NCBI GenBank assembly: GCA_018674305.1
Contig: JABHAL010000015.1
Coordinates: 128,532-192,531 of the forward strand
Source of the DNA: Candidatus Falkowbacteria bacterium
Lineage (GTDB): Bacteria; Patescibacteriota; Patescibacteriia; UBA11705; JABHMO01
Length of the DNA stretch: 64,000 nucleotides
Direction of reading: 5' to 3'
Shown: piece by piece, positions 1 through 64,000 of the stretch
Numbering within the stretch: position 1 is the stretch's first letter
Layout: each line of letters opens with the position of its first letter
The notes under the pieces: model-generated
The model's database searches: none
What the model was told of the DNA's origin: nothing
Seen by the model: only the letters and a program-made list of their open reading frames with translations
Position numbers and translations under genes: made by a program

Positions 1-2
1 TC

Positions 3-1889
3 GTCGGGATTAATTCCATTATACTATGGATCAGCTTTTATTTATACAACCTGGAACCATTGACTGTTATTCGAGCCCTAATCATTACCACCATTCCACT
101 TGAATACTTCACACCGAAATTTATTAGACCGAAATTTAACTTAAAACAATTTTTCAGTGATTATATAGTTAAACTAAAGCCAAAATTTTTAATTTTCGGT
201 TTTTTAATTTTCGTTCTGGTGAATTTTATGTTGCTATTCAAATTTCGAACTGACCAAGCCATAACTTCACCATGGAACATCGTAAGCAAAGATTTCTTTG
301 TGTTTTTTATTGTGCTAACAATTCTACTGGTTATTATTTTGATCAAAAATCAAAATATTTTAGTTTCAAAAATTTTGTTAATAATTTACACAGCGCTTTT
401 TTCCAGTGTAGCTCTGATTATTTATAAAATCGGTTACGGTTATGACCCATTCTTACACTTGGCCGCCATGAAACAAATAATGGCCACCAGCACCCTAATC
501 CCAAAAACGTTTTATTACATTGGAGAATACTCAGTTGTTATATTTTTACACAATATCACTCAGCTTCCATTGGAATTCATCAACAAACTATTTCTACCGC
601 TTAGCATGGCGATTCTTTTGCCGACCTCCATTTATTATGGCCTAACAACTGGACTAAAGTTAAACAAAAACTATTCTCTAACTGCCTGCTTGGGGAGTTT
701 AATTTTACCAATCACCTACTTTATCCACACAACACCTCAAGGTTTAACAAATTTATTGTGTTTAATCATTATCTTTTTAAGCTTTATTAAACATAAATCA
801 ATGCTTAAGTTTTTATTATTTCTAAGCATTATCACTCTAACTATTCATCCGCTTTTTGGCGCTCCGATTTTGGTCTTTGTAATTTATTTATTCAGCCAAA
901 ACATTATAAACGCAAAAGTTAAAAAAGCCACACAAACAGTTTTAATTTTAGGTAGTTTATTCGTATTTCCAATTCTTTTCATTCTTAACTCTTGGTTAAA
1001 CAATTTAAAAGTCAGTTTACTTAAATTTAATCTTTCTCAATTGTTCGACTTTACTTTATTTCACAGTGAACACAAGTTCAGATTCATTTACGATCTAATT
1101 TATGTTTATGGATTCAACATTAAGATCATATTTCTAATCCTTGCTGGCTGTGGATTACTTTTAATGTTATTCAAAAAAGAATTTGCAAAATACAAAGTTC
1201 ATTTTGGAGCAGGCATAGTAATTTTTGTTAATTTTTTACTGACCAAAGTCTTTCTGAATTTTGAATTCGCTACGAATCAAAACCAAGCTCAATTTATGAG
1301 CAGAATCTCTGAATTAAGTTTATATTTCTTACTACCAATTGTAATTTATTTATTCTATAATTTAATTCAATTTAATTTTGACAAACAGGGCAACTTCGCA
1401 GGAAAGCTTTTCGTACTCCTTTTGCTCACCTTAATAACGAGCACTTCACTATATTTTTCTTATCCGGTTAAAGATGATTACAAAGACTCACAAGAATATA
1501 ATGTTACCAAGGGCGACGTTGAGGCCGTGCAATTAATTGACCAAAAAACTGAGGGTGATTATATTGTTCTTGGCAACCAAATGCTAGCGGCAGCGGCAAT
1601 TAGAGAATTTGGTTTTGCTCATTATTATAACCAAGATTTTTACTACTCAATTCCTAATGGCAATGATAACAATCTTTATCAATATTATAAAAAATTAGTT
1701 TTCGAAAAAGTTGATCGTGATTTTATTGACCAAGCCATGAGCCAAGCAAACGTCGATCAAGCGTATTTTGTTTTGAACGACTATTGGTCTAACTCTGAGA
1801 AACTCATTCCTCAATCTAAATTCATGTCCGATAATTATTATACTACAGACAAGGGGTCAAACCATATATTTTATTTTCAAAAAAAATAG
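3..1889 (+). CDS. Polytopic membrane protein, 5'-truncated by the window edge (possible GT-C-like glycosyltransferase fold)
   Basis: Frame is open from position 3, upstream of the listed TTG at 60. Many hydrophobic segments, an early 'GYDPFLH' loop and a soluble C-terminal domain. Confidence 0.65.
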   Translation, partial: VGINSIILWISFYLYNLEPLTVIRALIITTIPLEYFTPKFIRPKFNLKQFFSDYIVKLKPKFLIFGFLIFVLVNFMLLFKFRTDQAITSPWNIVSKDFFVFFIVLTILLVIILIKNQNILVSKILLIIYTALFSSVALIIYKIGYGYDPFLHLAAMKQIMATSTLIPKTFYYIGEYSVVIFLHNITQLPLEFINKLFLPLSMAILLPTSIYYGLTTGLKLNKNYSLTACLGSLILPITYFIHTTPQGLTNLLCLIIIFLSFIKHKSMLKFLLFLSIITLTIHPLFGAPILVFVIYLFSQNIINAKVKKATQTVLILGSLFVFPILFILNSWLNNLKVSLLKFNLSQLFDFTLFHSEHKFRFIYDLIYVYGFNIKIIFLILAGCGLLLMLFKKEFAKYKVHFGAGIVIFVNFLLTKVFLNFEFATNQNQAQFMSRISELSLYFLLPIVIYLFYNLIQFNFDKQGNFAGKLFVLLLLTLITSTSLYFSYPVKDDYKDSQEYNVTKGDVEAVQLIDQKTEGDYIVLGNQMLAAAAIREFGFAHYYNQDFYYSIPNGNDNNLYQYYKKLVFEKVDRDFIDQAMSQANVDQAYFVLNDYWSNSEKLIPQSKFMSDNYYTTDKGSNHIFYFQKK

Positions 1890-1928
1890 GGTAAATCATT
1901 GTTGATTTTCCCTATTGTCTTTTGGATT

Positions 1929-2411
1929 CTACTCACCACGTTTTTTCTGCACGTACTTTTTAATCTGTTCGTTTGTACATTCTTTTGCCTGCTGACCCAA
2001 TTCATCATAAAAGGGTCTTTCAAAAACATGTACTGACCCATCCAATGAATCCGTTGTACAATACTTTCTCTGACCGGTCCAGCGGTCAACAAGTTGATCA
2101 CCACTGATAAAAAACATGGCCAAGGAATGCAAGGCAAACATTCCCAACAAAAGAGCAAAACCTAGGTTTCTCTTTTTTTTATTCCAACGAAGGAATAACC
2201 TAAAAATTGCAAACCACAGTACAAAGCCAACAACAACTGCGATGACGTTGGCTAAATAAACATTCAGACCTAACCCTAAAACCTGGCTTAGGGCGTATGG
2301 ATATATCATCAGGAAGCCGAGAAAACTGGCATATCGGAACATCCCAACTAACAGCAAAATTCCCATCACTAGAAGGGAAATGCCCAACAGTAGCCTTTTG
2401 TTATTATTCAT
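1929..2411 (-). CDS. Array paralog 6 (shortest): 3-TM N-domain plus Cys-containing domain only
   Basis: Shares GFLMxYPY...NxYLA...LWxxIF..LHSLAM and YC..YDELG..KEC motifs with the other five paralogs. SD GGGAGG upstream. Confidence 0.85.
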   Translation of the reverse strand: MNNNKRLLLGISLLVMGILLLVGMFRYASFLGFLMIYPYALSQVLGLGLNVYLANVIAVVVGFVLWFAIFRLFLRWNKKKRNLGFALLLGMFALHSLAMFFISGDQLVDRWTGQRKYCTTDSLDGSVHVFERPFYDELGQQAKECTNEQIKKYVQKKRGE

Positions 2412-2423
2412 CTTAAACCTCCC

Positions 2424-3452
2424 TTATTCAAGATCATCTTTAAACACCCAGACAAAAAATGAATGTACAATAAGACTAATTATTACAGTCATATACCCTA
2501 GAATTGCCAATCTAGTAGCATACACCAAGCAATACCCAACTCCCCCCATAAGTCCACCTACCGTCAAAGTCACAATCAAGACCTTCAGAGTGAGCTCATT
2601 TCTTTCTTTACTGTCATATTCAGAATGATCTAAATACATAAATATAAAGCCAGATATTACTAATGTGAAAAGAAGTGTTATTATTATAGTAAAAGTTACA
2701 ATTGAGTCCATTGGATTTGATATTTCTTTTTTTAGCGAACTGGAATGTGTTTCTGTAGGTTGATGAAATTGCGTACTTGTTTTTTTCTTGGGCCCCTCAT
2801 TTCGCCAACGTGCTTGATTTTGTTCAGCTTTGGCAAATGACTGTTCTCTGATCTTTTCCATTCCAGTGTCAGTTTTTATTCCACGCTTTTTTTGCACAAA
2901 TTCCAAGGCCTGACTCTTATTACACTTTCTAGCCTTTTGGCCAAATTCATCATAGATTGGTTGATCAAACACCTGTAGTTCATTTGTGATTTTGTCATAA
3001 GTACAATATTTAATCACTTGGCCTGTTTGGGGGTCATAAATTCTTGAGCTGGTAATAAAATACATTGCCAGAGAGTGGGCAACAAAGATAAAAGCCAGCA
3101 AAATAAAACCTCGTTCCATTTTCTTTCTATTTAAACTGAAAAACAGTTTAAATATTGCGTACCACAGAATTGCTCCAACACCGACTGCAATTGCCTTGGC
3201 TAAATATTGATTCAACCCAAGCCCGAGGAGTTGCTCCAGGGCGTAAGGATAAACCATTAAAAAACCAAAAACTGATGCATAGCGCCAGGTGCCAATCAGA
3301 AGCAAAATTGCCACGACTAGTAAAAATATTCCTAGTTGCAATTTCTTTTTTCTAATTTTTTCTCTTTCTAACAATTCATGAATAGAAGTAATTGAAATAC
3401 CAGGACTCGTGTCTGGCCCTTTTGCAAAATGATTCTTTTTCTTCTGACTCAT
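2424..3452 (-). CDS. Array paralog 5: membrane protein with C-terminal 3-TM region
   Basis: FGFLMVYPY...HSLAM...YC...YDEFG..RKC motifs. Start moved to MSQKK, which follows GGAGG. Confidence 0.85.
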   Translation of the reverse strand: MSQKKKNHFAKGPDTSPGISITSIHELLEREKIRKKKLQLGIFLLVVAILLLIGTWRYASVFGFLMVYPYALEQLLGLGLNQYLAKAIAVGVGAILWYAIFKLFFSLNRKKMERGFILLAFIFVAHSLAMYFITSSRIYDPQTGQVIKYCTYDKITNELQVFDQPIYDEFGQKARKCNKSQALEFVQKKRGIKTDTGMEKIREQSFAKAEQNQARWRNEGPKKKTSTQFHQPTETHSSSLKKEISNPMDSIVTFTIIITLLFTLVISGFIFMYLDHSEYDSKERNELTLKVLIVTLTVGGLMGGVGYCLVYATRLAILGYMTVIISLIVHSFFVWVFKDDLE

Positions 3453-3553
3453 TTTATCCTCCATTCTTAAAGAACAACAACTGTTTTATTTTTCAATAAA
3501 ACAGTTGTCAGCCTTTAAAAAATTAGGGCGAAGCAAAGTGCTTGACTTCGCCC
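3453..3553 (-). promoter_or_regulatory. Intergenic cassette: GC hairpin terminator, AT-rich hairpin, boxA-like GTTCTTTAAGAA, SD
   Basis: Minus strand: GGGCGAAG..CTTCGCCC-TAATTTTTT, then perfect inverted repeat ACAACTGTTTTATT/AATAAAACAGTTGT, then GTTCTTTAAGAA-TGGAGG. Confidence 0.7.
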
Positions 3554-3579
3554 ATGTTAGACTTTCAAAACAAACACCG

Positions 3580-4695
3580 TTATGGGTGAAGTAAGTTATG
3601 GAATGATCTACGAATCATTGAAAAATCTATATCTAATGAACTATCTTCAACAATAAAATACAATAACACACAATACCCAAAAATCAATAACGCGCCAACC
3701 GGAATTCCAAAAATGAAAACAAGTACTGCTGGAGCATTATAATATACAATAATAGTTGCCAAATCAGCAACCAAAATTATAATAATAGAAATTGGCAACG
3801 CTGAAAACACTACCAACACAGAAAACTGCCAATAACCACTATCCGCTCCAGCCAACATAAACAAAACACCACCAACAAGACAAAAAATGAACAAAAGAAA
3901 TGCCAAGCCACCAGTAGTTTGATAATCCATAAAAGCAAATAAGTTGAAATTAAAATCTGACTCGTCGGATTCAATCTCTTCAACGTCTTCATTACTATTT
4001 TCCCATTCGAGATAATTACCTTTCGTTGACGTCCGTTTGACTATAGCTGGTGTTACTTGCCTTACATTGCCACCCCAAGGACAATGGCCAACCATATTAA
4101 AGAAGCGAACAATTCCGTCTATGTCATAGCAGTAATAAAATATTGACTTGCCAGTTGTTGGACTAATAAAGCCCTTTTTTATCTGAACAAAATCAATTTC
4201 CTGATTTTCATCAGGCTCATATTTTTTTTCAATTTCAAATCTTTCAACTTGATCATCTTCACAACGATAAGCAAGATCACCAAACTCATCGTAAAGCTGA
4301 GCCTCATAAACCTTAACCCGACCGGTCAAACGATCATCAATACAAAATTTTCGCTCTCCAGTAATCGGATGTACAATCGTATTGTAATTAACTGCGTACA
4401 TCACCAGGGAATGACTAATGAAGATTAATCCAATTATTGCAAATCCAATGTAGCGTCGCTTTTTATTCCAACTAAGAAAAAACTTAAAGATAACTACCCA
4501 TAAACCGACACCGGCTATTAGGGCAATCACTTGAGCCAGATAAATATTAAGGCCGTAGCCAGAAATCTGTGCTACCACATACGGATAAAACATTAAAAAA
4601 CCAAAAAACTCAGCGTACATTGCTATTCCAACCAGCAAAAATACTGCCAAACCAATAAAAAACACACCAATAGACAACTTTGTCCACTTTGACAT
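3580..4695 (-). CDS. Array paralog 4: membrane protein with CPWGG domain and C-terminal TM region
   Basis: Family motifs plus GFISPTTGK..FYYC..GHCPWGG. Very similar to 4824..5930 at the N-terminus. Confidence 0.88.
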   Translation of the reverse strand: MSKWTKLSIGVFFIGLAVFLLVGIAMYAEFFGFLMFYPYVVAQISGYGLNIYLAQVIALIAGVGLWVVIFKFFLSWNKKRRYIGFAIIGLIFISHSLVMYAVNYNTIVHPITGERKFCIDDRLTGRVKVYEAQLYDEFGDLAYRCEDDQVERFEIEKKYEPDENQEIDFVQIKKGFISPTTGKSIFYYCYDIDGIVRFFNMVGHCPWGGNVRQVTPAIVKRTSTKGNYLEWENSNEDVEEIESDESDFNFNLFAFMDYQTTGGLAFLLFIFCLVGGVLFMLAGADSGYWQFSVLVVFSALPISIIIILVADLATIIVYYNAPAVLVFIFGIPVGALLIFGYCVLLYFIVEDSSLDIDFSMIRRSFHNLLHP

Positions 4696-4798
4696 GACAA
4701 ACCTCCGTAATTTTAAAGATCAATCTTTATTCTAAATTATTTAGAACAAGGATTAAGCTTGAAAAAATTAGGGCGAAGCAAAGTGCTTGACTTCGCCC
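4696..4798 (-). promoter_or_regulatory. Intergenic cassette (terminator hairpin identical to 3526-3553, AT hairpin, boxA-like GATCTTTAAAA, SD)
   Basis: aaaaaattagggcgaagcaaagtgcttgacttcgccca recurs at ~3517 and ~4762. The leader is nearly identical to 5931-6000. Confidence 0.7.
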
Positions 4799-4823
4799 AG
4801 GTTTTGTAGTTTACATCTTGAAT

Positions 4824-5930
4824 CTATTTATCTTTGAACATGTTTTTGATAACGTATCTTGCGTCACAAAAATCTCGTTCCAAAGAAGTATTTTTAGAAA
4901 TCCAAATAACTATCAGGTAATATCCAAGTGTCACTAAAACGAATATTGGTATACCAAAAATAGCCATAAAAAAATTGGGAACCTTCAGATGAGACATCCA
5001 AACTGCCAAATCCGCTATTAATATCCCTATAAAGGTCATTGGGAATATTGAGAACACACACAAAGAACAAAATTTCAACGAACGAATACCTATCCCAGCA
5101 AGAAAAAAAATCATCAATACAATCAAAATAACAAGAAAGCAAAATGCAAACAATAGAGTCGCTTCCTTATTTTTTTCAAAGGCAAAGAAATTAATTTTTG
5201 AAGCAGGCTTAACCTGCGGCTCACTTATTTCACGTGCTATTGGTCGGTAATTGTTGTTTTCCTTCGTTTGTTTAATAATATCTGCAGTTACATCTGAAAG
5301 TTCACCGCCCCAAGGACAATGACCACGCATATTAAAAAAATGAACTCTGGCTTCAGTGTCATTGCAATAGAAAAATATTGCTTTTCCCGTTTTCTGACTT
5401 ATAAAACCATTTGCAACCTGATAAAAATCAATTTCTTGATTATTGTCCATTGCATATCTTTTATTAATTTCAAAGCGTCTGAGTTGGCTATCATTACATC
5501 TAATAGACTGGTCACCAAATTCGTCATAACTGTGCCCTTCATAGACCTTTACGCGCCCACTCAATTTATCGTCAATGCAAAACTTTCGATCTCCAGTAAT
5601 TGGATGAACAATCGTGTTGTAATTAACTGCGTACATTACTAGTGAATGACTGACAAAAATTAAAACGATCAACCCAAAACCGATGTAGCGTCTTTTTTTA
5701 TTCCAGCTCAAAAAGAACTTAAAAATAGTTACCCATAGCCCGATGCCGATAATTAAACCGATCACTTGAGCCAAATAAATATTAAGGCCGTAACCAGAAA
5801 CTTTCACCACGATATATGGGTAAACCATTAAAAAACCAATGAAATCCGCGTACATCACAAGACCAAGGAAAAGAAATACTGCCAAACCAACAAAAAAAAT
5901 ACCCAAAGTTCGCTTTGTCCACTTTAACAT
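4824..5930 (-). CDS. Array paralog 3: membrane protein with CPWGG domain and C-terminal TM region
   Basis: Family motifs HSLVMYAVNYNTIVHPITG, RKFC, YDEFG, GHCPWGG. Confidence 0.88.
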   Translation of the reverse strand: MLKWTKRTLGIFFVGLAVFLFLGLVMYADFIGFLMVYPYIVVKVSGYGLNIYLAQVIGLIIGIGLWVTIFKFFLSWNKKRRYIGFGLIVLIFVSHSLVMYAVNYNTIVHPITGDRKFCIDDKLSGRVKVYEGHSYDEFGDQSIRCNDSQLRRFEINKRYAMDNNQEIDFYQVANGFISQKTGKAIFFYCNDTEARVHFFNMRGHCPWGGELSDVTADIIKQTKENNNYRPIAREISEPQVKPASKINFFAFEKNKEATLLFAFCFLVILIVLMIFFLAGIGIRSLKFCSLCVFSIFPMTFIGILIADLAVWMSHLKVPNFFMAIFGIPIFVLVTLGYYLIVIWISKNTSLERDFCDARYVIKNMFKDK

Positions 5931-6033
5931 GACAAACCTCCGAAATTTTAAAGATCAATCTTTATTCTAAATATTTTAGAACAAGGATTAAACTTGAAAA
6001 TAAATAAGGGCAAGGCGCAAGCACCTTGCCCTT
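5931..6033 (-). promoter_or_regulatory. Intergenic cassette (terminator AGGGCAAGG..CCTTGCCCT, AT hairpin, boxA-like, SD)
   Basis: Hairpin 6006-6033 nearly identical to 10213-10238, followed on the minus strand by GATCTTTAAAA and GGAGG. Confidence 0.7.
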
Positions 6034-6037
6034 TGGA

Positions 6038-6292
6038 CTACTTCTTTTTACGTTTTTCCTTCAACTTCTTAACCCACGGATGCCCAGAACTCAAGAAAAT
6101 GCTGAACAATCCGATGGCGATACTCAGGAGAATTCCCGTAACAAACCAAGCCTCCTTTTTGTTAACTTCACGACCTTCGGGGTTTTCCTCAGCATCTTCT
6201 CCCATGATCCAGCCTTTAATAAAGGCAATTCCAAGAAGGAAGAAAAAGATGATAAGCACAACAATCGCAATCAAGATAATTTTTAACCACAT
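6038..6292 (-). CDS. Small 2-TM protein, HPWVKK family copy 2
   Basis: Two hydrophobic helices, IKG.W, KE.W and C-terminal HPWVKK shared with 10244..10489. SD present. Confidence 0.8.
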   Translation of the reverse strand: MWLKIILIAIVVLIIFFFLLGIAFIKGWIMGEDAEENPEGREVNKKEAWFVTGILLSIAIGLFSIFLSSGHPWVKKLKEKRKKK

Positions 6293-6319
6293 GGCATCCC
6301 TCCTGTTTAGTGGTCCTCT

Positions 6320-7777
6320 TTACTGAAAAGTGTATTCCATATAATGATCATTAGCATCCTTGCCACTGATTGTCACTTCAATCCAACGAAGGTTAGAATT
6401 ACCTCCCTTCAATCCCTTGTAATATGATGTCAAATCGATCATAAATCGTGCATTTTGAGTATGATGCTTCAAATTTGCTTCAAGGTACACTTCTGGTGCC
6501 AATTTCCAAGAGAAAACAATAGGAGTCCTTTGCTTATATTGAGCTGGGGACTCTCCTTTGCTTTTCAACACCCAGGCATTCATTGTTGCATCAGTGTATG
6601 TAACTGAGACACCGTGCTTTTCCTCACCTCTGAAATAAAGCCGGCAATTTGAAGACAGAAAACCGGGCCAATTCCACTCAATATTTCGAAAAACAGGGTA
6701 TGCCACAACATTTCTAGTTTTACTGGCAGCTGGATTATTTTTATTCCAGCCAGCTGTAACAATTTCGTAATGCTTTCTATCTTTTTCTAGTTGGGCTGCT
6801 TTTTTAGCCTTCTCTTTGGCTTTTTTTTCTGCTCTTTTTTTAGCAACCCTTTCTTTTCGTAATTCAGCCTTAGCATCTTCAGCTTTTCTGTTTTCTAGAT
6901 GTACCCTTCGTTTTTCCTGTCGGGCAAATTTATTTCTTTCGGCCTCTAGACTTTTTTCTGCTGAAACCCTTTTTCGTGCTTCTTCTTTTGCTTTTTTCTC
7001 TGCAACCAATCTTTCACGTCGCTCTTTTTCAATCTTTAATTTCAGGTTTTGCTTTTTTTCTTTCTCTAACCTGATTTGTTCATTTTTTTTTTGCAACTTC
7101 TCTCTTTCTTTCCTTACAATTTCACCAGTAATGACCTGAAGCTCGCCTCCCCAGGGACAATACCCAGAGGATGCGTAAAAATGAACCGTTCCTTCAGGAT
7201 CAGTACAGTAGAAAAAAAGTGCCTTTCCCGTGGCTGGACTAACAAATCCAGACTCTACTCTCTCAAGTGTGACTTCGTAATTCTTGGTAGTAGCAAACTG
7301 CTTACCCTTCTCATATTTTTCAATGAGCTCGGGGGAACAACGCTGTGCCTGCTGACCAAACTTATCATAAAGAGCCTGTTCAAAAACCTGAATTTCACCA
7401 GTCAAAGGATTGACTGTGCAAAACTTAGCCATAGCCGGTCCATCAATAGGATGAACCAAGGAGTCCCCTTGAATCAGGAACATTGCCAAGGAATGCAATG
7501 CAAAAAATGCTGCAATGGTGATCATCCCCGCAAGCCGTCGATCTTTCTTCCAGCTAAAGAAAAGCCGGAAAATTGCGTACCACAGAGGTACCGCAACAAC
7601 TATTCCAATTGCCTGGGCCAGATAAGGATTCATTCCGAATCCGGAAATCTTGCTGACCACGTACGGATAAACCATCAAAAAACCAAAAATCGAAGCATAT
7701 TTAACAAGACTGATCAAAATCAGAATTGCCAATGCCACAAAAAACAACCCGAGAAACAGTTTAGCTGTCCTCTTCAT
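6320..7777 (-). CDS. Array paralog 2: membrane protein with CPWGG domain, charged coiled coil and distinct soluble C-terminal domain
   Basis: Family motifs and an E/K/A-rich TolA-like linker. Start moved to MKRTAK after GGAGG. Confidence 0.88.
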   Translation of the reverse strand: MKRTAKLFLGLFFVALAILILISLVKYASIFGFLMVYPYVVSKISGFGMNPYLAQAIGIVVAVPLWYAIFRLFFSWKKDRRLAGMITIAAFFALHSLAMFLIQGDSLVHPIDGPAMAKFCTVNPLTGEIQVFEQALYDKFGQQAQRCSPELIEKYEKGKQFATTKNYEVTLERVESGFVSPATGKALFFYCTDPEGTVHFYASSGYCPWGGELQVITGEIVRKEREKLQKKNEQIRLEKEKKQNLKLKIEKERRERLVAEKKAKEEARKRVSAEKSLEAERNKFARQEKRRVHLENRKAEDAKAELRKERVAKKRAEKKAKEKAKKAAQLEKDRKHYEIVTAGWNKNNPAASKTRNVVAYPVFRNIEWNWPGFLSSNCRLYFRGEEKHGVSVTYTDATMNAWVLKSKGESPAQYKQRTPIVFSWKLAPEVYLEANLKHHTQNARFMIDLTSYYKGLKGGNSNLRWIEVTISGKDANDHYMEYTFQ

Positions 7778-7891
7778 AACACACCTCCAATGGTTATTTT
7801 CAACGAACAATATTTAATCTTAAATCATTAAAATCAAATATCGTTTTTTGAAAAAAATTAGGGGCGAAAGCAAAGTTGTTCACTTCGCCCC
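7778..7891 (-). promoter_or_regulatory. Intergenic cassette (terminator GGGGCGAAG..TTCGCCCC, AT hairpin, boxA-like GTTCGTTGAAAA, SD)
   Basis: Read directly from the sequence; same order as the other cassettes. Confidence 0.68.
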
Positions 7892-7907
7892 TAGCATTAT
7901 TTTAGTT

Positions 7908-8786
7908 TCAAAGATCCCTCAAATAAATGATAACTTCTCGGGGAGAAATATTAGCGCATTTTTTTCTAAGCCACCTACTTGACTGATATCTATCTCTTGA
8001 ATATTTTGTTTGTTCAATCCATTTTGGATTTGCTTTTATCTGAATCAGATAATGCAAGGCCATATTATCACATAACCACTCTGCATCGTCACCTGATACT
8101 TCGTCCTGGCTAACAAACTCATGTAACCAAGCGTGAAAAAGTTCATGCACCAAGATGGCTCTGTGCACATCAAGTGGTAACCCAAAAAGAATGCTAATCA
8201 AGTGATTCGTAACTTCTGTTTTTCCCAGAAAAGGTTGGATATATTTAGTTAAACAATTCCCCAAGGTTGTACTACCTCGATTCCTATTTCTTTTAGTTAT
8301 AATCCCAAGGGTATTCAGATCGACGACTCTATATTCAATGGGTTTCCTTGGAAACCATGAATGCAGGTGCAATATCCGACTAACACCATTTATTATACTT
8401 TGATCAATTTGAAAAACGGCATCAATTGAACAAGTCGGGCAAATTACCCGGTAATCGGCTAAGTGCATTACATCATTAGGAGCCATTTGAGAGTGACAAG
8501 TAAAACACTGAAAACGTGGATCATGGCACCCTTTGCAAACAGCACCCTGGTCAGTGTTGAAATATCGTCCGTTTATTTTATTCCTACAAAGGCAACATTT
8601 CAAAGCAATTGAGTCATAACATTGTGAATGGTATAAAGAACCATCACATTCAACAGTATTATTCCCAATTAATGGCTGACTACAGACCGAACACTTTGGC
8701 GCACGTGAATTCACGCAAAAATCACAATACGTTACATTATTCAATGTAAAAATTTGTCTCGCGGATCTACCGCAATCGCACCTCAT
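7908..8786 (-). CDS. LIM-type zinc-finger protein with DA1-like HExxH metallopeptidase domain
   Basis: Repeated CxxC/HxxC zinc ligands, then ILFGLP...AILVHELFHAWL resembling the DA1 peptidase motif. Confidence 0.75.
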   Translation of the reverse strand: MRCDCGRSARQIFTLNNVTYCDFCVNSRAPKCSVCSQPLIGNNTVECDGSLYHSQCYDSIALKCCLCRNKINGRYFNTDQGAVCKGCHDPRFQCFTCHSQMAPNDVMHLADYRVICPTCSIDAVFQIDQSIINGVSRILHLHSWFPRKPIEYRVVDLNTLGIITKRNRNRGSTTLGNCLTKYIQPFLGKTEVTNHLISILFGLPLDVHRAILVHELFHAWLHEFVSQDEVSGDDAEWLCDNMALHYLIQIKANPKWIEQTKYSRDRYQSSRWLRKKCANISPREVIIYLRDL

Positions 8787-8787
8787 T

Positions 8788-8901
8788 TTAATCCTTGGTG
8801 ATAAAAAAGATGATAGCGATAATGATGATAATCAGCAGAATTCCTCCACCACCCGAATCACCACCAGCAACAACGCCAAGACTAATAAGTGAATTTAGCA
8901 T
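8788..8901 (-). CDS. 37-aa single-TM microprotein (absent from the ORF track)
   Basis: MLNSLISLGVVAGGDSGGGGILLIIIIIAIIFFITKD*. SD GAGGAG and a boxA-like motif upstream. Its stop is 1 nt from the next ATG. Confidence 0.75.
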   Translation of the reverse strand: MLNSLISLGVVAGGDSGGGGILLIIIIIAIIFFITKD

Positions 8902-9008
8902 TTTCGTCTCCTCTAAATTTTAGTCAATGAACAATATTTATTTTCAAATTATTAAAAACAAATATTATTGATTGAAAAAAGTTGGGGCAGGCAAGCTAAG
9001 CCTACCCC
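8902..9008 (-). promoter_or_regulatory. Intergenic cassette (terminator GGGGTAGGC..GCCTGCCCC, AT hairpin, boxA-like GTTCATTGAC, SD)
   Basis: Read directly from the sequence. Confidence 0.65.
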
Positions 9009-9016
9009 GTTGGTTA

Positions 9017-10132
9017 TTAAAATTCATCAAAAATCTTTATACCTAAATGAAAAACGCCAATAGTCAATAGTACGTAAATTGGGATCGAAAGAACAACCAT
9101 GACAACTATATGCAATTGTGCCCAAATGAGCAGGGACAATATATCAGCAGTCAATACACTTATTACTGCTAAAAAAGGAAGCACAATAAACGCACCAACC
9201 ATAGTTGGCCCATTCCCGTCTGACAGTCCAACACATAACGTAATAATAGAAATAATTACTGACAGAACGAAGAAAATCCCCGCAATAATATTTGTTTTTT
9301 TGTGATTTCTAAATTCCCAAAACCACGCAGTATAACTTATTTGCATTTCAGATTCAGCAGGGACAACTTCAACTTCCTGTGTTGTTCCCTCGAACGTTGG
9401 AAACTCCAGTTCAAATGGGACATAAACTGACTCTTGATGCACCAAAATTTCTTTATTGGCTATTTTTGCCACAAGAACAGAACTGACAGGCAAAAGTTGA
9501 CCTCCCCAAGGACAATATCCTTCAGAAGAAAAAAAGTGTGCTTTTTTCTCAGAGTCAAAACAATAGAAGAACAATGGTTTTCCAGTTGCCGGACTTATGA
9601 AACCATCCTGCACCCTAGAAAAAGAAACTTCCTTGCTTGTTCCATCAGTAAAAGTTTTTTCTCTCTCGTACTTTTCAATCAATTCCGGTGAGCACCTTTC
9701 CGCTTTATTACCAAACTGATCATAGATAGACTGTTCAAATGTTTGAATTTCACCTGTCAAAGGATTCACAGTACAAAATTTCGCCATTGCGGGACCATCA
9801 AATGGATGAACCAAGGAATCACCTTGCAATAAAAACATAGAGAATGAATGCAAAGCGAAAAAAGCTACAATTGTAATCATGCCAGCCATTCTGCGATCCT
9901 TTTTCCAACTAAACAAAAGTCGGAAAACTGCATACCAAATTGGAATGGCTACAACAATACCGATTCCTTGCGCCAAATATGAATTCATCCCAAAACCTGT
10001 AATCTTTGTAACTACGTAGGGATAAATAAGCAAAAAACCAAAAATAGTTGCGTATTTCAGTAAACTGACAATCATTAGGATTGCCAAGCTGATAAAAATG
10101 ACTCCAAAAATTATTCCTGCTTTTCTCTTCAT
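9017..10132 (-). CDS. Array paralog 1: membrane protein with CPWGG domain and C-terminal TM region
   Basis: N-domain nearly identical to 6320..7777 (QGDSLVHP.DGPAMAKFCTVNPLTGEIQ). Start moved to MKRKAG after GGAGG. Confidence 0.88.
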   Translation of the reverse strand: MKRKAGIIFGVIFISLAILMIVSLLKYATIFGFLLIYPYVVTKITGFGMNSYLAQGIGIVVAIPIWYAVFRLLFSWKKDRRMAGMITIVAFFALHSFSMFLLQGDSLVHPFDGPAMAKFCTVNPLTGEIQTFEQSIYDQFGNKAERCSPELIEKYEREKTFTDGTSKEVSFSRVQDGFISPATGKPLFFYCFDSEKKAHFFSSEGYCPWGGQLLPVSSVLVAKIANKEILVHQESVYVPFELEFPTFEGTTQEVEVVPAESEMQISYTAWFWEFRNHKKTNIIAGIFFVLSVIISIITLCVGLSDGNGPTMVGAFIVLPFLAVISVLTADILSLLIWAQLHIVVMVVLSIPIYVLLTIGVFHLGIKIFDEF

Positions 10133-10238
10133 GTCATCCTCCACAGCGTTGGTTTCAATGAACAATATTTACTTTTAAATTTTTTAAAAATAAGTATTGT
10201 TATTGAAAATTGAGGGCAAGGTGCAAGCACCTTGCCCT
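10133..10238 (-). promoter_or_regulatory. Intergenic cassette (terminator, AT hairpin, boxA-like GTTCATTGAAAC, SD)
   Basis: Hairpin 10213-10238 and inverted repeat aacaatatttacttttaaa/tttaaaaataagtattgtt. Confidence 0.68.
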
Positions 10239-10243
10239 GTGAT

Positions 10244-10489
10244 TTATACTCTTCGCCCCTTCATTTTCTTTACCCACGGATGATCCGTGGCCAGGAAAAG
10301 GGTACAGACACCAATGACCGCAGCGGCCACAAAGGCACCAACGCTCCACTTTTCCTTTTCAGTGAAGGGAATGGGGTTTCCCTCCTCATCCTTGAAAGGC
10401 TGCCATGATCCCTTGATCAACAGCACCCCGCCAACAAGCAATGCAACGATCACTAAAACAAACAAAATACCAACAAAGTTCAACATCAC
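10244..10489 (-). CDS. Small 2-TM protein, HPWVKK family copy 1
   Basis: Paralog of 6038..6292. GGAGG SD. Confidence 0.8.
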   Translation of the reverse strand: MMLNFVGILFVLVIVALLVGGVLLIKGSWQPFKDEEGNPIPFTEKEKWSVGAFVAAAVIGVCTLFLATDHPWVKKMKGRRV

Positions 10490-10528
10490 ACCACCTCCAT
10501 TTGTTATGTGTGACTTACTAGTTGACCA

Positions 10529-10810
10529 TCAATCATCATCCTTTCCGAAAATCGCATCTCGACATCTTTTGTAAAGCGAATCAACGCCTCGCCTGGTAAG
10601 TTTACGCATTTCCTTGGCCGCAGTCTCCGCTTTTTGTTTTTTTATTTCTGCCTTTCTATCTGAAAAAGCAAAAAAGCTTCCCAGACCATTCATAAGCATT
10701 TCTTTGCCTAGATCAAAGGCAACTTCCACAGCCTCTTCTACAACTTCTTCCTGCTCACCGGACAACTTAATTTTGGCATCTTTTTCTTCTGTTTTATTTT
10801 TTTTCACCAC
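10529..10810 (-). CDS. Small hypothetical protein
   Basis: Overlaps the vWA gene stop and has an AGGAGG SD, consistent with translational coupling. Confidence 0.7.
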   Translation of the reverse strand: MVKKNKTEEKDAKIKLSGEQEEVVEEAVEVAFDLGKEMLMNGLGSFFAFSDRKAEIKKQKAETAAKEMRKLTRRGVDSLYKRCRDAIFGKDDD

Positions 10811-11654
10811 CGCCTCCTAAAAGTAAAAGCTTACTTTCCGCGGAAGCCGATAACAGATTTCGTTTTTTCTGTGTTTTTACGTATTCTTCCAAGTCGCCAG
10901 TCTTGTGAGCGCAAACTCCGATCAAAATCTGAACCAAATCATCAAGATCAGAATCACACATTTCAAGGTATTGTCCCTTCGTCTCTTTTGCAATTTCCTT
11001 GTAAAAGCCTTGCGTTTTGTAGAGTTTCTTGTACGCTAAGGCCCCTTCTTCAAAACAGAACATGGAATAAACCGTTACTCCAAGCTCAACAAGCTTATCG
11101 ATCTCGTCCTTGTAATTGAATTCATTCCGACAGTTAGAAACTGGGTCAACAACGCCATGCGGAGGCATATCTCCAATCAACACTACCATCCTGATTGAAC
11201 CAGGGGTCCACTCAACATCATGTGCTAAATGATGAAGAACACATTCCAGGGCAGAAAGACCATCACCACCGCCACCAGGCCGAACTTTTTCTATTTCAGT
11301 CTGAATATCTTGCGGATCGCTCAAAAAATCGGTAGCCGAGAAAGCACGAACTCCATCAAAATGCCTTTCTTCATCGCCATGATTCTTGTAAGCAATGTAG
11401 CAGAAACGAGCCTTAGGATTTGTTTCACTCACTTCTTTCACGATCCGAGCAATTGCCTTTTTTCCTCGGTCAAAGTAACCCCACATACTAGCAGTAGTAT
11501 CAAAGGCAAAAGCAACCTCCAAAATTCCCTTTCCAGGCGTTTTACCAGTAGAACCAAATCGCTTTGATTCTCTGGTTTTGGCCAAGCCTCGTCTTTCGCC
11601 AAGTTTGGTTAAACCACCAGCTCCTGAAGTTGGACGTTTAATAATATTTGCCAT
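10794..11654 (-). CDS. von Willebrand factor A domain protein (VwkA-like subtype)
   Basis: MIDAS FAFDTTASM, GGGGDG..AL and VLIGDMPPHG motifs. Confidence 0.88.
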   Translation of the reverse strand: MANIIKRPTSGAGGLTKLGERRGLAKTRESKRFGSTGKTPGKGILEVAFAFDTTASMWGYFDRGKKAIARIVKEVSETNPKARFCYIAYKNHGDEERHFDGVRAFSATDFLSDPQDIQTEIEKVRPGGGGDGLSALECVLHHLAHDVEWTPGSIRMVVLIGDMPPHGVVDPVSNCRNEFNYKDEIDKLVELGVTVYSMFCFEEGALAYKKLYKTQGFYKEIAKETKGQYLEMCDSDLDDLVQILIGVCAHKTGDLEEYVKTQKKRNLLSASAESKLLLLGGGGEKK

Positions 11655-11665
11655 TGTCTCCTCCT

Positions 11666-12628
11666 TTATAATGTTTTGTCGTAATCAGCACGTTGTTGAG
11701 CATCTTTCAATATTTGATAAGCTTCATTAACATTTTGAAATTTTTCATCGAAAGCTTTCTCGATCTGAGCTCTAACATCAGGATCACTGACTTTATTCAT
11801 CTCTGCAGTCTTCACGTCGGGATGATATTTTTTTGCCATTTTCCGATATGCTGATTTGATTTCATTGGAGGTCGCAGATGGCTGAATTCCCAAAATATCG
11901 TAATAATTCTTTCTTGGGCCTTTGGATGAAGTCCCACTGTTTGAACTACCACCAGAAGAACTCCCCGCCAAATAATCTCGCAAAGTAACTTCTTCTTCCA
12001 ACAACTTATCATAAAGCTCAAGCAAAGAAGTCATATCACCAAAATCAAAGCGTGATGCTTTGTAATCATTAAAGTCGGCTTCAATCTCAGACAAGGTCAC
12101 CAAATCATCGTCAGTTTCTGCTCTTTCTCCTGCCTGAATAAGTAACTCGAAGCAAGTTGCCAACAAATCATCGGTCTTTTTGTAAAGCTCAGCAAATTCA
12201 GGGAACTTTTTTCTCGTTTTCTGAATTTTGAGTCGTAAAGGAATAAAGTCAAAACCTTGCTCCCTTACCTGATCCAAGAAATCTTCAGCCGTTTCATCAA
12301 TAACAGCTTCCAACGGCAGAAGATGCTTGAAGGGTTCTTTGATTCTTTTTTTTCTTGCTCGAAATTGACCAAGCTCTTTCTTTAAAATTTTTGATTGCTC
12401 CTTCTTTGCAATTGCCGGGATAAGTTGTGGTAACAAAGAGAAAATGCCAAACAATATCGCTGACTGCCAGCCATCTCGACCATGTATAATTGGTCTCGCA
12501 CCACTTCCATTCTTCATCGCCCGAATGCCACTCTTGTCAAAAACAGTAGGATGGCTACGAACAATAATTCTGATCCCTATCCAAACTAGTAAAATAACGC
12601 CTAAAAATAGCAAAATTTTATATAACAT
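11666..12628 (-). CDS. Membrane-anchored protein with C-terminal DnaJ (J) domain
   Basis: NYYDILGI...IKSAYRKMAKKYHPD...F..VNEAY.IL.D..R..YD; N-terminal TM helices. Confidence 0.9.
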   Translation of the reverse strand: MLYKILLFLGVILLVWIGIRIIVRSHPTVFDKSGIRAMKNGSGARPIIHGRDGWQSAILFGIFSLLPQLIPAIAKKEQSKILKKELGQFRARKKRIKEPFKHLLPLEAVIDETAEDFLDQVREQGFDFIPLRLKIQKTRKKFPEFAELYKKTDDLLATCFELLIQAGERAETDDDLVTLSEIEADFNDYKASRFDFGDMTSLLELYDKLLEEEVTLRDYLAGSSSGGSSNSGTSSKGPRKNYYDILGIQPSATSNEIKSAYRKMAKKYHPDVKTAEMNKVSDPDVRAQIEKAFDEKFQNVNEAYQILKDAQQRADYDKTL

Positions 12629-12683
12629 TTAGGCCTCCACGAGCATATATTTTAAATGAACAATTGACAGTATATTCAATTTA

Positions 12684-12711
12684 ACCATACTACTTCTGAC
12701 TAATTTGTCAA
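12684..12711 (-). promoter_or_regulatory. Sigma70-type promoter for the J-domain/vWA/paralog locus
   Basis: TTGACA-N16-TATGGT, then a small hairpin, boxA-like GTTCATTTAAAA and GGAGG. Confidence 0.55.
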
Positions 12712-12784
12712 CCCTCAAAACAAACCAAATTTTTTGATTCGTTAGAAAAGGGAGGACAGCATTTGAAACTGTCCTCGTAGTTTC

Positions 12785-12991
12785 TTACCGAAATCCCATA
12801 AAGAAACCATCATCAATACTGTTGCAATGCTTGCATTCACCGTTTCTACCTTCAGGATAGAGGAACGGGGTCATTTCACGCTTACACCGGTGACAAAACC
12901 TCTTTGAACTCTCTTTTTTCTCCTTAACACCCAAACACGTGCAAAGAGTTTTCAGATAGTGACAATTCTTACACAATAGTAAATATCCCAT
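12785..12991 (-). CDS. Small Cys-rich zinc-ribbon protein
   Basis: Three CxxC motifs plus a CxC. Start MGYLLLC after AAGGAG. Confidence 0.6.
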   Translation of the reverse strand: MGYLLLCKNCHYLKTLCTCLGVKEKKESSKRFCHRCKREMTPFLYPEGRNGECKHCNSIDDGFFMGFR

Positions 12992-13230
12992 GTTTTCTCC
13001 TTTGTTAAAATTATCAATTATCTCCATCTATTCAAATTATACGTCTAAATAACTATGAAATATACTGAAAAACTTACGAAAGAGAACAATGCGTAAATTT
13101 AGCAAAATCATCCAAACATATAATCAATAATACTCATTTCTATTGACATTAAATTAAATTTATGTTAAGGTTGTTGGTCTAATCAGCAATGATTAATTGA
13201 ATTTTGAAAACTATAACCCAAGGAGGAAAC

Positions 13231-14193
13231 ATGTTTTTTCAGGCTGAATTTTCTCAGTTGATCCCCTGGCCCAAGAAAACTGCCGGACAATGGTTCAGAA
13301 ATCTTTCTGGAAATAGTAAGCTGGGTTATCAGCTCTATTCCGCAATGCGTCACGTACTAGGAATCTTTCCTCTTTTGAGCGTGAACAAGGTTATTCTGTT
13401 TAGGGTTAATGGTGCAGATATACCATTTCCAAAAAACAGCGAAGGTGTTCAGTTGTCACAATTGTTCAACCTGATTGGCCAGGCAGAAGATCAAAATGAT
13501 AACCCTCTACAACTTCGAGTCATCCTCACGCAGTTCAATGCGCCTCTGAGCATCACATACAATGTGCATATTTGCATTGATGACGGTGCTTGCCGAATCA
13601 GTATTCATACGCACGGTCAGATGCAATTGCCAACGCTTGACGGCCATGAACAGTTTGTACAGAAAATCAAACTGTGCCTACCCGAATACGCGCACGCTGG
13701 GCTTCTCAGGTTTGGCGACTGCCAAGTCGCTCTGGTTTCCAACTTCAATCAGCTCTACGGAACAAGAATTGAGGCTGGATATCAGACCGTTGGGATTGTT
13801 CCCAATCTAAAGGTCAAGGCAAAGTCTTTTTACGAAAGGGACTTTTCCAATCAAGCGAACTTCGAGTGTTACGCACCACCGGTTTACCAAACACTTGGGA
13901 CATCACCACCATATATTCTGGACGGCATTGACCCGTTCGAGTATTTGTTCTGGTTCCTATCGCTTGATCATCTAATTCTAGGAATTGATCCAAACGATCT
14001 ACTGTACCACGACCCAGCTGGTAATGCTGTTACTATGGAAGATGCACAAACAGCGTTGGATGAATTCAACCAGCAGTCCCCTACGGAATTCATGCGCACA
14101 CGTATCGAAGCTGGTGAACACGCCAGACTGAATCCAGTCGTTGGCAAGCCACCACATCTCAAGCTGGTGTCTAGCAACGGCGAAGAGACGTAG
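13231..14193 (+). CDS. Hypothetical protein
   Basis: Long ORF with AGGAGG SD before ATG 13231 and TTGACA at ~13143. Confidence 0.75.
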   Translation: MFFQAEFSQLIPWPKKTAGQWFRNLSGNSKLGYQLYSAMRHVLGIFPLLSVNKVILFRVNGADIPFPKNSEGVQLSQLFNLIGQAEDQNDNPLQLRVILTQFNAPLSITYNVHICIDDGACRISIHTHGQMQLPTLDGHEQFVQKIKLCLPEYAHAGLLRFGDCQVALVSNFNQLYGTRIEAGYQTVGIVPNLKVKAKSFYERDFSNQANFECYAPPVYQTLGTSPPYILDGIDPFEYLFWFLSLDHLILGIDPNDLLYHDPAGNAVTMEDAQTALDEFNQQSPTEFMRTRIEAGEHARLNPVVGKPPHLKLVSSNGEET

Positions 14194-14201
14194 ACAAACA
14201 C

Positions 14202-14234
14202 AAATCCCACTATTCACGAATAGTGGGATTTTTT
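14202..14234. terminator. Bidirectional intrinsic terminator
   Basis: AATCCCACTATTC-AC-GAATAGTGGGATT with a T tract, between convergent genes. Confidence 0.8.
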
Positions 14235-14235
14235 A

Positions 14236-14796
14236 TTACACAGAAAACTTCTTGCGAAAAGATTTTTCCAAAGCGGATTCATCATCCCGTTCCATTAACG
14301 CTGTAAAAATATGAATGGCAGCTTTATCGCTTGGATCCACAATATTTGGATAAAATGAAAAAACGTTCTCACAAGTTATCGCATTTGCTTCAATTATGCC
14401 TAGAATCACTTCTTTTCCAAATTCCCGTACCTCAGAAGGTCCCATCCTAATTAATGATGCAGCCTGATCAATATCAAGCATACTTGAGTATACACTTCTT
14501 AAAATCTGCAGAGCCCAACCTATATTATCAGATGTTTTGAACGCATCTAAATAACTAATAAGAACTTCTGCTGATAGTTCAACACCAAACTTATCTGCAA
14601 GAATTTCTCTTATAATTGCTCTGTCTTCAAGCCCTTCAGATTCATCCTTTTCATAGGCTGGTTCAAAAGATAATAGCAATTCCATTAAATGCTTAAAATT
14701 GTACTTTCTTTTATCAATTGACAAAGCCAACTCGGTGGCTCGATCAGAATCTGCTCGGTTCATCTGAACAAGAACTCCAACAAAATCGTTTCCCAT
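14236..14796 (-). CDS. Hypothetical helical protein
   Basis: ORF with GAGGAGG SD before MGNDF. Confidence 0.7.
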   Translation of the reverse strand: MGNDFVGVLVQMNRADSDRATELALSIDKRKYNFKHLMELLLSFEPAYEKDESEGLEDRAIIREILADKFGVELSAEVLISYLDAFKTSDNIGWALQILRSVYSSMLDIDQAASLIRMGPSEVREFGKEVILGIIEANAITCENVFSFYPNIVDPSDKAAIHIFTALMERDDESALEKSFRKKFSV

Positions 14797-14905
14797 GACA
14801 TCCTCCTCGTTTGGATTCGCGATTTTCACGAATATTTAAACTTAACAAAAGAAAACCCCAGTGTCAATAGGAGTTTTCTTTAATCTTAAAACTTTACTCT
14901 TCTAA

Positions 14906-15862
14906 CTACTTATCCCAACAAAAATTATTCCCGAAATGGCCAAACTCAGCAGTTTGTTCAAATTGAGGCTTTTTCAACTCTAATAAAGTAATAATCCCTT
15001 TAGGAGTTAAATCATAACCTTGTACATTCTCTTTGCGACCATCAATTTCCACAGTCGCCATTACCGGTTCAGCTACTCCAATTGAATAAGCTAAATGGCA
15101 AATAACTTCTTTGGCATTATTTTTTTGTAAATAATCAACAGCAATTTTTCTGGCCATGTAAGCAGCGGAACGATCGACTTTGGACGGATCCTTGCCTGAA
15201 AATGCACCACCTCCGATAGGAATTCGTGGACCATAGTTATCCACAATCAATTTCCGACCAGTTACACCAGCATCTGCCTCAAATCCTCCTTGTGACCAAT
15301 CACCAGCTGGATTAACATAAATTTTAAGGTTTTCACTTACATTTTTGTCTTTTAACCATTCTTCAACCAGCCCCTTCATTTCTTCTGCTCGAGCATGCTG
15401 AAAGCTGGCCACGACAGTTGAAATTAAATTGTTTTCTAATGTAATTTGAGTTTTGCCATCAGTTTTGTATTTAGAAAATAATACTCGACACAAATCACGT
15501 GAAAGCTTTACCTCCAAAGGAATTAATTCCGGAGTTTCACTGCAAGCATATCCAACCATGATTCCCTGGTCACCAGCACCACCCGGATCAACTCCTCGGG
15601 CAATATCTGGAGATTGCTGAACTAAATTGACACTAACTTGATATTGATCTCCAGCAATTCGTTTAGCAATTTTTTCCGCATCAAAAACCGCACCGGAAGT
15701 AATCTCTCCGGTAATTGTAATAACTCCATGCCCCCCCATTGTCTCTACTGCAACCCGTGAATGTGGGTCTTGCGATAAACAAATATCTAAAATAGCATCG
15801 GAAACACGATCACAAATTTTGTCTGGGTGCATTGGTGAAACTGACTCTGCTGTACGTAACAT
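14906..15862 (-). CDS. metK: S-adenosylmethionine synthetase (compact form)
   Basis: ESV..HPDKICD, GAGDQG, GGGAFSGKDPSKVDRSAAY, GHFG. Confidence 0.97.
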   Translation of the reverse strand: MLRTAESVSPMHPDKICDRVSDAILDICLSQDPHSRVAVETMGGHGVITITGEITSGAVFDAEKIAKRIAGDQYQVSVNLVQQSPDIARGVDPGGAGDQGIMVGYACSETPELIPLEVKLSRDLCRVLFSKYKTDGKTQITLENNLISTVVASFQHARAEEMKGLVEEWLKDKNVSENLKIYVNPAGDWSQGGFEADAGVTGRKLIVDNYGPRIPIGGGAFSGKDPSKVDRSAAYMARKIAVDYLQKNNAKEVICHLAYSIGVAEPVMATVEIDGRKENVQGYDLTPKGIITLLELKKPQFEQTAEFGHFGNNFCWDK

Positions 15863-15925
15863 AAATTCTTTGGCCGCGATGTAACCAGAAATAGTTTTTG
15901 GTTTTGTTGCAGCTTAATACTTAAA

Positions 15926-16074
15926 TAAAAAATACTCTTTCATCACGAAAAAGTATAATAATTGAATAATTATTTATCTTTCCCGTGCTGGGCTAGAATT
16001 GACACCTTCTTGAATTACCTTCAAGGGTTGTCGACAGGTCATCGGGCTATATCCCTCACTGTACTCTTGATAAA
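15926..16074 (-). promoter_or_regulatory. SAM-I riboswitch (aptamer ~15974-16074) with terminator, upstream of metK
   Basis: Minus strand TTATCAAGAG..GAGGGA..GCCCGATGA..GACAACC..AAGGTGTCAATTC..GAAAGATAA, then hairpin TACTTTTTC..GAAAGAGTA-TTTTT. Confidence 0.92.
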
Positions 16075-16118
16075 TGGTTAAATTGTATATATATAATATT
16101 ACACTAAAATTAATTTTA

Positions 16119-16877
16119 TTACAAATTTTTTAAATGATGCATAATAATCGCTGCGGCACTGGCAACATTAAGCGATTCCATATTTGAGCTGATTTTTATT
16201 TTAATAAATTCGTCTGTGCGACTCTTTATTTCATCATCAATGCCACGTGATTCATTTCCCAAGACTAAGCAGTAATTATTTTTCACCTTTATTTCTTCAA
16301 GATTATGAGCTTTTTGATTCAATAAAGACGCTAATACTTTGAGCTTTTTCATTTTGAGTAAATCAAGGAGTTTTGATCCTTCATCTTGCTCGATATTTAA
16401 TTTAAATATAGCACCTTTGCTAGCCTGAATGGTTTTACTATTGTAAATATCAGCGCAAAGTTCATCCACAATAATATTCTTGTAACCAAAGGCAACAGCA
16501 CTACGAAGGATTGCTCCCAGGTTACCAGGATCATTAATTGCATTTAAATAAATCACCGGGTCTTTAAGATTAGTTTTAGTTTCAACTTTAGCAAAAACTG
16601 CGCAAATGCCCTGTGGGGTTTCAAGTTCTGAAAAACTTTTGTAAACCTTTTTGTCAACTAAATAATAGTCCAACTTGAGCTCAGTAAATTCTTTATTGTA
16701 TTTATCTAAAAAGTCTTGGGTGACTATAACTTGCTCCGGTTTTATTTTTCCTGCAATAGCTTCACTAATTATTTTTAAGTTTTCTACCTTGAACAACGCC
16801 AACTGTTCTCTATATTTCTTGAGCTTAAGTTTACGTAATAGTTTAATTTTTTCATTGTCCTTGCTGGTAATAGCCAT
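16119..16877 (-). CDS. TrmH/SpoU family RNA methyltransferase
   Basis: DPGNLGAILRSA, LGNESRGI, ESLNVASAAAI. Confidence 0.93.
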   Translation of the reverse strand: MAITSKDNEKIKLLRKLKLKKYREQLALFKVENLKIISEAIAGKIKPEQVIVTQDFLDKYNKEFTELKLDYYLVDKKVYKSFSELETPQGICAVFAKVETKTNLKDPVIYLNAINDPGNLGAILRSAVAFGYKNIIVDELCADIYNSKTIQASKGAIFKLNIEQDEGSKLLDLLKMKKLKVLASLLNQKAHNLEEIKVKNNYCLVLGNESRGIDDEIKSRTDEFIKIKISSNMESLNVASAAAIIMHHLKNL

Positions 16878-16912
16878 ATAAATAGTGTTATAATATAATA
16901 AATATAAACATT

Positions 16913-17500
16913 ATGAAAAGTAAAAAATTAATTCCAGTATTATTAATAATTCTAGCAATTCCCTTTGTCACTTTTGCTTTTTCCTGGAAAAGCATGCTTT
17001 TCTGGCAAAAGCCAGTTATCGTCGAACCAATTGCAGAATTAAATCCAGTAGAAATATTAAATGCCAATGAAAAATATTCAAACTGGGAAAAAGCGTTCAA
17101 TAAAACCAATCTTAATCTAGTTACCACTAATCCACAAAACCTAACTCTCTCCGAGTCTGAACTAAATTACATGGTCAAGAAAAGTTTAGCTACTTTAAAA
17201 AATCCACCGATTCAGGATCTAAAAATAGACTTATTGGAGGGTGAAGTAGAAATATCTGGATATTTACTGTCTCCATTTAGAGGGAGCATAAGTGCTATTG
17301 TTAAGCCCGTCTATAGCTTGGGTAAATTATCACCAGAAGTCACTAAAGTTCGTTTCAAAAAATTGTACTTTCCAAAAAGATTGGCCAACCGTTTATTATC
17401 AAAACAGCTCGAACCTTCATTAAACTTGCTGTACTCAGATTCTAGTTTGAAGGATTTACAGATTATTATTAGAAATGATCGAATACAAATAAAATTATAA
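16913..17500 (+). CDS. Secreted or membrane-anchored hypothetical protein
   Basis: N-terminal signal/TM segment and an 'LSESELN' lipid-binding-like motif. Confidence 0.7.
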   Translation: MKSKKLIPVLLIILAIPFVTFAFSWKSMLFWQKPVIVEPIAELNPVEILNANEKYSNWEKAFNKTNLNLVTTNPQNLTLSESELNYMVKKSLATLKNPPIQDLKIDLLEGEVEISGYLLSPFRGSISAIVKPVYSLGKLSPEVTKVRFKKLYFPKRLANRLLSKQLEPSLNLLYSDSSLKDLQIIIRNDRIQIKL

Positions 17501-17534
17501 GCAATATATTTCAAAAAGGCTTTAGGGCCTTTTT

Positions 17535-17975
17535 TTATTTAAGCTTTTCATTCAAAGTTTCAACATCGCCAACCACCCAACGGTTTATTTCATTTTGATC
17601 TTTGTCTATTTGAATAAATGTTGAAGTATGTTCAACTGAGTATTTTTGTTTTAGATTTTCTTCCTTTGCATAATCCACTTTTAAGACCACAGCCTTGTCT
17701 GGGATGTCTGATTGTTGTAAATCAAACTTGGTATCAGCAGTCACTGAATACGGATCCCAAGGAGCATAAAAAAACAAAACTACTTTTTTGCCTAAATCTA
17801 CCTCTCTCCCTAAAACTGTTGGAGAATAATCCAGATACTTAACTGTTTTATCTGTAATAACTAATTCTTTGGTTTCACCAGAGTTGGTTTTGAGTTTAAC
17901 GGTTTTTTGACCACAACCGGTTATAGAAAACAACATGATCAAAATTAATATTGTAAGTAAGAAATTTTTTTTCAT
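17535..17975 (-). CDS. Thioredoxin-fold lipoprotein lacking CxxC
   Basis: Lipobox ITGC. VVLFFYAPWDPYS stands where WCxxC is expected; KVDY...LKQKY.V...TFIQID. Confidence 0.75.
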   Translation of the reverse strand: MKKNFLLTILILIMLFSITGCGQKTVKLKTNSGETKELVITDKTVKYLDYSPTVLGREVDLGKKVVLFFYAPWDPYSVTADTKFDLQQSDIPDKAVVLKVDYAKEENLKQKYSVEHTSTFIQIDKDQNEINRWVVGDVETLNEKLK

Positions 17976-17978
17976 AGA

Positions 17979-18872
17979 TTAAGCCATCTTTCTCAGTTTT
18001 TTTATTCTTTCTTCAATTGGTGGATGGGTTGAAAATAGTTTTTTAACTTTTGTTCCGGAAAAAGGATTTGCAATGTAGAGATGTGCAGTTGCTTTCGAAG
18101 CTCGAGCTAAAGGCTTATTTTCATAAGCAATCTTTTCTAACGCGCTAGCTAACCCTTCTGGATACCTAGTCAAAAGTGAGGCTGAAGCGTCAGCTAAATA
18201 TTCTCTTTTCCGAGAAATAGCAAACTTTATAAGCTGGGCAATTATTGGAGAAAGGACTATAAAAACTAAGCCAATGATTATTAAAGCCGGATGACCACCC
18301 TTATTGCTACGTGAACGACCACGACCACCCCAAATACTTATCCGCATAAACCAATCTGCCAAGATTGCGATTGCACCAACCAAAACCGTTACTAACATCA
18401 TAAAACGAATATCATAATTACCAACGTGAGATAACTCATGAGCAATTACCCCTTCTAACTCTTCATTTTCCAACTTTTCAATTGCTCCCTTGGTAACTGC
18501 GATTGAAGCTAATTCTGGTTTTCGTCCCGTAGCAAAAGCATTAATTGACGGATCATCGATCAAATAAACTTTTGGTGCTGGCAGGCCAGCTGTAATACAA
18601 AGATTTTCTACCATTCGATAAACATATGGATTGTCCGTTTTTTGAATTTCTTTTGCGCCAGAAGCTGACAAGGCTATCTTGTCTCCTTTGAAATATGAAA
18701 CACTGGTCATTAATAATGAAAACCCAACAGCTATAATCATTCCAAGGTACGGAACTTGGCCTTGGCCACCATATATATAATCATAAGCATAGCCAACACC
18801 AAGCAGAACTGCGAAAAAAATCACAATCAAGAACATTGAATTTCTTTTGTTGGAGTCTATCTGGTTGTACAT
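17979..18872 (-). CDS. htpX: M48 zinc metalloprotease HtpX
   Basis: NAFATG, GVIAHELSH, SRKREYLAD, FSTHPP.EERI. Confidence 0.95.
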   Translation of the reverse strand: MYNQIDSNKRNSMFLIVIFFAVLLGVGYAYDYIYGGQGQVPYLGMIIAVGFSLLMTSVSYFKGDKIALSASGAKEIQKTDNPYVYRMVENLCITAGLPAPKVYLIDDPSINAFATGRKPELASIAVTKGAIEKLENEELEGVIAHELSHVGNYDIRFMMLVTVLVGAIAILADWFMRISIWGGRGRSRSNKGGHPALIIIGLVFIVLSPIIAQLIKFAISRKREYLADASASLLTRYPEGLASALEKIAYENKPLARASKATAHLYIANPFSGTKVKKLFSTHPPIEERIKKLRKMA

Positions 18873-18877
18873 ATATT

Positions 18878-19804
18878 TTATTTTTTAACAACAATAACAT
18901 TTCCCTTAATTGTATCAGGAACCTTACGCAATTCCGCTTTGAATCCCTTGTCCTGCAAATATTTTATCCTGGCTGAATCCAGCTTTTCCATTGCCTCTTG
19001 TCCTTTTTTTCGTTTTTCCAAGTCATTACTATTAGTTAAATCTGACTGACGACAAAGTTGTTTCCACTCTTCTTTGTCAATACCATATGGATTGGCATGA
19101 TTCTTGGCCATTCCCTGACAACAGGTCATTAAATACAATTCCGGACTGCCTTCAGATTTCGACCAACTATCAATAATATGATCAGCTAAATCACCACAAG
19201 GATGTTTGGCTACCCAGGTGCCATCAGGAATTTTATCTTTTCTAATATCAAATTGAACAGGTTCAACACTTTGATCCAAAATTTTATTTAACTCTTCTAC
19301 ATAACGAAGCTGATGTGGATTAATGTCCAAAACCTTAGCTGGTTTACCGGTCTTTTCAGATAAAACACGAGCCATATCACCAGCGCCACCAGCAATGTCA
19401 ATAATCTCATCACCAGAAATAGTATCAATTATTTTCGAAAAACCAATCATTTCTCGTTTTTTTCTTTTATAAAATTCTTCTGTTTTTTGGGGGAGAGAAG
19501 TATCACTATACACCTCTTGCTTAAGTTCAGGTACCATAAAATCTAAAAGAATACAGTTTTCACTGGGTGTTACGTTGTGAACATTAAATTTCCCAGACTT
19601 AAGCATCTGCTGAATTTCTTGAGCTCTTTCTGGTGAAAAATCAACAAAAAGCTCCTTCTGCCGTTCCCTATTCAATTCCCCTAAACTTTCCCAAAGTTTA
19701 TTGAGATAAGTATTAAAAACTCTCGCCCTATTTTTCTGGGAATATAATTCGTCTGCAACATGTTCAGCTACGGAGACTGGTAAATTTTGGTTTTCGAATT
19801 TCAT
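18878..19804 (-). CDS. Class I SAM-dependent methyltransferase-domain protein
   Basis: IDIAGGAGD, KHPCGDLAD, MTCC motifs (Methyltransf_32-like). Confidence 0.7.
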   Translation of the reverse strand: MKFENQNLPVSVAEHVADELYSQKNRARVFNTYLNKLWESLGELNRERQKELFVDFSPERAQEIQQMLKSGKFNVHNVTPSENCILLDFMVPELKQEVYSDTSLPQKTEEFYKRKKREMIGFSKIIDTISGDEIIDIAGGAGDMARVLSEKTGKPAKVLDINPHQLRYVEELNKILDQSVEPVQFDIRKDKIPDGTWVAKHPCGDLADHIIDSWSKSEGSPELYLMTCCQGMAKNHANPYGIDKEEWKQLCRQSDLTNSNDLEKRKKGQEAMEKLDSARIKYLQDKGFKAELRKVPDTIKGNVIVVKK

Positions 19805-19814
19805 ACTTAAACTA

Positions 19815-20387
19815 CTAAAATTTAACTTTTACGTTTTCTTTTTCTTTCTCATCGGCTTCAAAAAAATCATACTTTTTAAATCCAATAGCATTAGCAATCA
19901 TATTTGTTGGGAAAACTTGAATTTTGGTATTGAAGTCACGAACATTACCATTGTAAAATCTTCGAGCAGCTTGGATCTTATTTTCAATATCACTCAACTC
20001 ATCTTGCAACTTCGCAAAATTAGCAGAAGCCTTCAGGTCAGGATAACTCTCAGCTACTGCGAACAAGGTTTTTAACGCTCCTGACAGCATGTTTTCGGCC
20101 TTAGCTTGGTCTTCTGGACTAGCATCCTTGTTATCATGTGATCCCATGGCAGCTGTTCGAGCTTCAGTTACTTTTTGTAAAGTTTCTTGTTCGTGCGTCA
20201 TGTAACCTTTAACGGTCTCCATTAGATTTGGAATCAAATCATAACGTCGTTTTAACTGAACATCAATATCTGAAGAAGCCTCGTCCACACGATTACGTAA
20301 ACGAATTAGTCCGTTGTAGACTGCGATTAACCAAACGATAATTACTGCTACAACTGCCAAAATTACATAAATAATTGTTGCTGACAT
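19815..20387 (-). CDS. lemA: LemA family protein
   Basis: YNGL..RN.VDEA..IDVQLKRRYDLIPNL, AE.YPDLKA, ARRFYN. Confidence 0.95.
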   Translation of the reverse strand: MSATIIYVILAVVAVIIVWLIAVYNGLIRLRNRVDEASSDIDVQLKRRYDLIPNLMETVKGYMTHEQETLQKVTEARTAAMGSHDNKDASPEDQAKAENMLSGALKTLFAVAESYPDLKASANFAKLQDELSDIENKIQAARRFYNGNVRDFNTKIQVFPTNMIANAIGFKKYDFFEADEKEKENVKVKF

Positions 20388-20504
20388 AAATTGTTTATTA
20401 TTTATAAAATCAACTAAATTATAGTCTATTATAGCAGAAAAATCAACTTTATTTTGTTTTTATTATAAAAAAAGAGCAAGCCAGTGATGGCTTGCTTTGA
20501 TTGA

Positions 20505-20777
20505 CTACCAACCCCTTCTTTTCTTTAATTTCTTGCGTCGATTTTTTCTAGCTTGCTCTCGATAGGATTCCTTAGCTTTTTCCTGTCGAAGAGCTCTAGC
20601 TTCAACCTTGTTTGGCACATGCTCACGTTTGGTTAATTCAGTCTTAATCTCTACAACTGACAACATTCGACCACCTGGTATCGGCGTATGGCCCTTGTGT
20701 CGTTTTGACCTAGCTTTTTCTAAATAATTCAACAAGACTTTTGTAGGTAAATTTGGTAAATCATATGGATTAGTCAT
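20505..20777 (-). CDS. Small basic hypothetical protein
   Basis: ORF with GGGAGG SD, boxA-like GTTCTTTGAA and a downstream hairpin at ~20475-20497. Confidence 0.7.
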   Translation of the reverse strand: MTNPYDLPNLPTKVLLNYLEKARSKRHKGHTPIPGGRMLSVVEIKTELTKREHVPNKVEARALRQEKAKESYREQARKNRRKKLKKRRGW

Positions 20778-20882
20778 AATAACCTCCCTTATGACAAAGA
20801 TTCAAAGAACGAGCACTAAAGCGTATATGCACTAGTTTATCAAGTTCAATGATTTTAAGCAAATATTATAACTACTGTTCTA

Positions 20883-20911
20883 TTGACAATATACAACCAA
20901 TAAGCTATACT
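20883..20911 (+). promoter_or_regulatory. Sigma70 promoter
   Basis: TTGACA-N17-TATACT. Confidence 0.85.
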
Positions 20912-20917
20912 TTAACC

Positions 20918-21261
20918 TAGGTTAAGAAGTGAAACCTCCGCCACGCGGAGGGGTAACCTAAATTGGTTCCCGACAAACCGATTTAGATTGCTGGTAATAC
21001 CGGAGTGGGTTAGCTCGCCCTCATCATGGCCCTTGACAGCGGTGTTGGTAAATGAATAGCAGTCAAGTCCATTCTACGACTAGCCCTGCTACCAACCGCG
21101 ACCGTCTACAGACTAGGAAATACCTCCGCCAAATTGAATGCGCACAATTTGGTTCCGAATGGATATTGGACAAATATGAAACTGGCGAGAAAATTCATAT
21201 TTGAGAAATATCCAGGTCTAGTCCCTTATTCCGGGGGGTGCGTCAAGCATTTCTTAACCTA
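20918..21261 (+). ncRNA. Unassigned large structured ncRNA (~345 nt, multiple pseudoknots)
   Basis: Terminal helix TAGGTTAAGAAGTG/CATTTCTTAACCTA starts at the predicted TSS. At least 8 internal helices, raised GC, no credible ORF, own terminator. Confidence 0.8.
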
Positions 21262-21263
21262 AA

Positions 21264-21304
21264 AGCGCGCCTTGTGCATCATTACGGGGCGCGCTATTTT
21301 TTTT
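21264..21304 (+). terminator. Intrinsic terminator of the ncRNA
   Basis: AGCGCGCC..GGCGCGCT-ATTTTTTTT. Confidence 0.85.
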
Positions 21305-21356
21305 GCAAACAAAAAAAAACAACTATTAAAGTTGTTTCTTTTATACAGTTCAAATT

Positions 21357-23078
21357 CTAACCAACACTTTTCATATATTTTAAGTCTTCCTTCTTAATCA
21401 TAAATTTACCATCTTTAGCTAGCCTCTTTGCTAGTATTTCATCTTTCTGATCCTCATTAACTAACGACTGAGCAATCGTCTTGGCCTTTTCTCCTATTTC
21501 TGCATCATTTTCATTATTAGCAGCCTCGGTAACTCCCCATAGATGCCAACCTATTTTATTCAGTGTTTTTTGGAAATTATCTTGCAATCCAGCAAGATCC
21601 ACACCCCATTCATTTTTCACCTCACCACGGTCAATTTTTGCTTGAATGACCTCAATTTCATTTTGTTTCAATGCTATTATTTCTTCTAACGCAACAATGT
21701 ATGAATTTGCATCACTATATCCCATTTGTGATTCCCAATGACCCTCATCAGAGGCTAAACGAAAAGTGTGTTTTTTATCTTTTGAAGATAAAGATTGATA
21801 TATTTGCTGAGCATATGACCAAGAATCAAAATTATTTCGTTCAGGTAAATCCAGATTATATATATCACCTTCTAACACATCTTTTATTAATTCATTTTTC
21901 TGACTTTCACTTAATTCAAAATCATTATTGACAATATCCTCTATTTTCATTGGTTTCTTATTGTACTTTACTCTTTTCCTATCAACTTCTTCAAGTTCTT
22001 CATTCACAATTTTTTCAGTCACAACTTCCTCAACCAAAAAATATTCACCTGTCTGAGCATCTCTTATATATACTGGCATGCCCAGGGTTTTGCCTTCTTT
22101 CAATATTTCATCCATCAAATTTTTATTACCATGCTCAGTTAAGGCTGAATTCTCCGCTATTTTAACATCAATATCTGAATCAAAAAACAAAGCTGCAATT
22201 TGTGGTTTTTTTACTAAAATTTCATTATGTCCAGACTCCGATTTATTAATAGCTTGAGAGATTTCTTCTTTAGGATTTTCAGTATTAAATACATTACTTC
22301 GTTCACCTTCAGATACTTGTGAAACACTATCTCTCGCCATTGCTGCCCCAATCTCACCCCCTTTCAATAAAACACCAAAAGAAAAAAAGGATTGATCCTT
22401 GACTTCATTCTTTTGCTTATCAAGCCGTACACTTGCAGTTGACAAATTAGGCTCCATTGCCAATGTTGCATGAAACATATCCTGCCATCTAACCCCACGC
22501 TTCATAACAGAAACCTGTCCCGGAGTAGTCATGCTCAAAAAACTGTGATTTAATACAGCATTATGTTCTTTACATACCTCCATAACATCCTTGGACTTTT
22601 TCTCACCTTCCCAAGTCTCCAGAGCCTCAGCTTGATCTTTATAAAATTCACTTATCAAACTTTCAGCTTTTTCAAGTTCGACTTTACTGTCAGCCTCTTT
22701 TTGCAAATCTTTATACATTTGCCACAACCCCTCAAACTCTCTTTGTAAATCTTCAACTTTTCTCCTATCCCCTTGGATCTCATTCTGCAAAGCCCTAATC
22801 TCAAATAAATTAAATAATTTAGCAAGTGTTCTTTGCTGTTTTGACTCTAATTCACTCTCCAATTCTTTCAACCTATCGATTACTTCCTTAAACTCCAATT
22901 GTTTTTGTTTAATTTTCTCCTGTAATCGTACTGTTTTTTCATTGATATCTGCTTGGCGTTCAGAAAACTGAGCTTCCAGCGCAGCTTGTTGCGCCTCCAC
23001 TTCTAATTTTTCCTCGGGATTTTTTTCCTGAACAAAATTTCTAAGCTTTTGATTATTTACTGGTGATTCTTTTCTCAT
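21357..23078 (-). CDS. Hypothetical protein with N-terminal coiled coil
   Basis: 573-aa ORF with an E/K/Q-rich N-terminus. Confidence 0.75.
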   Translation of the reverse strand: MRKESPVNNQKLRNFVQEKNPEEKLEVEAQQAALEAQFSERQADINEKTVRLQEKIKQKQLEFKEVIDRLKELESELESKQQRTLAKLFNLFEIRALQNEIQGDRRKVEDLQREFEGLWQMYKDLQKEADSKVELEKAESLISEFYKDQAEALETWEGEKKSKDVMEVCKEHNAVLNHSFLSMTTPGQVSVMKRGVRWQDMFHATLAMEPNLSTASVRLDKQKNEVKDQSFFSFGVLLKGGEIGAAMARDSVSQVSEGERSNVFNTENPKEEISQAINKSESGHNEILVKKPQIAALFFDSDIDVKIAENSALTEHGNKNLMDEILKEGKTLGMPVYIRDAQTGEYFLVEEVVTEKIVNEELEEVDRKRVKYNKKPMKIEDIVNNDFELSESQKNELIKDVLEGDIYNLDLPERNNFDSWSYAQQIYQSLSSKDKKHTFRLASDEGHWESQMGYSDANSYIVALEEIIALKQNEIEVIQAKIDRGEVKNEWGVDLAGLQDNFQKTLNKIGWHLWGVTEAANNENDAEIGEKAKTIAQSLVNEDQKDEILAKRLAKDGKFMIKKEDLKYMKSVG

Positions 23079-23105
23079 AAATTTGCAAACACAAAACTTC
23101 GAAAA

Positions 23106-25091
23106 TTATTTAAAATTGGCTCGAAACACTCCATCAAAATTTTCCGGCGGATTAACAAGATATTCTTTTAAGCGTTCAACATAAATTTCGATTGGCCGAT
23201 CTTCTGGGTAGGCTTCTGCCAACGACGAAAATAACTTCAAAGCTTCCGGCCATTCTTGATTTAAATATTGCTGTGTTGCTAGTCCAAATTTTTCTAATAA
23301 TTCAGCGTACTTTTTTTTGTCCGCTAATTCACCCAAAACTTGATAAATTTTAATGCCTGTTTGCTTCCCTTTTACAGCAACGGTATCTAAATATCTAAAC
23401 ACAAATTTGTTATTCAATTCAGCTTTTGTTTTTTCACTGGCCAAAATACCAACTCCATAATATTTAGTTAAACTTTCCAGGCGAGATGCTAAGTTCACAT
23501 CATCACCAATGGCCGTGTAATCAAAACGCTGATGTGATCCCAAATTTCCAACCACCACTTCGCCCGTATTTAACCCAATTCCAATCTTTATCTCAGGCAT
23601 CCCTCGGATTTTCATTTTTTTATTAAATTTTACTAATTCACTTTGCATTAATAATGCTGAAGTTAACCCATCTTGGCGATGATTTTCATTATGCAAAGGT
23701 GAATTCCAAAAAGCCATAACCGCATCACCAATAAACTTATCCACAACCCCGTTATTATCCATAATCACAGTTGTCATTTCGGTTAAATAATCGTTTAAGT
23801 AATGTACAAGCTCCTCGGGCTTCATTTTTTCTGACAATGAAGTAAACCCACGAATATCAGAAAACAAAATAGTTAATTCTCGCCTTTCTCCGCCGAGATT
23901 CAATTTTTCTGGTTTAGCAATTAGCTCGTCAACAACTTCCTTAGCTACATATTGGGAAAAACCAGCACGAATTTTTTGTTTTTCTTGCGATTCTAATAAA
24001 TATCGAATCACAAAAGCAGTAGCAAAAATTAAAATTATTAACAAACAAGGATATAAAATCGAAAATAACCAACTGAAGACAAAGGCTACAACTACACCCA
24101 GTAAATATAAAACGATTAACAATACCATGCCCAACAATGAGTAATACCAACGCCAAGCAAAAGCTACAAAAGCACTAATTATTCCTAAAAGTATAAATAG
24201 ACCTAAATACAAAATTTGATTATCAACTTGCTGAACATATGCCGACTGTAAATATGACTCAATCAAGTTAGCCTGAATTTCCACCCCAGACATAGCCTCA
24301 AACTTAGTCGAAGCCGTGAAATATTGATCATGTAAATTGTCTGCAGTAGCACCGACTAAAACAATCTTGCCTTGCAAAACTTGACTATCAAAATCCTGAT
24401 TGTAAACATCTATGAAAGAATATTTTTGAAAAGTATTTTCCGGACCAAAGAATTTAATGCGAAATAATCCGAACTGATCAAAATCAAATTTTTCAGGATA
24501 TAAACTATCAACTTCATTCCACAAGCCAGCTTTTTGTAGAACACCAACAAAAAACGGCGTCACCATTTCATCTTGATATTTAACAAAATTAGGTGTACGT
24601 CGAATCTGCCCATCCTGATCTGTTATCAAAGAGACATGCCCAACAGAGGACCGTTCTTGAATCTCTGATATTGGCCACAAAGTTTCAGTGAACTGAGGAT
24701 CAGCACCTAAAGTCAATTTTAACTCACCCTCCATTGGAAAAACTACTTTGTTCCCCTCCTGCAAAACTGACAACAATTCATTATCTCCACCGCTCGACTC
24801 ACTAAAAGTCATATCATAACCAATAGCTTTCACTCCAGACTTACTCAATTTATCAATCATTTGAGTATGCAAACTTCTTGACCAAGGCCACTCACCAAAA
24901 GACTGAATTGATTTATCATCAATTCCGATCAGAACAATTTGATTAGAAATTTCCTCTTGAACAAATAATTTATCTTTTAACTGTTCATCAAATAAATTAA
25001 AAACCTTAAAATGCAATAGACCGTACATCAAGCCAACACAAACTACAGCTGTTAAAATTGCGCTCAGAATTTTAGTTTGTTTTTTTAACAT
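23106..25091 (-). CDS. CHASE2-domain class III adenylate/guanylate cyclase
   Basis: IDDKS..GEWPWSR (CHASE2), 3 TM, FSDIRGFT, DKFIGDAVMAFW, YTAIGDDVNLASRLE, VKGK. Confidence 0.93.
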   Translation of the reverse strand: MLKKQTKILSAILTAVVCVGLMYGLLHFKVFNLFDEQLKDKLFVQEEISNQIVLIGIDDKSIQSFGEWPWSRSLHTQMIDKLSKSGVKAIGYDMTFSESSGGDNELLSVLQEGNKVVFPMEGELKLTLGADPQFTETLWPISEIQERSSVGHVSLITDQDGQIRRTPNFVKYQDEMVTPFFVGVLQKAGLWNEVDSLYPEKFDFDQFGLFRIKFFGPENTFQKYSFIDVYNQDFDSQVLQGKIVLVGATADNLHDQYFTASTKFEAMSGVEIQANLIESYLQSAYVQQVDNQILYLGLFILLGIISAFVAFAWRWYYSLLGMVLLIVLYLLGVVVAFVFSWLFSILYPCLLIILIFATAFVIRYLLESQEKQKIRAGFSQYVAKEVVDELIAKPEKLNLGGERRELTILFSDIRGFTSLSEKMKPEELVHYLNDYLTEMTTVIMDNNGVVDKFIGDAVMAFWNSPLHNENHRQDGLTSALLMQSELVKFNKKMKIRGMPEIKIGIGLNTGEVVVGNLGSHQRFDYTAIGDDVNLASRLESLTKYYGVGILASEKTKAELNNKFVFRYLDTVAVKGKQTGIKIYQVLGELADKKKYAELLEKFGLATQQYLNQEWPEALKLFSSLAEAYPEDRPIEIYVERLKEYLVNPPENFDGVFRANFK

Positions 25092-25096
25092 AGCAG

Positions 25097-26809
25097 TTAA
25101 TTTCTCAGTTTAGTTGAAACCAATAGAACTGTAATTGTTGTTTGGCCTGTAAACGAACTATTATCATCTGGTCGATACGTACCAGAAATTGTAGTAGCAC
25201 CACCATTGCGATTGGCTGTAAAAATATTTCCCTTCAAACTACCGACGTCATTACCACTGATTGAATCTCCACTGGCTGACCAATTTATTTGTTCAGTGAC
25301 ATCTAATTTACTACCATCACTATAAATCAAATTGGCGCTAAGCTTTGAACTCGCATCAGGAATTAAGCTTGCTGGATTAGCAGTGACTACTAAACTTTGA
25401 GCCACAGGCACCACCAGCTCCTCAGGCTGATCAGTTGAACCACTGTCAGTGATTGCAGGCTGTTCTTCGGTAACAGCTGGTGTATCAGTTGTGACGGGAT
25501 CTTCTAATGTTGCGGATTCACCAGTAGTAGCTGGTTCATCAGTCGCAATAGATTCAACGGTTGTTTCTTGTTCTGTCGATTCAGAACTCGGCACCTGGTC
25601 ATCTGCGGTTCCATAGGTTGGCTCTGATTCCTGTACTTCAATAACGACTGGTTCAATTTTAGGCTTAGCTAAATCTTGTTCAACTTCTAGCTTTAATTCA
25701 CCTGAGTCAACACTTTGTACTTCCTCTGAATCTAAACCTTGAATTTTATTAGCGATAAATGCAGCAACTGATTGGTCAAAAATCTTGCCTAAAAATACTT
25801 TTCGTAAACCATCATATCGTGACAACTTATTTGTAAATTCTTTATCAAAAGACTGCAGTCTCTGTAATGTTGCTAAAGTCTGTTTATTAAATTCTGCTAT
25901 TTTCAACTGTTCAATTGCCTTGGTTACTTTTGTACTATCAATTAAGCCCTGAATTTCAATTCCTCTTTTGGTTTCTAGCTTTTGTTTATAACTAGACTCT
26001 GTTCCAGACAAAAGCAAACGGATCTTTTCAAACCCGGTTTTAATCCCATACAAAGGATGGTCAGGTAGTAGCCCAACGTCGCTAATAATTGCTTGCCTTT
26101 TTGTCTCTAAATAATTTTCAAAATTTCTATTCATCATTATATTATTGTAAATCCATGGCTCTTCTTTTTGTTGTAACTTTAATTCATCTGTACCAACTGT
26201 TTCCTGCTCATAAGTTTTCTTTACCAAATCATAAGTCAATTTATCACCGGCTGACATATTTGCTAGAATTGCTGCCTCTCCAACAAGACTTACGTCAACA
26301 TCATTTTCATAAACAAAAACTTCAACTGTAATATCCGTTAAAGTTACATTAAAGGCAGTACCACGAACTGTTGCCACAACTGTACCCGCTTCAACTTCAA
26401 AAGCAGCAGAAGGATGCAATAGATTCATTAATCTTGACCAAACCTGTCCTTTTTGCAATTTAACTCTGACCTTGGTCAACAAAGGTGAGTTGGAATTAAT
26501 ATATCCCTTGGTAATAACAACTTGTGAATCTTCAGCGACCATAACTTCCTGAGTATCAAAAAAACTAATTCGCGCTACTGAATTACCATTGGTTTTTATA
26601 ATGTCACCTTCGGAAACAATTTTAAATTTTTCAACTTTCTGAAAATCATTATCAGTACTTCCATTGTGCCAAACATCTCCCTTTTCTACAATTAAAGCGA
26701 TTTCTGGTTCTACCAAGTCTGTTCTCCCCATTGCACCGTTAAACCAAAATATTACTATTACAATGACAACCGCTAAAACAATTAAACCAAAAGTTTTTAT
26801 TTTTTTCAT
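25097..26809 (-). CDS. FecR-domain protein with DUF5667-like region and C-terminal Ig-like domain
   Basis: GDIIKT...VATVRGTAF (FecR), GLLPDHPLY..K..E (DUF5667-like), DVT....WS (Big_2-like). Confidence 0.8.
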   Translation of the reverse strand: MKKIKTFGLIVLAVVIVIVIFWFNGAMGRTDLVEPEIALIVEKGDVWHNGSTDNDFQKVEKFKIVSEGDIIKTNGNSVARISFFDTQEVMVAEDSQVVITKGYINSNSPLLTKVRVKLQKGQVWSRLMNLLHPSAAFEVEAGTVVATVRGTAFNVTLTDITVEVFVYENDVDVSLVGEAAILANMSAGDKLTYDLVKKTYEQETVGTDELKLQQKEEPWIYNNIMMNRNFENYLETKRQAIISDVGLLPDHPLYGIKTGFEKIRLLLSGTESSYKQKLETKRGIEIQGLIDSTKVTKAIEQLKIAEFNKQTLATLQRLQSFDKEFTNKLSRYDGLRKVFLGKIFDQSVAAFIANKIQGLDSEEVQSVDSGELKLEVEQDLAKPKIEPVVIEVQESEPTYGTADDQVPSSESTEQETTVESIATDEPATTGESATLEDPVTTDTPAVTEEQPAITDSGSTDQPEELVVPVAQSLVVTANPASLIPDASSKLSANLIYSDGSKLDVTEQINWSASGDSISGNDVGSLKGNIFTANRNGGATTISGTYRPDDNSSFTGQTTITVLLVSTKLRN

Positions 26810-26875
26810 AAATTTAGATCATTAATTTTTAAACCTCCTAGTAACAGCTTAGCAAATTTTGGCCGTGAATTCAAC

Positions 26876-27379
26876 CTAAACTTCATTATTTCGATCACAA
26901 AACCAAGCTTTTGGGTTGTTACAAATATAACAACGAGCATGTTCCAGTTCGGATTGGTCTCGTAACACGCGGTCGTAAAATGATTTTTGCCAATTAAAAT
27001 CAAAACAATTTAGACCATATCGAATTTGTTTGGTACAAACATTTTTGAAGGAATTTATGATTTTGGAAATTAATCCATAATTATTTCGTGTAGGGATCGG
27101 GCAATGCCCGTTCCCTACGTTTTTTATATATATTATACCGTGCATATGATTCGGCATTACAATATATTTATCCAATGAAACATTTTCATAATACCGTGGA
27201 ATTAATTTCCAAAATTCATTTACCACATCACCACAAACATTCAAAATCATTTTTTCATCAACAACATCACCAAACCAATTTATTCTATTCTTCGTACAAA
27301 TCGTTAAATAATAAAAACCGGGCAATGAATAATCAAACGCCCGACAACGGTTTAATTTTCGTTCTGGACCATTGTACAT
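26876..27379 (-). mobile_element. REP-associated tyrosine transposase (RAYT / Y1 family)
   Basis: DYS.PG.Y.LTICT, VMPNHMHGII (HUH), WQKSFYD.V.R, YI..NP..W. Confidence 0.88.
27090..27118. repeat. REP-like palindrome inside the RAYT gene
   Basis: GTAGGGATCGGGCA-A-TGCCCGTTCCCTAC, an imperfect palindrome with GTAG ends. Confidence 0.7.
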
Positions 27380-27534
27380 ATATTAACATTGTGACAATTA
27401 ATTTAAGAAACCTATAGCAAAATGTTATCCCCACTCGTCAAATCCTATTAAAACAAAAACTTCTCTTCTATACAGCGGTGTTTTTTTGACGATGAAAGTC
27501 GTCAATATTAAGATAACAATTTTTTAAAATAAAA

Positions 27535-27561
27535 AAGGACCCTTGTATCGACAAGGGTCCT
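27535..27561 (-). terminator. Terminator after the large surface protein gene
   Basis: AGGACCCTTGT..ACAAGGGTCCT, with a T tract on the minus strand. Confidence 0.75.
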
Positions 27562-27568
27562 GTCTTTC

Positions 27569-30500
27569 TTAAACGCGCTGTCTATTCCTCAGACCAAGCA
27601 AGATACCTCCTAAAAGTAGAAACAGGACAATTCCTGTTGCTTGTCCGTTCTGAGATGTAGAACATCCGTCTGAACTTGAACACCAGTTTCTATCGCTACT
27701 GACAGAAAACTCTTTCTTGGCAGTAACTGTCTGGTCATTATTTTTCACCGTAATTTTAACTTCATGTTTCCCAGTGCTACCACACTCAAGGAAAACATAA
27801 GCTTCAACGTGATAATGATCATCCACCCACATAAAATTACTGTTGATATCTGTATCGACAGATAAAGAACCAAAGATATAGGAGAACTGTTCACTCTCTG
27901 GAACATTATCAGACCCATACAGATCAAAGCTTATGACCATATGAGTAGCTTCTTGAGCGTTATTAATCGACAAATTTTCTATGGCTAAATCACCCTCTGC
28001 TTTAGGCTTATTACCACAAGAAGTGATTATAACTTGTTTTGTCGTGCTAGTAGTAATATTGTCGATGTTTATATTCATTGTCACTTGATAAGTTCCCGGC
28101 TGATCATAAATATGAGTTGCTTTCAATTGCAAAGCCCCATTACCTATAAGACCAGCTGAACAAGCAACTTGTTCAAAACCCTCAAGTCCAAAGTTCACAT
28201 AGCAACTGACAACCTGACTTGGAACCGCATTGTAGATAAGCCATTCCGACTTAACATCACAGAATCCCATATTCACCACATAGTAATTCTGTCCCTTGAC
28301 AACGGGGTCACCTGTCGGAACTTCACCTTCAACGCATTCTCCGTCTTGACAAAACTCATTCTGAGCACAGGGTTGTTTGATGGCCACCTTTTCCCCATCT
28401 TCACTTATCCACCAAACATCATTCTCAAAACAACCAAGTTCGAACACAACGGAGCAGTCCATTTCCAGGCAGTACTCAATTAATCCTGCCGGCAAAAGCC
28501 CATGTTTACCCAACATCTTCATTAAGTCTTCGTCTTTTACCTTGTCGAGCATTTTTTGAAGAACTAATTTTGCATCTTTGATCAACAAGTTTGCTTCTGC
28601 CGTTTTTGCATTGAAGGCAGACGTTCCCAAAGAACTTTTGATCTCATTAAGTAATGCTGTATCCTTGGAAATCATGGCCTGAGCAAGACCCTGTGTATTA
28701 ATATCAGCTAAATCATCAAAAGAGTCTCTGACTACTAATTTCACTGAATCTCGATATTTTGTTTTCCAGCCCTGAACTCCAAACATATTTTGAGTTGGAT
28801 GACCGCCACCCCAAAGATCTGCTAGCACCTCCAAGATTGCAGCTTGTGCACCCTCTTTGGCAATAGGAATGCCCAGCTCATAAACTAAAATAGCTTTAGA
28901 CTTTGCATGCATATACTCATGCATAACAATAGAAGTTAAAACTGCTTTCACATCAGCCAGATAAGTAGCTATAGGAACTGCTGAATCTGCAGAGCCGTAT
29001 AACAACTCCTTCAATCGTCCTTCATGTACTGTGAAAATAATCATTTCATGGAACTCGTCTACATTATAAGCAGCTGGAATAGCTTCATCTATTCCATTGA
29101 AAAGCTCCTCGCTTTTTTTGAACCAATTATACTCACCTAGACTAGCCAAGGGATCAGCAGTAACTGCAAGAGCTTCAAACCCTTTAACGCTTGGGGCTTG
29201 ACCATCAATTGCCTCTAGTGCCTTTTTAAGATTTCCACTACTAATCACTTCACGCATCACCAATCTATCAACTTCTGAAAATTTCATGGAAAAAAGAGAT
29301 TTGTAATTATAGAATGGATATTTTTTAACTAGAGCAACAGCATCACCTCTAACACTTTCCAGAACAAGTGGGTCTTTGATTTTCTTTACGTGAATTTTTC
29401 CACTTCTAGCAAAGACCACAAACTTTTCAGTTTTTCCACTTGTTAAATACTTGATGTATCGCAATCCATGTTTTCCAAGAAAGACAAGTCCCTTGATGGC
29501 ATTGTAACCAAGGTCAACAAATGCCAAGATTGCCACAACATAAGCTAGTTTTGGATACGTATCTTCTAGCAGAATAAAACCTGCGGTCTCACCACAAACA
29601 CCCAGAAGAGCAATCCCAATTGGAGCAGTGGCTACCTCAAATATTCCTGCAACAATCAAGAAGACTGAAGCTCCATAACACGAACCATACAATAAAATCT
29701 CATCAAAGTTGTCCATCATCCAGTCAAGACCAAAGAGACCGATATCAAGCACATCGTCCATCACATACAGCCCATTCTCGTCCCACCATTCAAAACACGT
29801 AGCTGATGTATCCGTTTCTGGACTGAGACACGGTGATTCCGTCAGATTAACGATAGAATCAATCATCCCCATCATTTCAATGATTTTTTCTTGCGGGATT
29901 ACGTTCAAGTCTATCACATAAGCATCATTATCATTGAGGAAAATATTCGTTTTGACCAACAACTCCAGTGAATCTCCACCATGAATTGCTTGCCAACTGA
30001 ACTCGAATTCATCCCCCTCAAAGAGGACAAAGTCCTGACTTAACTCCTCTTCTGCGTCTACGAGTAATATTTCAACCTCAATGTAATTCGGAACATTTTC
30101 TGCACAAAATGCAGAAAATGTAATTTCAAGTAAGGCAATGTCACCCTCAAAAACTGCAGTAGCGACAGAGCCGTCTTCATGTTTCCACTGCGCGCTTATA
30201 ATTTCACACGGAGATGGATTATAAACACAATCACCAAACACACAAGAGTAAAATTCCGGACACAGATTCACATCACCCCAGTCACAACACTGTCCATCGC
30301 ACTCACATTCGCGATAACCAAAACCAAAACACTCTTTTTCGTTTGGTTCGCAATTGCTTTCACAACAAGGAGAAATACATTCCCCTGCCTGGCAACCACA
30401 TGAGCAAGGATCAGCGTCCAAATAGTAACAATCCAAATCATTTGAGGAGCACTTTCCATTACTCAACACCGAACTGTAATTTGATGAACATACATTTGGT

Positions 30501-32110
30501 AATTCAGTGCAATCATCAATAATTTCAGTCGTTACATCACAACCATTTTTCCAAACTAGATTATCATTTTCGCAAGTCTGATAATCCTTGGTGGGCAAAC
30601 AGTCGTTAACACAATAACCGTCACTACAGACCTTGTTTGATCCACACTGATAAGTTTGCTTTTGTAAGCATCCGTCCTTGAGTAGACAAGTCCACTTTTG
30701 GGACGGGCTATTACAACCAACCTCATTCAGCTCGCAGATTTCATCGCAACAAGGCTCAAGACAGGAATCATTCTGACAACCACAGTCACACTCTATAACT
30801 TCAAGTGTCACAGGTGACCAGTCATCCTGACATGCACCATTCTGGCAAATCTCCTGCATCTGATTTTGAATAACATGCTCATCGCCTGATTTGCAGATTG
30901 AATAACTTGAACCATTCTGTGTTCCGTCACAAGGATCAATTTGATGGTGTGGCGAATTATTCGAATCATAGCACCAGATTCCACCCAAATGACATTTTTC
31001 ACTTGCACAACTGTTGTAACAATTAGTTTTGCAACTACCGTTTAGACAGCCACAATCACAATCAGTTTCAACAGCGTAATAGCAATCCTTGTCTTGCGGA
31101 GAGCAAAAACCGTTGCTTAAAACATTCCCGGCAGCATTACAAACATCAGGTTGTTCATCACAGTCTTCAATTATGCTAGTTTGGACATTGCAAGAATTTT
31201 TCCAAACTAATTTACCAGCCACACAAAATTTATTTGCTTGTACTGGCAAGCAGTCTGAAACACAATTACCCGCGTTACAAACCTTACCAACCCCACAATT
31301 AACATAATCTTTTTCGTAACAACCGTTTGTATTGTTAAAATCACAGGTCCACTTTTGAGTATTATTAGCGTTACAGCCTACTTGAGCGGAAGAGCAATTA
31401 CTCTGACAGGACTGGCATTTATCATTGTAACAATTACATGATTCATAATGCCATTCCAAACAAGTATCGCTGTCAAAATTGCCACAAGTTTTGAGCATAT
31501 TACTGCTCATACATTCCTTGTCGCCATAATCATCACACTCATCATCACAGAGCAACACACACTCACCATCGTCACATTCTGTGCCTAGTTCACAATTAGC
31601 CCAGTCTTTTTCATAGCAACCAGTATTGGAATTATAATCACAGTCCCACACTTTGCTACCAGAATTATTACAACCATCACTGCCTGACGAACATTCATCA
31701 TCACATTCAATACATTCACCGTTACTGCAACCATTATCGCAATAATCAATTACCTGCATACCTGAATAAACTGCCTCTTGTTTGCAAGTAGTATTACTAC
31801 AATACGGTTCATAATCATAGGAATCATACTGAAGCCAATTACCATCGCAATAGGCCTGAGAGTCATAGCCACCAAAGGCTGTACACTCTTCATCGACATG
31901 ATCCCATTCGTTATCAGAATTAATACACCAAATATCTCCATTCTTGCATTGTCGATCAACACAAGTATGAAAACATTTAAAATAACTACAATACCCAGAA
32001 CAGCAAGAACCACCAGTAGCACACCAGCCACCGTTACCTGTGCAAGCCTCAGCTTGATTAGCAAAGCCCAAACAAAACAACAAAACAATAGCAAAAATTG
32101 CATTTCTCAT
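27569..32110 (-). CDS. 1513-aa Cys-rich exported protein with central HExxH domain, PKD-like domain and MYXO-CTERM-like tail
   Basis: Signal peptide (AEA), ~600 aa of Cys-rich repeats, hydrophobic segment, MHEYMH..E, HIYDQPGTYQV, C-terminal DGCS..hydrophobic..RNRQR. Confidence 0.85.
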   Translation of the reverse strand: MRNAIFAIVLLFCLGFANQAEACTGNGGWCATGGSCCSGYCSYFKCFHTCVDRQCKNGDIWCINSDNEWDHVDEECTAFGGYDSQAYCDGNWLQYDSYDYEPYCSNTTCKQEAVYSGMQVIDYCDNGCSNGECIECDDECSSGSDGCNNSGSKVWDCDYNSNTGCYEKDWANCELGTECDDGECVLLCDDECDDYGDKECMSSNMLKTCGNFDSDTCLEWHYESCNCYNDKCQSCQSNCSSAQVGCNANNTQKWTCDFNNTNGCYEKDYVNCGVGKVCNAGNCVSDCLPVQANKFCVAGKLVWKNSCNVQTSIIEDCDEQPDVCNAAGNVLSNGFCSPQDKDCYYAVETDCDCGCLNGSCKTNCYNSCASEKCHLGGIWCYDSNNSPHHQIDPCDGTQNGSSYSICKSGDEHVIQNQMQEICQNGACQDDWSPVTLEVIECDCGCQNDSCLEPCCDEICELNEVGCNSPSQKWTCLLKDGCLQKQTYQCGSNKVCSDGYCVNDCLPTKDYQTCENDNLVWKNGCDVTTEIIDDCTELPNVCSSNYSSVLSNGKCSSNDLDCYYLDADPCSCGCQAGECISPCCESNCEPNEKECFGFGYRECECDGQCCDWGDVNLCPEFYSCVFGDCVYNPSPCEIISAQWKHEDGSVATAVFEGDIALLEITFSAFCAENVPNYIEVEILLVDAEEELSQDFVLFEGDEFEFSWQAIHGGDSLELLVKTNIFLNDNDAYVIDLNVIPQEKIIEMMGMIDSIVNLTESPCLSPETDTSATCFEWWDENGLYVMDDVLDIGLFGLDWMMDNFDEILLYGSCYGASVFLIVAGIFEVATAPIGIALLGVCGETAGFILLEDTYPKLAYVVAILAFVDLGYNAIKGLVFLGKHGLRYIKYLTSGKTEKFVVFARSGKIHVKKIKDPLVLESVRGDAVALVKKYPFYNYKSLFSMKFSEVDRLVMREVISSGNLKKALEAIDGQAPSVKGFEALAVTADPLASLGEYNWFKKSEELFNGIDEAIPAAYNVDEFHEMIIFTVHEGRLKELLYGSADSAVPIATYLADVKAVLTSIVMHEYMHAKSKAILVYELGIPIAKEGAQAAILEVLADLWGGGHPTQNMFGVQGWKTKYRDSVKLVVRDSFDDLADINTQGLAQAMISKDTALLNEIKSSLGTSAFNAKTAEANLLIKDAKLVLQKMLDKVKDEDLMKMLGKHGLLPAGLIEYCLEMDCSVVFELGCFENDVWWISEDGEKVAIKQPCAQNEFCQDGECVEGEVPTGDPVVKGQNYYVVNMGFCDVKSEWLIYNAVPSQVVSCYVNFGLEGFEQVACSAGLIGNGALQLKATHIYDQPGTYQVTMNINIDNITTSTTKQVIITSCGNKPKAEGDLAIENLSINNAQEATHMVISFDLYGSDNVPESEQFSYIFGSLSVDTDINSNFMWVDDHYHVEAYVFLECGSTGKHEVKITVKNNDQTVTAKKEFSVSSDRNWCSSSDGCSTSQNGQATGIVLFLLLGGILLGLRNRQRV

Positions 32111-32275
32111 GATTCACCTCTTTTTTAGGTTTCAATTTGTGTTGTCAACGAACTTTCATTAACATTGTACACTATCACACTACAACAAAAAAATCAAGCT
32201 AAACAAAAAGTTGAGATTAATACTCTCAACTTTTGACTTTTGGCTAAAATTAAACCTTTTCAACTAATAATCTTA

Positions 32276-33679
32276 TCATTTACAATAGCCTTGAGTATAA
32301 GGCAATCCATAGCTTTGATGTAATTTAATATTTGCATGATCACGATTATCTAAATTCATATCCCACAAAGACAAAGCTTTTCTCACTGCACCTTTAGTAA
32401 TAACCACTGTTTTTACTTCACCTATGTCTGGTCTATTGTAATGATAACACCCCTCTAATCCAATAATTGAAGGATTTTCCACACAAGTATAAGAAAAGCA
32501 TCCTGAAACACCTTGATTATGATCTGGGCAATAAGTTATTAAGCCATAGTCTGGCTCAATGAGCGTGCCATCAGTCGGATTAAATACATGCCAGGCGCCA
32601 TCAAAATAGACGTTAGCAAAAACATGCCCGTTGGCAGGAACAGCAGAGCAACCATTTTCTAATTGATTATATAAATCTAATTCTATGGTGTCCACATAAA
32701 TAGCAGGATAGCCAAGTTCTCTAGCTAAGGCCACAAATCCAATTCCAAAATCCGTACAACCCTGCATATAATCACTATTAGAAATCATATTTTCGGCAGT
32801 TTTCACTCCTTTGTCAATTTCAAATACTTTTGGAGAAATATCATAAATCTCCTTTTCAAGATAGCTTGTAATTTTTTTCAAAACTGCAATCGGTTTATTC
32901 AGTTGGACATTATTTTTTATTTGATTCACTGCCTGCTCTATTGAATTCCCGTCATCGGTTTGCATATCATTATGAAGCCATTCTTCTATTTCCGGTGGAG
33001 CACATCTTTTTTCTGCCGGCAAACATAACGCTGAACTGCAATCATTATCCCCCTGACAATTTTTATTTATACCGCATTTTTTACCGAATTTTTCTAAACA
33101 TTTTCCACCGCAATCTATATCAGTTTCAAAAACTTCTTTCTGACCATTATTACAAAGTTCTATCATCTCAACACATAAACTTTCATAACATGAGCCGGAT
33201 TTGCAGTCCTTACCTTTTTGACAAACAGAACCGTTGGCTTTACCACATTCACCACCCACATCAGCTCCGGTTTCGTTCTGATTTTTTACATTATCAAAAC
33301 AAGTTGGTGGTAAACAGACTTTACCATTAACCTCTTCAAAAATTTCTTCCGAAGAACCGCATACTCCACTTAAACAATCAAATTTACTAACACAAGAAAT
33401 ACCAACTGGCGATTTTCCTTTATTCTTTCCAATAGATGACGATAAGCTTTTTACCCCTCCCAAAATATTGATTAATGAAGATTCTGGTTTAGTTACAACT
33501 TTCACGTCCACTACTGATTCTCTGGTTGATAATTCTTTTTTTTCAGCTTTTTGTTTTCTCATGTTCGTAGCAATTCCAGCTGCTGCAATGCCCCACATCC
33601 CCAATACTATAATTATAACTGCTACTTTTTGGTAGGTTTTTAACTGAGTTTTTTCCGCTGTCCTAGGTTTTGCTTGCAT
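32276..33679 (-). CDS. Membrane-anchored Cys-rich protein with transglutaminase-like domain
   Basis: ETDIDCGG repeats; GCTDF..FVALARELGYPA..GHVFA.V...W..FNPT. Confidence 0.8.
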   Translation of the reverse strand: MQAKPRTAEKTQLKTYQKVAVIIIVLGMWGIAAAGIATNMRKQKAEKKELSTRESVVDVKVVTKPESSLINILGGVKSLSSSIGKNKGKSPVGISCVSKFDCLSGVCGSSEEIFEEVNGKVCLPPTCFDNVKNQNETGADVGGECGKANGSVCQKGKDCKSGSCYESLCVEMIELCNNGQKEVFETDIDCGGKCLEKFGKKCGINKNCQGDNDCSSALCLPAEKRCAPPEIEEWLHNDMQTDDGNSIEQAVNQIKNNVQLNKPIAVLKKITSYLEKEIYDISPKVFEIDKGVKTAENMISNSDYMQGCTDFGIGFVALARELGYPAIYVDTIELDLYNQLENGCSAVPANGHVFANVYFDGAWHVFNPTDGTLIEPDYGLITYCPDHNQGVSGCFSYTCVENPSIIGLEGCYHYNRPDIGEVKTVVITKGAVRKALSLWDMNLDNRDHANIKLHQSYGLPYTQGYCK

Positions 33680-33831
33680 AAAATAATATTGTTATTTTCA
33701 TACTAATCATAACTCAATATTAAAATATTTACAATTGACAACTCCTTCAATTTTAACTAAAATAGAATTGAATTGATCATTAATAATTTAATTTACCTCT
33801 CGACAAGCTCGAGACATATGAGGAGCCCCCA

Positions 33832-35669
33832 ATGTTCGAGATCATTAAAATAGATGGAAAGTTGTTCAGACACGAAGTATTATGCACGAAGGAATTTTTC
33901 CTACCAATGAAGAGAAAAAACCAAATTCATTGGGCAGCAATGAGTGAAGCTGAAATCATCTTGTATGCAAAAGCTTATTGTCAGCATCATGAAATCAAAA
34001 GACAGAGGCACCTTGCCAATGGAAAGAACAAACACGACGGGCTTTACAACATCCTTTATAAATCCAAATGGATGAGGCAAGTTTTCATCGTCGATGAAAC
34101 TAAACCTGTAAGACTGGGTGAGGATGATTTTATTATACCTTTGGATGGTGGCGGCAGGGTCAGCTGGAAAAGCATGTCGCGTCAGGAAAAAATTGATTAT
34201 ATAATTGCCTACTGCAAGGAGTTTAATATTACCAACTCCACACAACTCCAAAAAGGTCCTAACAAGAACCCCGGAATGCACAGTAGGTTACTTGACGATA
34301 AACTGATGACTGACATCTTCGACCGAGAAAGGCTTGAAACGTTGTGTGGAGAACCCTTTCTTATTCCTCTATGTGCAATTGACAAAGTTGCTTGGGAAAA
34401 AATGTCCGAAGACGAGATCATTGAATATGCAAAAGCTTATTGCAAACATCACAAGATCAAAGGCTCTGGGGCATTGTCAAATCACAAAACTAAGCGCAAC
34501 ACAGGCATGTACAAAGCACTCATGGACAGAACCTTGCTAGATCGAGTTTTCAGCCGACCAAAAACAAAATCCTATCCAGTCAACGGAACAACATATACTT
34601 TCCAAATTCGCAAAAACCGACAAATTGACTGGAAATTGGTAACTAAAAAGAGATTAGAAAAATTTGGTCGAGATTACTGCATCGAATACGGGATAAAAAC
34701 TCGCACTCAATTGAAAAACAAAAATGCGGGACTGTGCAACCAAAAGAGACGCCAAAGTGCTTGATCTGGTTTTGCCACAAAAATTCAGACCTTTCCCTAT
34801 TGGCCAAGAAACATTTCGTCTGCCTATGATTGGCAGCCGGATCGCCTGGAAACTTTGGACAAACCAAGAACTACTTACGTTTGCCAAAGCTTATATCATA
34901 GAACACAACATTGCGGACTCAGGAGACTTGGGATACGGAAATCATAGATTCTCTGAATTGTACAAGTGCCTGATTCGATGTGAACTCATGCATGATTTAT
35001 TTAATCTTGAAAGCGAAAGACCAGAAAAATGGCAGGAACAGGAATTTACACTTCCAATCCTCACTACCGGTGATGTAAATTGGGAAAAATTCGACAATAA
35101 AAAACTCGAAAATTATGCCAAAGCATATTGCGCGCACTTTGCGATTGTTTACCGAGAGCAACTCAAGAAAAAAAAACGAAGCACTTGTTGGGGTATTAGA
35201 AAGAAGAAAATTAATACACAAAATTTTTCCCAAAGAAACTACCGTCTTAGCCTTTGAAAGCCGTCATTTCAAATTCAAGGTAAGAAGAGCGAAAGTTCTC
35301 TGGCACTTAGCTAAAATTGAAACTCTGAATATTTACGCCGCGTGTTGGTGTATTGCAAATAAAAAAAACGTCAACGACCTACCAAAAGAAATAAAATAAC
35401 ATATTCAGATTGGCACTGTCGCAAGATTTACAAAACATCTACCGACACTGAATATCGAAATCGCTGGTGAACTGAGATGGAAATACGAGATATCCAGCAA
35501 CAACGATATTCCTGAAGAAATTCTTTGGGCCCTTGGTTACGAACGCTATAACAACACGGCGTTGAGAGCAAGAGGGATTAGAAAAATCAAGCCAAAACAG
35601 CCAGTAAAGGTTTCTTCAGTGAAAGAAGTCTTAGACGCTGGACAAATCCCAACGGTGGACGATTTCTGA
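33832..35669 (+). pseudogene. Disrupted repeat protein (W..MS..E...YAKAYC repeats) with two frameshifts and one nonsense codon
   Basis: ORFs 33832..34764, 34724..35257 and 35115..35399 continue the same repeat. The frame reopens after TAA 35397-35399 and runs to TGA 35669. Confidence 0.75.
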
Positions 35670-36051
35670 TACACCACCTAGCAATATGACAAGGGTTTTT
35701 AAAACTAAAGAAGACAAACGAATTCGAGTGAAAGGGATCCGTCGAATTGAGCGGTCCATTAGAACAACATAAAGACTACTAGTGAATCTACTGGTGGTCT
35801 TTTTTATTTTGATTAAAACATTAATTAAGAGTCTAAACTTATCCTTCGGAGAGTTACTTTTATAACCTGCCTCGACTGACGTCGGTCAAGGCGGCCGCCC
35901 CTCCAGCTCCCCCAGAAAGTAAGGGAATCCTTCCCTTACCATCCCTGGTTCGAGTCCTCCTACTTCGCACAAGAGTTTTTATTGGCTTGCCATGAACCCG
36001 AAGAATCATCTAAATAAAAACCACCCACCTTGTAAAAAGATGAGTGGTTCA

Positions 36052-36378
36052 TGGCTCTGCGAGTCGGACTCGAACCGACGACCTACTGGTTACACTTATC
36101 CAAGGATTTCTCCAGGGCGTGGACTATATCATCACCATAGCAAATGCTTTAGGCGCGAGGCGCTTCCACCTTGATGTAAAAATCAAAGTGTACTCCTAAA
36201 AAGGATAGTCTCTGAACCTTCCCCAACTAATGTTAGGGCTTGGCTGCGGATTAGCATATCACAATTGACTTAGCCTTCCCGACAATTCACCTCGTTATTC
36301 ACCCCAATGTTTCCAAAGGGGGCTGCGTTATATTTTTGTGTACACAGCCAGTTGCTCTACCAACTGAGCTATCGCAGA
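36052..36378 (-). tRNA. tRNA-Asn(GTT) split by a group I intron (exons 36344-36378 and 36052-36092)
   Basis: Joined exons: TCTGCGATAGCTCAGTTGGTAGAGCAACTGGCTGT|TAACCAGTAGGTCGTCGGTTCGAGTCCGACTCGCAGAGCCA. Full cloverleaf with encoded CCA. Confidence 0.93.
36093..36343 (-). ncRNA. Group I self-splicing intron (251 nt, no ORF)
   Basis: P AATTGTCGGGAA, Q AATCCGCAGC, R GTTCAGAGACTA, S ATGATATAGTCC. The 5' exon ends in U and the intron ends in G. Confidence 0.92.
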
Positions 36379-36388
36379 ATAATGTTTT

Positions 36389-36444
36389 TACCAACTGCGT
36401 GTCCGCCGAAGCTTTAGCGTAGGCGGGAGCTATCGCAGAATAAT
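36389..36444 (-). repeat. Duplicate of the tRNA 5' end interrupted by a 30-nt palindromic element
   Basis: taccaactg[cgtgtccgccgaagctttagcgtaggcggg]agctatcgcagaataat versus 36358-36383. Confidence 0.8.
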
Positions 36445-36508
36445 TCTGTAGTAAAATACTATCATATTATTTCAAAATATACAAGAGCCAAATATCAACA
36501 AATATTCG

Positions 36509-36874
36509 CTACCGGTAACAACAGTCCGTACAGTTCGGACCAAAGAACAAACCCTCCGGAGTGAAGAATTCCTTTTTTTCTTCTTCTGTTCCTTTATAAT
36601 ATTTACCAAATAATATTTTGCAGATCGCTTTGCTTTTTACAATACAGGTATAGTCATAACCATCGGACCATCCTTTCACTTGTCTATCCATCACTCCACC
36701 ACCAAGCACACACAAGGGCTCTAAATAATTTTTTCCGAGAGTTACAAACTGCAAAGTCGGCGATCCAGAAACAATATCTCCGCCACCAAGTTCATTATAA
36801 AGCGGGAAATATAAAATAATTAAAACAGAAATTATTATTCCAATGATAATTAGATGGAGCTTTCTCTTTTCCAT
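36509..36874 (-). CDS. Small membrane-anchored hypothetical protein
   Basis: N-terminal TM and several Cys. Confidence 0.65.
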   Translation of the reverse strand: MEKRKLHLIIIGIIISVLIILYFPLYNELGGGDIVSGSPTLQFVTLGKNYLEPLCVLGGGVMDRQVKGWSDGYDYTCIVKSKAICKILFGKYYKGTEEEKKEFFTPEGLFFGPNCTDCCYR

Positions 36875-36889
36875 AGATTTTATTTCTAT

Positions 36890-37702
36890 TTATTTTTCAA
36901 GTCCAATGAACGGGCTGGCCTGTCCCCAATAAGTTGGAACTTCACCATTCCATTTTTCAATCCAACGTAATTCCACAACTTTTGGATTAGATCTCAGCGC
37001 CTGAGCTTCAACATCAATAGCTGCAGCCTTTCCTTTTGCTTGGGCCACTTGTTGCTCAGCTTCAATCACAATTCTTTCCAAATCTCGATCTGCTTTTAAT
37101 TTCAACTGCTCAGCAGTAACCTTAGCTTCAATAGCCTCATTAAAAGCTGGTGAAAAACTAAAATCAATAATATTAAATTCATCAATAATAATTGACCGAG
37201 CTACAACTCTCTCTGCTAGATTCACTTTAATCTGATCTTTAACAGTTTCACGTTTAGTAATGAGTTCTTCCGCTGTGAACTTGGCAGTTACTGCCTTTAC
37301 TGCTTCCTGAATTGAAGGTGCAATAATACGAGAATTATAATTTTTTCCGACTTCCTGCCAAATCTTATTTACAGCCGCAGGATCTAAATGATAATTCAAA
37401 GCAATCTTAGAAGTAACAACCTGCAAATCTTTGGAAGATGCGCTAGCTGGAACTTCATCTTTTTGGATTTTAACATCCATAACCTCTACTTGTTGGATCA
37501 ATGGGATCTTGATGTAAAGGCCTTCGTCAAAAATCTTATCCTGAACTGCGCCAAACTGCAAAACTACGCCCCTCTGTCCAGCACCAATTGTACCAAAGCT
37601 TCCAAAAATTCCGACCAGGACAATGAAGCCTATTAATACATATACTGCAAACTTTCCTGCTTGTTTTAATTCTTTTACTTTCTTTGGTTCAATGATTTCC
37701 AT
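36890..37702 (-). CDS. Prohibitin/SPFH (band 7) family protein
   Basis: GQRGV...EGL..KIP, SKDLQ, AEELITKRE, FS..FN.AIEAK. Confidence 0.92.
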   Translation of the reverse strand: MEIIEPKKVKELKQAGKFAVYVLIGFIVLVGIFGSFGTIGAGQRGVVLQFGAVQDKIFDEGLYIKIPLIQQVEVMDVKIQKDEVPASASSKDLQVVTSKIALNYHLDPAAVNKIWQEVGKNYNSRIIAPSIQEAVKAVTAKFTAEELITKRETVKDQIKVNLAERVVARSIIIDEFNIIDFSFSPAFNEAIEAKVTAEQLKLKADRDLERIVIEAEQQVAQAKGKAAAIDVEAQALRSNPKVVELRWIEKWNGEVPTYWGQASPFIGLEK

Positions 37703-37820
37703 AGAATTAGAGATTAAATATTAAGTAATTAGTTAATTATACTTTTATCCTAGCACCATTTGAGGGAAATTTCAAATAAAAAACACCCTTGAATAAGATC
37801 AAGAGTGTTTATTAACTCAC

Positions 37821-39446
37821 CTACTCATCACAAACTTCACCATTGTGATCAAGTTTAACAACAAACGCGTCAGCAAAACCGTTATTAGGATAAACATTGC
37901 CAGCCACTACAAAACCAAGAGTCTCAGTTTGCGCTACGGCCATGCCGTTTTCCATATCAGTTCCGCCAAATGTCTTTTGCCATTCAACTTCACCATCATT
38001 AAAAAGTTTTACCAGCCAGACGTCGGACATCCCGGCGCCCATGGACCAAGTATCACCCACAGCAATATAGCCAGTATCTTCAGTTTGCTGAATTGAATGA
38101 AACAAATCAATTTCACTGCCACCAAGGACTTGTTCCCAAAGCAGATCACCTTCATAGCTTAGCTTAAAAATCCAGCCTTGCCACTGCTCAGCAGGGTCGA
38201 GCTGAATTATTCCAGTAAACACTAAGCCCCCATCAAAAGACTGAATAACCTTGTGCACTTCGTTCTTAGTTCCCCCGGAAAATGATTTTTCCCAGACTAA
38301 TTCGCCAGAATTATCCAACTTTAACACTTTGGCAGTTTGTATATTTTCAATTATATCCTGAGTGTAGCCGGACAAAATAAATCCATCGGAAACAAGTCCG
38401 GGACCAAAGACCTGATCAATTGAGGTACCCCAATCTTCAGCTGATCCACCGTATTTTTTCTCCCACTCGAGCTCGCCAAACTGACTCAATCGCAAAACCC
38501 AAAAATCTTTTCCGCCTGCGCTATCCGTTGTGGAATAGCCAACTGCCGTAAACTTTCCATCATCCGTCTGCACTACATCATACACTCGATCATTACCGGC
38601 GCCACCAAATTTCTCGCTCCAAACTATTGAACCATTGTCAGGATCAAGCTGAAGGATCCAAGCATCAAACAGAACTGAATCGGGTTGTTGTGCATAGCCT
38701 GCAACAACATAACCACCACCAAAAACTTCTTTGACAGACTCAGCCCATTCCATACTACCTTCATCACCAGTAATCACGGTCCATAGAACTTCACCTAATT
38801 CATCTAGCTTAGCCACAAAGAAGTCATGTTCCAAAGTAGCGCCCGGTCCAACAAAGCCTACAGCAACACAACCACCATCTGCTGTCAGTGTTAAATCGCT
38901 GAAATAATCAGCTTCCATTGTGATAAAATCCGTTTGCCACAAGTCACAAGACTTATCTTGACAAATACCACTCTCATCACAAAACTGCCAAAGATCACAG
39001 TTTTCATCACAAAAATCATCCAAACATTCAATATTACAATGAAGCTTGCAAATGCCATCTTCGCAATATTTATCCGGATGACATTCTTGAATCTCAGTCC
39101 ATTGCCAACAGTCCGACGCCACCTCGAAGCAATATTGGTATTCTTGACCTGAAACACATTTTCGTTCATCAGGCGAACAATTGGATTCACAAGAAACTTC
39201 AGAGTTATCTATACTCAAATCTTCAACTTCAATTTCCGATTGCTCTTCCGAATCGATTTGACCACTGTCTTTTTTGTGAACATTCAAATCTTCATTCACA
39301 ATAAACTCTTGGAAATCGATATCCTGTTCAAGCTCAATATTTGAATCGCTAGGCAACTCCCCAACTACTATGTCTGAGAGAATCCCTGTTGTTGAAGCGC
39401 CACATGAGCAAAGAAACAATACAAGTAAAATGATGATTTTTTTCAT
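37821..39446 (-). CDS. Lipoprotein with Cys-rich linker and beta-propeller repeat domain
   Basis: Lipobox LCSC; repeats of T.DGG.V..G...D.W..KL...G...W.K..GG. Confidence 0.85.
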   Translation of the reverse strand: MKKIIILLVLFLCSCGASTTGILSDIVVGELPSDSNIELEQDIDFQEFIVNEDLNVHKKDSGQIDSEEQSEIEVEDLSIDNSEVSCESNCSPDERKCVSGQEYQYCFEVASDCWQWTEIQECHPDKYCEDGICKLHCNIECLDDFCDENCDLWQFCDESGICQDKSCDLWQTDFITMEADYFSDLTLTADGGCVAVGFVGPGATLEHDFFVAKLDELGEVLWTVITGDEGSMEWAESVKEVFGGGYVVAGYAQQPDSVLFDAWILQLDPDNGSIVWSEKFGGAGNDRVYDVVQTDDGKFTAVGYSTTDSAGGKDFWVLRLSQFGELEWEKKYGGSAEDWGTSIDQVFGPGLVSDGFILSGYTQDIIENIQTAKVLKLDNSGELVWEKSFSGGTKNEVHKVIQSFDGGLVFTGIIQLDPAEQWQGWIFKLSYEGDLLWEQVLGGSEIDLFHSIQQTEDTGYIAVGDTWSMGAGMSDVWLVKLFNDGEVEWQKTFGGTDMENGMAVAQTETLGFVVAGNVYPNNGFADAFVVKLDHNGEVCDE

Positions 39447-39587
39447 TGATTTCTCCTTGGTTTAATTTTCAATAAACTATTGACTGACTACCATCAATCA
39501 AACAAAACACTCTAACATTTTTGAATAAATATGTCAATTATTGAGACAAAAAATCCCCAAGTCCATTGGACCTGGGGATTGTGTTTT

Positions 39588-40709
39588 CTAGAAATTGTCA
39601 TTCAACGTACGGTAGACAAAACCCTCACTGGCGGTGATAGTAGCAATGTACACATCTCCACCAACCGTAGGAATTTGATTCTTGATGTACGAATGAAATT
39701 CCGAGGTTGAATCAATCAACCACTTAATAACCTTCAGACACTCCCGCAGGGTCATATCACTCATGTGGTCAATGCTAGCCCCTTCACGAATATTTTGCAT
39801 AAGATCTTCACACATTGCCATCCCGAGCGACATACTGACACCAGCAAAGTCAAATTCATCGGTAGCCTCGTCAAAAGATCCGTCCGGAGCTCTCTTCTTC
39901 GCTTCTTCAAAAAGCGCATCGATATCTTTCAAGCCATCTTCCAACATCTTCTTAAGGTCGGACGCTGGAAGCTTCTCGGTTGGCAAAGTACCACCTTCTG
40001 CACACAAACCCAAAAGATACGTGAGCATTTCCGTGACTTTGTCTTTCAAAAGGTCTGGCAAGCGCGTATCTCTCCCCAGGATCATTCTGTCCACAACGCC
40101 AGTATCGCCAAGCGGATAAAACAACTTGCCGCTACCAAGCTTGACAAAGTCAAAGTTTATCTTCTTCTCATTGTCATGAACCTTTGACTTGTAAATGACT
40201 CTCGCAAAATAGCAAATGTAATCCTTTTGGACTGGGCAATATCCAGCAAAAATAAAGGATCCGAAACGCGAAGAGCCGTTCAATTCTTCCATGGCGACCG
40301 TCATCCTGACTTTCATGGAATTCATGTAATCCTCAAAAGCCAGATCCTCAGATGCTCCTTCTTTTTGCATTTCCTGAGCTACACTGACCACCATGTTATC
40401 AATCAAAGCATCCCCTACGGTCATCACACCGCCAAAAGGCTTCCCATCCTTGTAGAAAGTTGGAAACAACTTTTTAGCACGAAAACTTTTGATGACTGCG
40501 TCGTCTTTTGCCTGAACCATTTTTTTCATAGCTTCTGCTTTCAGAGCAGCAAGGTCGACTTCGTCAGCACCCTCCTTTTGTGCTTCATCAAACAACTCTT
40601 TGATTTCTGACCACAAGTTGACCTCAAAGAATGTGCGTGACGTAGAAACCAAACTGTCAGCTCCAAGTGCCACACCGTGCTCATTACAAATCATAATTCC
40701 TAAACTCAT
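39588..40709 (-). CDS. Ntn-hydrolase / proteasome-beta-like protein
   Basis: N-terminal (M)SLGI...GVALGADS and C-terminal TVGGDV.IATIT. Confidence 0.65.
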   Translation of the reverse strand: MSLGIMICNEHGVALGADSLVSTSRTFFEVNLWSEIKELFDEAQKEGADEVDLAALKAEAMKKMVQAKDDAVIKSFRAKKLFPTFYKDGKPFGGVMTVGDALIDNMVVSVAQEMQKEGASEDLAFEDYMNSMKVRMTVAMEELNGSSRFGSFIFAGYCPVQKDYICYFARVIYKSKVHDNEKKINFDFVKLGSGKLFYPLGDTGVVDRMILGRDTRLPDLLKDKVTEMLTYLLGLCAEGGTLPTEKLPASDLKKMLEDGLKDIDALFEEAKKRAPDGSFDEATDEFDFAGVSMSLGMAMCEDLMQNIREGASIDHMSDMTLRECLKVIKWLIDSTSEFHSYIKNQIPTVGGDVYIATITASEGFVYRTLNDNF

Positions 40710-40866
40710 GACATACCTCCACTTTGTTAAAATACAATTATATTCAACGTAATTGTTGACTGAAAATTATACACTATTGACATGATTTGTCAAGTGTTAG
40801 AACACAATTCAAACAAATTATTTAGATTGATTAACTTGAAACCTACAGTTTACACACCGACAGACT

Positions 40867-40985
40867 CTACTTTTTGACCCCAAAAAGTAGCAAAAAGGCT
40901 GGGGCTCCACAATTCGCTTCTTACTCTTTTAGTATATCTTTCTTATTACGGCTCAATGTTCTGCCCCAGACCCCGCCCTGCTATT
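40867..40985. repeat. Palindromic REP/MITE-like element
   Basis: CTACTTTTTG-ACCC-CAAAAAGTAG plus distant pairing CTGGGGC/GCCCCAG in a non-coding gap. Confidence 0.4.
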
Positions 40986-41068
40986 TTTGGTCATTGCGAT
41001 AAAAGGACACGAAATCCCAAATTAATATCAAAACAATGTCTTAGAAAGAAATACTGTCCACACATCGT

Positions 41069-41644
41069 CTAAACAACCAAATATGCAATATCTAATCCTA
41101 TATCAAATCTATTATACTTTTCAAAGTTAAAACCCTCTAAGCCAGGATAATGAAAAAGGTCTTCGATCTTCTCATTTTTCAATGCATCATGATAGTTATA
41201 AATAATAATTGACCCACCTGGCGCTAAAAAGTTTTTCAACTTTTCAACTACGCTTTTTCTGTCCTTTTCATATAATAAATATGGTTCCAAAATAATATAC
41301 TTAAATTTTATTTCCGTAGAAAATAAATCGATTGAACAGCAATAAAAGTTTTCATTGAACTGCGGTAAAATCTCTTCTTTGGCCTGCTCGATCGACTGCT
41401 CCAAAAAATCAACGCCATACGGAACAACATTCAGATTAGAAAAGTATGTTAAATGGCGCAACAATAAACCATTACCACAACCTAGATCCAAAACATTGCC
41501 ATCTTCCTCTAGGTATTGCAAAAAACTATTATAAATATCCATTGGATAATCTTTGAAACCGTTTACATTAATCAATCCAGGCGTTTGTTCCAGCCAATAT
41601 TTTTCATAAAACTGTTTTTGTCTTGTCTCGTAAAAATTACTCAT
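41069..41644 (-). CDS. Class I SAM-dependent methyltransferase (RiPP locus)
   Basis: VLDLGCGNG, YGVD, LAPGG. Overlaps the rSAM stop codon. Confidence 0.88.
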   Translation of the reverse strand: MSNFYETRQKQFYEKYWLEQTPGLINVNGFKDYPMDIYNSFLQYLEEDGNVLDLGCGNGLLLRHLTYFSNLNVVPYGVDFLEQSIEQAKEEILPQFNENFYCCSIDLFSTEIKFKYIILEPYLLYEKDRKSVVEKLKNFLAPGGSIIIYNYHDALKNEKIEDLFHYPGLEGFNFEKYNRFDIGLDIAYLVV

Positions 41645-42752
41645 AAATACTAGCTTTTATGTGTTCAATTAGCTGTATTGTTTCCCGACAATAAATTGAC
41701 GGTGCGTCATAAGTATCTTTGCCTGTATGTCGGAAAGCGTGGCCACCAGAACCGCAAATATTCAAATAATCACAACTCACACATTGCTCCGGCAAGTTAA
41801 CTTCCGATTGGTGTAGAGCTTTTACTTTGGAATGATCAAAGAAATCAACCAATTTATTTTTCTGTACATTCAGACCAAGTTCCACAAAACCATCTCCACA
41901 AATTCTCAGATCATCAACTAGCTGGATACTTCCATCGGTGTCAATTGTCAACATATCTAAACCTGAATGTCGAATCGAACACATCGGCTCATTAGAACCA
42001 ATTAATAAATCAATTATACTATCAAAAATTCTAATCGACACTTCAGGATCGTCCATAGCTAAATATTTTTCAAAAATCGGTTTTAACCAATCGAAATATT
42101 CACTTTTATTTTCATTATAACCAAAAGGGTTATGCGGATTTCTAAGTGGTAACAAAAAGTCAACTTTTTTCACACCCAATTGCAGGAAATGATCATACAA
42201 TTCCAAAGGATCACTCTTGCTATCTATCACGCACAGTAATCCACGAAAACAGGCTGGATCAGCCTTGGCTTGCAACTGTTTCAAACCGCGGACAATGTTA
42301 TTATATGAATCTTCACCGGACTTCATTTTTGATTTGTTTTGTACATCAGGACCGCCATCCAGACTTATACCGACTTTTAATTTATGTTTGTTAAATAATT
42401 CAATGAATTCATCATTTATCAAGGTTCCATTGGTTTGCATTGAAACACCCACACCTGGAATCTTGTTCAGGTTAGTCAAAATATAATCTAACTTTTCAAG
42501 TCCCAAAATTAATGGTTCACCACCGTGCAAAACAACTTCTAACTGCTCAACCTTATTTTCCTTTACATACTCCGTCAGACGCTGACACACTTTTTCAATC
42601 ATGGCAGAAGAAATAATTGGTGGTTTTTTATTAAAACTATTGTCCGGCCCGCTAAACATAAAACAGTGCGGGCAAGCCATGTTACAAACTTCAGTAACTT
42701 TGAAAACAACTGTACTAATTATTTTGTCGTAAGCTCTTTCATTTATTTTCAT
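41637..42752 (-). CDS. Radical SAM/SPASM peptide maturase, FxsB (cyclophane-forming)-like
   Basis: KV...CNMACPHCFM, LHGGEPL, QTNG.L, ISLDG, IDTDGSI..VD.L, CxxC.....CGSG...C. Confidence 0.88.
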   Translation of the reverse strand: MKINERAYDKIISTVVFKVTEVCNMACPHCFMFSGPDNSFNKKPPIISSAMIEKVCQRLTEYVKENKVEQLEVVLHGGEPLILGLEKLDYILTNLNKIPGVGVSMQTNGTLINDEFIELFNKHKLKVGISLDGGPDVQNKSKMKSGEDSYNNIVRGLKQLQAKADPACFRGLLCVIDSKSDPLELYDHFLQLGVKKVDFLLPLRNPHNPFGYNENKSEYFDWLKPIFEKYLAMDDPEVSIRIFDSIIDLLIGSNEPMCSIRHSGLDMLTIDTDGSIQLVDDLRICGDGFVELGLNVQKNKLVDFFDHSKVKALHQSEVNLPEQCVSCDYLNICGSGGHAFRHTGKDTYDAPSIYCRETIQLIEHIKASIYE

Positions 42753-42776
42753 AGGTGTTCTTAATAATCAAAATAG

Positions 42777-42807
42777 TTGAGAGCAGGTAAAAAACCCACT
42801 CTCTCAA
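42777..42807 (-). terminator. Stem-loop between precursor peptide and rSAM genes
   Basis: TTGAGAG..GGGT-TTTTT-ACCTG-CTCTCAA. Confidence 0.55.
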
Positions 42808-42813
42808 TTCTGA

Positions 42814-42921
42814 CTATCTAAGCCATTGCGCGTGCATTGACTTTAATTCACCGGAAACGTTTTTTGCTTCTACTCTTTTCAGAGCTTTTGCCAAAAGGCT
42901 CATGTTCTTTAAGCTTTTCAT
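42814..42921 (-). CDS. Putative RiPP precursor peptide, 35 aa (absent from the ORF track)
   Basis: MKSLKNMSLLAKALKRVEAKNVSGELKSMHAQWLR*. Leader LAKALKRV and C-terminal His-X-X/Trp-X-X core, directly upstream of the rSAM gene. Confidence 0.8.
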   Translation of the reverse strand: MKSLKNMSLLAKALKRVEAKNVSGELKSMHAQWLR

Positions 42922-43143
42922 ACTTTTGATTATTTAATTAATTAATTATATAAATAGCCTTGGTTACTAACAGTTAACTATCTTGCTTAGATTATATTGA
43001 TTTTCAATTATGAAAACTACTGAAATTTTCAAGAAAACAAAAAAGCACTAAATTTAGTGCTTTATGTTTAAATATATTTGATATTATTTACTAATTTTAA
43101 TTAAAAATCCCACCATTCATGAACAGCAGGATTCAACATACAC

Positions 43144-43521
43144 TTATCTTGGCCACAACCGAGGCTTATTACGTGGTGTAGCATATCGTTGTTTCTTCCA
43201 GTTATATCTACAAAATGTACAGGTATCAGGAGTTTTAATTACCGACAACTGACTTGAAGTTCCCCGGTAACTTAAACAGGCCAAACAAAAATGATAACAT
43301 CTGTAACTTATTCCCATTCCGTATGTATCGACGTGGCTCAACATACAAACCAGTTCTTCTTTGCCACACACAGGACACTTTATTTCAAATATCCGAACCC
43401 AACAACGACGGGCGCCAACCGAGTTTCTAACCTCTTTTAATATTCCATGTAGCTCCCCAACAGGTACAGCATCTAGAACCGTTCTAATCCTTTTTTTCAA
43501 AAGCCATTGTCTAATGCCCAT
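43144..43521 (-). CDS. Hypothetical zinc-finger protein
   Basis: CPVC, CLAC, CTFC; GGAGG SD. Confidence 0.65.
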   Translation of the reverse strand: MGIRQWLLKKRIRTVLDAVPVGELHGILKEVRNSVGARRCWVRIFEIKCPVCGKEELVCMLSHVDTYGMGISYRCYHFCLACLSYRGTSSQLSVIKTPDTCTFCRYNWKKQRYATPRNKPRLWPR

Positions 43522-43594
43522 GACTTCCTCCGTTGCAATTGAATATCAAATCAATTTAACTTATTTTTAGTAAAATGTCGATGAGGGACCTACT

Positions 43595-44065
43595 TTATAT
43601 TTTGTTATCTCTTATCATTTCAAACAACTCATCCACTGGAAATTGCAAATCCTTTTTCTTTAGCTTACTTACATCAACCCATTCCGGTTTTTCGGATTCA
43701 TCATCCTCAACTTGATAGTCTTCCGCCAATTCAAAACCAAGTGGTTTACATTCAAAAAAGAAGCAATAATTCTGCCAAGCGTTGTCCGTCGGATCGTAAT
43801 AGAACATTGTTTTTTTGCGGGCAAGCAATTCTCCAACTTCAACATCTATTCCGCATTCTTCGTGTGTCTCCCGCTTAACAGCATCTTCCATCTCTTCACC
43901 AATTTCCACTTCCCCGCCCGGCAAAAACCATTTACCGGGACTCTTGGTATTAACTAACAATATTTTTCCTTCATGTTTAATAATCCCGTAGGCAGAGACC
44001 CGGTTGGTAAATTTTTCTTTTGGTAGCATTACGTAGTTACCGTTTATTGAGCGGGCTTTTAGCAT
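43595..44065 (-). CDS. NUDIX hydrolase
   Basis: GGEVEIGEEMEDAVKRETHEECG Nudix box. Confidence 0.92.
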   Translation of the reverse strand: MLKARSINGNYVMLPKEKFTNRVSAYGIIKHEGKILLVNTKSPGKWFLPGGEVEIGEEMEDAVKRETHEECGIDVEVGELLARKKTMFYYDPTDNAWQNYCFFFECKPLGFELAEDYQVEDDESEKPEWVDVSKLKKKDLQFPVDELFEMIRDNKI

Positions 44066-44172
44066 AGGTAAATATCAGTTAAAAGTTGAAAGCTAAAAAG
44101 TTTATAAAGTTGAAAATTATAATTCTTCTATATCTATATTACAACCTTTCAGCTAAAATTACAACCCGAAAT

Positions 44173-44682
44173 TTATTTCTTCAGCGCCATTTCATAAACA
44201 TCATAATCCGCCTGCGCATAGCAAACAAAAACAACCTTTTCAAAACAATCATCCTCTTTTATAAAATCCTGGACTGTATCAACGGCGATTTTGGCGGCCT
44301 TTCGTTTAGGATAACCGAATACACCGGTTGAGATACACGGAAAAGCGATTGATTGACAATTATTTTCTTTGGCCAATTTTAAACTATTCAAATAACAATC
44401 CCGAAGCAGGTTCGGTTCTTCCCCACCATGCTGACCGTATCTTGGACCAACGGCATGAATAACATATTTTGCTGGTAACTCATGACCTGAAGTTATTTTC
44501 GCCTGACCAGTTTTACAACCACCAAGTTTGGCACATTCAAGTTTCAACTCATAGCCAGCGCCCGAATGGATTGCGCCGTCCACTCCGCCACCACCAAGCA
44601 AAAGTTCGTTAGCCGCATTAACAATTGCGTCAACTTTTTGGTTGGTGATGTCGCCTTTTTCAAGAAAGATTTTAGTTTTCAT
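44173..44682 (-). CDS. Macro-domain O-acetyl-ADP-ribose deacetylase (YmdB-like)
   Basis: GDIT..VDAIVNAAN..L.GGGGVDGAIH, IAFPCISTGVFGYP. Confidence 0.93.
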   Translation of the reverse strand: MKTKIFLEKGDITNQKVDAIVNAANELLLGGGGVDGAIHSGAGYELKLECAKLGGCKTGQAKITSGHELPAKYVIHAVGPRYGQHGGEEPNLLRDCYLNSLKLAKENNCQSIAFPCISTGVFGYPKRKAAKIAVDTVQDFIKEDDCFEKVVFVCYAQADYDVYEMALKK

Positions 44683-44709
44683 ATTAAAACATTGGCTTTC
44701 AACGCTTTC

Positions 44710-45051
44710 TTACAAATTATCCAGTGCTGCTGGCTCACAATTCTCAAACTTACCTAAATCAATTGAGGTCATCTCAAAGTGTCCACCTTCCTGCTCAAAC
44801 CTCATCAAGAACTTATTATCCAAAACAATGTCAAAACCACGACCATTATTGCCACCTCGTGGAAACATGTCTACTTTTCTATTCTCACGACCGCGGGTAA
44901 AAAGAAAAGCTGCCAACCTAAAGTCCATTGATTTCGCACCATAGCGTCGGAATAGATAACGATTAAAGGTGTCTGGGAACATGGCGTACAAGAACTTCTC
45001 TACCATGCTAAGATGAATAACTTTCTGCGTCTCGGGTGTGTGATTTTTCAT
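44710..45051 (-). CDS. Hypothetical protein
   Basis: Co-oriented ORF in a tightly packed gene run. Confidence 0.6.
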   Translation of the reverse strand: MKNHTPETQKVIHLSMVEKFLYAMFPDTFNRYLFRRYGAKSMDFRLAAFLFTRGRENRKVDMFPRGGNNGRGFDIVLDNKFLMRFEQEGGHFEMTSIDLGKFENCEPAALDNL

Positions 45052-45072
45052 ATTTTTTTAATGTTATTTTTT

Positions 45073-45462
45073 TTAATAGTTAGCAGTTAATATTTGAAAT
45101 GGAGTATTGTCCGTTCGCCTGAACTTAATTGATTTAACCATTTTGTGGCGAAGGAAGGTTGGTTTATCAATATCAACATCATGGTAAGAACCTTTCCCAC
45201 GATAAACATAGGCCTTCACTTCTCCTGACCGCAACCACCGAAAAGGTAAGGCTGTGCCGTTTATCAATTTCTTCACATCCTTTTCTAGCTTCGGCGGATA
45301 GGCGTATCCTTTGACTTCAGGATCATAGTCCTTACCGAATTTAGCGTCTTTATTATCAATAGTAATTACAACTTCCACAAAGGAATCTGAGGTGTTGGAA
45401 AAGTTCACGACTTTCGTACCGTCAAGTTCTTTGACCTTTAGTTTAAATGGCTCATTTTTCAT
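45073..45462 (-). CDS. Hypothetical protein
   Basis: Starts 6 nt after the FtsZ-like gene stop. Confidence 0.65.
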   Translation of the reverse strand: MKNEPFKLKVKELDGTKVVNFSNTSDSFVEVVITIDNKDAKFGKDYDPEVKGYAYPPKLEKDVKKLINGTALPFRWLRSGEVKAYVYRGKGSYHDVDIDKPTFLRHKMVKSIKFRRTDNTPFQILTANY

Positions 45463-45468
45463 ATAATT

Positions 45469-46344
45469 TTAATTAGCCAAAAGTACAATTTTCAAGTTCT
45501 GTTTGATTTTAGCATCATTCACAACTCCAAAGATAATTCTAGCTTTATTAGTTAATTGTTTTTGTATTTTATTACAAATGTCGCCCACTTCCTGCATAAG
45601 CAAATCACTGTTGGAATAGATCACGTACAATGAACGAGAAAAATCGGTCTTGGTAGATTTCAGTTGGGTATTTGTAAAAAGTTGATTAACTATGCTCGTC
45701 AGATCCTCTTTTGTGCCACTGATAGAATTGAAAAACAGTTCTCCGCCGTTCTCTATTGTTGAACGCAGATCTGCAAAATCAACATTGATCACTCCACACT
45801 TATTAATAAGGTCAATAATTGACAGGATTACCCCGCTAAGCATATTATCAACCTTTGTTAAACCTTCTGCGATTGGAACTCCTTTTTGGATTGTTTTGTC
45901 ACTATCCAAAACCAAAACTGAATCTATTTCATCATGCAGATAGGCTTTGTTTTGTTCAGACTGTTCTAATGCTAGTTTGCCTTCGAAGAAAAATGGTGAT
46001 GCGCCCACAAAAACTGTTAAAATTCCTTTTTGTCTGGCCAGTTGGGCGATTGTTGCAGTTTGGGTTACGGTAACCTTGTTAGTAAGGTTAGAAATGAAGA
46101 AAACAATATCCGTGTTATCCAGGATTTTTTCTATCTGGGATTTCTTGCTATCAATAGCTTGGCCAGGATTGTCTATATCAACCTGGGTTAATTCTATTTT
46201 CTTGTTAACCTCAAGACCCTCGAACACTTTTTCACGCTTAGCAATTGCAATTCTTTTGACTGACTTTGGCAGGTCATTGAGGCGATTAAGAACGTTACAG
46301 CCTCTATTACCTACGCCAATGATTTTAACCTTGATTGTTGACAT
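45469..46344 (-). CDS. Divergent FtsZ/tubulin-family paralog lacking the GGGTGTG motif
   Basis: IKIIGVGNRGCN, PFFFEG, GVINVDFADL and IIFGVV are present. The signature loop reads SNLTNKVTVT and there is no C-terminal tail. Confidence 0.82.
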   Translation of the reverse strand: MSTIKVKIIGVGNRGCNVLNRLNDLPKSVKRIAIAKREKVFEGLEVNKKIELTQVDIDNPGQAIDSKKSQIEKILDNTDIVFFISNLTNKVTVTQTATIAQLARQKGILTVFVGASPFFFEGKLALEQSEQNKAYLHDEIDSVLVLDSDKTIQKGVPIAEGLTKVDNMLSGVILSIIDLINKCGVINVDFADLRSTIENGGELFFNSISGTKEDLTSIVNQLFTNTQLKSTKTDFSRSLYVIYSNSDLLMQEVGDICNKIQKQLTNKARIIFGVVNDAKIKQNLKIVLLAN

Positions 46345-46394
46345 AAAATTAGAATTTTATATAGTTATAACCTAAACTTTGTGAAATGAAATTA

Positions 46395-47426
46395 TTATGG
46401 ATATATCAGAGTAAGTTCATTGTTTGTCCATTTATAATATCGAGAAGAAAATCGTTCCCAGACTGCCATATTACGTTTACGATTTTCATTATCTATCCGA
46501 TAAAGATCTAATGTGCTGGACGGATTAACGATAAGTAAATTACTTTCTAGCTGAAAATCTATTCCTAACTCAGATACAAATTCATTTGTTTGATAAATTA
46601 TTCCTGTAATATTATCAATTATTACAAAACGTTGGCAATTTGCCCCACAACCGTAGTCAACAACAGTATAATGCCCGGCGAAATTCGGGCTACCATCATA
46701 AGCATTTGTAAGAATGGTTTTAAATTTTATTCCGACAGGATGGCTATTAAGATCAAGCGGAGAATAAGATGAACTAGCGGCCGTCTCTGATACTGGATAT
46801 TTTTCAAAAGTGGGTAATGAGCTTAAATGTTCTATTTTTTCTACAACTACATTTGGAATACACACTTGATTTCCATTACGGTCCTTTTGATCATAATAAT
46901 CACAATCTGCTCCGTTAAAACTACCTGTAATTCGGTAAATGCCACTCCAATCAACACCGTCACTTTTCGTAACACCATATCTCTTCATCATATAATTTAC
47001 CCAATTTCCAGAAAAATTTTGAGTTATTTGGTTATTAATTTCAAAAAGCTCCTCTTCCTTTGTGTAATCCGGGGCGCCCCAAAACCATTCATAATAATCC
47101 CATATGCTCGCTGGATGGTCTTCGTCAAATATCCAAAACTTTATTCCATCGATTTGAGTCTTGTCAGATATTACGCCGTTCCACTCCACCCGTCCTCCTT
47201 TCGTATTGCTGTTTTGAGCATTAATAGCAAATTCATAGGAAACCTTTTGGTTAGGATCGAGATTGTGTGTCTGAATGTTTGTTTCTAATACCTTTTCGGT
47301 TTTTTCTACTCCCACATCTGCGCTTTTTTTTCTTGTGAATAGTCCTTGATCAAGGCCAATAATAAATATTGCAATTACTAATAAAACTGCGGTTACTATT
47401 AAAATTTGAAGTCGTTCATTTTTCAT
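46395..47426 (-). CDS. Membrane-anchored hypothetical protein
   Basis: N-terminal TM; C-terminal PNFAGHY....GCG..C domain. Confidence 0.75.
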   Translation of the reverse strand: MKNERLQILIVTAVLLVIAIFIIGLDQGLFTRKKSADVGVEKTEKVLETNIQTHNLDPNQKVSYEFAINAQNSNTKGGRVEWNGVISDKTQIDGIKFWIFDEDHPASIWDYYEWFWGAPDYTKEEELFEINNQITQNFSGNWVNYMMKRYGVTKSDGVDWSGIYRITGSFNGADCDYYDQKDRNGNQVCIPNVVVEKIEHLSSLPTFEKYPVSETAASSSYSPLDLNSHPVGIKFKTILTNAYDGSPNFAGHYTVVDYGCGANCQRFVIIDNITGIIYQTNEFVSELGIDFQLESNLLIVNPSSTLDLYRIDNENRKRNMAVWERFSSRYYKWTNNELTLIYP

Positions 47427-47499
47427 AGAATTTTTGCTAAGTTTTCAGATAATCTCATTGTAACACTCCTGTCAAAAACAAAAAAATGTGCAAAGTGAA

Positions 47500-47585
47500 C
47501 ACATTTTTTATTCAAATTTCCTGATTCAGTTGTAATTTTGCGGAGACGTCAGTGGCTCTTTTTTAGGAGTGAGCTGGGGATAAGT
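47500..47585. repeat. 86-bp direct repeat, copy 1
   Basis: Matches 48917-49002 with one mismatch. Confidence 0.92.
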
Positions 47586-47604
47586 GTATTATATCCTCAC
47601 AAAT

Positions 47605-47958
47605 TCAAATACCAAAATGTTTTTTTAAGTATAATCTTATTTCATGCATAATATTATTCCCGGCATGACCGATGACGCCGCAGAAACGACTATAATCACA
47701 GGAAGCAATGTTGTAAACCTTAATTAGAGAATTGCTTTTTAAATTATTTTCATTATCAGCATGAATAATTATATCATCATCAACTTTATTCGTTAAATTA
47801 CCTGTCAAAGGTATTACTGTTACTAAATTTGATCTGCTGATCTGCTTATTTGTTTGAATAACCACAGCCGGTCTTTTATCCTGGAATTCATGGCCGATAC
47901 TGGGATCAAACTGCGTCCAAACAATATCACCAAATTCTATTTGTCCTTTTTTGAGCAT
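47605..47958 (-). CDS. PemK/MazF family toxin
   Basis: GDIVW..FDPSIGHE..KRPAVVI...VIPLT. Confidence 0.9.
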   Translation of the reverse strand: MLKKGQIEFGDIVWTQFDPSIGHEFQDKRPAVVIQTNKQISRSNLVTVIPLTGNLTNKVDDDIIIHADNENNLKSNSLIKVYNIASCDYSRFCGVIGHAGNNIMHEIRLYLKKHFGI

Positions 47959-48800
47959 AAATTTTCATAATAATTATATTCTTCTTTTGATATAGGGCCA
48001 AGATGCTTCAGGGAATCTACGCCAGAAGCATTTTGCCATGCTTGCCAATGATCAACCTGTGCGTATGGCGTTTCTCGGTCAACAGTTAATTCATAAGGAA
48101 TGACTTCATTTTTTCCCATAACCTTCCAGGGAATATCTTCATGAACATATTGCTCAATCTGGGCCGCTGACATATCTGACAATTTAGCAATAACATCATC
48201 AATTACATTTTTTTCTTTGATTGAAAAATTATCCAGATTAAAATCACCCAACGCGACATATCTTTTTTGCTTCATATCATGATATTCTTGAATGAAAATT
48301 TTAATCCGGTTTTCAGTTTCCATTTTCTTAATCACGGTTCGGAATTGAATTGACTGAGGTACCGGACCAAACTGCAATTTAACATAACTCAGGCCAATAA
48401 TCGGTTTGCCCCATTTTTCATAACTATTAAAATCAATAAAGTACAACAATTTATACAAAACAGTTTCTCCGACATTTGGCTTACCGCCACATTTATTTAA
48501 AACATAAAGTAAAACCTGCTGTAATTTCTCAGGATTGAATTCTATATCTTTATTTACTTCTACATCAGAAGGACTAGTTTCATTCTTGTTTATTTCCGAA
48601 ACAAGTAGCTCGTCAATTTTCACGCCAAAAAAAGTGGCGATTTTAGATAATTCAAATACTTCTACTCCCCTGTTTCCGGTTTCAATTGCCGACATGGCTG
48701 GACGAGAGATTCCAACATATTTAGCCAGTTTTGCCTGACTAACCTGTCTTTCTTCGCGCAGACTTTTAATTGTTTGACCCAATTGTTGTTTATTTATCAT
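47937..48800 (-). CDS. HTH (Cro/C1) + Panacea/SocA (DUF4065) antitoxin
   Basis: LRE...SQ..LA...S.IE.G.R HTH; KLLYFIDF...Y.KLQFGPVP...H.D.PW. Confidence 0.85.
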   Translation of the reverse strand: MINKQQLGQTIKSLREERQVSQAKLAKYVGISRPAMSAIETGNRGVEVFELSKIATFFGVKIDELLVSEINKNETSPSDVEVNKDIEFNPEKLQQVLLYVLNKCGGKPNVGETVLYKLLYFIDFNSYEKWGKPIIGLSYVKLQFGPVPQSIQFRTVIKKMETENRIKIFIQEYHDMKQKRYVALGDFNLDNFSIKEKNVIDDVIAKLSDMSAAQIEQYVHEDIPWKVMGKNEVIPYELTVDRETPYAQVDHWQAWQNASGVDSLKHLGPISKEEYNYYENLCSKKDK

Positions 48801-48916
48801 ATATCTGAATTATAACACTGCTCAATATACTGTCAAGTGTATATCTTCAATGACAAGATACCTGACAACGGTTAGATGTTTATATTAATTTAAAAACAAA
48901 AAATGCGTCAAAATGG

Positions 48917-49002
48917 CACATTTTTTATTCAAATTTCCTGATTCAGTTGTAATTTTGCGGAGACGTCAGTGGCCCTTTTTTAGGAGTGAGCTGGGGATAA
49001 GT
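48917..49002. repeat. 86-bp direct repeat, copy 2
   Basis: Matches 47500-47585. Confidence 0.92.
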
Positions 49003-49029
49003 CGGCATTTAAAGACAAAACTGATAATT

Positions 49030-49326
49030 TTATATATATTTTATTACATCAGTTTTTTTATATCTATTCATACCAAAGTTATTGGAACTAGGAATCTTTG
49101 ATATTTCTTTATCAGTAAGATTAAACATCTTTTTGATTTGATACTTTGACATGGTTTGATTTTTATATTCTCTTCTATCTTCTTTTATATCTTCTAACCC
49201 TTTCCCAGAATCACAAACCCAGGCAGAAGCAAATGTTTTTTGACAAGAAGGACAATGGCTTACGCAAGCATAAAAGGCGTTAATTTCTTCATGGCAATGA
49301 GGACATTTTATAAAGTTTACAACCAT
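49030..49326 (-). CDS. Small zinc-ribbon hypothetical protein
   Basis: CPHC and CPSC. Confidence 0.55.
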   Translation of the reverse strand: MVVNFIKCPHCHEEINAFYACVSHCPSCQKTFASAWVCDSGKGLEDIKEDRREYKNQTMSKYQIKKMFNLTDKEISKIPSSNNFGMNRYKKTDVIKYI

Positions 49327-49353
49327 ACTTTAGTTCACTTCTACTTATTAGAA

Positions 49354-50838
49354 TTACAATTTCTTCAAAAATCTATAAATTTCCACCATTGCGAATGTAT
49401 CCAACTTACAATATTTGAGCAAGTCACTGGCGATCTGTTTTTTTTCTTCAGGTGAGCTATCGCCAAACACCATTCTTTCCCAGCGTTCGACTGCTTGGTC
49501 TCCTTTTTGGATTCCTAAGGTCCTGTAGGTAAGTTCAGGGACAATAACTGGAAGAACGTTTTTTATACTCGAACTTCCTTTGAACCGAGCATCAACATAA
49601 TAATTATTAGAAAAGATTGTCATGAGGTCAAACATTCGGTCGTTCAGGCCAACAAGAAATTCAGCATAGTCAGGATGGATTTCTGCAAGTTTATCGTTTC
49701 GTTGTGATTCATATGATTTGTACCAAGCGATGACACTACCCGTATCATCAAAATCTTCTCTCATTCTTTTGATAAGTGGCAAAGTAAGATCACTTTCTGG
49801 GTCGGTGATAAGATATTCCTTGTGGTCCAGTGTTCCATCTTCATGCAATATATGTAGTGAGTATTGAAATGGTACTTGTTCATATGCGCCAAAATCATTA
49901 AACCTTGGGATTGCGCTTGAGTAGCCTTCATAATCGAAGAAATGGATTGGGAAGGTCAAACTAGCAAGCTCATTTCTTACGGCAGTGGTGTCAACAATTG
50001 GATTTCCAAGCATATACGCGTCGTATTGGAACTTTTTCGTACCTTTAAGTTTTTCTGGGTTATCTATTTCTTCCAGCTTATATATTCCTCGATCTATCCA
50101 GTCATAAAACAGTTTTTTACTACCACCGATTCTATTGATATCATGGACAGAATATTCTGGGACTTTTGGGTTGGAATAAGCAAATGTAGTACATTGTGAA
50201 TTTCTGCCACGGTACAAACATTCACAGCCTTTTTCTTCTTTCATATTCAAATAGATCTTGATATCGTTCATTTGTTCCTGAACACCCGCCTCGGCCTCTA
50301 GAACCTCGTCTGTTAGCTCGGCAATGATAAACAGCTCGTCATAGTCAACTTTTCCCTGTTTCCGGTATTCACCGTTCAGATGAATTACGCCTGCTTTCAC
50401 AATATTCAGACCGTCATTCTCAATAACAATTTTCTGGAATGCGAGGTCGTTGATATGATGGTGCGGAATCTCCCTTTTCACGTCGTTGGTTGCTTTTACT
50501 TCATAGAGCTCCCAGCCTTTCAAAACATTATTATAACGAAGGATATCTGCCTGGACGAAAAAGTCATTATACTGGAATGCACCCTGGAACAGGACTGGTG
50601 GGTTTTTCTCGAGTATTTTTTTTGTAACTGGTACGGCATTGACACCAATAATATCAATCAGTTCTCCACCAGGAAAAAGATTTCTGGCTGCTTCGTCTGC
50701 TATATTCCCCTCTTCGATAATTTTCTTTTCAAATTCTGATAATTCGACATCGTCAAAAAGCTCTGGCTTGTGTTTGTTTAGCCAGAGATTCTTTTTGCAG
50801 TATGTGTATTCGAGGTAGTCGGTTTTTGTGATGTGCAT
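49354..50838 (-). CDS. DUF2779-domain protein (PD-(D/E)xK nuclease-like N-terminus, RNase H-like C-terminus)
   Basis: ADIL...YEVKAT..DLAFQ; FFDYE...PFQYS.H; GSSSIK.VLP; LKYCKLDT.AM. Confidence 0.8.
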   Translation of the reverse strand: MHITKTDYLEYTYCKKNLWLNKHKPELFDDVELSEFEKKIIEEGNIADEAARNLFPGGELIDIIGVNAVPVTKKILEKNPPVLFQGAFQYNDFFVQADILRYNNVLKGWELYEVKATNDVKREIPHHHINDLAFQKIVIENDGLNIVKAGVIHLNGEYRKQGKVDYDELFIIAELTDEVLEAEAGVQEQMNDIKIYLNMKEEKGCECLYRGRNSQCTTFAYSNPKVPEYSVHDINRIGGSKKLFYDWIDRGIYKLEEIDNPEKLKGTKKFQYDAYMLGNPIVDTTAVRNELASLTFPIHFFDYEGYSSAIPRFNDFGAYEQVPFQYSLHILHEDGTLDHKEYLITDPESDLTLPLIKRMREDFDDTGSVIAWYKSYESQRNDKLAEIHPDYAEFLVGLNDRMFDLMTIFSNNYYVDARFKGSSSIKNVLPVIVPELTYRTLGIQKGDQAVERWERMVFGDSSPEEKKQIASDLLKYCKLDTFAMVEIYRFLKKL

Positions 50839-50934
50839 TTTTTTGTGCTTGAGTTTTTAGATATCGATAATAGTGCAAATATTTTTTGGGAGTGGTAAAG
50901 AGACTTGTCTTCCGAGGTTAGATGAATGTCCAAC

Positions 50935-52251
50935 TTATTTTTCTAAATTTTTTAAACCAATTTTTGGATTCTGATAATCTAGCCCATCTGGCGTCAATTT
51001 AATTGATTCCATAAAATATTTTTTTGAATTTTCTTTGTCGTTAAGTTCAGCAAAAATAACGCCCATATTGTTTAATATCGTACATACAGTTTTGTCTCGT
51101 TTTAAATATTTTTCTCCAGCTGAAAAATATTCTGGATTTATTGTTCTAGTAGTTTCCGTATCTTGAACAGTATTTTCAAGTTTTCTTGCGACTTTACAAG
51201 CTTCTTTAATAAAATGATCATAAACTTGATTATATATTCCCATAGCCTCAACTAATTTACCCTCTTTTTTGTATTTTTGTGCTTGATTAACTTTGTTTTG
51301 TAAATCATCATCAGAATTAACAAGAACACCCTCCTCAATAACAAAACCGACAGGAGCCTTTCTTGATAATCTTTTATTGTAAGGTGAAATATATAATTTT
51401 CCAAGATCTTTATTATGTTCAGTAAAAATATTATAAATGTCTATTAACCCATCCATTTTCATTACACTTGATTCAATCGATCCAGCTCTTTTAAATTTAA
51501 TTTTACTTCCATCAACGGTTTTTAGACTTTCTAAATACACGTCGCTTGCCAAAATTCCGTTCACAGGGATTGGATTGGTTTCACAGCGACCAAATTCGCC
51601 ATATGCGACAGGAATTTCATCTTCGTCATAGCCTAACCCTGTTAAGCCAAAACCAGTCTCTATAAATTTAATAGCTTTTTCATCTGTTGATCCAAGCATT
51701 AGAAAAGCAGTTACAAGCTTCAATTCATTATCGTCTAAAATATCACCAAAATTCAATTTCATTGACTCATACAATCGATTTTTGTTTATTGAAAGCATAC
51801 CCTTCCCCTTCAAGAGCATCTTTTGTGCTGTTTCAAAGTTTATTTTACCATTTAAAAGTTCAATAATTTCATTTGTTTGATCTTGAATTTGTTTTTTACC
51901 ACCAGGAAAGTGGGTCTTGGACATCTTTTCAAAAACTTCTGTGATCTCTGATTTATTTGTTTTCTTCTTTATGATGTCCTGTTTCCGAATAATTCTTCTC
52001 GCAGATACATATATTCTAAGAGGCCAAATAAAAAAAATTCTGATAATCCCATTGAGTCGGGCTGCGCCACGTTCATTCACGTAAAGTGGAGATTCTATAT
52101 TTGCCTTAAGGTCAAATTCTCGAGAATTAAAAAGCAAAGATAATATGCGATAGCGCATATCCCAGAACACAAGCAACAACCCTCCGGCTAAATAGGTTAG
52201 GATTATAATTATAATTTTAATCATATTTTCATTTTTTATTCCTACCTTCAA
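50935..52251 (-). CDS. Hypothetical protein with C-terminal TPR
   Basis: GEFG...TNPIPV.G motif; C-terminal NNMGVI...Y..SI.L.P TPR. Confidence 0.7.
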   Translation of the reverse strand: MKVGIKNENMIKIIIIILTYLAGGLLLVFWDMRYRILSLLFNSREFDLKANIESPLYVNERGAARLNGIIRIFFIWPLRIYVSARRIIRKQDIIKKKTNKSEITEVFEKMSKTHFPGGKKQIQDQTNEIIELLNGKINFETAQKMLLKGKGMLSINKNRLYESMKLNFGDILDDNELKLVTAFLMLGSTDEKAIKFIETGFGLTGLGYDEDEIPVAYGEFGRCETNPIPVNGILASDVYLESLKTVDGSKIKFKRAGSIESSVMKMDGLIDIYNIFTEHNKDLGKLYISPYNKRLSRKAPVGFVIEEGVLVNSDDDLQNKVNQAQKYKKEGKLVEAMGIYNQVYDHFIKEACKVARKLENTVQDTETTRTINPEYFSAGEKYLKRDKTVCTILNNMGVIFAELNDKENSKKYFMESIKLTPDGLDYQNPKIGLKNLEK

Positions 52252-52341
52252 TCTACCACATTTAAGCTAAAATTACTATGACAATATCAAAAAAACAGGC
52301 TCATTTGAGCATAGGTCTGCCTTAATATATCCATTACAACA

Positions 52342-52854
52342 TTATAACTCAAAAATAATCTTTGCCTCAGCCATAAGTTTTTTGGTTAATGAAAGATTCC
52401 ATGCTCTCATTGTTTTGTGCCATTTCCGAAATTCCAAAAACTTCTCCCATGTTAATTCAATGATTAAAACAGGCTCAAGCGCTTTACTTATTGAAACAAT
52501 AATAACATATTCAAACTTTTTGTCTGGCAAAATAGTATCTTCTACATTTCCCACATTATAAAAAACACCTGTTAGTCGGCCTGGTTGGGTGATTGTTTTA
52601 ATACTATATCTTTCTCCCTTTCGACTTAACGCATCAACGTTTTGTGTTCCCTCGGGGGCAGCTTGTAAATTTGAATAACCTGGAATATTATTATATGCCT
52701 CGATAGCTAAAAATTCACCCCTTTCTCCAGTAATATTTTCTGTTCTTACTAGTCCTCTCTCTTTTAATTGAACCTTCGCAAACGCAAACAGCTCCCAGAC
52801 ATTATGATTATCGAGGGTTTCTAGTTTTTTTATTAAATTTTTGGATAATGGCAT
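52342..52854 (-). CDS. Putative restriction-endonuclease-fold protein
   Basis: GERGE...VDA...YSIK pattern; lies directly downstream of a C5-MTase remnant. Confidence 0.55.
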   Translation of the reverse strand: MPLSKNLIKKLETLDNHNVWELFAFAKVQLKERGLVRTENITGERGEFLAIEAYNNIPGYSNLQAAPEGTQNVDALSRKGERYSIKTITQPGRLTGVFYNVGNVEDTILPDKKFEYVIIVSISKALEPVLIIELTWEKFLEFRKWHKTMRAWNLSLTKKLMAEAKIIFEL

Positions 52855-52865
52855 ATTTTATTTTT

Positions 52866-53051
52866 TCACAAATGCTTTACTACCTCTACGGCAATTGCCC
52901 GTATCAAATTAACTGGAACGCTGTTCCCAAATTGCTTATACGCTTGTGTGTCAGAAACAGGTATAACAAATGTTTCCGGATAACCTTGTAGCCTTGCAGC
53001 TTCTCTTGGTGTTAACTTTCTAGGATTTTTTCCTATTTGCGCAACCAGAAT
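52866..53051 (-). pseudogene. C-terminal remnant of a DNA cytosine-5 methyltransferase
   Basis: [28 protein letters not shown]...[13 protein letters not shown] (motifs IX/X), preceded by an in-frame TAG; motifs I-VIII are missing. Confidence 0.88.
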
Positions 53052-53238
53052 CTACCGGTCTTTTTTTTAATAAAACTTTTTGCTATGTGCGATACGGCTT
53101 CATTAGTATGGGACCAATCTGGTTCTTGAATTTTGTTTTTACTTTTTTGATTAAACATACTTAATATTACTATAATAACTTCCAACATCCTTCATCAAAA
53201 CCATTTTTATGAAACATTTTTTTAATATAGCTTCTGTC

Positions 53239-54009
53239 CTAACTTTCTTTTATCCTATATTTACCTGAGTTTACTAACTTCACACTATTATAATCATCCT
53301 CATTTTCGAATTTAAATTGCCAAATAGAATAACTATTTTCTTTAATATCTCGCTCAAAAAACAAAATAATAACTTTCTTTTCTGTACAAACTTGCCATTG
53401 CCTAAATGGATAATAAAGTTGTCTTATGATCGTATTGCTAACGCCAGGCCTTTTTGCCTCAACCAAAACAATTTGGTTTTCTCCCTCATAACCAGCATCT
53501 ACTTCTGTCTGGACACTCGCTGTTTTAATCTCTTGACTCCCAACTTTAAAATGAAATTCCGGCGTGTATTTTCGACCACGAATTGTCAGAACAAGTGTCG
53601 GATCGTCCATAAAAGTTCTGATTAAACTTGAGGCATAGGCAAAATCTAGATGTTGCATCTCAGAGTCTCCTACATCTGAGGAATCCAAGTGAAATTGTAA
53701 TTTAGACGAGTATATTTCAATTTCTTTATTTATTTCTGGCATATCCAGATAACCCTCCCCTTTTATAATATTATATATTCCATTTTTAACGGGAAGAAGA
53801 AATAGATTGTTTTTTTGAAAAATTTTCGGACGGGACTCTCTTGTGTCCTGCTTACAAAGGATTCGAACCTCCTTTTCTGCAGTTTTTTTAAATCTTTGAC
53901 ATGAAACTTTAATTTGCGGTGCGGTTAATACAAATGGTTCTTTATCAAAGTCGTGCTCATTAATGTTATAATCACGAAATATTTTTGCCCATGATTTGCT
54001 GTTTGCCAT
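53239..54009 (-). CDS. Putative type II restriction endonuclease
   Basis: QTEVDAGYE...LVEAK (PD-(D/E)xK) and IRQLYYP; coupled to the MTase gene. Confidence 0.72.
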   Translation of the reverse strand: MANSKSWAKIFRDYNINEHDFDKEPFVLTAPQIKVSCQRFKKTAEKEVRILCKQDTRESRPKIFQKNNLFLLPVKNGIYNIIKGEGYLDMPEINKEIEIYSSKLQFHLDSSDVGDSEMQHLDFAYASSLIRTFMDDPTLVLTIRGRKYTPEFHFKVGSQEIKTASVQTEVDAGYEGENQIVLVEAKRPGVSNTIIRQLYYPFRQWQVCTEKKVIILFFERDIKENSYSIWQFKFENEDDYNSVKLVNSGKYRIKES

Positions 54010-54011
54010 AA

Positions 54012-54818
54012 TTATAATAGTTTACGATTTTTAGATTTCAATATTTCATTGAATCTTTGCTTTGACAAATCCAAATATTCTTTTTCCATATCAAGCCCAA
54101 CAAAGTGACGTCCATGCTCATACGCGGCAATCCCAGTTGTTGAACTGCCCGTAAAAGGGTCAAGAATTAAATCTCCTTTATTTGTACTTGCAATAACAAT
54201 TCTTTTTAGCAAATCCAAAGATTTTTGTGTAGGATGTTTGCCAAAGTTTTTCTCTGATTTTTTTGGAGTATTAATTGACCAAACAGATCTCATTTGCAGA
54301 CCAGGCTTCTTCATCTGATCTTCCGGCCAATCACCATTTTTCATTTCCTGATAATTAAAGGTGTGCTTCGCCTTTTTCTCTTTTCTCGCCCAAACCAATG
54401 TTTCGTGACTAGCAGTGAAAAATCTACAACTTAAATTTGGTGATGCGTTTGGCTTAAACCATGAAATATCATTTAAAACATGATAGCCGGCCAACTGCAA
54501 TGCAAAGCCACACTGATAGACAGAATGATAGGTTCCGCTAACCCAAATAGTACCATTTGGTTTCAATACCCTTCGACATGCGTTTATCCAATCTAAATGA
54601 AAATTAAAGTTTTCTTGGTGTCCTTTACTTAAATCCCAGTCCCCCTTTTTCACACTCACCATTTTACCATTCTGACAGGTAAAACTACCGCTGGAAAGAA
54701 AATATGGCGGATCGGCAAAAATCATATCAAAAATATCTGGTGGGAACTCCTTCAGAATTTCCATTGAGTTTCCATGATATAACTTGAATTTAGGTTTTTG
54801 AAAGTATGGTTTTTTCAT
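54012..54818 (-). CDS. Beta-class N6/N4 DNA methyltransferase (DpnA/M.DpnIIB-like)
   Basis: FADPPYFLS, V.KG.WD, GKHPTQK, LDPF.GS.TTG. Confidence 0.92.
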   Translation of the reverse strand: MKKPYFQKPKFKLYHGNSMEILKEFPPDIFDMIFADPPYFLSSGSFTCQNGKMVSVKKGDWDLSKGHQENFNFHLDWINACRRVLKPNGTIWVSGTYHSVYQCGFALQLAGYHVLNDISWFKPNASPNLSCRFFTASHETLVWARKEKKAKHTFNYQEMKNGDWPEDQMKKPGLQMRSVWSINTPKKSEKNFGKHPTQKSLDLLKRIVIASTNKGDLILDPFTGSSTTGIAAYEHGRHFVGLDMEKEYLDLSKQRFNEILKSKNRKLL

Positions 54819-55013
54819 ATATATGACACTATTTTAACATGTCTGCTAAAATTTTTCAACAAAATCTCAACCGCACTCCCCTAATTTTACACAAAAGGAT
54901 AATCAATAAAAAAACGCCCTCTCAGGCAGTTGGGAAAAATAATTACATAAAGTGGAACCGATAGCATCTGAATGGAGCCGCCCGTCTCTCAGTAATGTCA
55001 AAATATTAATAGG

Positions 55014-55622
55014 TCAGACAATATATCCATCTTTTTTTAGCTTTTGTTGCATTAACTTTTTTTCTTCTACTGTAGGATGCAAAAAAGTCCCTCCTCCAAT
55101 AAATTTATACCAAAACCATTCATTATTAAACTTGTTTTTAATTTCTAAATAATCTTTGTATTGAATTTTTATAGCTATTAATACTGGGGCTTCCTTACTT
55201 AATTTATGAGACGAAAAAATATTGCCTGATGATGTGCTTTTTTTATCTTGATATAATTTATTTGGCGATTCAAACCTATTTAATTCTACTTTGTCATTAG
55301 GATACATATAAAGGGTTGTGATACTTACATCACTAGCAGGGTGTTTTCCTTGATTATGAAAAACAATATTATATGGGTATTTAAATTTTAGTCCATCCTC
55401 AAATCCCCCTTCTTCAATTCTTACTTCTGTCTTGTCAATACTAATAAGTGGCCTTTCAAAATGTCGTGTGAATCGAGTTGTTTTAAAATGGATGAAAACT
55501 GCTAAAACAAGACTTAAAAAACCAATAATCGAAGGTGCCAAATCTTTTATTATCTCAATATAAGTACTCTCGGTTAGAGTACAAAAAACCGACGGAGCCG
55601 ATTGTATAAAAGTTTCTGTCAT
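55014..55622 (-). CDS. Hypothetical single-TM protein
   Basis: 202-aa ORF with one hydrophobic segment. Confidence 0.65.
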   Translation of the reverse strand: MTETFIQSAPSVFCTLTESTYIEIIKDLAPSIIGFLSLVLAVFIHFKTTRFTRHFERPLISIDKTEVRIEEGGFEDGLKFKYPYNIVFHNQGKHPASDVSITTLYMYPNDKVELNRFESPNKLYQDKKSTSSGNIFSSHKLSKEAPVLIAIKIQYKDYLEIKNKFNNEWFWYKFIGGGTFLHPTVEEKKLMQQKLKKDGYIV

Positions 55623-55710
55623 AAATAAATATTATACTTTTATTCTAGCAAGCTCACCATCTAAAGTCAATCAAAAAAACGCCCAAGTTTGGACGTTTTG
55701 TGTTTGTGTG

Positions 55711-57636
55711 TTAGTTACATGCAGTCATGTCAAAACCAAATATCTGTGTGTTTTTCAATTTAATCAGCACACTACAAGTTCCAACATCTACAAACAATTG
55801 ATTATTTGCCAAATAAAGATATGTCAACCAAAGCAAACCAGCTATAGGAGTAACATCACTTACTTGATTATTCTCAATACTAAGCGTTTTTAAAGTTGTT
55901 AAACTTTCTAACCCCACTAGACTTGAAACTTGGTTGTTGTTAAGCCAAAGTTGAAGTAAAGAAGTTAATCCCGCCAAAGGAGTAAGATCAGTGACTTGAT
56001 TATTACTAAAACGTAAATATTTCAGAGTAACTAATCCAGCTAAAGGTGTAAGGTCAGAAACCTGGTTATTGTTAATGTTTATGCCTTCCAGTGAGGGTAA
56101 CCCTGACAATGGAGTTAAATCAGAAACTTGGTTATTCATAAGAGTTAGGCCCCTCAACAAAATTAATTCAGCCAAAGGAGTAAGGTCCGAGACGAGATTG
56201 TCTTCTAACCAAAGATTATCTAATGAAATTAACCCTACTAAAGGAGTTAAATCAGAAATTTGATTCTCATAAAGAATGAGTTGCCATAGAGAAGTTAGCC
56301 CTTCCAAACCATTAAGATTGGATATCTGGTTTTCCTGAAGTTGAAGAGAGGTTAACAATGAAAGCTCTGCTAAAGGAGTTAAATCAAATATTTGATTCTC
56401 CTGGAGTTGCAAAAGTTCCAATGACGTTAACTCCATTAAAGGAGCAATATCAGAGATAAAATTATCCTTGGCCCTAAGCCAGTTTAACGAAGTCAATCCG
56501 GATAAGGGAGTAAGGTCCGAGATAAAATTTTCCTGAATATCTAGATGCGTCAAAGTAACCAAGCTACTTAAAGGACCAATATCAACAATCCCAATTTCAT
56601 CCATTTCCAATTCTTTTAGGGATAAAAAGTGTTCAATTCCTCCCAAATCAGTAATGGGATTGTGCGACAACTTCAGCACTTCAATATTTTTCACATCATT
56701 TTGAGTTAAATACGGAAACTGATTTTCATCAAGCTTATTGATTTTTTTCCGCACAACATATTCGAAGTCTGGATCTGCAAATTCGATAATACTACTTATG
56801 CAATTACCTTCTTCCTCCATATACCAATCATCACAGATCACGTTACAACCTGGATATGGCCCAATGATTCCATTTTCAATTTCCTGCACTTCGCAAACTG
56901 GAAGTTCCACCACCTCAAATCCCACCTCAAAACTATCCACATCATCCCCATCACTCACCAAGAAAGTAACTTCATACTCTCCCGCCTGATCAAATCCAGG
57001 CGTCCATGAAAAAGTTGCACATGGCGCAGGTGGAAAAACAAGACAAGGTTCATCAGGATTTGGATCAAAGATAAATCCTTCCGGCGCATTTTCAACTGAG
57101 AACACTAAATCATCATCGTCATCATCATACGCCCAAAGATGACCCTCAATCAATTCACCTTCATTGACGATTTCCTCATTAAACGCAATCCACAACTCCG
57201 GCGGATTATTCACATACTCGCATACACCTTCAAGGCAGTAATGCTTCGCGCTGTATTCACTACAATTCTTGTACCACCGCTTGTAAGTCTGATTCGCCGA
57301 GCAACCGCCCTCGATAACATACGTTGTTCCAAACCAGTCAAGACACCAGTCAGCTTTACCAACTGGACTTGTATCAGTCGTGACAATGCCGAACTCTTTG
57401 AACGACATACCACCATCAGAATCCTCACACCAGCCCTGGACTGCATTTTGTGCCTGAGCACTGCAATCCCACGAGCAATTCATGTAGTTTGCCCAATCAG
57501 CGTCAAGCAAGAGCTGATAGCAACTGTCTTTCCAACATTTGTAAAAGAATTTTTGTTGGTAATAGTTTAGAGCCATTGCATTTGTTGCAAAAGATACGAC
57601 AACGAGGCCTAAAATTACTGTGATTACCTTTTTCAT
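55711..57636 (-). CDS. Secreted internalin-like leucine-rich repeat protein with Cys-rich and Ig-like N-terminal domains
   Basis: Signal peptide; CEDSDGG; FSWTPGFDQAG.Y.V.F.VSDG; ~13 repeats of L..L.L..NQISDLTPL. Confidence 0.92.
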   Translation of the reverse strand: MKKVITVILGLVVVSFATNAMALNYYQQKFFYKCWKDSCYQLLLDADWANYMNCSWDCSAQAQNAVQGWCEDSDGGMSFKEFGIVTTDTSPVGKADWCLDWFGTTYVIEGGCSANQTYKRWYKNCSEYSAKHYCLEGVCEYVNNPPELWIAFNEEIVNEGELIEGHLWAYDDDDDDLVFSVENAPEGFIFDPNPDEPCLVFPPAPCATFSWTPGFDQAGEYEVTFLVSDGDDVDSFEVGFEVVELPVCEVQEIENGIIGPYPGCNVICDDWYMEEEGNCISSIIEFADPDFEYVVRKKINKLDENQFPYLTQNDVKNIEVLKLSHNPITDLGGIEHFLSLKELEMDEIGIVDIGPLSSLVTLTHLDIQENFISDLTPLSGLTSLNWLRAKDNFISDIAPLMELTSLELLQLQENQIFDLTPLAELSLLTSLQLQENQISNLNGLEGLTSLWQLILYENQISDLTPLVGLISLDNLWLEDNLVSDLTPLAELILLRGLTLMNNQVSDLTPLSGLPSLEGININNNQVSDLTPLAGLVTLKYLRFSNNQVTDLTPLAGLTSLLQLWLNNNQVSSLVGLESLTTLKTLSIENNQVSDVTPIAGLLWLTYLYLANNQLFVDVGTCSVLIKLKNTQIFGFDMTACN

Positions 57637-57916
57637 GACATTCCTCCAGTCAAATTGTCAACGTTCATTTCTAACTCAATCGTAACTTAAATTAACTGGT
57701 TAGTCTAGCATTAATTGTCAATTTTGTCAATTGTGAAATATGAATTATGCGATATGTATTATGGAAATTAATTGTGGAAATAAAAAAACGTCCCAATCGA
57801 GACGCCAACATACCTACGATAAGTGAACCTGCCGAAGGCAGGTTTTGTGTTTATTTAGTTTAGCCTATAAAAATCTGCACCTTCCTTATATAATTTTACA
57901 CAAACGTAGCCAGCAC

Positions 57917-57945
57917 TTGACAACAATACAATTATGTTCTATAAT
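57917..57945 (+). promoter_or_regulatory. Consensus sigma70 promoter
   Basis: TTGACA-N17-TATAAT. Confidence 0.85.
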
Positions 57946-57950
57946 AAAGG

Positions 57951-58250
57951 CACAGTAGCCCCCTATACCTTGTATAGGAACGTAGGGACAGTGATACAAA
58001 TACTGATTTCAGGACTGGTATTGTTTAGTAGAATGGTACAAACCTCGCCATCTATTGCGTCAATGTTAAAACTGAGAAGTAAAAACATGATGAGAATGGA
58101 GTTTAGGTCCACTTTGCAGGTTATTGCAACGTGCAAGTGACCAACAAGGATAGTATAAAACTCTTTTCTCATTAGTACGCTACTGTCTCTTGGGTTCAAA
58201 CCCGACACTTTATATATTCTTAGGAAATATATCGCGGTCGGGTTTTTTTT
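57951..58250 (+). ncRNA. Unassigned structured RNA (~300 nt including terminator)
   Basis: Lies between a perfect promoter and terminator AAACCCGAC/GTCGGGTTT-TTTT. Closing helix AGGGACAGTG/TACTGTCTCT encloses several hairpins. Confidence 0.6.
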
Positions 58251-58361
58251 ATTTTTTCCAATAAATTCGGAGAAAAAATCAACAAAAAAACCCAGCACCG
58301 TTTGGTACTGGGTAAGCGCCTCTCACGCGAGGCGGTTTGTGTTTGTTTGTTAATGAAAACT

Positions 58362-59297
58362 TCACTCCAGGGACACTACTTGCACATCAATACCCCACTG
58401 TTTGCAAAGTACTGTCAATGATGTTTCGTGAGCTTGACCAACAACAAATAACGCTTCTGTATAGCCATGCTTTCGCATCTGCTGTACAATGTGAGCCAAC
58501 ATTATTTGATCTCGCCAAACGAAATTCAAGTTCATAACTCCTGCAAGATAAACATTTCTGTTCAGACTCTCTTCTACGAACATGAACAAAGTTGGTATCA
58601 AAGTTCCCAAATAGTAATCTTCTACTCCGAAAATCTTTTGATCACTTTGTCCAATGTAGTCAAAATGCCAGGAGTGCAAACCGTTGGCCTTGTAATTTCC
58701 AAAAAATTCTTCTGGTCCAATCTTAGTTGCATTGGCCAATGCTTCCGGCTCCCACTTTGCTAGCTCTTGCAAAAAACTGGCCCAAGTCATTTCATCTACA
58801 GGGTCATTTTCCTTAAAAACAACCTCGGGTGAGCTTGTCCGAACATACTCAGAAATTAGAGCTTGTCGACGAAGAGACTCTTCTGTCTGCTTATGCTGTA
58901 ACACGGGGTGACTATCTAAAAGGATCGTGATCTTCAAAGTTGGACCTTTTTCCAACTCGGCAATTCCTTTTTTAATAATTTTCAGCTGTCGCTTGACATC
59001 CACTCGCCAAAAATACTCCAGAGCCTCTCTAATAGAGTTTTTCTCAGTATACATTCGCACTATGGGATACTGTCGTGCCAAGACCTCCGCAGGTAAAAGG
59101 CTCGCCAGTTCTTTTGCTTTTTGTTTAGCAAAAGTTGCTGACATATCAGGATCCGAAAAAAGTTCTTCCAATGTGTAATTCTTTTGTTCTTTTGACTCCG
59201 GTTTCTTTTTTGTAGAAGTCTCCTTTTCCCCACAAGAACATACTATTAACATCAAAGAACACACAATGACATTTCGGCAATTCAACATCTTTCTCAT
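58362..59297 (-). CDS. Hypothetical lipoprotein
   Basis: Lipobox-like VCSC and GAGGAG SD. Confidence 0.72.
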   Translation of the reverse strand: MRKMLNCRNVIVCSLMLIVCSCGEKETSTKKKPESKEQKNYTLEELFSDPDMSATFAKQKAKELASLLPAEVLARQYPIVRMYTEKNSIREALEYFWRVDVKRQLKIIKKGIAELEKGPTLKITILLDSHPVLQHKQTEESLRRQALISEYVRTSSPEVVFKENDPVDEMTWASFLQELAKWEPEALANATKIGPEEFFGNYKANGLHSWHFDYIGQSDQKIFGVEDYYLGTLIPTLFMFVEESLNRNVYLAGVMNLNFVWRDQIMLAHIVQQMRKHGYTEALFVVGQAHETSLTVLCKQWGIDVQVVSLE

Positions 59298-59470
59298 ATC
59301 AGTCTCCTCTATTGCAAATTATCAATTTGATCGTATCTAAATCGAACTCTTTATTCTAGCATTTATTGTAAATTTTGTCAATTGTGAAATGTCGAGTAAG
59401 TATAATGTATTATGGAGAAACAAAAAATGCCCGTCCAACAGGCATTCACATTTGAACATACTTTTTAATT

Positions 59471-60007
59471 TTAATTTGATATCGCTGTATTCAGTTTATC
59501 CAAAATTTCTAGGGCAATTAATTCTGGCTCTTTGCACGAATAAATTTTAATATCACCAAATTGTTGGTATTCTCGAAATCGTTTTCGAAATTTTTCGCGC
59601 TCTCTATCCTCTTTCAATCCGAAACCGCGCTTGAGCTGTCTTTTGATTACTATCTCCGTACTCTCCTCCAAGGACTCTGACGGTAATAGAAGCACTGTAA
59701 TTCCTGCTTTTTCTAAAGTCTGCTGATTTTTTAAGGTTAGTTGGTCAAAACTATCGTGAACTAGGAATCCCGAGGAAAGAGCGAAAACAAAATTATCTTT
59801 CTTTTGATTAAGAATATTAAGAAAAAGGTCTGAGTTTCTTTGACAATATTCCTCATATCCCCTTGTATTAATGAACACACCAACATTTTCAATCTTTTCA
59901 CAAAACTCTCCATCTAAATCAATAAAATCATATCCAAGCTTTTGTGCAAGTATTTTGCCAACCGTTGATTTCCCAACTCCACCTGGACCAATAATGAATA
60001 TTTTCAT
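59471..60007 (-). CDS. Shikimate-kinase-like P-loop kinase
   Basis: IGPGGVGKST.G..LA..L...FIDLD. Confidence 0.8.
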   Translation of the reverse strand: MKIFIIGPGGVGKSTVGKILAQKLGYDFIDLDGEFCEKIENVGVFINTRGYEEYCQRNSDLFLNILNQKKDNFVFALSSGFLVHDSFDQLTLKNQQTLEKAGITVLLLPSESLEESTEIVIKRQLKRGFGLKEDREREKFRKRFREYQQFGDIKIYSCKEPELIALEILDKLNTAISN

Positions 60008-60070
60008 ATTAAAATATTGTATTATCCCTATAACTAGTGCTTCCGATATATTACAATTTAAAACTTTAAT

Positions 60071-61399
60071 CTAGAGTCGATTATCCTCATGAAACGCTCG
60101 AATCTGTTCATCCATAATAATAGTTCTGCGAGTCATGGGTCGCTTGAGAACCATCCCCTCAAGTGTTGTACAACGACTAAGCGCCACATAACTCTGCCCA
60201 TGCGCAAAAGTACCACGCCCAAAATCGATTATAACTTTTTCAAATGTCTTGCCCTGACTCTTGTGAACGGTAATCGCCCAAGCTAAACGGAGTGGAACCT
60301 GAATGTATTTACCAATCTGTTCACGCTCAAACTTCCCGCCATGAAAGACGTACTTGGAAATTTCCCATTCATGTCGCTTTACTTCTACAATTTTTTTATC
60401 TTCTTTCTCTACTCTAATAACAATCTCTTCTGCATCTTTCTCTGAATTATATTCCATTCTAATCTCTTTAATTTTACCAATCGTACCATTTACCCAGCGC
60501 CTTTCCTTGTCATTGCAAATAAACATCACCTGCGCGCCCTCACACAGAGTGATCGTAGTATCATTAGGGTATAAACTTTTAGGAACCTTGCCTGATTTCT
60601 CTGCAACAAAATCTAATTCTGACTGTCCTAGTTTTTTCATTTCTAATTCATTGATTGTTCTGGCTTCAGCATTCGTTGTAACTAAATAAATATACTTATC
60701 GCTTTTCGATGGACTAAAATCTCTTGAATAACGAGAATTTAATACTTGCAAATGATTATCTTCAACTCTGTTTTCCCGAACGGCATTTAATACTTCAATA
60801 AATTTCCGATCCTTTTGTCGATAAATTGTCTCCAGTTCAATGATTGGTAATTCAAAGTCGGCATCAAAAATATTTTTTTGACCACTGAATACATCGGACG
60901 CAAAAAAGTATGGTGAATCATATTCAGAAAAAAACTGTTCCCTGTCTGCCGTGGTTACCACTGGCGGTAATTGATAAAGATCTCCGAATAGGACCATCTG
61001 CACACCACCAAACGGATGCTCACTTCCTCTTGCCCGTCGAAGAACTATATCCATAGCATCAAATACATCAGCTCTGACCATTGAAACTTCATCCACGAAC
61101 ATTGTCTTTAGTCTGGCAAACTTTTTCCTTTTCCTGTCATCAATTTTCATTTTCCGCGCTTCATCCTTTTCATAACCAGGCTTGATACCGAAAAATGAAT
61201 GAATAGTCTCTCCGTTAACATTAATTGCGGAAATCCCAGTCGGTGCTAAAACTACGGACTTTTTCTTGTTATATAGCCGGATATGCTCAAGAAGTGTGGA
61301 TTTACCAGTTCCCGCCTTGCCTGTAACAAAAAAACTACGGTCAGAATTCTCCACCAAATCAATAACTTGTTTTGCTTTTGCACAAAATTTAATAGACAT
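60071..61399 (-). CDS. PIF1-family (SF1B) DNA helicase
   Basis: TGKAGTGKS, APTG.SA, DEVSM, GDLYQLPPV, LAWAITVHKSQG.T, YVALSR. Confidence 0.92.
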   Translation of the reverse strand: MSIKFCAKAKQVIDLVENSDRSFFVTGKAGTGKSTLLEHIRLYNKKKSVVLAPTGISAINVNGETIHSFFGIKPGYEKDEARKMKIDDRKRKKFARLKTMFVDEVSMVRADVFDAMDIVLRRARGSEHPFGGVQMVLFGDLYQLPPVVTTADREQFFSEYDSPYFFASDVFSGQKNIFDADFELPIIELETIYRQKDRKFIEVLNAVRENRVEDNHLQVLNSRYSRDFSPSKSDKYIYLVTTNAEARTINELEMKKLGQSELDFVAEKSGKVPKSLYPNDTTITLCEGAQVMFICNDKERRWVNGTIGKIKEIRMEYNSEKDAEEIVIRVEKEDKKIVEVKRHEWEISKYVFHGGKFEREQIGKYIQVPLRLAWAITVHKSQGKTFEKVIIDFGRGTFAHGQSYVALSRCTTLEGMVLKRPMTRRTIIMDEQIRAFHEDNRL

Positions 61400-61446
61400 G
61401 CCTACATTTTAGCAGAAAAAAGATAAAAGGTAAAAGTGGTAAGGTA

Positions 61447-61594
61447 AATTTTTCAATAAAATCATCCAGCCGCCTAGGGGTAAAAAACCCCGTGAACGGG
61501 GCTAGAATCTTTAGGCGTCCGCAGGCCCCTTTAGGGGCCTTTGTTGTAGATAGCCTGGCCGTTGCACGGCCAGGCAGCAAAGTGAATTTTTCAA
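61447..61594. repeat. GC-rich multi-hairpin element flanked by AATTTTTCAA direct repeats
   Basis: Palindromes CCCCGT-GA-ACGGGG, AGGCCCCT-TT-AGGGGCCT and GCCTGGCCGT-TGC-ACGGCCAGGC. Confidence 0.6.
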
Positions 61595-61625
61595 CAAAAA
61601 ACCCGATGCTGTAATAAACACCGGG

Positions 61626-62540
61626 TTACTTTTTCTGCTTGATAATAAATTGCCAAGCTAGACGGAGCGGGACACGCCAACCAGTCTTGCGTAACTGATA
61701 AGCTGACACCCATCTTTTGTTAACTATTTTGTAGCCAATTGAATTCAAAACTGCATTCATGTCAGAATAACGATCCACGCCCCAAAGCATGAAAATGTTA
61801 CCTGATTGAACACGATTCAGTCCGATATGTCCAATTTCATTGCGACTATTGATCACAATTTGCCAAAGCTTGCTACGTTTTTTGGAAAATCGAACATATA
61901 ACTCAAAGGCCATGGCCACCAGCACCAATTTGTTAAACAACTTGGTCAAAACCCATTTTGTTAAGTCCGACACCTGTTCTGGTTTTTTGAAATCAGGTAT
62001 CTGCTTGAAAAAATAGGATTTGGTAGCTGACACACGAGCTAAAAACTCAACTTCTGACATATCAACATTTTGCCATTCTTGACGATTTTTTCTGTACGGT
62101 AAACTGCGTGGCTGAGAAGCTAAGCCTATGACTTGCTTGATCCAACGTAGCCCAGCATAAACAGCTTGGAGCTGCCTTTTAGCTTCCCACTCAGCTGGCT
62201 GCAACTTCAACCGTTGCTCTTTGGTTAATGGCCTAATCTTGTCATGCAGGATTGAATAGCCACAGGTTTGATGAATCCTGACGAGCTTGTTTAGCTCGGC
62301 ATAATATTCTGGGTCTGCTAACGGAATCGTTGGCGCAAACATCAAAGTACGACCGTTTTTTTTGGCATGATAGGTTACGATCGGCAACTGGATATTTCCA
62401 TTACGACAACGTATATATTCTGTACCAAATCGATTAACCAACTTCATCGCCAACCAATAAAACGGGTACGTAACCAACATTAGCAACACCAGCAGGAACA
62501 GCAGTACAGACCGCCAGATTCTGCGTAGTATTTTTCTCAT
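61626..62540 (-). CDS. Hypothetical membrane-associated protein (weak TraB/GumN-like pattern)
   Basis: TM N-terminus; TI..ADP.YY..L, W.NVDM, RN and LWG motifs. Confidence 0.6.
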   Translation of the reverse strand: MRKILRRIWRSVLLFLLVLLMLVTYPFYWLAMKLVNRFGTEYIRCRNGNIQLPIVTYHAKKNGRTLMFAPTIPLADPEYYAELNKLVRIHQTCGYSILHDKIRPLTKEQRLKLQPAEWEAKRQLQAVYAGLRWIKQVIGLASQPRSLPYRKNRQEWQNVDMSEVEFLARVSATKSYFFKQIPDFKKPEQVSDLTKWVLTKLFNKLVLVAMAFELYVRFSKKRSKLWQIVINSRNEIGHIGLNRVQSGNIFMLWGVDRYSDMNAVLNSIGYKIVNKRWVSAYQLRKTGWRVPLRLAWQFIIKQKK

Positions 62541-62555
62541 GCGTTACCTCATTTT

Positions 62556-62801
62556 TTACCACAACATCTCACTGTTCAATTTACCGCCTAAAGGCCTTTC
62601 GTCGATTTGCCCACACTCAAGAGCTTCTTTGGATGCTTCTTGGCGTGTTAAAAACATGTTTTCATCATTAACAAACCCTTGCTCCCCAAGACTTACGGCT
62701 TTGCGAATGCGGGGAACCCTGATCATCTTTTCAAGAATTTTTATGTGCCTACGACCTGTGTAAACCTGACCTTCATGACGGATTGCTGCTTGTACAATCA
62801 T
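62556..62801 (-). CDS. Small conserved hypothetical protein (phage-type QGF..FLTR.EA..L.SE.LW family)
   Basis: Motif pattern, GGAGG SD and boxA-like GTTCTTTACAA. Confidence 0.65.
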   Translation of the reverse strand: MIVQAAIRHEGQVYTGRRHIKILEKMIRVPRIRKAVSLGEQGFVNDENMFLTRQEASKEALECGQIDERPLGGKLNSEMLW

Positions 62802-62960
62802 ACTGACCTCCATTGTAAAGAACAGTTTAGTTTAACATCTTAATTATAATTTGTCAACAACATCATAAAAAAAACCTGCCCTAGCATTTTGCTACGGCAA
62901 GCGGTTTCTGAATTACTTTGAATTCAGAAATTTTGCAAAGATAAACACAATAAAGATTGA

Positions 62961-63143
62961 CTACTGAAACAGTCTACGAAAGAACTTGAAAGGATGAAGA
63001 AAAAACTCCTTCATAATCGCCAAATCTTCTCTAGCAATTTCCTTTGCAGGATCCTTGCCTTGCGCTTTGAACTCATCGTAACGCCGGGCATAAATCTCAT
63101 CTTTCACTCTACTGTCAATTCCAAATGGTCCTCGTGTAAACAT
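62961..63143 (-). CDS. Small hypothetical protein
   Basis: AAGGAGG SD before MFTRG. Confidence 0.6.
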   Translation of the reverse strand: MFTRGPFGIDSRVKDEIYARRYDEFKAQGKDPAKEIAREDLAIMKEFFLHPFKFFRRLFQ

Positions 63144-63272
63144 AGTCACCTCCTTGTTTACCGTTAATCAACGGACTCGTAGGTAAATTATATCATAAAT
63201 AATATTGACAACAAAACTAATAAACTATAAGCTAAAATAATAATAATCGTTCATTTTACAACGGGAGACTCA

Positions 63273-64000
63273 ATGGAAAAGCAAACGACTCAACAAATCA
63301 GGAATAAATTCTCAGACTTTTGGGATGAACAAGGCTTTGCAAAAAGGACCAGCAATTCAATTGTTCCTCCTCCCAACTGGCAAGAATCGCTATTTATAAT
63401 GTCTGGGTTCATTAGACACTGGGAAACGGTTGCTACCACTGGATTTATGGCTCAACCAGAATATGTGTGCCAACCATGCATTAAGTTAGGGTTTAATTAT
63501 CTTGACTTGAATGACATGATGGCAAAAGATGGATTTTTTACATTTTTTGAACAACTTTCTTGCGCACAAGCAAATACTGGGCAAAAAGATATATTCAAAT
63601 TTGTTAAAAATGTTTGGCGATTTCTTACCCAAGAACTGAATTTACCTACTAACAAATTGCACATCAGCGTTCATCAAGATCAGTCGCTGATTTATCAAGC
63701 TTGGCTAGCGGCAGGAGTAGCAAAAGAACAAATAACTTTTCCAGATCAATTTGCCTTTCACTTAAACCTGGATTCTAGTAACATTCATGGTTTCTACAGT
63801 ACAATCTCATTTGATCGTGGCCAAGAACAATCTGGCTACTGCGGAAACTCTGGATGCAATATTAACTGTGATTGTGATCGATTCCTGGAACTTGGTGATA
63901 TCGGCTTAATCGCAATTGGCGATGTTGTGATAATTGACCATGGACTTGGACTAGAGCGAATAGCTTCAGCCTGCCTTGATCAAAAAAACACAAATAGCCT
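63273..64000 (+). CDS. Divergent alanyl-tRNA-synthetase catalytic-domain-like protein (runs off the window)
   Basis: My translation: IR..F.DF..., SIVP, LF..SG, QPCIK, TFFEQL, WRFLT..L.LP..KL, CDCDRFLE, IDHGLGLERI. Confidence 0.78.
   Translation, partial: MEKQTTQQIRNKFSDFWDEQGFAKRTSNSIVPPPNWQESLFIMSGFIRHWETVATTGFMAQPEYVCQPCIKLGFNYLDLNDMMAKDGFFTFFEQLSCAQANTGQKDIFKFVKNVWRFLTQELNLPTNKLHISVHQDQSLIYQAWLAAGVAKEQITFPDQFAFHLNLDSSNIHGFYSTISFDRGQEQSGYCGNSGCNINCDCDRFLELGDIGLIAIGDVVIIDHGLGLERIASACLDQKNTNS

Follow-up and report, generated by a model that had tools for sequence, protein, structure and literature searches.

A stand-alone, pseudoknotted RNA without an Rfam match in Candidatus Falkowbacteria and other Patescibacteria

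Large ornate stand-alone RNAs are rare in bacteria, and those with an assigned role do core chemistry or form essential particles. What kind of RNA, then, is encoded in a 580-bp gap between two minus-strand open reading frames (ORFs) of a Candidatus Falkowbacteria genome, where an earlier note had proposed a large structured RNA? We addressed this question in the window, i.e. the whole 64,000-nucleotide stretch analyzed (contig JABHAL010000015.1), in the source genome (1.28 Mb, rated 99.9% complete; genomes of the phylum span 0.4-2.1 Mb) and in related genomes.

As presented in Table 1, the locus is a real, stand-alone non-coding RNA gene with its own promoter and terminator and no open frame. 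The promoter, the closing helix P1 and the terminator claimed in the earlier note were all borne out. Ending at 20911, the promoter was the best-scoring of 7 sites (3.2 expected), and transcription is predicted to start at about 20918-20919. The RNA has a GC content of 47% compared to 37% for the window, and is present in the source genome as one copy. Its folding z-score was far beyond chance with the terminator (-6.35) and without it (-7.11); z-scores were weak in three homologs (-0.6 to -1.2). For all ten members of the family described below, we observed 1 to 9 stop codons in every sense frame. A TTG-type promoter was found by regular expression in 7/10 members, and a terminator hairpin with a U-run in all 9 that have downstream sequence. 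The predicted start site is spanned by a perfect palindrome of 14 bp (20912-20925) that occurs nowhere else in the genome; it could be an operator, but is not kept in the homologs. GUUCUUU, which we take to resemble an antitermination boxA, occurs at or just 5′ of P1 in four of the ten members (G147, G296, G060 and G378). A reading of the gene as a MITE was rejected, the TTAACCTA repeat not being kept in the homologs.

Table 1. Positions in the window of the RNA gene, its flanking ORFs and the predicted helices
Feature	Position	Strand	Remarks
Promoter TTGACA-17-TATACT	20883-20911	+	Sigma70-type; 11/12 consensus positions
Structured ncRNA	20918-21261	+	344 nt, first to last base of P1
Intrinsic terminator	21264-21304	+	13-bp hairpin (21264-95) plus T-run
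Divergent 90-aa ORF	20505-20777	-	No Pfam family
Convergent 573-aa ORF	21357-23078	-	No Pfam family
P1	20918-20931 with 21248-21261	+	14/14 pairs; closes the RNA
P2 hairpin	20935-20951	+	After conserved AA(G/A) linker; in 10/10 members by local folding
P3	20952-20992	+	Variable hairpin; missing from three short members
Pz	20993-21031 (20993-95/21029-31)	+	3 bp
Pa 5′ strand	21000-21006 with 21228-21234	+	Long-range pseudoknot; after conserved AAU(A/U) at 20996-99
Pb 5′ strand	21032-21037 with 21242-21247	+	3′ strand continues directly into P1
Pc-Pd domain	21039-21099	+	Pc 21039-48/21092-99; A-rich bulge about 21049-56; Pd 21057-62/21086-91
Four-way junction	21100-21218	+	Pk 21100-03/21215-18; Pg 21104-13; Ph/Pi 21116-56; Pj 21160-21214
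PL stem-loop	21219-21241	+	CCY/GGG stem; loop bears Pa 3′ strand

The region is represented in 19 sequencing runs. Three of these, stemming from two studies, are metatranscriptomes, and their shares are small. Contigs assembled from these three runs span 20930-21143 (depth 40), 20930-21104 and 21007-21248. Across the 6 kb from 18000 to 24000, the well-matching contigs of the RNA runs fall solely inside the RNA gene, in line with the transcription that the earlier note had proposed; the neighbouring genes gave one 36-base partial match, at 23706, in one run, and a DNA run covered all 30 bins of the same stretch. This evidence consists of assembled contigs, which may include DNA and give neither strand, true ends nor level, and with such cover the uncovered neighbouring genes cannot serve to rank expression. 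The contig ends at 20930 (two studies) and 21248 (one contig) are the inner ends of P1, a weak hint of reverse-transcription stops at a formed P1, or of processing.

Homologs were beyond the reach of BLAST, which found none in 60 relatives and only short chance matches in 400 genomes of the class (29 such loci were checked; best nhmmer E 0.06). By contrast, iterated models found nine homologs in the same phylum, and the ten members are 38-69% identical. A one-sequence covariance model led to G003, of the same genus (E 3e-5), and a two-sequence model to G147, of another family (E 4e-10). A three-sequence profile then added G013, G296, G060 and G169, and a 3′ motif G176, G378 and G462, the last from another class and recovered again by a model (E 3e-13). 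Weak matches were dropped as coding or chance throughout: 2 for the one-sequence model, those in 10 genomes for the two-sequence model, 3, 2 and 4 in successive searches with the three-sequence profile, and 3 in the model search that re-found G462. Pattern matches to the 3′ motif were also dropped, in 4 of 5 genomes in one search and 10 of 16 in another.

Occurrence is patchy: we found the RNA in at least 1 of 4 other genomes of the genus, at least 2 of 15 of the family, at least 7 of the 400-genome class sample and at least 1 of 376 genomes of other classes, all lower bounds, since 2/10 members escape the 3′ motif and only part of the class sample was searched with the profile. In a tree of the RNAs, a long form (7 members) separated from a short form (3 members, about 265-290 nt) with 99% support, the members overall spanning about 265-350 nt. 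A GTDB-wide scan with a pattern built on the first three members returned 9 loci, 7 of them chance matches and 2 known members; this pattern is unable to match most later members, so the scan does not show absence from other phyla. Pattern scans of IMG/VR returned 48 loci and no member, and BLAST against phages and plasmids no true member. A loose pattern gave at least 120 loci in metagenomes; none of the 80 matches listed scored with model R1, nor did any of the metagenome loci rescored with later profiles. We infer an RNA class scattered through Patescibacteria.

Covariation among the members is strong, as the earlier note had expected of a genuine structured RNA. The comparison predicts a fold in which three multi-helix junctions stack on one another, held in place by a single long-range pseudoknot, Pa. 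In this model, the outer junction (P2, P3, Pz and Pb) is closed by P1, the second one (Pc, Pk and PL) by Pb, and the four-way one (Pg, Ph and Pj) by Pk. Pa joins the loop closed by Pz, where the Pa 5′ strand lies together with AAUA and a variable hairpin, to the loop of PL, tying a 5′ loop to the 3′ end. A closing helix is present in 10/10 members, the inner 5 bp of P1 pairing in 44 of 50 cases. Pb pairs in 60/60, with two-sided changes at 4 of its 6 positions, and Pa in 55/60 with compensatory changes. Pz pairs in 29/30 and uses six pair types, compared to a shuffled mean of 18.6, a value as high being reached in 0 of 20000 shuffles. For the remaining helices, the counts were 39/40 (outer Pc and Pk), 30/30 (Pg), 24/30 (Ph) and 69/70 (Pj). 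These counts keep out-of-register rows (G060 in P1, G462 in Pa) and a misplaced G003 row in Pg. Best complementarity near fixed anchors served to place the 5′ strand in Pa, Pb, Pc and Pj; Pz and Pk were placed from anchors alone. Strand-swap shuffles gave p values from 0.02 (Pk) to below 0.0001, on ten sequences and with kinship ignored. The PL stem is inferred: its three invariant CCY/GGG pairs (30/30) show no two-sided change and its 7-layer stem pairs no better than shuffles do (p 0.84).

A sequence-only alignment of the seven long members was enough for RNAalifold to recover Pa, Pc, Pd, Pk, Pg and Pj. Once Pb was included, the paired share of the 310 cells was 92.9%, compared to 79.8% in shuffles and 31-46% with slid partners, and 26 of 45 pairs showed two-sided changes. 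Pb reached 78.6% in the sequence-only alignment because two rows are out of register there. The Pc-Pd domain is a simple hairpin in 3/10 members, the A-rich bulge and Pd being confined to the long form. Conserved unpaired residues are AA(G/A) after P1, AAU(A/U) before Pa, AAAG after Pb (7/10 members) and, further in, the U(A/G) and GAA linkers of the four-way junction and the purine-rich loop of Pj. The 3′ motifs GAAUUCC and GGGUCUG occur in 7/10 members and are altered in G000 (this copy), G003 and G147. A GGC/GCC mini-pseudoknot into Pd was rejected by eye, fitting three members and not the others.

All the helices proposed in the earlier note can be drawn on the single sequence, and several survive comparison: P1, the 20935-51 hairpin, GCGG..TTGG/CCAA..CCGC, TGGATATT/AATATCCA and 7 bp of CCGGAGT/ATTCCGG. 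However, four of its pairings are not conserved and are peculiar to this copy. CTTGAC keeps only 2-4 of its 6 pairs with GTCAAG at 21062-67 in six long homologs, its conserved partner being the other GTCAAG, at 21242-47. GACTAG/CTAGTC keeps 0-5 of 6 pairs in nine homologs and overlaps two covarying helices, and neither the CTCGCC/GGCGAG pseudoknot nor GCGCAC/GTGCGT has a conserved counterpart. The pseudoknot map was thus partly wrong: 21039-50/21090-99 is a real helix but a nested one, and the sole supported pseudoknot is formed by a helix listed there as ordinary.

We then compared the RNA with described families. Rfam 15 gave no match over the RNA body, and at E up to 10 only nine weak matches, which all start at or after 21206 and are centred on the terminator region; over the RNA body of the ten members, no match was observed at E up to 5-10. 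Elsewhere in the window, Rfam matched only two elements. One is a SAM-I riboswitch (15971-16076, minus strand, E 8e-14) upstream of an ORF at 14906-15862 that reads by eye as a SAM synthetase. The other is a group I intron (about 36055-36390, minus strand; Rfam 36100-36353) that splits a tRNA gene in the anticodon loop; joined by eye, its exons give anticodon GUU (tRNA-Asn), a tRNA that ARAGORN misses. Of the housekeeping RNAs that the earlier note expected elsewhere in the genome, RNase P RNA (contig C16) and tmRNA (contig C4) were found, and SRP RNA (RF01854) gave no match. The RNA is not the host rnpB, a separate RF00010 match being present in 9/10 hosts (the tenth genome is 86% complete). 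In G147, the RNase P match (C65, 4436-5221) covers 786 nt, roughly double the normal size, which suggests a large insertion.

Further comparisons were negative. ARAGORN found no tmRNA in the window or the nine member loci, and the RNA has neither tRNA-like ends nor a tag frame. Its branched, pseudoknotted fold differs from the rod with central bubble of 6S RNA or Ms1, which gave no Rfam match; RF00013 matched nothing elsewhere in the source genome. Motifs for the R and S elements of the group I P7 guanosine site were found in 0/10 members. A group I resemblance was rejected, as GACUA/UAGUC is not a conserved helix and the Rfam group I match lies elsewhere in the window. A group II domain V motif, including permuted forms, was found in 0/10 members by a crude test, again without an Rfam match.

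OLE, ROOL and GOLLD are likewise elaborately folded RNAs of bacteria, built of multi-stem junctions and pseudoknots; they are abundant, and some are non-essential (PMC12286853 and PMC5737381). Compared with these RNAs (580-830 nt), ours is about half the size or less, without Rfam match or conserved partner gene, and is located neither in phages nor by tRNA islands (one tRNA lies 4 kb from one member). For raiA motif RNA (RF03072), no match was found in the source genome at E up to 10 or in the nine homolog loci. Literature searches gave no description of the RNA, which could sit unnamed in the cluster database or supplements of bioRxiv 10.64898/2026.10.21.760802, whose main text mentions neither Patescibacteria nor CPR, or in subscription papers. 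The family and its architecture are absent from Rfam, and the family is new, not another raiA or OLE member, within the already known category of large ornate RNAs. Taken together, the lack of an Rfam match, the presence of rnpB and ssrA elsewhere, RNA-library contigs confined to the gene and covariation support the earlier view that this is a large structured RNA not yet described, akin in spirit to raiA, OLE and ROOL.

The genomic context varies by lineage, with rarA, Nudix, O-antigen ligase/DoxX, dCTP deaminase, AHSA1, mscL/khpA and nucleotidase/kinase genes as neighbours, and no conserved neighbour gene was found among the members. The downstream gene is convergent in 6/9 members, this copy included; the three co-directional ones (Nudix, dCTP deaminase and a gene without assignment) are unrelated. 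A neighbourhood with lemA, htpX and a giant Cys-rich gene is common to G000 and G003, whose RNAs are 54% identical, and G004 lacks the RNA at the syntenic position. We also rejected a link to the divergent 90-aa ORF, since its one homolog, in G004, stands without an adjacent RNA and the G003 RNA adjoins rarA. In agreement with the earlier note, the scan of flanking genes (8 in the window and 16 around homologs, several without a Pfam family) revealed no reverse transcriptase or nuclease beside any member, and no transposase; RVT_1 was not found in the source genome. Nor were uL30, TROVE/Ro60 and Ffh, including its M domain; uL30 and Ffh M-domain losses are linked to CPR.

Several other features of these genomes were recorded. 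In one of the ten cases, G462 (L275, 3097-3999), the RNA gene and khpA are arranged tail to tail, close to rpsP and trmD. Directly upstream of the G147 member is a second RNA gene with its own promoter and terminator, about 170 nt long (L270, 6860-7030, minus strand). Its product folds as an irregular rod, the closing helix of which has its first ten or so bases in common with that member; it gave no Rfam match, had no homolog among the loci examined and is possibly a 6S-like RNA. The giant cysteine-rich proteins (window 27569-32110, 1513 aa; L184 672-5705, 1677 aa) look secreted and have a hydrophobic C-terminal tail, the G003 one without a Pfam family. A Y1/IS200-like transposase gene, probably REP-associated (window 26876-27379), lies 5.6 kb from the RNA, with no link seen. 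In the source genome, the 16S rRNA 3′ end (C16, about 90919-90990) is GGAAACAACUCCUUU, a variant keeping the CUCCU anti-Shine-Dalgarno core.

What could such an RNA do? A riboswitch or other cis-regulatory leader is barely credible: the complex fold does end in a terminator, with whose 5′ arm 21235-43 can pair in this copy, but the RNA is not a leader, since most downstream genes face it and the co-directional ones are unrelated. That it is a very diverged member of a described family is highly improbable, and for Rfam 15 this reading is largely refuted. Rfam models are poor in Patescibacteria, and the RNase P of the source genome falls under the cut-off; even so, that sub-cut-off match has an E of 7e-27, far from the silence of the ten RNA bodies. 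A regulator pairing with the ribosome-binding sites of mRNAs through an unpaired CUCC, as a decoy of the 16S 3′ end, would suit the CUC or CUCC found in the Ph-Pi region of 9/10 members and the CUCCU kept by the host 16S end. However, this element is 3-5 nt long, can pair internally with GGAG/GAG next to Pj and is lost in G378, the member with the shortest Pj, and a 345-nt scaffold far exceeds the need; we consider this reading very unlikely. A selfish or mobile RNA, or a mobile-element remnant served in trans by its protein (of omega-RNA, retron or intron-like type), is decidedly unlikely, if less so. The patchy distribution, the varied insertion sites and an RNA tree that leaves G013 apart from the same-family G000 and G003, at a fork that the tree does not resolve, agree with it. 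Against it stand the single copy in the source genome, the neighbourhood shared by G000 and G003 at 54% RNA identity, phage, plasmid and IMG/VR searches that gave no true member, and no transposase, reverse transcriptase or nuclease among the flanking genes scanned. HEARO/omega RNA is also structured and of similar length (about 340 nt; a 343-nt example is given in PMC12286853), but no IscB/IsrB/TnpB-type gene lies beside any member and no Rfam match was found.

The strongest competitor is a ribozyme that would work in trans on another RNA and may be a distant paralog resembling RNase P, with the pseudoknot core as active site and Pc-Pd as substrate recognition. The RNA has the size of RNase P RNA type A (RF00010), its own promoter, closed ends, conserved junction residues, a long-range crossing helix and an optional distal domain. 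In RNase P, P4 runs into P1, as Pb does here. There are also faint sequence echoes: AGGAAUAC before Pa in three members and UCUGGCU before P1 in seven recall GAGGAAAGUCC and CGGCUUA of the hosts' own rnpB. In contrast, the P4 motifs GAAAGUCC and YCGGCUUA with its bulged U, both present in the two host rnpB genes examined, were each found in 0/10 members, and the 10-member profile misses five RNase P loci as well as the group I intron of the window. The crossing helix varies freely, Pb changes sequence freely without a bulged U, and the two echoes fall on different helices. Moreover, the RNA is patchy rather than universal and co-exists with canonical rnpB in 9/10 hosts, and its 3′ motifs are altered in three members. 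The ribozyme was therefore placed second, with size, junction conservation and RNase P echoes in its favour and every test of a defining RNase P residue failed; we regard it as unlikely, yet worth keeping in view. A new class of large, free-standing, trans-acting ribozymes of RNase P size, possibly remote paralogs, which a few of the most reduced bacteria would retain for processing an RNA substrate and which would bear an optional substrate-recognition domain, is a doubtful proposition in the same way. RNAs that combine complex junctions with a pseudoknot are often catalysts or ligand binders (PMC5737381).

The reading that we rank first, though it could as readily prove wrong as right, is an abundant RNA that acts in trans, is dispensable to the cell and binds a partner through a rigid core, as in raiA or OLE. 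The RNA would act in trans since downstream genes are mostly convergent and neighbours differ in every lineage, and would be dispensable given its patchy occurrence in genus, family and class and its absence at the G004 syntenic site. Binding is favoured over chemistry because the best-conserved 3′ motifs are altered in 3/10 members, including this copy, with pairing kept; this tolerance, together with dispensability, places non-catalytic partner binding ahead. In the mechanism that we propose, the housekeeping sigma factor would drive constitutive synthesis, and the paired ends would protect the RNA from nucleases and let it accumulate. The pseudoknot and the stacked helices (P1/Pb/Pz and Pc/Pk/Pj) would form a compact rigid core displaying a few conserved unpaired residues (AAG, AAUA, AAAG, UA/GAA and GAAUUCC/GGGUCUG). 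This surface may bind a protein or RNA partner, making the RNA a dispensable ribonucleoprotein scaffold or regulator, with the Pc-Pd domain as a probable optional add-on.

For partner binding, raiA offers a precedent. As described in PMC12968392, raiA is an abundant trans-acting RNA in ribonucleoprotein form, bound non-specifically by KhpA/KhpB. Our RNA shares its architecture: a stand-alone gene, trans action as proposed here, closure by a 5′-3′ helix P1, multi-way junctions around a pseudoknot core and optional peripheral stems that define subtypes in raiA. Relative to that description, it is longer (about 265-350 nt compared to about 200), belongs to a different phylum and has one supported pseudoknot instead of two. 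Its P1 is continuous and sequence-variable, unlike the three-part raiA P1 with its conserved GU and GGU bulges, and the UUAGACGUAA-type conserved linker between PK1 and P6 occurs in 0/10 members.

Overall, these results describe a fold unlike any Rfam family. Structure and activity can be tested directly in vitro, with no need for host culture, given the covariation model, the short and long natural forms and a size that cryo-EM can handle. The organism, whose 1.28-Mb genome yielded neither an SRP protein nor a 6S RNA in our searches, devotes a near-consensus promoter to this 345-nt RNA.

What the first reader, a model, noticed from the sequence alone, without database searches (positions are those of the whole stretch)
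41069..42921. Minimal cyclophane (triceptide-type) RiPP cluster with a hidden precursor ending HAQWLR
Seen: an uncalled 35-aa ORF (42814..42921), a stem-loop, a radical SAM/SPASM gene and an overlapping methyltransferase gene. Known: FxsB-type rSAM enzymes cross-link aromatic-X-X motifs in short precursors whose leaders carry an L..AL.R(V)-like helix. Here the leader has LAKALKRV and the core is two back-to-back motifs, H-A-Q and W-L-R. Inference: a bicyclic, possibly methylated hexapeptide with a core I do not recognise. This is striking in a probably biosynthetically minimal CPR organism. No protease or transporter is adjacent.
Basis: partly seen in the sequence, partly recalled or inferred. 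Interest (0 to 1): 0.8.

Follow-up and report, generated by a model that had tools for sequence, protein, structure and literature searches.

The report
Methyltransferase-coupled two-ring peptide cassette
A tiny peptide gene ending in a conserved His-x-Gln-Trp-x-Arg/Lys motif sits beside a radical-SAM enzyme and a methyltransferase (fused together in several relatives), forming an uncharacterised three-gene kit that likely staples the peptide into two small rings and then methylates it.

Summary
Confirmed. The 35-aa ORF is a real precursor. All 3 related loci with upstream DNA carry a homolog, and 9 distinct precursors share K-[ST]-[MLQ]-H-[ANS]-Q-W-[LI]-[RK] at the C-terminus (core 79% versus preceding leader 33% identical; mostly synonymous codon changes). 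The radical SAM enzyme is of the cyclophane-forming type (best matches YhhB, FxsB, ChlB structure TM 0.9; sulfatase maturase clearly lower). It passes no curated cut-off and forms its own well-supported clade with altered active-site residues. The methyltransferase is a true partner: 5 of 14 clade homologs carry it fused. Best model: His-Gln and Trp-Arg three-residue cyclophanes, matching the last two rings of YhhA, then methylation at an unknown site. Corrections: the L..AL.R leader motif is not conserved; the cassette is patchy (0 of 400 phylum genomes besides this one) and not a CPR speciality; a proteasome-fold gene is adjacent but not conserved. No chemistry or expression shown; complex prediction unavailable. 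I found no paper on this core in the open library. The scan noted the same three-gene architecture with a His-rich precursor in another genome (not a sequence look-alike). Verdict: new variant of the triceptide kind.

The parts
42814..42921 (-). Precursor peptide gene, 35 aa: Lys-rich leader (net charge +6) and C-terminal core K27-S-M-H30-A-Q32-W33-L-R35-stop
   Evidence: ORF. Homologs at the same position in L001/L004, L002, L003. 9 distinct family members; K27, H30, Q32, W33 invariant. Core codons across 4 loci: 26 synonymous versus 10 non-synonymous differences in 54 codon pairs.
42817..42834 (-). Predicted core hexapeptide H-A-Q-W-L-R (two back-to-back aromatic-x-x motifs)
   Evidence: Sequence; family pattern H-[ANS]-Q-W-[LI]-[RK]. 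Cross-links are inferred.
42753..42813 (-). Intergenic RNA hairpin (main stem 42779-42803), probably an attenuator or mRNA stabiliser that keeps precursor in excess over enzyme (inferred)
   Evidence: z -4.9 here; z -3.0 in L002, -3.45 in L001, not significant in L003 (-0.13); terminator-like call.
41637..42752 (-). Radical SAM/SPASM maturase of the cyclophane-forming type, unnamed clade. CxxxCxxC at 23/27/30; SPASM C324/C327/C333/C355; no N-terminal RRE extension
   Evidence: NCBIfam YhhB 307 bits, FxsB 283, anSME 151, all below cut-off. PDB ChlB 176 bits versus anSME 94. Model pLDDT 93, TM 0.90-0.91 to ChlB versus 0.79-0.82 to anSME. Clade support 100 SH-aLRT.
41069..41644 (-). Class I SAM-dependent methyltransferase, overlapping the maturase by 8 nt; orthologue of the domain fused to the maturase in 5 relatives
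   Evidence: Pfam Methyltransf_31/23/25. 41% identity to the fused domain of P0008. Fusions P0007/8/9/10/13. Same 8-nt overlap in L005. Maturase-linked copies group together.

Best explanation
This is a three-gene RiPP cassette whose radical SAM enzyme likely cross-links the precursor's conserved C-terminal core into two adjacent three-residue cyclophanes (His30 ring to Gln32 C-beta, Trp33 ring to Arg35 C-beta), after which the partner methyltransferase would methylate the peptide. Steps: (1) shown: precursor, maturase and methyltransferase travel together, separate or fused. (2) Inferred: the hairpin keeps precursor mRNA in excess. (3) Inferred from triceptide chemistry: the 5'-deoxyadenosyl radical abstracts the C-beta H of residue i+2, which couples to the aromatic ring of residue i, -2 Da per ring, -4 Da in all. 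(4) Inferred: methylation (+14 Da). My first guess is the free C-terminal carboxylate, which needs no leader removal (about 0.35); His/Trp ring N about 0.3; the invariant Lys27 about 0.2. (5) Unknown: leader removal and export. No dedicated protease or transporter is conserved, so either general host proteases release a short core or the full-length cationic peptide is the product. Odds by step: peptide is the maturase's substrate about 0.9; cyclophanes on the H-x-Q / W-x-R register about 0.7; both rings about 0.5; methyltransferase acts on the peptide about 0.7.
For: Precursor in 3 of 3 assessable loci. 5 further precursors from the profile search, 4 of them (or their cluster members) with the same source and longest-contig length as a clade maturase. 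Core 79% versus preceding 18 residues 33% mean identity. The middle positions vary (A/N/S; L/I) and the last is R/K while H, Q, W are fixed, as expected for aromatic-X2-X3 motifs (definition in PMC11499958). YhhA precursors end YDRTHNRHNRGQ and YDRMHHRHNRS, and XyeA has back-to-back FAR-WDK. His-C2 to C-beta (YhhB, HaaB, HtkB) and Trp-C6 to Arg C-beta (XncB) links are established (PMC11002830 passages; PMC11499958). Enzyme closest to ChlB by sequence and fold. Methyltransferase fused in 5 of 14 clade homologs; fusion of a cyclophane synthase to a tailoring domain has a precedent in ChlBH (PMC12636437 passages). A leader-independent C-terminal carboxyl methyltransferase exists in RiPPs (LahSB, PMC11285071 passage). 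The host has MetK, a cysteine desulfurase and a NifU/IscU scaffold.
Against: No chemistry is shown. The clade differs from 104 other homologs at positions that are otherwise near-invariant: F340 in 15 of 15 (H in 101 of 104), R261 in 12 of 15 (G in 104 of 104), F33 in 12 of 13 (Y in 88 of 104), C258 in 13 of 15 (E/D in 100 of 104). At the position reported to set X3 preference (HtkB D214 for basic X3, HaaB H204 for Ala; mapped to our residue 203 by my hand count of the published gene) the clade has Leu followed by an invariant Arg, which argues against easy acceptance of Arg/Lys as X3 and so against the second ring. I saw no H-x-Q triceptide in what I read. The methyltransferase has no close solved relative (best TM about 0.65-0.67, generic), and 37 relatives of unexamined context fall outside the maturase-linked group. 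The window copy lacks an obvious Shine-Dalgarno before the peptide, which L001-L003 have. The profile search was built from the 4 known precursors and so favours the same core.
Confidence: 0.55

Rival explanations
1. Same cassette and substrate, different cross-link. The remodelled active site makes a non-triceptide link, for example His30 ring to Trp33 C-beta (i, i+3, dynobactin-like span), with or without Trp33-Arg35 (a darobactin-like fused bicycle), or only the His-x-Gln ring. C258, H262, C285 and H338 might form a clade-specific metal site.
For: Invariant residues are spaced K27/H30/W33 (i, i+3, i+6). Clade-specific substitutions F33, L203, R204, C258, R261, H262, D281, C285, H338, F340. 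Long stem branch (0.96) to the clade. An i to i+3 Trp-Asn link and a His-N to Tyr C-beta link are known in dynobactin (PMC11002830 passage).
Against: Invariant Q32 is most simply the X3 acceptor. The register matches YhhA. The enzyme scores far lower on DynA (117) and DarE (85) than on YhhB (307). The metal-site idea was not checked on coordinates.
Confidence: 0.25
2. The peptide is cyclised as a plain triceptide, but the methyltransferase acts on something else (a by-product, a small molecule or a self-protection target), so no methylated peptide is made.
For: 37 related methyltransferases, including Thermococcus proteins, fall outside the maturase-linked group; their gene context was not examined. 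Solved-structure neighbours are mostly small-molecule methyltransferases. A co-encoded partner of HtkB showed no activity on the precursor (HtkC, PMC11499958).
Against: Fusion in 5 of 14 clade homologs and an 8-nt overlap in two unfused loci. The 8 maturase-linked copies share one branch with a single unplaced sequence (98/98; their own monophyly not rejected, p-AU 0.37).
Confidence: 0.15
3. The enzyme is an anaerobic-sulfatase-maturase-like or other protein-modifying radical SAM enzyme, and the short ORF is incidental or regulatory.
For: Same SPASM superfamily: anSME 151 bits, TM about 0.8. The hairpin after the ORF resembles an attenuator.
Against: The ORF is conserved at the protein level with synonymous-biased codon changes across loci of 29-60% GC. 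It is below the anSME cut-off (349), and only 1 of the 4 anSME cysteines that I recall as first-auxiliary-cluster ligands aligns with a Cys. No sulfatase was recognised next to it.
Confidence: 0.05

Closest known systems
YhhA/YhhB(/YhhC) triceptide system (NCBIfam NF041707; Sugiyama et al. 2022 as summarised in PMC11002830 and PMC11499958; the original paper was not available)
   Same: Best-scoring family for all 10 enzymes scanned (the window's, 8 more clade members and the sister P0016; 254-314 bits). Short precursor directly upstream; back-to-back His-containing three-residue motifs at the C-terminus (YDR-x-HNR-HNR versus K-x-x-HAQ-WLR); a tailoring gene follows.
   Different: Below the cut-off (445). 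No Tyr-Asp-Arg ring; Gln and Trp in the core; Leu not Asp after FLLP; the tailoring enzyme is a methyltransferase, not a 2OG-Fe(II) oxygenase; precursors hit no NCBIfam model.
ChlB/ChlA (PDB 9GM3, 9GMC; ChlBH radical SAM-HExxH fusion)
   Same: Closest solved structure (176 bits; TM 0.90-0.91). Radical SAM domain fused to a tailoring domain, as in 5 clade members.
   Different: About 30% identity. The fused partner is a hydroxylase there and a methyltransferase here. Motifs differ (CYMY versus CFMF, FLLPD versus FLLPL, GSVPHR versus GGHAFR).
FxsA/FxsB (TIGR04269), with HaaB and HtkB His-cyclophane synthases
   Same: Second-best model (283 bits). Most of the named distant hits are FxsB proteins. 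His-C2 to C-beta chemistry is known from HaaB and HtkB.
   Different: Below the cut-off (370). The L..AL.R leader seen in the Nocardia FxsB-linked peptide occurs in only 1 of 10 precursors here. X3 is Gln rather than Ala, Ser or Lys. No HaaB model was among the 25 families listed.
XyeA/XyeB xenorceptides (TIGR04496)
   Same: W-x-R/K motifs and adjacent rings (WVNVFARWDKAI).
   Different: 159 bits versus cut-off 450. The Xye locus fetched carries a HlyD protein and a peptidase-ABC transporter, absent here.
LahSB-type C-terminal carboxyl methyltransferase (PDB 6UAK; PMC11285071)
   Same: Class I, leader-independent RiPP methyltransferase; weak profile hit (E 2e-6).
   Different: The hit is generic, ranked among many unrelated class I enzymes. 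No specific relationship is shown.

Membership tests
Triceptides (3-CyFE class) | Radical SAM/SPASM maturase related to characterised three-residue cyclophane synthases | tested here: met
   YhhB/FxsB best HMMs and ChlB best PDB hit by sequence and fold, all clearly above anSME.
Triceptides (3-CyFE class) | Adjacent short precursor with conserved aromatic-X2-X3 motifs | tested here: met
   3 of 3 assessable loci; 9 precursors with H-x-Q-W-x-[RK].
Triceptides (3-CyFE class) | Aromatic-to-C-beta cross-link between residues i and i+2 actually formed | not testable with these tools
   Needs co-expression, MS/MS and NMR.
Triceptides (3-CyFE class) | Near-invariant motif residues of FxsB/YhhB-like homologs kept (descriptive, not a formal criterion) | tested here: inconclusive
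   SAM-binding and SPASM cysteines, HGGEP, QTN, SLDG and D280 kept; H340, G261, Y33 and the H/D after FLLP replaced across the clade.
YhhB family (NF041707) | Score at or above curated cut-off 445 | tested here: not met
   307 here; 254-314 in 9 further proteins.
YhhB family (NF041707) | YhhA-type precursor (Y-D-R, H-N-R motifs) and oxygenase partner | tested here: not met
   0 of 9 precursors hit any NCBIfam model at E up to 10; the partner is a methyltransferase.
FxsB family (TIGR04269) | Score at or above curated cut-off 370 | tested here: not met
   283 here; 226-296 in relatives.
   1 of 10 sequences match; a looser [LI]..A..RV matches 6 of 10.
XyeB / GrrM-OscB families | Curated cut-offs 450 and 310; protease and transporter genes in the cluster | tested here: not met
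   159 and 113 bits; no such genes recognised beside the cassette in the window, L001 or L003.
Anaerobic sulfatase maturase (TIGR03942) | Cut-off 349; full first auxiliary-cluster cysteine set | tested here: not met
   151 bits; one of four cysteine positions kept in the alignment to 4K37 (ligand assignment recalled, not from a call).
Daropeptides / dynobactin (DarE, DynA) | Aromatic-X-aromatic motif; curated cut-offs 650 and 450 | tested here: not met
   The core has aromatic residues at i and i+3; 85 and 117 bits. Motif definition from PMC12912966.

The most novel reading that the evidence does not exclude
The clade is a distinct branch of peptide cross-linking radical SAM enzymes whose rebuilt active site (possibly a new Cys/His metal site) makes an unprecedented His/Trp link in K-x-x-H-x-Q-W-x-R. 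A dedicated, often fused methyltransferase of an uncharacterised family finishes the product, a methylated bicyclic cationic peptide that needs no protease or exporter and moves as a 1.9-kb cassette among uncultured bacteria, including minimal-genome lineages, where it may act against hosts or competitors.
Probability: 0.2. Interest if true: 0.8.

Novelty: new variant of a known kind. Interest (0 to 1): 0.55.

Why it matters
Triceptides are rigid, drug-like peptide scaffolds, and the tailoring steps I saw reported for them are hydroxylation, ADP-ribosylation and oxidative amidation. A methyltransferase-coupled, sometimes fused, synthase acting on a new H-x-Q / W-x-R core would add a new ring type and a new tailoring step. 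It would also test the published rule on which residue sets X3 specificity, since this clade has Leu-Arg there. The kit is under 2 kb, has natural one-protein fusion versions and can be tested directly in E. coli. It also shows that a minimal-genome bacterium lacking fatty-acid and purine synthesis markers can carry a peptide-modification cassette together with the SAM and Fe-S supply genes it needs. The caveat: about 3,900 triceptide pathways were already predicted, and this clade may sit uncharacterised in those published networks, which I could not see.

Tried and rejected
Loci searches: single-protein search of genome contigs found none; the alignment found 1 there, 4 in metagenomes and none in viral contigs. 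Plasmids hold only distant 3-CyFE relatives (42 records, listed ones at most 32% identity) and no methyltransferase match. Precursors could not be searched in the 5.8-billion-protein index (too short), so the count rests on loci plus one profile search; 3 of its 11 hits were long repeat proteins and were dropped. The search for longer methyltransferase fusions returned nothing and missed even the known fusions, so it is uninformative. The wide VIA fold search never ran. The careful maturase tree did not finish; the quick tree is cited, built from 74 rows (every second distant hit; fragments P0014 and P0015 left out). Expression: no RNA holder listed. Four DNA runs laid on the region showed no listed variants inside the cassette; they may include the source sample. 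Integron idea (lead from e1-4155138): no attC-like site flanking the cassette and no repeat array; rejected here. Downstream Ntn-fold gene as dedicated protease: not found in L001-L005 or 15 family genomes, own perfect sigma-70 promoter, GC 44% versus 31-36%; not counted as a part, though the other loci are short. Genome-wide helpers: no TldD match; the one C39 match over cut-off lies in a stand-alone 166-aa frame, not a transporter fusion; no SufBD. Literature: 0 papers with HAQWLR, HNQWLR, HSQWIR or HAQWLK; an earlier search was swamped by unrelated 'haqw' matches. Sugiyama 2022 and the 2024 Nat Prod Rep review are not held, and their supplements may list this clade.
Full report
Observation. 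An aromatic-x-x-aromatic-x-x-stop ending is common by chance (2.6% of six-frame stops in this genome), so the case had to come from relatives.

The precursor is real. A homolog search with the enzyme gave 2369 hits. Fourteen of the best (P0002-P0015) are 45-60% identical, then identity drops to 37% or less among the 120 listed. An alignment of that group fetched 5 loci, 4 distinct. L005 starts inside the enzyme gene. The other 3 all carry a short ORF directly upstream, ending KTLHAQWLRS (L001/L004), KTMHAQWLR (L002) and KTLHNQWLR (L003), in DNA of 29, 37 and 60% GC. These three were found through the enzyme, so they are an unbiased test. A profile search of 1.84 billion representatives returned 11 hits: 8 short peptides (3 already known, 5 new) and 3 long repeat proteins that I dropped. 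That search favours the known core. The 9 distinct precursors share K-[ST]-[MLQ]-H-[ANS]-Q-W-[LI]-[RK], with K27, H30, Q32 and W33 invariant. The last 9 residues are 79% identical on average against 33% for the 18 before them. Over the 4 loci with DNA, core codon pairs differ synonymously 26 times and non-synonymously 10 times out of 54. Four of the 5 new precursors, or members of their clusters, share source and longest-contig length with a clade enzyme (9363, 5826, 2226, 4549/2012 bases), which is circumstantial pairing. The hairpin recurs in L001 and L002 but is not significant in L003. Leaders are Lys-rich (net +6 to +12).

The enzyme. NCBIfam ranks YhhB (307 bits, cut-off 445) and FxsB (283, cut-off 370) far above XyeB (159), the sulfatase maturase (151), DynA (117), GrrM/OscB (113) and DarE (85). 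Nine relatives give the same two top families and also fail the cut-offs. The closest solved protein is the cyclophane synthase ChlB (176 bits versus 94 for anSME). The AlphaFold model (pLDDT 93) superposes on ChlB at TM 0.90-0.91 and on anSME at 0.79-0.82. In a quick maximum-likelihood tree of 74 sequences the 15 clade members plus P0016 sit on a long stem with full support, apart from annotated YhhB, FxsB and XyeB references taken from plasmids. So it works like a three-residue cyclophane synthase but belongs to no named family. The clade also replaces several positions conserved in 104 other homologs: F340 (H in 101), R261 (G in 104), F33 (Y in 88), C258 (E/D in 100), and has D281, R204, H262, C285, H338. 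PMC11499958 (main text parts 1-2 and supplement parts 1-2 read) reports that HtkB D214 and HaaB H204 set the preference at X3. By my hand count of the published gene, D214 is the residue after FLLP. Here that residue is Leu in 14 of 15, followed by an invariant Arg. This weakens the second (W-x-R/K) ring and keeps other chemistry open.

The register. Annotated YhhA peptides end YDRTHNRHNRGQ and YDRMHHRHNRS, and XyeA has FAR-WDK back to back. K-T-M-HAQ-WLR(S) lines up with the last two YhhA rings, even to the residue before His and the optional terminal Ser. His-C2 to C-beta links (YhhB, HaaB) and Trp-C6 to Arg C-beta (XncB) are established (PMC11002830 passages). Variation at both middle positions and R/K at the end fits this reading, and it gives invariant Q32 a role. 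The i, i+3 spacing of K27/H30/W33 is the main rival, with dynobactin as precedent for longer spans.

The methyltransferase. Five of the 14 clade homologs are 543-583-aa fusions whose C-terminal domain is this enzyme's orthologue (41% to P0008). L005 repeats the 8-nt overlap. L002 ends 140 bases after the enzyme gene, so it cannot be assessed. Of 46 sequences, the 8 maturase-linked copies share a 98/98 branch with one unplaced protein, apart from 37 others, which include Thermococcus proteins and whose context I could not read. No solved structure is close; matches are generic class I enzymes (Atlas). Fusion of a cyclophane synthase to its tailoring enzyme has a precedent in ChlBH, which acts on the pre-cyclised peptide (PMC12636437 passages). 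The methyl site is unknown. The core ends at or one residue before the C-terminus in 9 of 9, and no leader-removing protease is conserved, so a LahSB-like carboxyl methylation (PMC11285071 passage) is my first guess, ahead of ring nitrogens and Lys27.

Host and distribution. The genome is 1.28 Mb and 99.9% complete, with no match to the ketoacyl synthase or AIRS families and relatives of 0.7-1.4 Mb. That is consistent with a CPR lineage, though no tool named it. It has MetK, a cysteine desulfurase beside a NifU/IscU scaffold, and 16 long frames with a radical SAM-like motif, so cofactor supply is plausible. The cassette was not found in 400 sampled phylum genomes or 25 other genomes of the order, including 4 of the same genus. 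One of those keeps the flanking NUDIX and macrodomain-like genes without it in the 40 kb read. L001 is labelled an uncultured Saccharibacteria contig, L003 is 60% GC beside a recombinase-like gene (read by eye), and L002 lies next to a group II intron end. It is a patchy, probably mobile accessory cassette, not a lineage trait. Near-identical DNA is held by 19 marine metagenome runs from 17 studies, 16 flagged as possible sources. No TldD or peptidase-ABC transporter was found. The next gene downstream is a proteasome/Ntn-fold candidate with its own promoter, not found in the other loci.

Literature. No paper in the open library contains HAQWLR, HNQWLR, HSQWIR or HAQWLK. Searches on triceptide, cyclophane and methyltransferase terms (listings and abstract starts) showed no methylated triceptide, and a 2024 review of RiPP methyltransferases has no occurrence of 'cyclophane' or 'triceptide'. 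Passages only were read from PMC12186529, PMC10288494, PMC12912966, PMC12957482, PMC11002830, PMC12636437 and PMC11285071. The key survey (Sugiyama 2022) and the 2024 review are not held. About 3,900 predicted triceptide pathways exist, so the clade may be present there uncharacterised. The scan's notes list this same stretch, and one other genome with the same three-gene architecture but a His-rich precursor that was not returned as a sequence look-alike; these are unchecked notes, not support.

Verdict. A real, conserved, uncharacterised precursor-maturase-methyltransferase cassette. It most likely works like a triceptide pathway, is not a member of the YhhB, FxsB, XyeB or GrrM families by their cut-offs, and differs in core, tailoring enzyme and active-site residues. 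New variant of a known kind; interest 0.55, mainly because it is small, directly testable and may hide new chemistry.

Noticed in passing
window 39588-40709 (-): 373-aa protein starting M-S-L-G-I, with Atlas leads to the proteasome/Ntn-hydrolase fold (TM 0.47-0.58) but no Pfam or NCBIfam call above cut-off. It has a 12-of-12 sigma-70 promoter at 40793-40766, GC 44%, and was not found in 15 family genomes.
   Followed up: partly
window 40866-40917: Short palindromic repeat with similar copies at four other places in the genome (C1, C4, C6, C8; 79-96% over 44-52 nt); REP- or MITE-like, just downstream of the cassette.
   Followed up: no
window 42975-43111: AT-rich upstream region, 73% identical over 138 nt to C1:125574-125709, including a terminator-like hairpin at 43042-43063; loose contig ends in four runs fall here.
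   Followed up: no
L002 23-99: 3' end of a group II intron (Rfam RF00029, 62.7 bits) about 90 nt upstream of the precursor gene.
   Followed up: partly
L003 1891-2559 (-), 0-383 (-) and 4824-5156 (-): Tyrosine-recombinase-like, ParA-like and HU-like genes (read by eye) surround the fused cassette on a 60% GC contig; suggests a mobile element.
   Followed up: no
proteins P0132-P0168: Uncharacterised methyltransferase family with an N-terminal FY..R....YW helix and an NGF..YP motif, in Thermococcus and other prokaryotes; substrate and gene context unknown.
   Followed up: partly
window 37821-39446 (-): 541-aa predicted secreted or lipoprotein with a Cys-rich segment and a repeat beta-propeller (weak delta-60 / DUF5122 hits); its 3' region shows strain variation in sequencing runs.
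   Followed up: no
window 33832-35257 (+): Two adjacent ORFs with internal repeats that match one 400-aa protein in same-genus genome G412; possibly one gene split in two.
   Followed up: no
window 47475-47585 and 48892-49002: 111-nt direct repeat (90% identical) flanking a PemK/MazF-like and an HTH antitoxin-like gene pair (names by eye).
   Followed up: no
G000 C1:194235-195552 (just beyond the window end): Two adjacent further radical SAM/SPASM-like genes, distantly related to the query.
   Followed up: no
protein P0016: Sister to the clade, sharing L203-R204-N205 and D281; P0169 may be its methyltransferase, and its precursor is unknown.
   Followed up: no
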